Shown here piece by piece: positions 1 through 64,000 of a stretch of DNA of 64,000 bases. Under the pieces are notes generated by a model, which saw only the letters and a list, made by a program, of their open reading frames with translations, was not told the DNA's origin and did no database searches. Numbering within the stretch: the first letter of the stretch is position 1; the number at the start of each line of letters is the position of its first letter. Origin of the DNA: Sminthopsis crassicaudata (lineage: Eukaryota); NCBI RefSeq assembly GCF_048593235.1, contig NC_133618.1, positions 274,251,882-274,315,881 on the forward strand. The letters are read 5' to 3'. Position numbers and translations under genes: made by a program.

Positions 1-338
1 AAGTGTTTTGTAATTTTGCTCATATAATTCCTGACTCTCCTTTGGTAGATATATTCCCAAATATTTTATACTATCGACCGTTATTTTGAATGGGATTTCT
101 CTTTGTATCTCTTGCTGTTGGATTGTGTTGGTAATGTATAAAAATGCTGAGTATTCATGTGGATTTATTTTGTATCCTGCAACTTTGCTAAAATTCTGAA
201 TTATTTCTAATAGCTTTTTAGCAGAGTCTTTGGGATTCTCTAAGTATACCATCATGTCATTTGCGAAAAGTGATCATTTGATTTCCTCATTTCCTATTCT
301 AATTCCTTGAATCTCTTTCTCAGCTCTTATTGCTGATA
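1..338 (-). mobile_element. LINE-1 ORF2 (reverse transcriptase) fragment, 5'-truncated, continues off the left edge
   Basis: Minus strand translates [54 protein letters not shown]...KYLGIYLPKESQELYEQNYKTL, the L1 RT core; one stop and FADD>FAND show it is dead. Confidence 0.93.
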
Positions 339-620
339 GCCTTCTTTTTTAGAGAATTTCCTTCCCCATACTATTTGAAAGAGAAGATTACTGAGGTGGC
401 TCTGAATGTTGAAGGGAACTAGATCTTCACCATTAGTGAAGTTATTTGGATGGATGGGTGGTTTGGAAGGCAGATTACTTCTCTAAATCCAAACCCTCAA
501 ATGAGTTCCATAAGGTTAAGTATAGCTTTATGAGTCTCTTTGCAGTTAAAAAGGGACTCACAAAATTTTAAGCTAAAACCTGTTTATAAGCCCAAAATTC
601 AATATCTTTTGAGGGTAACC

Positions 621-1125
621 TGTTAGGTTCTTACTAAGTGCTAAGTGCTAACAATTCTCTAGTTCACACCTTTGGTTCCAGCCTTTAAGGGGAGTTTACC
701 CCTTTGAAATTCTGAGGAGTTTACATATGAAAAGGAGTTTACACAACCTTTAAAAGGAGCAAGTTCATTGGTTGAAATAATTTTCCCATAAGCCCTTGAG
801 TTCTCACACACCCCTTCTCTGGGAGGATAAAAGAGACAACATTGGGCCCGGAAAAGTGAATCTACTCTAGGTCAGAGTTGGGATGGCTCTCACAAGAAGA
901 AGAATCTGGCCGGGAGATTGAGTTGAGATAGTAGATCTCCTCCCAAAGAGCGATCTGCAGTTTCTGGAGACAACAGAATATTACACTTTGGCGCCCAATG
1001 TGGGGCAAGGACTTTTGCTTATCCTGACAAGGACTTATTCTGAGCCCTTCAGAGGAGCTACCCTGGACCTTAACATTTAAGGACTTATTCTAAGCCCTTC
1101 AGAGGAGCTAGCCAGCACTTTCACA
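621..1125 (+). mobile_element. ERV (class II/betaretrovirus-like) LTR-derived element with internal tRNA-Lys PBS
   Basis: TG at 621-622, CA at 1124-1125, GTAACC duplicated at 615-620 and 1126-1131; ATTGG 767-771 and GATAAAAG 826-833 promoter-like; TGGCGCCCAATGTGGGGC at 989-1006 is 17/18 to the tRNA-Lys1,2 PBS. Confidence 0.85.
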
Positions 1126-1749
1126 GTAACCCAAACCATAGGATGACACAAAATGGAAAGGATTCTGAAAAACTAGGATCTACCTGAGGGGGAAGATAAT
1201 GAATTATATATAATGACTACTTTGTCTTTTTAGCTTTACGAGTGACAGTCTACCTTCAATACTTTTTGCAGAGTGAAATCAAGTTTTCATTGAATCCATT
1301 GAATGCATTTGTTAGCTTAAGTGCTTATACTGAAAGTTTTTTGTCCTTTATAGAAGCCTACACATAAGCATGTTAAGATTTTCTTAAACTCAGGATGGGA
1401 CATAATGTGCCAAAGACTTCATGAGGTTATACAAAAATTCCAAGTTCAAACCTATTTTGTAATCTCTGACCTTGGAAGGTCCTGACTTCCTATCATGTGG
1501 AGCTCATCAATATTTAGCAAAGGAACCACTGTACTAGATTTTTGCCCATGACATGTACATATACTGAGTCAACATGAGATATACAATGATCATAACAATA
1601 TGCTTTGATACCTAATTGTTTCATTATTTTATCTGTTTCATATATTTACATCTTATCTTTTCAACAAGACTCTGAACTCCTCCTTAAAAGGCAGGTACCT
1701 CTTTTTTTGTTATCTCCCTTAGATTCTCCTCTCCCTTTTATCCAAGCAT

Positions 1750-1915
1750 TCAACAAAATTTCTTATCAACTAGGGTTCTCTAAAAATAGAGTGAGTGATC
1801 TCATGAGCTGATTCACAAGAGGTGATTCAAGCAGAGGCTTTATGACCATCTGTCAGAATTCCTGCATTGGGTGGAAGGATGAATTTAAATGATGTTTAAT
1901 GATCATTTTCAATTC
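1750..1915 (+). mobile_element. CR1/L3 LINE 3' end, degenerate
   Basis: Resembles CR1/L3 3' terminus (ttcaagcagaggct..gaccatctgtcag..attcctgcattggg..ttttcaattcta). Confidence 0.55.
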
Positions 1916-2654
1916 TATCACATATTTATGGAATAAATTTCCTGAACTGAACTATAAAAGGCTAAAAACCACTACTCTAAAAATGGGTAGGAAAGCAGAA
2001 AACAGAGATGCTTTCCTTCTGGGTCAGTAATAATGACAGATGCTTATACAGATTAGGACTACATAAAGGTGAAGGGCCAGGAATGGTACCTGCTGTCTTT
2101 ACTACAAAATTACATATTTCAGAAACCTATGAGAGGCTTAGCAGTTTTCAGTGCTCCTACTTTAGAAGGTTACAAGAATCTTGAAGAGAAACAAGAAAAG
2201 AATTAGGAGACTGAGAGAAGAAAGCCAAGGGTTAAGACAGAAAATTATTTGGCCCTGGGATCCTGATCCAAGATTGCTGTACAGGAAAGCAATAGCATTC
2301 CATACAATGTAATACATATCTTTTGTTAGTACCCTGTGAGTGCCTATGAGTGGTAATTGGTATTCTACAGAGAAATCCAGCAGTTTCTGATGCTCCATTC
2401 ACATCTTGCTGTGAATGAATTGATATATACAGATTCTGGGGTTTTGGGAAGTGGGCTTCAACAGGATAGGGAGGGTATAGTAAAAAGGAAAAGGTAGGAT
2501 TTAGTTGGGACCATGGAACTATTAGGGACATGGGACCATTAGGATATCTAAGGCAGCTAATTCTAGTGGTGTCCATACTCAGTTCTTCAATTGCATCTAT
2601 GCTTTTGATGGCCCATTGAGATAAAGGGCAGCCGAGGGAGAACTTTTAGATAAC

Positions 2655-2660
2655 TTTATT
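2655..2660 (-). terminator. CATSPER2: CATSPER2 polyadenylation signal AATAAA
   Basis: TTTATT on plus strand about 95 nt past the stop codon. Confidence 0.65.
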
Positions 2661-2755
2661 CAAACATCTTTTGTCTGCTACCATCTCCTTCCAAGTATTC
2701 TTTTTCCATCTTTCTCCTGGCTTATGACACTATTGCAGCTATCAGAGGTTGTCTT

Positions 2756-5700
2756 TTAGTTATCTTCCAGGTTTATCAGTGCCTTAACTATAAATGAAAA
2801 AGACTGTGAGAATGGAGTTCTCTAATGATTCTGAATATCATCAATCTCTAGTGAGGACTGCATTTGTGGAGTTTTGGGTCTCCATATTAAAATTGCTTTT
2901 AAACTGTATGTATATGATTCCATATATTCACTTACCCTTTATGTTTGTCAACTAGAGCTAATCCTAGTTCCATCTTTTGAAATCTACCTCAAGTTAGTGT
3001 CCAGTTAATCACACTCTTCTCTCTACCAAATTACCCAAGCTCCTTAGAGCAAAATAAAAGTGCTGGAAGAGTTCTGAAAGAATAGAGCCAAAATTGGAGC
3101 AGCTAGGTGGTGCAGTGGATAGCACCAGCCCTGAAGTCAGGTTCAAATCTGATCTTAGACACTTAATACTTCATGTCCCAGCTGTGTGACCCTGGGCAAG
3201 TCACTTAACCCCAATTGCCTTAGCTAAAAAAAAAAAAAAAAAAAAGAATAGAGGCAAAATGTATGCAAAATTTTTGAAGTTTTACAGCTTCTCACTGTTG
3301 GTGTCTCCTTTTTTCTTACAGAGTAGGCTAGTACCCTTATGTGGCCTCTGGCTGTATGATCTGCTCCTGTAGTCCCACAACTTCTCCAGGTTCCCTTGTT
3401 TTCCTTTGGGTTGTATAGAAACTAAATGACCCTGGCCCTCCTTCCATACTTTATGCTCAGGGTGTGGTCCAAATTCTCTATTATGTCCCCAAATAGGCAC
3501 TTTTCCCTCTGAGGTTCTTCCATCTAGATTCAGCTATTATACATTCTCATATTCTCAACTCCTCTTATTCTTTTTCTTACCTCTGCTCTGGTCCCAAGCT
3601 TGATTTGAGATTTTTGATTGCTGGAATGGGATCTTAAAAAGCTAAACTGCCAGCAGAGAGCTAGTTTGTAAGCCATCAAGTGAGCTCCAATAATTTCTAT
3701 ACTCAATCTTTCTATTGATTTCTGTGTGGCATTCAACTGCTTTGAACTTAAAAAATTTTTTCAAGGGATCAGTGATTCCTCAAACAATGTCCTAAGCATC
3801 TCTTGTCTAGATAATTGTTCCTGGCTCTCAGATGCATCCTACCTGCGAAATCTTGTAGCTGTTTACGTTCTTCTATGTTGTATTGAAGCTTTTCTAGCAA
3901 TTCAAAGTATCGAAAGAGTGAATCTCGGGGCCAAACCACCCGCTCATCCTGGTCCATTTCCATCAGCCCAGGGAGATTCTGGTGCACATGAGTCTCCCAG
4001 TCCACTAGGCCTGGGCTATCAGAGCTCACTGTGGAGAAGAGTTGTTTTTGAGAAGCATGTCTGGAGTCAGGGATAGGTTAGTCTTTAAAGGGATGACTAA
4101 GAGGTGGTGGAGGGAACAATGGGGGAAATTTGAGAGGTGTAACACCATAGTGTCAGTGCTCAGAAAGTGCTAGAATGTCTGAATCTGAATCTGAATTATG
4201 AAGACAAAACAACTCACATATGTTTTCTTGAGCAGATGGGGCATCTTTTGGGACAGATGTCTTGGTTACATTTTCAGGATAAGTCTTATCACTTACGGCT
4301 GGATTTGGAAACTGATGAGAAGTATTGGGTATCATATGGATAGTCCTGTGAAGAAATTTGACTTTTATTGCTTTAGCTTTATCCAGGAATTATGACTTCT
4401 GATGTATTCTTACTTTTTGTCTTGAGTCCAGCTCTAGACCTGATAGCTTAGATTTTAGGCCATGGGTGGGATAGGGTACGTCCAAAATATTCATAGAATT
4501 CACACGTGACTTGGAATTTTAGTCCATCAATAGCAGCCAAAATCCCAACTTCATAATCATATCCTTTCTCCTCACCCCCAGTGTCTGTGTTTCAATCTTC
4601 ATCAATATACCCAAGTCCTTCTCTCCCATTTACATAGTCCTACCATTTTCTGCTCTTCCCACATACCTTTTTCTCTAAGCTCCATTTCTACTTTGCATTC
4701 TCCAATCTTGTTCTCTCTGCCCTGACACTACTTTCTACTTCCCCATTCTTTACCAGCCCTTTTATCTCTGCTCCACTCATTATTGCACATTCCTTACCCA
4801 GAACTTCTGGACCCCGCTCTTCCATCTCTCTGGTGTTGTCTCCTATTGACCAGAGAACAGAAAGTAAAGGGAATTGTACTGGACTCTGTTAGAAAACCAA
4901 CATGGCAAAAAGGAAAAGGAGAGGAATAAAGGATGGAACTAAATCAGAAAGTGAGAAAGGGGGGAGATAGTGGGTAAAGATGGTAGGAAAGGAACAGAAT
5001 AAGATTAAAATGAAGAGCAGGGAAAGAGTCTATACCAAGGTTATTGGAAAATCTGGGGACTGAGGGCTGGGCAGGAGATGGGAGATCAGGAGGAGAAGAA
5101 AATATCACTTGAAGTTGAGAGAAGGAGGTAGATTAAGGGATTCTTGAGAGGCCAAAGTTGGCCTTGAGAATGAGGAGGCAGGGTGGTGAACCTTTTGATG
5201 ATCTGGCGTTTGAATATGTCGGCTTTGTGCTGTACCACCAAATGTGTTGCCTCCTCCCACAGTTCACTCCTAATTGCCTGGAAATTAGTAACTGCCACAA
5301 AAAGTCATGAAAGAATTGGGTCGGATGAAAGCTGAAACAGACTAAGAAAAGCTGGGGAATGCTGGGGGACTAGAGGAAACATCCCTCCCAGGCCCAACTC
5401 CTACTTTCCAATGTAGTTCGCCTTTACCCTAAACACTAACCTAACCCTCCAAGTCACTGCTTTTCCCAAGCTTCTCTGACCTCATTGGACCCACCCCATC
5501 CCACCTAGCCCCTGCTCACCCATCATAGCTACTATGATGTTGCGGAAGATGATGGAGCCAAGCAATAGCCAGAGGATAACATATATACTACTGAATGTTT
5601 TACTTAGTCCAGGAACTTTCCAGGCATCCTGAAGCAGTGCATACCAGTGATCCAGGGTGAAGAGGATGAACACTGTCACCAGGGAGTTGGGCATATCACT

Positions 5701-8700
5701 ACAGAAAAGAAATGGGAAACAGAATAGAATGAGGAATAAAGACAGGAAGTTAGAGTTCTCAAGAAAAAAAAGATAGGTGCCCAGAATTATGCTTACTTTT
5801 GAAAATTTCTGACTCTTAAATTGTGGTTCATTATGATTACCTCTTTTTTTTTTTTTGCCACATTTTAATTTACTTATTTTTCATTTTGTATTTGTGTAAT
5901 TATAATTTCTTCTCTGAGTGAATCCAGCTCTCATCCTATTTTAAATTCATTTTATTTCTCTTATTTGCCAAATTGGCTTTTAATTATAGTTTTATTCTCC
6001 ACTCATGGTAACTGTTTTTTGGTCAATTCAATTGTGTCTGACTCTTTGTCACCCCACTTGGAAGGGGTGGTTCTTGGCAAAGATTTCGGAGTATTTTGCT
6101 TTTTCCTTTTTCAGCTCAGTGACTCACTCAAGAGTCTATGTAATGTCTAAGGCCAGATTTGAACTCAGGAAGATAGTCTTCTTGGTTCCAAACCCAGTGC
6201 TCTTATCTACCTTGCTGCCCATTCTCCTCTGAGGATCCTTACAAATTTTAAAAACCTGCTCTTTAACTTCTCAGTGTGTAAGAAGACATGTGTTTGATAT
6301 ACCTTTGAGAAATGTATATATCATGTTTGCAAAAAATATTACTAAGAAGTTGCAAAAGGTCTCACAAAGATGACTCTTCACCTTGTTTCTCTTTTGGTTC
6401 CTTAAAAATACTAAAACTGAATAAAATAAAACTTTTAATCTTAATGATTAATAATAACTAAGACCAATATATTGCTTTTAAAGGTTGCATTTTGGTTTAC
6501 TTGCACTATTTTATTTAAATACTTTAGATATTATGGAATATATTTAAAATTATTTAATAACTTAGAAGTACGCATCTGGTAATGCCGTGAATAGGGTATC
6601 ATGCTTGGAGTCAGCAAGATTCATTTTCCTAAGTTCAAATTTGGCCTCAGACACTTAATCATGCTTGCCTCAGTTTCCTCATCTGTGAAATGAACTGGAA
6701 CAGCTGTAAAATGGCACACCACTCCAATATTATTGCTAAGAAATCCCCAATGGGATCATAAAGAGTCTATCATGACTAAAAAACAAATAACTTAGAAATA
6801 ATCATTAGGGACATTAAAAAGAACTCTACTATGAACCTATTGAGACAAACCATGACTACTTTTTGATAAGTCTAATGACTTGAAAATGACATTATAAATA
6901 ATTAACATCAAGATAACTTTCCCTGAATTTCAATGAACCATCTATTGACAACCAGAGAACATTCATTATCCCCTTCAGAGGGGATAATTGAATCTTCTGA
7001 AGAAGTTAATATGAATTCATAAAAATAAGTTATCTTATATGATCAAAAGTTTTATAGGTTGAAATTGAAGGTTTTTGTAGGCGTCTGCATTCATTATGAG
7101 AGAAACAGAATAATCGGATTGGATATTTGAATTACAAGTATCATTTGTTCAATCACCCATTCTTGTTTAAAATTTAACCCCTTTAATATAACTTTGTAAA
7201 TGTTTTCTAAACATTTTTAACACTGTCTAAATTTATATTCAACATCTTTTTATAAATTAATTGCACCTAGCTTTCATCTTTATAACAATGGGTGTGAAAT
7301 TTATGGGCCAAAATTTGCATACTAGTGGATCTTTTCCTAAGTAATGCTAGCCAATCCAATTACAATTATTGAAGAATCACTTAATAGTGACAGACATCTG
7401 ACACAGTAATCTTTGTTAGTTATGTATGGAATGTTTGTTTTTGGCAGACCATGTGTTTTGATTTTAATAAACTTGAATTTAAAAAAAAGAATATAACTGA
7501 GGAGGTCAAGAAGTTTGCTTGGTGAGTTCTATATGATATATAATCCCTATACCTACAGAGTGACAATGATAAGAGCTGATTTTCTCCAAAAATCTAGAAG
7601 TGGATCTTGTTATAATGTTTGATTGCTAAGGATGTCTAGGGAATGTATATATGTATGCAACTTAGCATTCTAAAGCATGCCTGGAGTGAATATTGTTCCC
7701 TTTCTCTATGGGGAGGTCTGTCTGTTCTCAAGATCACAGTCAATACCATTTGTTATATTCTCTAGTCCTCCCCTACCCACCTTATGTTTTGTTTTTACGA
7801 CTGTGCATCCAAACTTCACCTCAATTTTTATCCTACTTTTGCTCCCTTGTCCCATCCCAAGTTCCCTTGACCTCCCCCAGGTTTGCCCCGGTCCTGCCTA
7901 CACGAAGTACATCTGGTATTCCAAGTTCTGGATGTCTGAACGGGTATAATTTTCAAAGAAGTAGATACCAGTCAGAGCGAAAATGTAGAAGAAAATGAGC
8001 AACAGCACCAGGAGGAAGGTCATAGTCTGGAGGCCACAAATCAAAGGATAGTTGAATTAGGCCAGACTGCTCTCTTCCAACAACCCAATCCAGTCTATCC
8101 CAGAACATTACAATCCTCACTCCCAGTTGTGAACCCATTCACCCCCAAACTACTACAATCCAGTCACCATCCACTCTCATTCAATAAGCTATTGACCATT
8201 TGGCCCATTCATTTCCTACACTTTCTTCTAGTTCATATTTGCCTCTAGTTTCCCCCCCTTCCCCCTCCCTTGGTTTCTGCAGTCACCTTAAGAGCCCTGA
8301 CGAGAGCTAGGATGATGACTCGAATTTGACGGAACCGTGTAAAGAGTTTGAGTGACCTCAGCACCCGGCAGATGCGTAACAACTGTAGCCACAATGCTTC
8401 AGTTGAGACCCCTGAGAGTACCACCACCTCAGGAAGCACTGACTGTGGACACCACACAAATTGATGTTATTTTTCCCTAAATATTATCTTTCAATCTTTG
8501 TTCCCTCATCTTCATCCTACCCACCCTCCCATCCCCAACCACTGAGTACCATTTCTTGGGTATGGCCTACCCACCTCTTGAGTTTTCAGAAAAGTAGGAA
8601 AATTGAAATAGCAAAGCTTCCAAGTTTCTTTTCTGTGTATAACCTAAATGGTCATAATCTGCCCAAATCCATCTCCCACTCTAAAGTCTTATAGGATGCT

Positions 8701-11700
8701 TCTTACATTCCTAAACTCACCTTTGTGTATCCCCTTTTAATCTTACCAATATGGTGACAAACAAGTCAAAGATATTCCAGGCACTTTTCCAAAAGAGGAA
8801 GAAATTGTACAGCCACATGAGAATAATCTCCAGGATGAAGATAAGCAACATGAACCAAGATGCCACCTCCAGAGCCAGCATTACTGGCAACATTTTGATA
8901 TCTTTAGTATTCACTAACTCTATATGAGGGAGGCAAGAAGTAAGGGTCAAGAGGAAGGATGTAAAAAGGGTTTGCCAAATGACTTAAATGTATAGATGTC
9001 AACATAAACCCAACTTCTTGTCAACATTGTCCCACTTTGCTTAAGCAGCTAGGTGGCACTGTGGATATGGTAGAATTTGGTGTATATAATATATAGCAGA
9101 GCATATAGTTGAGCTTGGTGCTCTGACTTGCTCAGACACTTACTAGCTATGACCTTAGAAATCACTTAAAACTCAGCTTCAGGTTCCACATCTGCAAAAT
9201 GGGGATAATAATAGTACCTACTTTACAGGGTTATTGTGAGGATCAAATGAGATAATTGCAAAATACTTAGTACTACTGTCTCTAGAACATAATAAGTATT
9301 ATATAAATGTTAGCTATTACCCCCACTCTTTCAATTTGCAATACTGCTACTGATACATTGAGAGGGGGAAGACATAGATCATTGCTGTTTATAGCTGCCT
9401 GTTACTTGATAAAAGGTTTTTAAAGATAAAAGGGAACTGAAGTCATCTAGTTCTTGCTCAAGATCACATAAGAGAAGTAATGTGGTGCAGAAAAAAAAAA
9501 AAAAAAAAAAAAGCAAAACACCAGATTTCCTATATTCTAGGTGATGTGAAATGATCCAACCATTCTGGAGAGCAATTTGGAACTATGCCCAAAAGGATAT
9601 CAAACTTTGTATCCCCTTTGATCCAGCAGTGTCACTATGCCAAGAAAAATCATAAAAAGGAGGGAAAAGGACCCACATATGCAAAAATATAACTTTTTTT
9701 GTGGTGGCAAATAATTGGAAATGAGTAGATGCCTATTAATTGGGGAATGGGTGAATAAGTTATGTTATATAAAAGTAATGGAATATTATGCTATTAAAAA
9801 TTATAAACATACACAGTATACACAGTAACAGCAAGAATGATGATCAATTCTGAAAGACTTGGTTCTTCTCAGCACTTCAATGATCCAAGGCAATCCTAAT
9901 AAACTTTGGGTAGAAAACACCATCTACATCCAGAGAAAGAACTATGGATAATGAATGTAAATCAACATTAGCCATGTTCACTTTTTTATTTTTCTGTTTT
10001 TTTATCGTAACTTTCCCCTTTTGTTCTGATTTTTCTCTCCCAGCATGATTCATAAATGTGTATTTAAAAAATATACATGTATAACCATAAAAAGGAAACA
10101 AAAAAGTAAAAAAAAAATTAAAATTATCTCAGGGAACACTAGACAAATAATAGATTGATTTCTGAGATTATCAGCCACTCAGTTAATAAGCATTTATGAA
10201 ACACCTTCTATGTGTTTAAGTTCTAGGAATGCAAATAAAGGTAAATGGCAATGCCTGCCCTCAAAGAACTCAAAATCCAATGGAAATGTCATACAAACTC
10301 TGAACAAACTATGTAAGGGATAAATAGGAAATAATCAACTTAAGGCACTGAAATTGAGAGGGAGTGGGGAAGGTTTCCTGTAGGTATTGAGATTTTAATT
10401 GGAACTTGAAAGAATGTAAATCAGGTAAGCAGAGATTTGGAGGCATTTAATTCCAGGTATGTGAAATAGCCAGTGAAATAAGAGTTTGAGTAGTTGGCTT
10501 GTTTGAGGAATAGCAAAGTAGCCAGTGTTACTAGATTGAAGAGTATGAGTTTCTATATATAGTGAGAAAAAAGTGAAAGGCAGGGTTGGGGTGGTGATAC
10601 TAGATTATGAAGAACTTTGAATGCTCTTAGAACATCAGAGGATTTTATATCTGATCTTAAAGGTGACAGGTAGCCCAACAGTGATGTGGAGAGATCATAG
10701 CACATAATTATAGAGTTTCTAATAACTCACACTAATATTCTTTGCATTTATATGTTTTAAGGTTTATAAAGTTATTGAAGGATTTTTCTCTCTTTTTTTT
10801 TTTTTTTTAATCACAGTAGCCTTGAGAGGTAAATATCTGTATTTTACAGATGAGGAAATATACTTTTGGAGATGACGTTTAAATTCAGATCTTTGGACTC
10901 TAAAAATCTGCCATAGAGAACAATTTTCAAATTCACTTATTAAAATGTTTTTACTTTACATTTTGATGGATAATGTTATTGGCTTAAATAAGACTCTATT
11001 AGTGTAAAAATATTGATTTTGCAAAAAAATTTTTAAAAGCATAAGGAGTTCAATCATTACTCAGATCAACAACATAATCCATTTAGAATTTAGTTTCTTA
11101 TGGTGACCTCTTCTTGTGAAGGATCTTTTTTCCCAAAAAAAATCATGATAGTTTTTAATTTTTGTGTTTATCTTCTTTGATTTGATAAGTTTTTTGTTAT
11201 ACATTTATATTCTTTTTATTTTAAACATATTTGCTAATAATGTTGGGAGAAGAAAAATCAGAACAAAAAGGAAAGACCGCCAAGAGAAAAAAACAAAACA
11301 GAACAGAACAAAAAAAAGTGAACATAACGTGCTAATTTACATTCTGTCTCCATGGTTCTCTCTCTAGATGCAGATGGTATTTTTCATTCCAAATTTATTG
11401 GTATTACCTTAGATCATTGTTCTGAAGAATAGTCATAGTTGATCATCACACAATCTTGCTGTTACTGTATTTTATTCCTGGTTCTGCTTGTTTTGTTCAA
11501 CAATAATTCATCTGTAGGGTATTCTTTACGATGTCACATATGATATATTTGAGATGTATATAAAATGTCTTTAGTTTTCTTTTATAATCATACATGGATT
11601 TATCTAAACTCATCTTGAGGTTTAGCCTGCATTAATCTTATTAGAAGAGCTACTTAAGTTTACTACTTCTTGTAGAAAGTTGTTTCCTTTGTAAAGAGAT

Positions 11701-40730: not shown

Positions 40731-43700
40731 TCAGCTGTCTCCGTTTTTTTCAAACTCCAGAATGAGGCTTTTGATGTGTGACAGTTTCTGATGCAGGTAC
40801 TCACAGCGCTGTCTTTCTTCCTTGTAACCTGGACACCGCTGCAGAGACAAAGCTAATATCTTAGATTATTTCCTTGCTTCCAAATTTTCTTTATCTACCC
40901 CAGCCCTAGTCGTACCTTCCTGAATTTTTTGTATTCTTGGACTATCTTGTCTTCTAGCACCTGAAACAAAAAGAAAAAGCATGAACAGCCCTAAATTGAC
41001 CCTCAACTTCACTGAAAAGGAGATAACTTTTTTATTATTGTGTACAGTCTAAACTTTTCTCCCAAAATAGTCATTTAGTGAGTCAGTTTATTAGTTAATG
41101 CGTTTTTTGGGTGTTTTTTGAAAAGGCTGTTTACCTTGTGTTCTGGGGTGCCTCGTTGTACTCTTTTGATCTCCATTCCCAACTGCATGAATCTTCTGCT
41201 GACAGCCCCAACACGTGCATGTAGGGCTCTATACTCTGCATAATCTGCTTCAAAATCTTGCTCATAGACACGACACTGTTCAGTACTATGGATGACTCCA
41301 TATTGCCTGCCAATGCCATAAAATCATCACTCAACTGTCCCCAAAAGTCATTCACCAGCCACAGGAGTATAAGGTCAGGAACAAGTGTCGAAGGGATAAT
41401 ATACTTACAGGAAGTAGTCTGGTGTTTCTCTAGGAAGCAATGGTTCTGGGCCTGTTGAAGACACAAGACTATGAAAGGAAAAGATCTCTCTCTTAACTCT
41501 GCAGGAACTGTCACCCCCATAAATTTTACCTGCTTGTGGTAAGGAACTGTGTTCCTGTCTGGCACCTGCATTGTGGTCTTGTTCCCACTCTTCCCCCTCT
41601 TGTGGATCATGGCTGGGAAGCTCCTGTGGGGTACTGGGACCTCTGGGCCTCTTGTCCTCTGGTTCTGGTAGATCTAGGGAAGGGTGTCGCTTCTAAGAGG
41701 AATTTAAAATCCAGATTTTCAAAACAAGACTTAGTCCTAGCAGATACCTCCCTCTTCCCAACTAGTACCATATAATAGAATTCTGGAAGTAGAACAGTAG
41801 TGTTTATATCCTAAAACTCCAAGAAGAGGGTTCATTGCAGTTTCCAAGCAAAACAAGAAGGATTACTTCTTGAAGCAGATTTTATTTAAAAGGGTATTTG
41901 AAGATCAAAGTGTATGAGCCTTGGTTTCCCTGTTTGTAAAATTAACCATGCTTATGTCATCAGAGAAAAGTGCTCTTAAGCACCATGTTACTGTAAGTTA
42001 TTCAAGGTAGCATTGGATCAACAGCACTGAATTTGGAGTTGACCTATTTCAACTTGGTTCATTTATAGTCTGACTTTTAAGTCATGCCTCTGGGGCTCAG
42101 TTTCCCCTTTAAAATGAGAGTGTCAATTAGATTACCTCAGACCTTTTTCAGCTCTAAATAATCACTCACTATGTTCAAGTGCCTCTGGCTGGACAAGGAA
42201 GAGGGTCTCTGATCTGGCCCTTTTGTGGGGTGAGGACTTGGGTCCCTATAGTGTGAGAAAAAGGAAAAAAGTAGTTTGGAACTTAAATTTAAGAGTGCTT
42301 TTGGATTTCTTGTTGCCAACACTGCCTTTCCTTTTTGCCCTTCCCATTTTATCCCCAAGTACCTCAATACCCACTGTGCCGGATGATCTCTTGAGGATCC
42401 TGGAATAGGCTGTAACTCTTGACTGTTCTCCAGGGGATCCAGCACCTTGGGGAAAGGTGATACTGCCTGAGGTTGGAGACAGCAGTGTCAATCTGGAGCC
42501 CCTTCATTCTTAGGCCTCCAGATCTTTTATTCTAGTACCCCTTAACTCTGGGCCTCACCTCTTCTACGAACAGCTGTGGTTGAGGTCCCACATGCAATCC
42601 ATTGCCCTGCTGGTTCCGTGTTTCCCTAGCACCTTCACCCTGCTGATTTTCCTGAAGTGAAGATGATACTGGTACAGAATCTACAGCAGAGCAGATAGTA
42701 ATTCGCTCTCGAAGAGGACCAAGGCATCGAAGCAGGCCTGGTCCAGATCTGAAGGGGAGTGGAAGAAAGGGAGCAAAGTATATAAAGTACATATAGAAAT
42801 CCTCATTCATCTGGTATGCTATGTACCTCCATTTACCTGCCCAAGCGGTGGCGCACGAGGTCCAGCCCACCTCTTGGCCCATCTGCTCCACATTGGGACA
42901 CTATGAAAGAGAAGAGGCAGGAACAGCCAGGGCCGGGAAGTCGCAGGTACTGAAAGAATAAGTCTAATAAGTTACCTATCTTCCCAGCGAAAGCTAAAGC
43001 TCATCACTTATCGAGTAAACACTTAGGACTTCTACAATTGGCCTGTGACAAGGAACTAGAGTCTCTGGGGGCTTGTTAGTGATACCAAATGCAGCTGGAC
43101 CTGAGCTCCCTCTGGAAGCACAGGCTTCCTCTATCTCTAGGGTCCTTCCTGCCTCACTCTCCCCTCCCCCCGCCCACCAGAGCCTTGTGCCTACACTGAG
43201 GTAGTAGCACCTCGATGCCTGCTCTGGTTAGGCTATTGCACCAGAAGAGGGAAGGCAGCCTGGTGGTTGTGGTGCCGCTCCAATTTCTCTGATCACTCTG
43301 TGGCATAGTCAAAATAGTCTCCCTAGGACCATAGCCTCGGCAACGCCCTTTTGCTCCCATACCCTTCAGTCCTTCACTCACCCCTCGGTTGCCCCGGAAG
43401 GTGATCACAGGTTGGGCCTGAGGGAGACAAGGAGGGAGAGCTGAGGACCAAGAAGTGTCTTCAGCCCCGTTGTAAGGAGATCTCTGATACTTGCCTTCTA
43501 AGTGGCTCAGACAAGTCGGGAATCGGCAGAAGTCTTCGGCACCTTTGCGTCCACAGAGGAGTGGGAAGAGGCAGGGTTTGGGGGTAGGGGGTTGGTGTGT
43601 GGCCGGGGGTGTCCAGGACCAGAGCTACAAGGGTTAAAGAGCTTGTAGAGAAGCCTGTATCTGAGTGGGAGTGCAGGACTGGGGAAAAAGACCTCGGGGT

Positions 43701-43876
43701 GATTGGGAACCAGTCCCGGAGCGACCAGGGAGAAGGGTTCGCACCTGTATCCGATTGCAGTCCTGTAGCGCACGCAAAGCTGAGTCGTTGAGTCGGAGTA
43801 GTAGGAGACTAGTTCGTGGACCAGGAGTGAAAGAGAGCCGCAGCCTCCCGCTCAGAGGCTCCTGTGGCCCCGCCAT
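40731..43876 (-). CDS. ELL3: RNA polymerase II elongation factor ELL3, 386 aa
   Basis: 11 exons: 43876-43745, 43417-43382, 42949-42837, 42748-42559, 42445-42363, 42245-42170, 41692-41530, 41451-41409, 41306-41135, 40960-40916, 40838-40731 (1161 nt). N-term MAGPQEPLSGRLRLSF..TSLLLLRLNDSALRALQDC; C-terminal occludin/ELL domain YEQDFEADYAEYRALHARV..CEYLHQKLSHIKSLILEFE. Confidence 0.95.
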
Positions 43877-44050
43877 GGAAGTGATACTGGAGGCGAGAGC
43901 AATCGAGGCTGCTGCAGAAGTAGGACCACTAGTATCACCACTCCGCTCCAATTTGTCTTTGCCAGATCCACCTAGCCCTGCCCAGCCCAGTCCAGCCCCT
44001 TGGTTTTGACCCCGCCCCTCCTAAGACTCCGCCTCCAGGGCTCTCGGGCC
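43500..44050. promoter_or_regulatory. GC/CpG-rich ELL3 promoter and first exon
   Basis: CpG-rich, GC boxes ccccgcccc (~44010) and ctccgcc (~44030) just upstream of the ATG. Confidence 0.65.
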
Positions 44051-45364
44051 TCTGCCCGCATGCTAGAATCCCTGGTCCCTCAATCTGATCCTCCCAAAGA
44101 GTGAAAGTCTTGCATCTCTGGCCTGAAAGCGGTGGGATCAGGAAGGGATTAGACATTGAGGAACTCTGGAAAAGTTCCTAAAAAAAGAGTGAAGGGAAGA
44201 GCAAAGGGGTCCTGATAGAGTCAGCTTTTTTAGGCAAAATCCTCGTTCCTGCCTCAGTTTCCTCGGCCTAACGTAGAACAAAATGCTTAGCTTTTCTCAG
44301 TCTCGGAATTGTGGACTTCCCGAGGAGTTTTATGTTGCCGTTGCTCCTAGGGGATTGAGGTCACCGCAGAGGGTGGAGGTGAAGGGCTGGGGAGAAGAGG
44401 GACTAAACTAAAGATAGGGCAAGCACCTGCGCTGCTCAGGAAGCTAAGATGAGCCCCTAAAGGGCTAGAAGATGGCAGGTCAGAAGTCCTGATCTCAGCA
44501 TCCCGCTAGGATCCCAAGTGCGAAAACCCGTCTCTTGCCCAGCACACCATGCCAAAAGCTGCCACCTGAAGTCCTGAGCTGACCTTTCCCCAAGGCTGGA
44601 GCAACGGCTGGGCCCTGGGGGTGAGAATAGGAAGGTAGTCTGGACAGCCTTTCGGCTGGGTCAGGCTGGGTGTACCTGACCGGTAAGCGGGTCTGGTGTG
44701 AGCCGTGAAGGGTGCCGGAGATGAGTGGCCTGGGAAGGAGACAATCCAGCTTCGCTCAGGCCACTCCCCACTAGAGACCTGTTGTACCGGCAAGGCAAGA
44801 CTTAGTTTCAGCTTTCTTCCCTAGAGATAAATAGGCTGGTTTGTAAGTGGCTAGTGGAAGAAGCACAGGGCTTTATTCCTAAGACAAGCCAAAGCTGTTG
44901 GGGATCCTAGAGGATAGAAGCTTGGCTGAGGGAGATTTTAAAGGCTGATTTTTCAGCCAGGTCTAAGGCAACCATCCAGGTGTGTTAAAGAGTCGTAATC
45001 CAGATATTTTGCCTCCTGCTTTCTGTTCCCTTACAAGTACGTTCATGCCTGTTTTTTTTCCTGCTCTCCACCCACCTGGATCTTCCTGCCTCACCCTGTA
45101 GACATTCACAACTTCAACTCAACAGATGTTTATTATACTTTACAATGTGGGGCTTTGGGAATGTAATGAAAAGAAAGGTTTGGGCCCTCAAGTTATATTG
45201 TTGTACACAGACCCATAGCTACAAGGTAATCTGTGGGATTAGTGAAAGCCTCACTAAGGAAATGACATTGAAGATGTGTATATCCCACATATAGGGAACA
45301 TTGAGCAAATATGAAAAGGCAGACTGAAAAATTTAGAGTCCAGTGTATCTTTCAATGTTGCATA

Positions 45365-45800
45365 GATAGCCCTGACCTGGGAATCAGGCAGCTAGGTTGT
45401 GCAGGAGGATAGAGTGCTGGCCTTGGAATCAGAAAAACCTGAATTTGAATTCCATCTCATATACTTACTAGCTCTCTGAGCCTGGACAAGTTATGTAACA
45501 TGTTTGCCTCCATTTCCTTAAGTGCAAAATAGGGATGATAGTACCTCCCAGAGTTGTGGTTAGGATCAAATGAGATAGTAATTGTAAGGCACTTGGGAGT
45601 CAGGAAGATTTGAGTTTAGAATTTGTCCCAGTCACTTACTAGCTGTATGATGCTTGATAACTCCCTTAACAAAAAAACAAACAAAAAAACCTGTTGCCTC
45701 AGTTTTCCCACCTGTAAAAAAGGTAAATAGTACCTACTTCCCTGAGTTCTTATAAGGATCAAATAAGGTAGTATTTGTAAAGCACTTTGCAAACTTTACA
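45365..45800 (+). mobile_element. Cluster of tandem MIR/MAR1 CORE-SINEs
   Basis: At least two head-core units (gcagctaggttgtgcag.., gcctccatttccttaagtgcaaaataggga.., gcctcagttttcccacctgtaaaa..gatcaaataaggtagtatttgtaaagcactttgcaaac). Confidence 0.75.
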
Positions 45801-46267
45801 GTGACACATAAATCCTAGAGGTTATCATCTTCAAATTTAAATACTGACCAATTCTTGCTTTAGATAGAGGAAGTGTAAAGATCATCTAAACACTAAGGTG
45901 CTGCCATTCCCATTAGCAGAACAGTAATCAGTTTAAACTGAGAATGGGAAGTAGTCTTCTGGGAGGCATAAGTAGATTTGGTGTTTGTTTTTTCCCCACC
46001 TAGTATTTTCAAACAGTTGTGTGGGGTGAGGGAAGTGGGCAGCAGGCTAGGGATAGGCTGGGAGAGGACCTTAAGGTGAAATGCCTGAAAAATTACTAAA
46101 TTGTCAGGCTGCGTAGCATTGATAGAAACTCTAAAGGATTTGGTGCTTTCTAAATGTTAGAAGCCTTTTGTTTTTGGCTTAGTACCGCCATTGCTTTATT
46201 TTTGGTAGGGTTTGGGTGGGGGGAGAAAAAAAGAGAAGGTAATAAATCTATGGGACTTACCAGTTTA

Positions 46268-46298
<31 letters not shown>

Positions 46299-46734
46299 TG
46301 CAAGAATGTCTTGTCCCCACCTTTGACATTATGACTCAGGTGAACTTCTTTCCAGGGTGGCACAAAGACCACTGGTATTCCTGATCCTTGAGCTTTTCAT
46401 GTCTCACAGTCTCTCACTATGGAGCACAACTCCCTCCCTCCCTCCCTCAGTTCTGGGCTGTCATTCTCCATGCATAGGCACAGACACTGTCCTCTCCTGC
46501 AGTCCACTTTTTTTTTTTTTTTAAACAGAGACTGTGGGTTAGAGTAGAGTGAAATATTACATTGATCACTTCTCAAGATTGTAGATACTTGCAGGGCTTG
46601 CCAGGACATTGAACAGGTCATCCCATCTATCTCCTTGACTTTAGGCATTCCTTTGTCCTTTCCTCCTACCAGACAGCTAGGGATAAAGGTTGGGGGGTGT
46701 TATTACTGTACTTAGACATCTTTGGGAGAATGAC

Positions 46735-46930
46735 TAATCACCTGAATTGCCATCTCCAGTCATTTTGATCTATATCTTGCCACTGGACCCAGATGGCTCT
46801 GGAGGGGAAAGTGAGGCAGGCAACCTTGCCCAGCCCTCCCTCACTTAAATCCATTTCACTTACATGACATGGCAATACTTCCCTAATGTCATGGCCTTCT
46901 TTGAGAATGAAGGACAAATAACAACCCTGT
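46735..46930 (+). mobile_element. RTE-related SINE 3' part
   Basis: gccactggacccagatggctctggaggggaaagtgaggcaggcaaccttgcccagccctccctcacttaaatcc..gagaatgaaggacaaataacaac. Confidence 0.75.
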
Positions 46931-48052
46931 TTTAGTTCTTCAAGCCCTTTGCAACAAGAGGGGTCTTCCCACAGTCCCAATTCCCATATTCTGTGGTATC
47001 TTACCTTATAAGGAGCCAGATATGCCACCAGGATCATGATTCTATATGAAATTAAGCTCCTGAAGATTGCTCCAATTCAGGACCCCAGGGATCTGTTCCC
47101 AGCCAGTGCCTGAACCTGGTCTGGCTGGTGGGAGTGGTGAAATGATCACTTGCAATGAGGATGGGAATGGAGAGGGGAGGGCAGGCTCTCCAGGACAGGT
47201 GCTGTGTACTTGCTGCCTAGTTCTGTGGTGTATTAGTAAATAGTGGATAGGCTTGAGGGAGCAGGATACAGAGGACAGTAGGAGAGATGGAAGATGTGGG
47301 GGAGGAGGGGTCCTTAGGAGCAAGGCCTAGAGACAACCTTTGGGAACAATTTGCCTGAGTTCGCTATAATACTTATATATTCCATCAAGTCCACAGAGCA
47401 TGGAGGATAGAATTTACACCAGCTGGGTGATGGAGTTAAATGTCTGAACAACGTAAAAGCACAACTGAAGGGATTGTCAGGAGAAGCTCTGAGGTCATTT
47501 GGGACCCTTGCAATGTTCAAGCTTTGTTCAGGAAGGGTAAGGTGTATTTGTGGGGTATGGGAATACATTAGGACAAAGGAATAGGGAGGATTGTTACAGC
47601 ACAATCTTGGGAATGGGTGTAACCCGTTGAAATGGGAATGGAGAGGCAAGGCCATTTCAGAACCCCAAGTTCTAGGCCCTCTGACAAAGAGGAAACCTAA
47701 ATTGAGGGCCTCTCATACTTTTATCCTTTTTCCACACTGAGGAAATTCCATGTCTATCCTTAGCTGTTGTCAGAGAAAAGAGATATTCTGCCAGCCCTGG
47801 CTGCCTTGAAGCTGGAACCCACTAACAAGGCAAAATTCGCTAATTAATTCCCTTTGGATATTTTCCCTCTTCCCAGCTCTCCTCAATAGGGTTACTTTCT
47901 GATTTTGGATCTACCCCTGGAATCCCTTATTTCTCTTTCTTCCAATCTTCCCTCCCTTCTAGGTTCACCCCACCCCTTTGCAAAGTTCTAGGAGGGAAAG
48001 GCTAAAACCTCAGAGATATCACCAAAGCAGCCGTCAAGAAAGCAGGGCTGGG

Positions 48053-48279
48053 AAAATAACTGTATGGACATGTACACATATATTGAATTTAACATATACT
48101 TTAACATATTTAACATGTATTGGTCTACCTGCCATCTGGAGGAGGGGGTGGGAGGAAGGAGGGAAAAAGTGGAACAAAAGGTTTTGCAATTGTCAATGCT
48201 GGAAAATCACCCATGCATATGTTTTGAAAATAAAGAGCTATAAAATTAAAAAAAAATTTTAAATTAAAAAAAAAATAAT
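48053..48279 (+). mobile_element. Young 5'-truncated LINE-1 with perfect 14-bp TSD
   Basis: L1 3' terminus (G-rich tract, gttttgaaAATAAAgagctataaaattaaaaa) flanked by aaagcagggctggg at 48039-48052 and 48280-48293. Confidence 0.9.
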
Positions 48280-49422
48280 AAAGCAGGGCTGGGCGATTCC
48301 AATGAAATCAGAGCTCTTCCTCTAGGCTCAGAACACCTAAGCACAGAGCTGTTTTGCTCCCTCGGGCCATCTTTCAGGCACTGGTGATACAGCAGTACAG
48401 TGCAGCAGCAGAGCACATGGTTCCTTGCCCTGATGATCAGTTCCTCTGGCCTGGCCAGTGCCTCCTAAGATGCAGATTCCAGGACATATCTCCCTATCAG
48501 ATTTCTCACTTGGTTGACCCATGATGTTTGGAGTTAGAGGAAGTGACGACTTGAAAAGTAATGTGCCCCAGACTGGCTGTGGAGGCTAGACAGATAACAG
48601 CTGCTGGGTCTCTATGGATGCAAATGATAAGTCTCCAGCTACGACAGCTCTCCTGACATGGGGGAAGTTCTAGTTCCCTTCCACAATTTTTCCTTTTCTT
48701 GCAAAGAAGTCTTAGTTCCCTCATTCTCCCTCCTCAATTCTCTTGTTTAAAATCGCTGTATTAGGGTTAAGAGCAGGGGATTTTTTTGGTTCCCCCTTTA
48801 GCCCAAGAACTACCTAATCTAAATTGAGTGTTTTTCTTCTGATAGACAACTCGGGACCTCTTAATGCATGACATCTTTGTTCTAAGGGCTTTTCTGTGCC
48901 AACTTATGGTTTTTCTTTCACTGTCTAGTCTTTTTTTATTTGTTTTTAGTCTTTTCCCTTCCACCAAAAAAAAAAAAAAAAAAAAAAAAACACAAAAAAC
49001 CAACCAAAAACAAACCACAAAACCCCCCACAAAGAATATTTTTTACTGTTTTTGTGTATCGAGGACATATAGTAACACTAGAAAGCTATCTCTGAAGGGC
49101 AAATAGAGTGTATATTAATAAAGCTGAAATGAACAGCCTGAAAGAAGATAATCAGAAGTTAATTGGCCAAAGAGAAACATTAAAAAAAAGTTGGACTTAA
49201 AAAATATAAAGAAAAAGAGACAGAGGTTTCAAATGGAACAATATAATATATTACACATGGGGTTGTCGCTTTTGAGTGATTTTTTGTGGCCCCGTTTGGA
49301 GCTTTCCTGACGAAGATGTAGAAGGGACTTGCCCTTTCTTTCTCCAGCTCGTTTTCCGGTGACTTGCCCAGGATCTCAAATAGCTGAACTCGCCCCATTT
49401 CAGGGCCAGGGCTTTCTTCAGT

Positions 49423-49436
49423 GTGCCACCTAGCGG
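49423..49436 (-). promoter_or_regulatory. Consensus CTCF motif CCGCTAGGTGGCAC within an inverted MIR/MAR1 head
   Basis: Matches CC(A/G)(C/G)(C/T)AG(A/G)(G/T)GGC(A/G)(C/G) at every position. Confidence 0.6.
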
Positions 49437-50099
49437 CTCTGAGAGAAACCTCCCGGGGCTCGTTGTGCGACTTCAAGCTCGTGTGTAACTGCACCAAAGG
49501 CAGATCCGTATTTGCAGGAGGTCCAAGGGTCAGATTCTTGCCCTGTTCCTTATTCCTTTTCCTGCTTTGGCAAACAAAAATGATCTTGTCTGCCAGCTAG
49601 ATAAAGGAGTCCAAATTTACCATGTCATCAATAAAATCAAGCCAGTTACTGATTTATGTAAAATGGCTTTAGTTTTCTTTAGTTACTTTACAAGCGCCTT
49701 CCGGAGATGCATGTACTGACTTTTAATCAACATAGAGGCTTTTTGTGCTCTTGGACACACAACGGGGTGACAGCTCCAAGAGCAAGCCATGGCTACCATG
49801 CTACAAAAATCCCGCCCTCCCCCCCATTCTAGCTTCTTCCCTCTCTCATCTTTCTCGTTGGGCTCCAGCGCACATGGTTCCGTCACTCTGGACTTTCTAA
49901 CTGCTGATTCCGTGTCTTACTCAAATGGCCCAAGTACGGGTGAGTGTCCTGAGCACAAAGGGCAGCAGTGGCTCAGAGTCCATTTCCGCATCTCGAACCC
50001 TGAAGACCACAGAGCCTAATCCCCTCCCACCTGGAACTTTCCCAATCTCTTTTAGCTATTTCCCACTTAAGCTGTATTTAAGTTTGAATGCATGTTTGT

Positions 50100-51560
50100 A
50101 GGAGCTCCGTGGGGGCGGGGCCGGCCTTTTTTTGCCCCCCGGGCCTTGGCTCGAGGCCCGGCATACGTGGAGCATAGATAAGTGTTTATTGAACGGAATT
50201 ACGGCCGAAGGGTACGTTTTCCTGGGATTTTACAGATGACGACAACCGGATCCAGGACTTATTCACGGACCTTCCTTAGCAGCTACTCCATAGGAAGCGC
50301 TGCTCTCAGTACCTTCCCAAGAGACTGACCTATACCCGCAATGAGGAATCTTGGCAGTCTGCTCTCGGGCGCTCACACATTTAAAGGGTCTGGGATGGAA
50401 CAAGTGAAACAACAAACGGGAACCCTTTCCTGCCAACGCAGGCAACTGGGGCATTCCATCCGGTCACGTGTCGGTTCCCGGGCCGAGGAACTAGGGAGGG
50501 GCCGCCCTTCCGGGAGCGCCTGGTCTCCACCCCAGCCACGTGACACAGCCTATTTTCCTTAGGCCCCGCCCACGCTCTGAATCAGACAGCTCCTCCCTAC
50601 GCTGTGCCCTTCGTCAATGATTCTCCGCCCCCGGGTGAAGGAGTCCGCGGGGTGCCCGTGACTCCACGTGATCCTTATTGACCAATAAAAAGCATCTTTG
50701 GAGGACATGGCGAGGGGGTGGTTTGGGTCGCTGGGGAATTGGGCGAACGCGTCACGTGGCGGGGAAGGGGCGGGGTCGGGGACGGGGACGTCGGAGAGGA
50801 AAGAGCGGACGCCACCGAGTCAAGCCGGAGCCGCTGCCGTCGCCATGACCCGTGAGCACCGCCGCCCCCTCCCTAGCGAGTCCCAAGCGTCTTCCGGAGC
50901 GCGAGGCCTTCCCGGGGAGCCCTTGTCTAGGCCCTTGCTCCGGAATCGCTCCCGAGTGGCGATCTCCAAGCATCGCCACCCCCTCCCCCAGCATGCCAGG
51001 ACCCTCCCTCTTGTACTCCCCCCACTCCCGTCTGGACCCCCTTCTTGCATCCTTGATGCCTAGAACAAGAGCTCCGGGATCCCAGTCTGAGGAGCTCAGC
51101 CCCCTCCCCTTGCCACGCAGAAATCTCCCCTCCCCCATCTGCTCGCTGCAAGCCCCCAAGTAGACGACCCCCCTGCACACGTGTGCTTAGAGACCCCCCT
51201 CCTTCAGCCCCCAATGTGCCTTGTGAAAGCAGCACTTCCCCTTCTCCCCCCACCTTTGATTCGGCTTCACCTCCCCCCTTCATTCTCTGCTTCCTCTTTC
51301 CCTCCCCCCTTCTCGGTTTTCCGTGGTCAGTGTCCGCAGATTGTCCGCTTTCCCGATCCCCAGGCTCGCGGGAGAGGCTTCTCTGAAGTGTCCAGGGTCT
51401 CATCCTTTTTCTGTTCCTTTCTGCAGGCGGTAACCAGCGTGAGCTTGCCCGCCAGAAGAACATGAAAAAGCAGAGCGACTCAGGCAAAGGAAAACGCCGG
51501 GATGACGGGCTCTCTGCCGCTGCCCGAAAGCAGAGGTAGCCCCAGGGAGGGGAGGGAGGG
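50100..51560. promoter_or_regulatory. SERF2 CpG island promoter
   Basis: CpG-dense; four CACGTG E-boxes, two CCAAT boxes, GC boxes ggggcgggg at ~50105 and ~50768. Confidence 0.85.
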
Positions 51561-52123
51561 AGGACCGGAGAGATGGAAGAGCCCAGGAGAGTTAGAAGGG
51601 CATGGGAGTGGGGAAAGGAGGGCCGAGGATGCCTGGGACTGGTACCCATCCGTTTCTTTCAGGGAAGGACTAAGCCATGCTCGAGAATTAGCAGTTTAGG
51701 ATCTTTTTGGAAGGGCTAGGGAAGATCTATCAGAATGACTGAAGAGTCTCCGTTAGTTTTCAAGTAGTGCTGTGTTTCTGGGTCCCATGTTCCCCTCCTG
51801 TACCCCTCTCCCACCCGCACCTTCCCCTTTGGCTCCTGCTGTACGTGTGGTGAGGCACACTGCCGAGATTTTTGGCCATGCAAAGCCAGGTAGCTGTCCT
51901 CTGAGCTCCGGCTCTGCGGCTTCACCATTGTGAGCGTCTCACCTGCACACTGAATTTACCCCTGCCCACATCCTTTTTATCCTCTCTGCCCTTTATCCCC
52001 TGCGTCCTGTCCTTTTTTGCCCTTTGGTACCCCCAGTGCCCCATCATCTCTACCTCCAGGGACTCGGAGATCATGCAACAGAAGCAGAAAAAGGCCAATG
52101 AGAAGAAGGAAGAGCCCAAGTAA
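50845..52123 (+). CDS. SERF2: Small EDRK-rich factor 2, 59 aa
   Basis: Exons 50845-50851, 51427-51535, 52060-52123 give [59 protein letters not shown]. Confidence 0.97.
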
Positions 52124-52375
52124 CTCTATGGCTCATGCCCATCTCTCTTGTCCGTCGACCGTGTGCCTGGAGCCAGTCCCGTCACGCTCTCGCCTCCTCC
52201 TGTAGCGCTCACAGGTCCCAGAACTGATGGCATTCCCTTCGCCCTGTGTCTGCAGTGGGTTCCCTCTGTGCATCCTTCCTCCCCAGGCAGCCTTGCTCTC
52301 CTCCGGGGCATTCCTGGGGGCGAGGGGGCTACCCTCTCCCAGTGTTTTTTATTCCTGTGGGGCTTACCCCAGAGT

Positions 52376-52381
52376 ATTAAA
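52376..52381 (+). terminator. SERF2: SERF2 polyadenylation signal ATTAAA
   Basis: agagtATTAAAagtagctttgtaattcc, followed by GT- and G-rich downstream sequence. Confidence 0.7.
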
Positions 52382-52542
52382 AGTAGCTTTGTAATTCCTC
52401 TGATGCCTGTGTGACTAAGGGGTTTGGATGGTGGGGTGGGTGGGGTGGGAGGGGGAGGCCACTTCACACTGGAGGAGAAATATTTAGAAGAGTTTGTTTG
52501 AAGCTTGATAAATGATGGGGGAAGTAGATTATAGAAACTACC

Positions 52543-52548
52543 TTTATT
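52543..52548 (-). terminator. SERINC4: Candidate SERINC4 polyadenylation signal AATAAA
   Basis: First TTTATT on plus strand downstream of the SERINC4 stop, about 850 nt away. Confidence 0.45.
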
Positions 52549-53396
52549 CTCTGTTAACTACATTGAGGAAATCTGTATGGAGGTATCCTGAGAACCCCCA
52601 AAGCTTGAAATCATTTCCTATTTTCTTCTTGTACTTTGACTTTTTTTTCCCCTCCTAAATCAGCTCCTGAAAATCAGCTCAAGGCAAAAGAAAGGCCAAG
52701 TTAATTATCTCAGGGTAATTTTCTGGGTGTTGCTTTCTTCTTCCTTTTTCTCAGGCTGCCGGGTCAGTAGAATATTAATTTGTTCCTTCACCTGTTGTTT
52801 GTCCTCCAGTGGCAGTCATTTTTCAAGGATGAGAATAATCCTTTTGTCCCCAAGATCACAACTGAAGGTTAGCAAAACTGCTTTTGAGGGCTATAATCCT
52901 TGACCATATCATTGGTTCCAGAACCAATTTTACTTTCCTTTGTCCAAAGTGGGACAGTGTGTTGTACTCTTTCTCTATTTTTCTTTCAGTCTCTCTTTCT
53001 CTATCTCCTTCCTCTCACCGTTTCCCTTCCCCCAGTATTATTGACCAGTTTCCTCTCTTCCATCTAGAGAGATCTGAGAAGTGTTAAGTGTGGGGGTGGA
53101 GAGCAGGTGTTTGGCTGCTGACTCTGGGGAGTCAATTCTTTGCCAAGAACTGATGGCCCAGAGAATTAGAGACCTCCCTTTCTGGACCAAGTTGTGGCCA
53201 GGGCCTGTCCATCATCCCAAAACAAGCAAATGCACAGTGTTCACTATTCTGCTCTTAGCTCCAGAGGATAGAACTAGCTTTAAAAAAAAAAAAAGAAAAA
53301 AAGAAAGAAAAAGAAAAAAGTTGTTTGTTTTTTTTAAATAGGCTGTGTCTTCTGAGCCCAGCATTGTCAGGGGCAGAACAGCTGACAGGCTCCAGC

Positions 53397-56300
53397 CTAA
53401 GTAGAGACGTGGATTCGACGGCAGCGTCTTCGTATAACACGGGTGGGTCGAGAGGGTCCAGTGACTGACCAGCAAACTGGAGTTAGCAGCAGTCCCAAGT
53501 AGAGTAGTGCACAGGTCCAGCATGAAGCAATCTTGACCCAGAAAGTAGCCCAGCTGCCTCTTGTGAATATGGTTTCCAGCTCTGCCCCTTCATAACTGTA
53601 GGACCAAGATCTCTGTTCAGAAGGAGCAGATTCTTGGCTCTTAAATAGGGGTCCCATCACCCTAGGCTTACTGACAAACCCAAGTCCCATCTTGCTGGCT
53701 CTCAGGGATTTCCCATTTCTTAGGAATTCCTAGTCAGGGGTTTGGGTTCAAGGCTATTTTGGTACAGAATTCACCCTACCTGAACCAGTTAGTGAGAGTG
53801 ACCATGACATAGAGTGAAGCAAGGAAGAAGACAAAGTGGAAAGCAGAGTAGCTGTAGGAGAGTTGATGAGGTTTTTGTGGTGCACCTGAGCCTGTCTCCT
53901 CTCCTGGAGAGAAGGGAGGCAGAGTTCAGGTTTCTTTGCACCAGCTCCTTCCAGAGCTCCCTACTGCAGGGTGCTTGTGTATTTTCCTAATTTCTCACTC
54001 ACCTTCCTCTAGTGATAGATTATCTGGGCAGCAGAAGCAAATCGAGGGCTTCTGCAAAGTAAGAGAAATTTTTTCTTAAATGATGGAGGAGGTGAGCAAT
54101 GGTGATGATCCACAAAAGCAGGGATGTATGTTTGGGACCTCACAGGTGCACAGAAGGGTATTGATGTTCATTCTCACCTGAAACTCATAGCTGTAAACCT
54201 TGACCATCCACAAGGGGCCAAACATTTCTGCCAGAGAGGAAGCTTCGTTACTGTGGAGAGGAAGAGGGCTAACTAGCAGATTCAGTAGGATTGAAGAAGG
54301 ATTTGTAACAGGTATAATAATTGGGGAGGGGTGGAATATTCCTATCAGGAGTATCTTTAGGTATCCTTGAAACCCCTGCCTGGTGTGGCACTTTGATCTG
54401 TGAACTAGAGCTAATTAAATGCTTTTAATTGATTGTGCTTTACTTAAATGCTCAGATGTTAACTTGGACACAAAAATGTTGGCCTGATTTTTGGCTCACA
54501 GCATCTTTTTTTTCCAGAAGTTGCCCTTCATCTTGGGATATTTCTTATTCTAGACCTCTTGAATTCACCCTCTAGTCATATTTTTGTTGCCTGTTCCCTT
54601 TTCCCCTTCTACCTCTTGTACTTCTTCCCTCTTGACAGCTTTACTCACCAGGCAAAAAGCACACAGGCATACATAATTCCAGCACTCAGAATGGCCAAAG
54701 AGGTGTCTGGTGTCTGTGCCCCTACCTTGCTTACATTAGGCTGGCATATGGTACGATTCTGTCCTCGAAGTAGCACTGTGGGGATGAAGTTAGAAGAGAG
54801 GAATTGGGAGAGGAAGTAGGGAAGTGTAAAGATTAGGTAGAAATGAATGGGAAAATGGCACACAGAACCCTGAGTTCTCTACTCACCCCTATCTGGGGGT
54901 CTGCTAGATAATGCAGAGAAAGTCAAGTACATGATATAGCAGCTAATGATGGAGGCTTGTAGGGGACCGGAACAAGGTTGTTCTGAGAAGAGACACCAAA
55001 GACTACTGTGGTGTTTTTTGTTTTTTTTTTTAAAGAGGCAACGATAACTTCCATCCCCAAGGAAATATCTGTCACTTGTCCCAGAGATCTTGAAGGCAGT
55101 ATAAATTCAACAAAATAATTCCCTCCTCCCCCATTAGATTAGAAAACAATGAATAGGGGACCAGGAAAACAACCCCTTAGTGGCAGGGTAGATAGGTTAG
55201 AGCAGGAGGTGTACGCACTGAGACGGATGCAGGGGGTGATGGAGAGGAAAGAGAGGATGCCACAGAAGCAAAGGTTCAAGCTGAGTAGAGCCTTGTTGAG
55301 CAGGCAGCCGGCCGGATGGGTGTAGTGGTGGAATAGAAGGAATGCTCCTACTCCAGCTATGCTGTAGAAAACCAATGTGGCCAGCAGTGCTGCCCCAAAC
55401 CAGCGCCAGTCCTGGGCAGCCCCTGTCAGCCTGTGTGGGTATGAGAAACACAAATAGCCCAGCAGGCAGGCTCCATATGGCCAGGGCCATTCCCATCCCC
55501 CAATAGATTATCATCAGCATGACTTCCTAGTGAAGATCTGCTGGGATTTTAACTGCCTAAGTGAATCCCATCTCATTCCAACTCCCAGATACTGTTGGGG
55601 AGTACTACTACATCACCCCCACTGCAGTTGCAACATTGCTGTCTGTCTGTGTGTAGTGGTTGTCTCTGCATCCTAAGGACAATCTCCAGGGATATTCCCA
55701 CTCACCAGTTTTTGTTCCAGGTGTGAGCAAAGGCTGTGATGAGCACCAGCTGCAGCAGGATGAAAGCGAAGCCTCCACAGATACCCACATAGTGCCATGC
55801 TGCAGGGTGAGCTCTGATAAGTATTATAGTTTAACTCCAGTTTATCACTGGGTGTACTTCTCCCTCTCCCCCTTTGCCACCACTAGCCAAGGTTAGAATA
55901 AGCCTGAAGGTTACCTGGAAAGATATGCTCATCTGGGACGTAGAAGGCAGCTGTACAGAGCCCCAGCAATACCAGTAGCTTTAGGAACCAGAAGCTGGGT
56001 CACAGGAGAGAGAACATAGACTCAAGGCAGAAGAAATAGGAAGGGATAAAAGTTATCAGGAGAGCAGGAACATTAATAGCTGACATTTAATAGAACTATA
56101 TAGTTAGTTTACAAAACATTTATCACTTGATCCTTATAGCTTTGTAAGATAAGTCGTAACCTCATAGGAATAGAGATACGGTTACAAGACACAGAGACAA
56201 TGAAGATAAAAGATCTCTGGAACTTTGTCCTCTCCTCCCATCCTTGTATAGCCTTCTCAATCTGACCCATTTTAGCCCATCCTGGAATTTACTCAACTTG

Positions 56301-57555
56301 TAGATTTGTAAATTTGCCTTTACCCCCCCCCCCCCCCCAGAGTTATATTCCCTTTTTCCTGTTAAAATATTGCATTTTCCATATACCCATTGTGTAGCCG
56401 AGCTCGGGGGCTGGTAGAAGAGTTGACATTAATCAGGATTACAGCTTGCAGCAAGTAGAAGGTGGCTGTGCCAGCACATACTCGGTACACAGCCCCAGAA
56501 CCACTTGGTACTGGGCAGTCATCCTGCCCAGAGGGAGTGGTACACAACCCAGAGGGGATCAGTACCTACAGGGTAGGGGGTGTGGGGTTGAAAAGGAGAG
56601 GAAACAGGGATAGTCAAATTTTATGGAAAGAAAGGCACTTTATTCTTCACACAATACTAAAATTTGCTTCATTCCCAGTTATTCACTTAGCTACATCCCC
56701 CAAGTCCTACCCAGATTCCTTCACATTGCAGTTTTTCCCTTACTGACCGCCCTTCATCTGTTGATCTCACCCACTTTGCCCCAGAGGGTGTCCAGGACTG
56801 TTCGGGAGAGCAGCAGGCAGCTGGTAGCTGAGGCCCCCACATGTATAAGGGTATAGAGCAGGCGACTGCTGGTAGATTCCTTGAGAGGGGGCAACCCGGA
56901 GTAGCAGCGGTTAGTCCTGGGGGCAGGGCCACAGCAACATGATGCCTGAGAACAAAGGTGACGGAGAACAGTCGTCTCTAAATTTCCTTCGAGGATTGTA
57001 AAAAGCAGAAATCTAGATGGGGGGAGGGGAGGTGTGGGGCTCTGCTCAGAAGGGGCTAAGATTTAGAACGTGTGTTAAAGGAAACATTAATGGATGAAGC
57101 AGCCTTCAGGAAAATCTTCCCTTCTCCCCAGGCCTCAAATTTCTGGACTTATTTTCCAGTGGAGCTCTCGGATGCTCTGGGCGCAGTGCTGCTGCTGCTG
57201 ATAGTCCTCCATACTCAGACCTAGATCAAGCAGACCCTGTCCCAAGAGTGCTGTTTACCTAGATATTCAATTACAACCCATACCCGACCCCTCTCCGAAG
57301 TTTCTGATAAGAGTTTTGAGGGGGATATTCAGGAGGCAGGAAGACGGGAATCCACCGTTTCACAATCGGGAAAAGAAAATAGTTGAGAGAAAAACTTGGC
57401 CCGATTTGCGTTATTCTCTGCTAAGGGTACATACACAGCGTGCGCCCTCTCACCTGATACAGGATAGTTCTTTCCAGAGTACTGTTGATCGAACTCCACT
57501 GCTCCGGGTCCAGAGATGAGCTGGGGCACCTGGGCGGAGCCTTCACTCCTACCAT
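53397..57555 (-). CDS. SERINC4: Serine incorporator 4, about 501 aa
   Basis: 12 exons: 57555-57454, 56945-56775, 56565-56387, 55994-55915, 55799-55706, 55430-55219, 54982-54887, 54775-54649, 54250-54178, 54051-54003, 53903-53780, 53595-53397 (1506 nt). Motifs [91 protein letters not shown]. Uses the upstream of two tandem exon-2 donors and the downstream exon-11 acceptor. Confidence 0.92.
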
Positions 57556-57599
57556 CCCTGTCCTAGAGTCCAGAAGTCTAAGGCTTCCGCCAAGGAAAA

Positions 57600-58800
57600 A
57601 AAGCGGCCACCTGCCCTGTTCTCAGCGCCCCAGGGACCGTCTGGAACATCAGGACCGGGGCTGGTCCGGGAGGCGCAGGCCGGCAGGGCCAGAGTCAGGA
57701 CCCCTGAGAGAAGCGCCCCGACGACCTCATATCGCCAAGGACTGTGTACTCGCATGTGTGAACGTGTAGGTGCGGTCCACTTGTGGTCACCTCCCTTTGC
57801 CCCCGCTGGCCCCTGCTCAATCAACAGATTAGGTGGGCAGTTTGCATAGCTGGTTGGGGCTGGATTAACTTTGTTAATTGGTTTAGGATTTGACTTCATC
57901 CCCTGAGGCCCTAAGAGAAAGGGTCTGGATTGGGAAGAGTTGAGAGCTCCGGAGGAATGGGGTCTGGGTGGGTGAGAGTTAAATTATAGGCAGGGCCTGG
58001 CCCTCGCCTTCCGTCCAAGTCCGAGCGCCCGGGCGGGTAAAGAACTAGCACTTCTGGGCCGAGACGTCCCCTCCTCCTCCTCGAGTGACGCGGTCACAGA
58101 GGTAGCGCGGGAACACCCGACACAGCCACAGCCCCACCCCGCCCCAGCCAGCCAGCTCGGGAGTGACCCCGCCTCCTTCAAGGGAGGGGGCGTGGTCACA
58201 AGGAGTTCTCGGGGCAGTGACCACTGGGAGCGCTACAGTCCCAGCTTGGTCCAATATGCGCCCGGAAGGGACGGGTTCTGATCCGGAAGTCGCTGAACGA
58301 TGGGCCCGGAAGAGGCGGTGCGCGGGAGGCGGCGCGGCGGGGACGAGATGGCGACCGAGGGTGATGTAGAACTGGAACTGGAGACCGAACCGAGTGGCCC
58401 GGAACGGCCGCCGGAGAAGCCGCGGAAACATGACAGTGGCGCGGCCGATCTGGAAAGAGTGACTGACTACGCAGAAGAGAAGGAAATCCAGAGCTCCAAC
58501 CTGGAGACGGTGAGGGAGTCCGGGAGTCGCGGAGGTCTGGAGGGTGCGAGGGGCCTCCAGGCTCGGGACAGGGGGGAGGGGAGGGAAAGGCGGCGGCAGC
58601 CTGGAGCCGGGCGTATCCCAAGGGGTCCGGCTCCGAATGTGGCCCTGGAGATTCCGGGACGCGGAGCTGACGCCCTTGCCCCGTGTATATTCCTGTTGTA
58701 GGCAATGTCGGTGATTGGAGATCGGCGGTCTCGAGAGCAGAAGGCCAAACAAGAGCGGTAAGCGAGTGCCCCAGCTTTGTGTTTAGCACCGACCCTCCGA
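57600..58800. promoter_or_regulatory. CpG island / divergent promoter of SERINC4 and HYPK
   Basis: CpG-dense; CCAAT 58251-58255, ETS/GABP CCGGAAG at 58262, 58283 and 58306, GC boxes; ATGs only 793 nt apart. Confidence 0.85.
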
Positions 58801-59684
58801 TGAAGGCTTCCCCCCATCCTTGGTGCAGAAAAATGGGATTGAGCCCGGAGTGACTGGAAGTTGTGGTTATCTTCCATTAAAACATTTATGGAGTACTACC
58901 TACATTCACAAACATAAGTGTTGACACTTAAAAGAGCTAATACTTTTACGGTGCTTTGTGTTTGGTAATTCAGTTAATCCTCACAATTATCCTTGTAGTT
59001 ATGTGCCGTTATCCCCATTTTACATGCGGGGGAACTGAGGCTCAATGGTTTAGTGATCCACAGTCAGTCCTTGTCTGAGGCCTGATTTGAATTCAGGCTT
59101 TCACCCGTTTGATATGACTCTTGTTTCACTCCATCCTATAATTGGGTTCCCTTTGATCCTGCCCTTGGCATCCTTACCTCTCTTCAAGACTCACCTTAAG
59201 TGCTCACCTCGAGGTAAGAGATCTTTCCTTATCCTCAGAGTTGTCAATGCCCTACTTCCCCCAACTACTCTGTTAAGATTCTCAATTTCTTTGTCCCTAG
59301 TGCCCTGCCCTCAATAAATCCTTCCTGAACGAATATGTTCACAAATAACTTTGCAGGGAGAAGGAACTGGCAAAAGTTACAATCAAGAAGGAAGATCTTG
59401 AACTAATAGTAAGTATTGGCCTGGAGTTGGCTGGTAAGAGTTCCAAAGCCAAGTATAAAATTGACAGTAATGATTTTAAGGGTGAGAGGGGCTATGCAAT
59501 ATAACACATCTTTTGCCTAATAGTCTGATTTTAGTTTTTGCTATGGACTGGAACGGAGCCTTTGTGATAATTCTTCCTTTTTCTGCAGATGACCGAGATG
59601 GAAATCTCACGGGCAGCAGCAGAACGGAGTTTACGGGAACACATGGGCAATGTAGTAGAAGCTCTTATTACACTTACCAACTAA
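58348..59684 (+). CDS. HYPK: Huntingtin-interacting protein K, 121 aa
   Basis: Exons 58348-58509, 58702-58757, 59357-59408, 59589-59684 give MATEGDVELELETEPSGPERPPEKPRKHDSGAADLERVTDYAEEKEI...SLREHMGNVVEALITLTN*. Confidence 0.97.
58935..59110 (-). mobile_element. MIR CORE-SINE in HYPK intron 2
   Basis: ttatccccattttacatgcgggggaactgaggctc..gaggcctgatttgaattcagg. Confidence 0.7.
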
Positions 59685-59722
59685 CCTTTGAATGGCCACA
59701 CATTGATGGACTTATTTATTGG

Positions 59723-59728
59723 AATAAA
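59723..59728 (+). terminator. HYPK: HYPK polyadenylation signal AATAAA
   Basis: 38 nt after the stop, followed by T-rich sequence. Confidence 0.75.
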
Positions 59729-60672
59729 GGTTTTGCTCCCCCACCTACCTTTGTAGTATTTCATTGATGGGGATCTGCAATGAATTTCTGGTTGTTGTGT
59801 CCCTTTATATCATTCCTGTAACAAGTGTCTTCTCTCTATAGTTTGCCACCAACTCATAGTTACATAAGTTGTAATGCAGTTTAAAAATTGAATACATAGG
59901 CTACTTTTATAAAAGACTTTAGTGAAAACTCAATTTAAATATTTACTAGCCACTTTAGACTTGAAGGGGATTAAATCTTGAGGCGGTGTAATTAAGGGAG
60001 GATAAAGGTACCTATAGTATTCCCACTAGAAATTTCAGAGACTGAAGATTGGAAAGTTGGATAGTTTTCTCTGAAACTTAAATGTAGGGAGGCCAGAGTT
60101 TGGGACAAAGAAAAAAAAGGGGGGGGTGTCTTGAACTGTCCTTGTAAAGAACATTTATAAAGTTGGGGAATTTAAACTCTTTATGCCATAAGGTTTGTGG
60201 GGAGACTATATATTAGATTGTTAAATCACATTTATAGTAGATGAAATAACATTCAAGTCCAGAGAAACATACTAAGTTAGCAAAGTGTCAAAACCAGGGT
60301 TTTTTTTTAATAAGTTTAAGTTCCCTATTAGTATTTCTTTCAACTCTAAGGAGATAGGTAGTATTACTTCTTTGTAATCCATGGTTCCAATTTGAGACTT
60401 TGAGACTTAGAATGCAGAGTTTACATGAGAAGTGATGAAACCAAGTCACCACCAAGCCCAGGCTTAGACTCATAACTGGATGTTGTTTTTCAGCATTAAA
60501 AAAATTCCTCTTCCAGTCCCTTGCTTTAGGGTCCCTTTGGAATCATAAAAAAGGGTGCTAGGCTTAAAAAGTGCCAGAAAAGAGATTCTGCATGAGCAAT
60601 TGTGAAAAATAAAAAAACACCAAAAACAGACTTTCCCATGTGTCCACAGTCAGGGAAGTAAGTGGTTGAATC

Positions 60673-62996
60673 CTAAGTAGTTTTCCTCTTCTTGGCAGAT
60701 GGCCTTTCAAATACATCTCGTACCCCAGCTGCTTTTTGTTTGAAGAACTTGGTGTTTTGGGCACTCTCTTGACCCCAAGCTGAATCAAAGGAAGTGGTAT
60801 CTTGATCCACAAGATGAGTATATTTGGTTCTGCCTGACCGTCCAAAGTTCTTGACCTGAGGGGAGAGAAAACAACATTAAATGCAGAAACTACACTCCAG
60901 CCCTTAATATATTGAGCTCTCTACCACTTATGTCTCTCCTATACCTGCATAACTTTGGGAAGAATAGTCTTATTGAAATGATCTTCCAGGGTGGGAGCAC
61001 TGAAATCTCTCTTGTATACTTCTTCATCTTCATCCTGAAGGCGAGAAAAGGCCCACATTAGGTCTGTAGTCAGACAACACATTCCACTTAATAGTAAAAC
61101 ATTAAACACTAAATACATTTTAATAAGTATCATTATGGAAGGACAAAGAGGTTAGTGATATTCTTAAAAGAGCTTACAAATTAACTTTATAGGGACATGA
61201 AACAAAATAAATGAGGTAACATCTAAACAGGTGATGCAGATTACAGATGTTTTTGGAAATTAAAAGAGAAAAGGAAAGATCACAGTGGGGTAGATTTAGT
61301 CTTAAGGGGAGTTTGGTAGAAGACCTGATATTTGGGTCAAGTACCCAAACAAATGGAAGTTTTCTTAGCACTTCTTTCTCTTTCCTGGTGAATATCTTTA
61401 TTAAAGGTTCTAAGTAAGAGCAATAGCTGAAAAATTCTGGATTGTATTATAAATATAAGCAACTACCCTCAGCACCTCGGCCACTAGTTAATGCAGGTCT
61501 GGAGTCAGGAGGACTCATCCTGAGTTCTAATTCAGCCTCTACTTGCTGTATGAGGGGCAAGTCACTTAACTGCCTAAGTTTCCTCATCTGTAAAGTGAAC
61601 TGGAGATTGAAATGGCAAACCGCTCCAGCAGTTTTGCCAAAAAAAAAAAACCCACCTTATATGGATCATGTATTGAATATGACTCCAACCACTGAACAAC
61701 CTCAATAGTCAAATTTTCACAGATTCCAAGAACTCCCAACTATTCCTCAATCATTTCCCCAAAAACTAATCAGCTTGACCAGTTCTTTGGAGTCACTTTT
61801 TGTCTATATTGAAAAGCAATAAGTAAGAATGTATAGGAAAGACTTGCCTTTCATAACAGTATCAATACTTTCTAACTTATTTAGCCCTGGCCTATTAGTC
61901 GAAAATTTGAGAATAGAAGTCAGTAATTATTTTTATACCTCATAAAAAATGGTCTATGATCTCCTGGCTCTAATTATGGCAAAACCCCAATGGCTAGAAA
62001 AATGACAATAAAGCAATGTAGACTCAAATGCTGAAACTGATTTTGGAAGGGGAACAAACTAACTTTCACTGAAACTACTTCACTTGGTTTGAATAATGAT
62101 TGGAGAGGGTAAGTTTTGGTACAAATGGGACTGTATAGGCTGTTGGAACACAAAATTCAAAGCTCTATTGTTCCATATTACCCTTTTAGAAAGCAATTTC
62201 TAAATTATATCTTATATGATCTGAATACTGCCATTCCCTGTTTGGTTAGACCTGCTTCAGAAATGTGGCCATCGATAAAATGCCATCTGACAAAGAGTCA
62301 ACTCATTTGCTGATATGATTTTTGTCCTTTACAAAGGGGAAAATGGTACTATGTCCCATAAAATCCATCCTTTTCTTTTTAATCTCAGAACTATTTCTTG
62401 ATAGTTAAGAATGAAAGAAAATGGATCTCTGCCATTCAAAAACTGTTTTAGCCAGTTAATTTGTTCATGAAATTAAAACAATCTATTGGCATGAGGTAAA
62501 TCATTTTGATTTGATGGAAAAGCAAGTTTGTTCTAATTAATTCTTTTAGGGCAGCTAGATGGCATAATGGCTAGAGTACCAGCCCTGAAGTCAGGAGAAC
62601 CTGAGTTCAAATCTGGTCTCAGACACCTAACACTTCCTAGCTGTGATCTCAGCCAAAAAAAAAAAAAAAAAAATTAATTGTCAATCTAATTAGTAGTTCT
62701 TTCTGGTCTTTAGGAATAGTCTGGCACTATAATGCCATATAGCAAGAGTTTCTTTCTCTATTGAGTATTAAATTTTGGAAGCAACCTCTTGGCCTCTCTG
62801 TTTCATCCTATTTCCTCCTGTTCTCTTCTTACTTACCATAAAGAAAGCACCCCGATGATAGTACTTCTGCAAGAACTTGTATTTGCCCTTAACAGCTTTG
62901 TTTGTGATAACTTTGCCATTTGCTCGGAGTTCAGCTCGTCTTTCCTCTTCTGTTAGGTTTCGCATACGTTCAATCTCTGCTTTCTCCTTCTCGATC
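60673..62996 (-). CDS. MFAP1: Microfibrillar-associated protein 1 (spliceosomal Spp381-like), last three coding exons; 5' part lies beyond the right edge
   Basis: Exons 62996-62837, 61034-60945, 60855-60673: [38 protein letters not shown] / [30 protein letters not shown] / [31 protein letters not shown]. Confidence 0.96.
61480..61710 (+). mobile_element. MAR1-type SINE
   Basis: ctggagtcaggaggactcatcctgagttctaattc..aaatggcaaaccgctccagcagttttgccaaaa..atgactccaaccactgaacaac. Confidence 0.8.
62549..62672 (+). mobile_element. WSINE1-like SINE lacking the 3' core
   Basis: gggcagctagatggc..ccagccctgaagtcaggagaacctgagttcaaatc..cttcctagctgtgatctcagcc + A18; aattaatt on both sides. Confidence 0.85.
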
Positions 62997-63487
62997 CTAA
63001 TCAAGGCAGAAAATTATCAGTGCTGGTCCAGTATACTTTAACCTTTAGAATATGAAATCTCTATCTACTCTTTTCCTCCAAGAAAGTCAGTCAACACCTA
63101 GTCCCTACCTTTGGTGAGCCAAGTTCCAAACTCAGATTTAGAAAATATTTATATGTCATAACAATTAGGCTATTATGGAAAGAAATGCTTAAAAAAAGCA
63201 CTTGGAATTATGTCCATCTGTAACACATTCCCTAGGATATAATGGTTTCCAGTGTTTTAAAATCAGTCTACTCTATTTATTAATTTATTTACAATATGTA
63301 TTCTTCTTGTTCCTGAAAGTTTTAGAACATTTTATGAGAATTTGGTGACATCCTATAAAATGATTGTGGAGGTCTCAATATCACAAAGCTAGTAGTTCAG
63401 GAATCAGTCCTTAAACTTTATTATCACTCCATGAGTTGCTAAAATAATGGATCTCAATACTTAGACTTTAGTCTTCCCCCCCCCCCC

Positions 63488-63619
63488 TTGAGGCAGTTGG
63501 GGTTAAGTGACTTGCCCAGGGTCACACAGCTAGGAAATGTTAAGTATCAGATCAGATTTGAAATCAGGTCCTCCTGACTTCAGGGTTGGTGCTCAATCCA
63601 CTATACCACCTAGCTGCCC
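63488..63619 (-). mobile_element. WSINE1-like SINE
   Basis: Reverse complement of full element; aatactta(a)gact on both flanks. Confidence 0.88.
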
Positions 63620-63717
63620 AATACTTAAGACTCTGTAAGGGCCCCTGATGGGCTATGGAGTTATTGGCAAGGAGCCTTCATTCCATAAATTAAGCAAACA
63701 TTTTTTGCAGACATTAT

Positions 63718-63831
63718 AGGCAATTGGGGTTAAATGACTTGCCCAGGAAGTATTGTCTGAGACCAGATTTCAACTCAGGTCCTCCTGAATTCAGGGCTGG
63801 TGCTCTATCCACTGCACCACCTAGCTACCCC
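63718..63831 (-). mobile_element. WSINE1-like SINE
   Basis: Reverse complement of the element with a short internal deletion; agacatt on both flanks. Confidence 0.85.
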
Positions 63832-64000
63832 TAAAGACATTTTCAAAAACAGCCTTATTGAATTCATAGTAACTTTGGGAGAAGAGGAAGTGATTTATTT
63901 ATTTTTTTAATGTTAAAAAGGTATCTCCTTACACAAAAGGTTACGAATAACTGCTCTAGAACAGAGTTAATGTGGGGTTTGTTATTTTGGCTTAAAAAAA

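Follow-up and report, generated by a model that had tools for sequence, protein, structure and literature searches.

Retroviruses are taught as having one primer-binding site (PBS), one tRNA primer and two matching LTRs, and the textbook expectation for a solo LTR is that the PBS has been lost. The window, the whole 64-kb stretch of DNA analyzed here, holds a solo LTR that fails this expectation; a PBS is present at positions 989-1006, inside the LTR. The question is how a PBS comes to be part of an LTR and whether it still functions there. A first-pass annotation had proposed that the parental virus moved to a downstream PBS and abandoned the inner one. Comparison with relatives across the genome, which draws on integrated DNA throughout, shows that the family carries two tandem PBSs for different lysine tRNAs, and makes it very probable that these serve as alternative starts of reverse transcription and set the length of the LTR.

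Results

Anatomy of the solo LTR

The solo LTR spans 621-1125 on the + strand, starts with TG at 621, ends with CA at 1124-1125 and is bounded by the target-site duplication (TSD) GTAACC at 615-620 and 1126-1131. These features were present as first annotated, and family copies carry TSDs at the same end. The TG…CA unit lies inside the TSD with the internal sequence absent, as in a solo LTR, and there is no second copy of the LTR unit within the 64-kb window.

The core of the LTR (621-985, + strand) runs from TG to TTACA and contains a TATA-like candidate, GATAAA, at 826-831 (+). Short 3′ LTRs and short solo LTRs elsewhere stop at the end of this core with matching TSDs, and the core is likely to be the entire LTR in copies primed at the inner site. 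A 3-nt spacer, CTT (986-988, +; 2-4 nt in relatives), separates the inner LTR end from the inner PBS. The PBS 18-mer TGGCGCCCAATGTGGGGC (989-1006, +) is complementary, with one CpG-type change, to the 3′ 18 nt of tRNA-Lys(CTT), also called Lys1,2, and in aberrant relatives it runs into a whole antisense tRNA-Lys(CTT). A single C>T at a CpG separates it from the Lys1,2 PBS printed in the available text of PMC8775094. The LTR-style end at 985, the spacer and the Lys1,2 PBS with its one mismatch are thus all as the first-pass annotation described them.

The PBS is followed by a tail (1006-1075, +) that matches the R-end/U5 of LTRs of another family, designated B, and ends in ACA. Next comes a second 50-bp unit (1076-1125, +), a tandem duplication of the tail end (87% identity, period 50) that stops at the outer CA, the end that integrase would have used in the long form. 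The duplication (1029-1075 and 1079-1125) was absent from the first-pass annotation, and because of it the window copy exceeds the usual long form of about 455-465 bp by about 50 bp. Across the family, long forms measure about 460-475 nt and short forms 300-463 nt, depending on subfamily, and the cassette formed by the inner PBS and tail measures 68-93, 140-142 or 242 nt in relatives. Where the window has the 3′ TSD (1126-1131, +), proviral 5′ LTRs instead have a 3-nt spacer and an outer PBS of the Lys(TTT) type. Priming at such an outer PBS is the likely reason that the inner PBS lies inside the window LTR.

Positions 621-1125 lack a canonical poly(A) hexamer. The captured B tail begins just 3′ of B's own AATAAA and excludes it. 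In many family copies (L006, L010-L013, L019, L020 and L023) the start of the LTR is duplicated over 37 bp, which mirrors the 50-bp expansions of the long end. Positions 1-340 of the window resemble what is presumably an antisense LINE-1 fragment.

A betaretrovirus-like family with two PBSs

A genome search with the window LTR returned 6,500 first-look candidates, of which 40 were scored and had 86-92% identity. Every one of the 30 loci fetched among the best matches contains the inner PBS. Twelve of these 30, the window copy included, are long-end solo LTRs with a perfect 6-bp TSD, and eight have a second PBS directly after the long end, followed by a leader and gag. The 5′ end of a provirus is therefore ordered LTR - PBS(Lys-CTT) - tail of about 70 nt - CA - PBS(Lys-TTT) - leader - gag. 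The outer PBS matches three genomic tRNA-Lys(ttt) genes as well as the Lys3 PBS given in the available text of PMC8775094. The annotation had asked whether a further PBS follows the 5′ LTR downstream, and this Lys-TTT/Lys3-type site after the long end is that PBS.

Of the 11 natural ORFs taken from three relatives, 9 gave domain matches, which comprise Gag_p10, Gag_p24, RVT_1, RVT_thumb, RNase_H, Integrase_Zn, rve and IN_DBD_C; zf-CCHC_5 also matched, below the cut-off. We take this set of gag, reverse transcriptase and integrase models to mark beta-like viruses. In the one element checked for its 3′ region (L248), pol stops with the integrase ORF and the 3′ LTR begins about 310 nt later, so there is no space for env. 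The tRNA-Lys PBS, the 6-bp TSD and the gag/pol domains fit an abundant, env-less, betaretrovirus-like (class II) family, and the earlier class assignment holds. TSD-verified copies are 1.2-6.2 kb long, many of them about 3.2-3.5 kb, and most are internally deleted.

Two LTR lengths from one dual-PBS 5′ end

The two LTR ends were counted in samples made up of the leading 20-35 loci from lists of several hundred matches to an exact pattern; these samples are non-random, and exact patterns favor young copies. A motif at the inner end has 631 exact matches in the genome, and the first 30 were taken as an unselected sample. Ten are short solo LTRs with a TSD (≤1 mismatch) at the inner CA and three are long solo LTRs with perfect TSDs; the remainder are five short and one long 3′ LTR, three dual-PBS 5′ ends and eight other or unresolved loci. 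Among the first 30 of 579 matches anchored on the PPT, 24 are short 3′ LTRs, one is long, one is short with a PBS stub and four are truncated, so that 24/25 complete 3′ LTRs end at the inner CA. Each type of end has TSDs of its own, and both are therefore real integrase ends. The first-pass annotation had named as evidence against a solo LTR that other copies end at the equivalent of 985 and that TSDs are not mirrored at the long end. The former was found, with a TSD, in 10/30 unselected loci, whereas the latter does not hold because long copies also have TSDs.

The same dual-PBS 5′ end is found with either LTR length. The outer PBS plus leader has 70 exact genome matches, and 29 of the 30 loci read have the inner PBS upstream. 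Seventeen dual-PBS proviruses with a TSD (≤1 mismatch) were recovered from 70 fetched 10-kb regions, 12 with a short 3′ LTR and five with a long one; the other 53 regions gave no TSD-verified pair because there was no second LTR within 9 kb, the copy was truncated or the patterns missed it. Seven further short proviruses lie beyond the scripted 17 (L037, L040, L262, L269, L274, L286 and L292). The five proviruses with two long LTRs (L265, L273, L275, L279 and L285) have perfect TSDs and make it likely, as the annotation had suggested, that downstream priming copied the inner PBS into both LTRs. Very young copies of both forms exist within one subfamily, with LTR-pair identities of 410/410 (L262) and 463/463 (L286) for short proviruses and 472/474 (L265) for a long one.

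Proviruses and loci with a short 3′ LTR were also reached from the 3′ side. Both PBSs are present in all seven that keep the leader (L236, L248, L251, L252, L254, L257 and L259), and in two more the inner PBS is followed by a deletion or foreign sequence. A separate single-PBS family with short LTRs is unsupported, as the short-3′ proviruses retain both PBSs. The share that would be outer-primed ranges from about 4% to 30%, being 1/25 in the PPT-anchored sample and 5/17 among proviruses found from the 5′ side (Fisher p = 0.03), and this difference leaves the rate uncertain or subfamily-dependent.

Two unusual loci were seen in these samples. L048 has the order LTR - both PBSs - LTR with internal sequence absent and one mismatch in the TSD, and resembles a TRIM-like deletion product. 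At L018:2631-3112, the start of a further LTR lies 5 nt after a short LTR from a related subfamily, an arrangement that resembles a two-LTR-end junction.

tRNA read-through copies at both PBSs

Some copies continue from a PBS into the tRNA itself. Read-through at the inner end has 25 exact matches in the genome. ARAGORN called a tRNA in 8 of these 25 loci, seven of them as Lys(ctt), and Rfam confirmed one. Whole antisense tRNA-Lys(CTT) copies are fused to LTR ends at L086, L083, L087, L089, L090, L080, L084, L072 and L188. In L086, L072 and L188 the whole tRNA-Lys(CTT) copy is joined to the cassette tail; L086 is a solo LTR with a TSD that has the tRNA copy between the inner PBS and the tail, and L188 combines the whole copy at the inner site with Lys(TTT) read-through at the outer site. 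Several Lys(CTT) copies belong to other LTR subfamilies or to fragments of LTRs, so only some of them prove inner priming on a dual-PBS RNA. Outer-type Lys(TTT) read-through has 47 exact matches, 29 of the 30 read sit behind the cassette, and the read-through stretch matches three genomic tRNA-Lys(ttt) genes.

The two tRNAs are copied to different lengths. Lys(TTT) copies stop at 28-50 nt, mostly at 36-42, with a mode of 39 nt (10/30) that falls just before position 37. Six shorter Lys(CTT) loci were set aside for the length comparison, and 17 of the remaining 19 (copies of at least 25 nt) reach 55-76 nt, which differs from the Lys(TTT) stops with a Fisher p of 3e-11. Plus-strand synthesis of HIV-1 on tRNA-Lys3 stops mainly at m1A58 and to a minor extent at ms2t6A37, according to the available text of PMC13191261. 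The Lys(TTT) copies end just before position 37 in the manner of the ms2t6A37 termination, and they therefore behave like copies of the mature primer tRNA. The stops described here differ from those of HIV-1 in being germ-line insertions and in the second primer, Lys(CTT), having been read almost to its 5′ end. At each site, the read-through stretch appears to derive from the mature tRNA that had been bound to it.

Some read-through loci have more complex structures. At L189:1413-1489, a Lys(TTT) read-through precedes a tRNA-Lys(CTT) copy that is oppositely oriented. L096 / L177 (G000:C1:123458474-123461638) has an inner PBS of the Lys(TTT) type, followed by the tail, the outer PBS and read-through into Lys(TTT); at some point the other tRNA probably primed at its inner site. 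A TSD-flanked provirus has a near-whole 5.8S rRNA (Rfam RF00002) directly after the inner PBS (L258:7263-7410; G000:C1:111634813-111644812), a host rRNA captured in the course of reverse transcription.

Origin of the cassette

The tail identifies the donor of the captured stretch. A tail motif has 594 matches, and the first 30 comprise 20 B LTRs, eight loci with PBS plus tail behind various LTR subfamilies and two others. AATAAA lies just upstream of the tail in 12 of the 20 B LTRs. The B tails are identical to window 1006-1075 at 50-56 of 70 nt, the B sequence upstream has no match to 621-985, and 6 of 21 B copies have their own TSD and a TG start. The stretch captured between the inner PBS and the outer CA is thus the R-end/U5 tail of family B instead of the virus's own old leader, as had been supposed. 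Three B 5′ LTRs have, after the PBS, the short word that opens the tail, and this word may have been a ready microhomology for a template switch. The idea that the spacer is a relic of a whole tRNA, which came from L057, was dropped; the tail ends 20/30 loci of an unrelated LTR family. Rfam and ARAGORN detected no tRNA in the window locus or in L005.

Single-PBS Lys(TTT) relatives were found at 27 matches. A midpoint-rooted leader/gag tree was built from 55 of 74 pieces; the 19 omitted lack leader homology, and the single- and dual-PBS groups were sampled by different patterns. Twelve single-PBS rows are on longer end branches, one dual-PBS clade (18 rows, support 100/100) lies among them, and a second dual-PBS clade (25 rows) differs in its gag. 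The simplest reading is that elements of a Lys(TTT) background gained the cassette and that recombination spread it, with the Lys-TTT site and leader as the older residents and the Lys-CTT cassette as the newcomer, although the root of the tree is not fixed. Template switches would probably have placed the Lys-CTT PBS and the family B U5 tail ahead of the resident Lys-TTT PBS. Because of its midpoint rooting and the two changes of cassette state that it requires, the tree does not prove gain as opposed to loss of the cassette. The family B leader (L125, L141 and L143) is similar to that of one of the dual-PBS gag clades (L014, L017 and L219), which suggests further recombination between the two lineages.

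Discussion

Proposed alternative priming and its rivals

The first base added to the primer sets the right end of U5 in the retroviral reverse transcription scheme (available text of PMC13191261). Two LTR ends consequently point to two priming sites. Priming at the inner PBS (Lys-CTT) would give a short LTR that ends at the inner CA, and priming at the outer PBS (Lys-TTT) would give a long LTR that contains the inner PBS. The window copy would be what recombination between two long LTRs left behind, and since a long solo LTR can only come from two long LTRs, an outer-primed provirus is its inferred parent. It is likely that the inner PBS is the more used site and that the window copy is a product of the rarer outer priming.

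Both routes would yield the same genomic RNA. The cassette would thus be inherited, and restore itself, whichever site is used. The inner and outer PBSs are alike at 13/18 nt with a shared start of 8 nt, and one may speculate that a plus strand made from one PBS would pair poorly at the other. With so few matching positions, poor pairing might both spare the cassette from deletion and give rise to the read-through failures. The solo LTR itself had been suggested to be a minimal packageable unit, an idea that finds no support because the PPT and the 3′ copy of R are absent; under the standard retroviral scheme it would be primable and not copied to completion. The window copy is one LTR with the PPT absent, a structure other than the LTR-PBS-PPT-LTR of a TRIM-like unit.

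Three other accounts of the locus were weighed against alternative priming. Practically no weight falls on a truncated provirus with a chance 6-mer match, which for one given 6-mer has a probability of 1 in 4096; a PBS after an LTR-like end agrees with it and nothing else does, and it conflicts with the 12/30 best-match loci that are long solo LTRs with perfect TSDs at the same end and with the five proviruses that have two long LTRs. The reading of the first-pass annotation, a one-time switch that left the inner PBS dead in U5 and made the short LTRs an older, separate family, is hard to believe. Long solo LTRs and long-long proviruses do occur, many inner PBSs have 1-2 nt insertions and older single-PBS relatives exist, all of which it would accommodate. 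The dual-PBS 5′ end is, however, paired more often with a short 3′ LTR, with matching TSDs and an LTR identity of up to 100%, and young TSD-flanked dual-PBS proviruses of this kind (L262, L286 and L293) refute the switch. An abandoned inner site is also at odds with 24/25 PPT-anchored 3′ LTRs, 12/17 proviruses and 10 short against three long solo LTRs ending at the inner CA, and with whole tRNA-Lys(CTT) copies that adjoin the inner site. The single-PBS relatives, found with a search pattern built for Lys-TTT, carry that type and not the inner one, and an intact single Lys-CTT leader behind the LTR is absent in 30 unselected loci.

It is likewise very unlikely that only the outer site primes and that short ends arise by integrase cutting at an internal CA, by later deletion or by recombination with a co-packaged single-PBS genome. 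The priming start is not readable from integrated DNA alone, and template mixing does occur, as LTR pairs differ internally (the two inner PBSs of L285 are different); both points leave room for such a scheme. Against it, the short ends are the majority and stop exactly at the inner CA, where they have a TSD, and plus-strand synthesis can run on into tRNA-Lys(CTT) at the inner end only if this tRNA was bound at that site. A young single-PBS donor with a window-type LTR is absent in 30 unselected loci, and of the 20 single Lys-TTT loci that were read, 1 (L103) has a related LTR. Alternative priming at both sites would account for the two ends and for the tRNA copies.

Why the cassette persists is a separate matter, and the most likely answer is that it restores itself and is tolerated. 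A benefit of the dual PBS, in the form of two primer pools or escape from tRNA-fragment blocks, is possible. In the adaptive form of this idea both sites work and the two pools hedge against tRNA scarcity or blocking 3′-tRNA fragments, a suggestion that refines and is compatible with alternative priming and that we regard as tentative. It gains from the cassette being kept behind several LTR subfamilies, in two gag lineages and in the youngest copies, and from inner-PBS insertion variants that recall variants interpreted as tRF escape for SERV-2 and mouse ERVs in the available texts of PMC8775094 and PMC7472051. A neutral self-restoring cassette, however, predicts equal persistence, and the 29/30 Lys(TTT) read-through failures on dual-PBS elements may point to a cost. 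Inner-PBS insertion variants, for which a halving is expected in short-form proviruses, were counted in 15/20 long and 5/12 short forms, a trend (p = 0.13). The broader proposition, that a mammalian ERV lineage with recent activity evolved a heritable switch between two primers that spread as a hedge against primer supply or tRNA-fragment silencing, is accordingly a conjecture that we consider less probable than its negation.

Relation to known systems

Engineered retroviral vectors with two PBSs were reportedly described by Voronin and Pathak in 2004 (J Virol), with both PBSs able to initiate. Dual initiation in these vectors is said to delete the stretch between the like sites. They are laboratory constructs, whereas the arrangement described here is natural, its sites differ in tRNA and its cassette persists. 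Switching between Lys3 and Lys1,2 PBSs is described for SERV, with one PBS per provirus and lineages that differ (PMC8775094), and PBS switching between lineages, again with one PBS per provirus, is described for ETn/MusD (PMC7472051). As far as the available parts of these papers go, the likeness extends to the same two lysine tRNAs, insertion variants of the Lys1,2 PBS and a 50:50 inheritance of the tRNA copy, and the difference is that tandem sites lie on one genome here and give two LTR lengths. Drosophila Gypsy also has two primer-tRNA sites per retroelement RNA; according to the available text of PMC1635307 they are tRNA-Lys2 binding sites, one at the 5′ end and one at the 3′ end, of which the latter is dispensable. 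The Gypsy sites bind the same tRNA without alternative LTR ends in that account, whereas the present family has two tRNAs and two ends.

The closest described relative may be compared by description only. MEBrv 3 of dasyurid marsupials is a class II element with gag-pro-pol, without env and very abundant, with some identical LTRs, one described LTR length of 469 nt and a full length of about 7.3 kb (available text of PMC11334065). It shares class II, the absence of env and abundance with the family studied here, and 469 nt is within the LTR range; as for full length, the TSD-verified copies here span 1.2-6.2 kb, with internal deletions in most. The terms "PBS," "primer binding" and "tRNA" are absent from the main and supplementary text of PMC11334065, and "PBS," "primer binding," "tRNA" and "solo" are absent from the text of PMC13641905. 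The literature matches listed include no natural ERV whose two PBSs lie in tandem and are used in alternation, a scope that leaves repeat libraries and subscription papers outside. PBS switching between lineages, engineered two-PBS vectors and the distant sites of Gypsy are known already, and a tandem, alternately used natural pair would be a new variant.

Implications

Primer choice appears to be recorded in every insertion as LTR length, and germ-line primer choice thus becomes countable from an assembly, by subfamily and by age. The read-through copies are an in vivo readout of reverse transcriptase stops on two modified tRNAs. If the two-primer switch is real, the genome would hold both records, primer choice in short and long LTRs and stops at germ-line tRNA modifications, and the family would be a natural test of the trade-off of priming against silencing proposed for tRNA fragments. 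Hundreds of solo LTRs may retain a tRNA-complementary site. Repeat libraries would split or misbound such a family, and LTR finders would miscall its PBS. The LTR-tRNA-Lys(CTT) fusions are a source of tRNA pseudogenes made by reverse transcription, and ARAGORN mistook such chimeras for tRNA genes at the 8/25 loci where it made a call.
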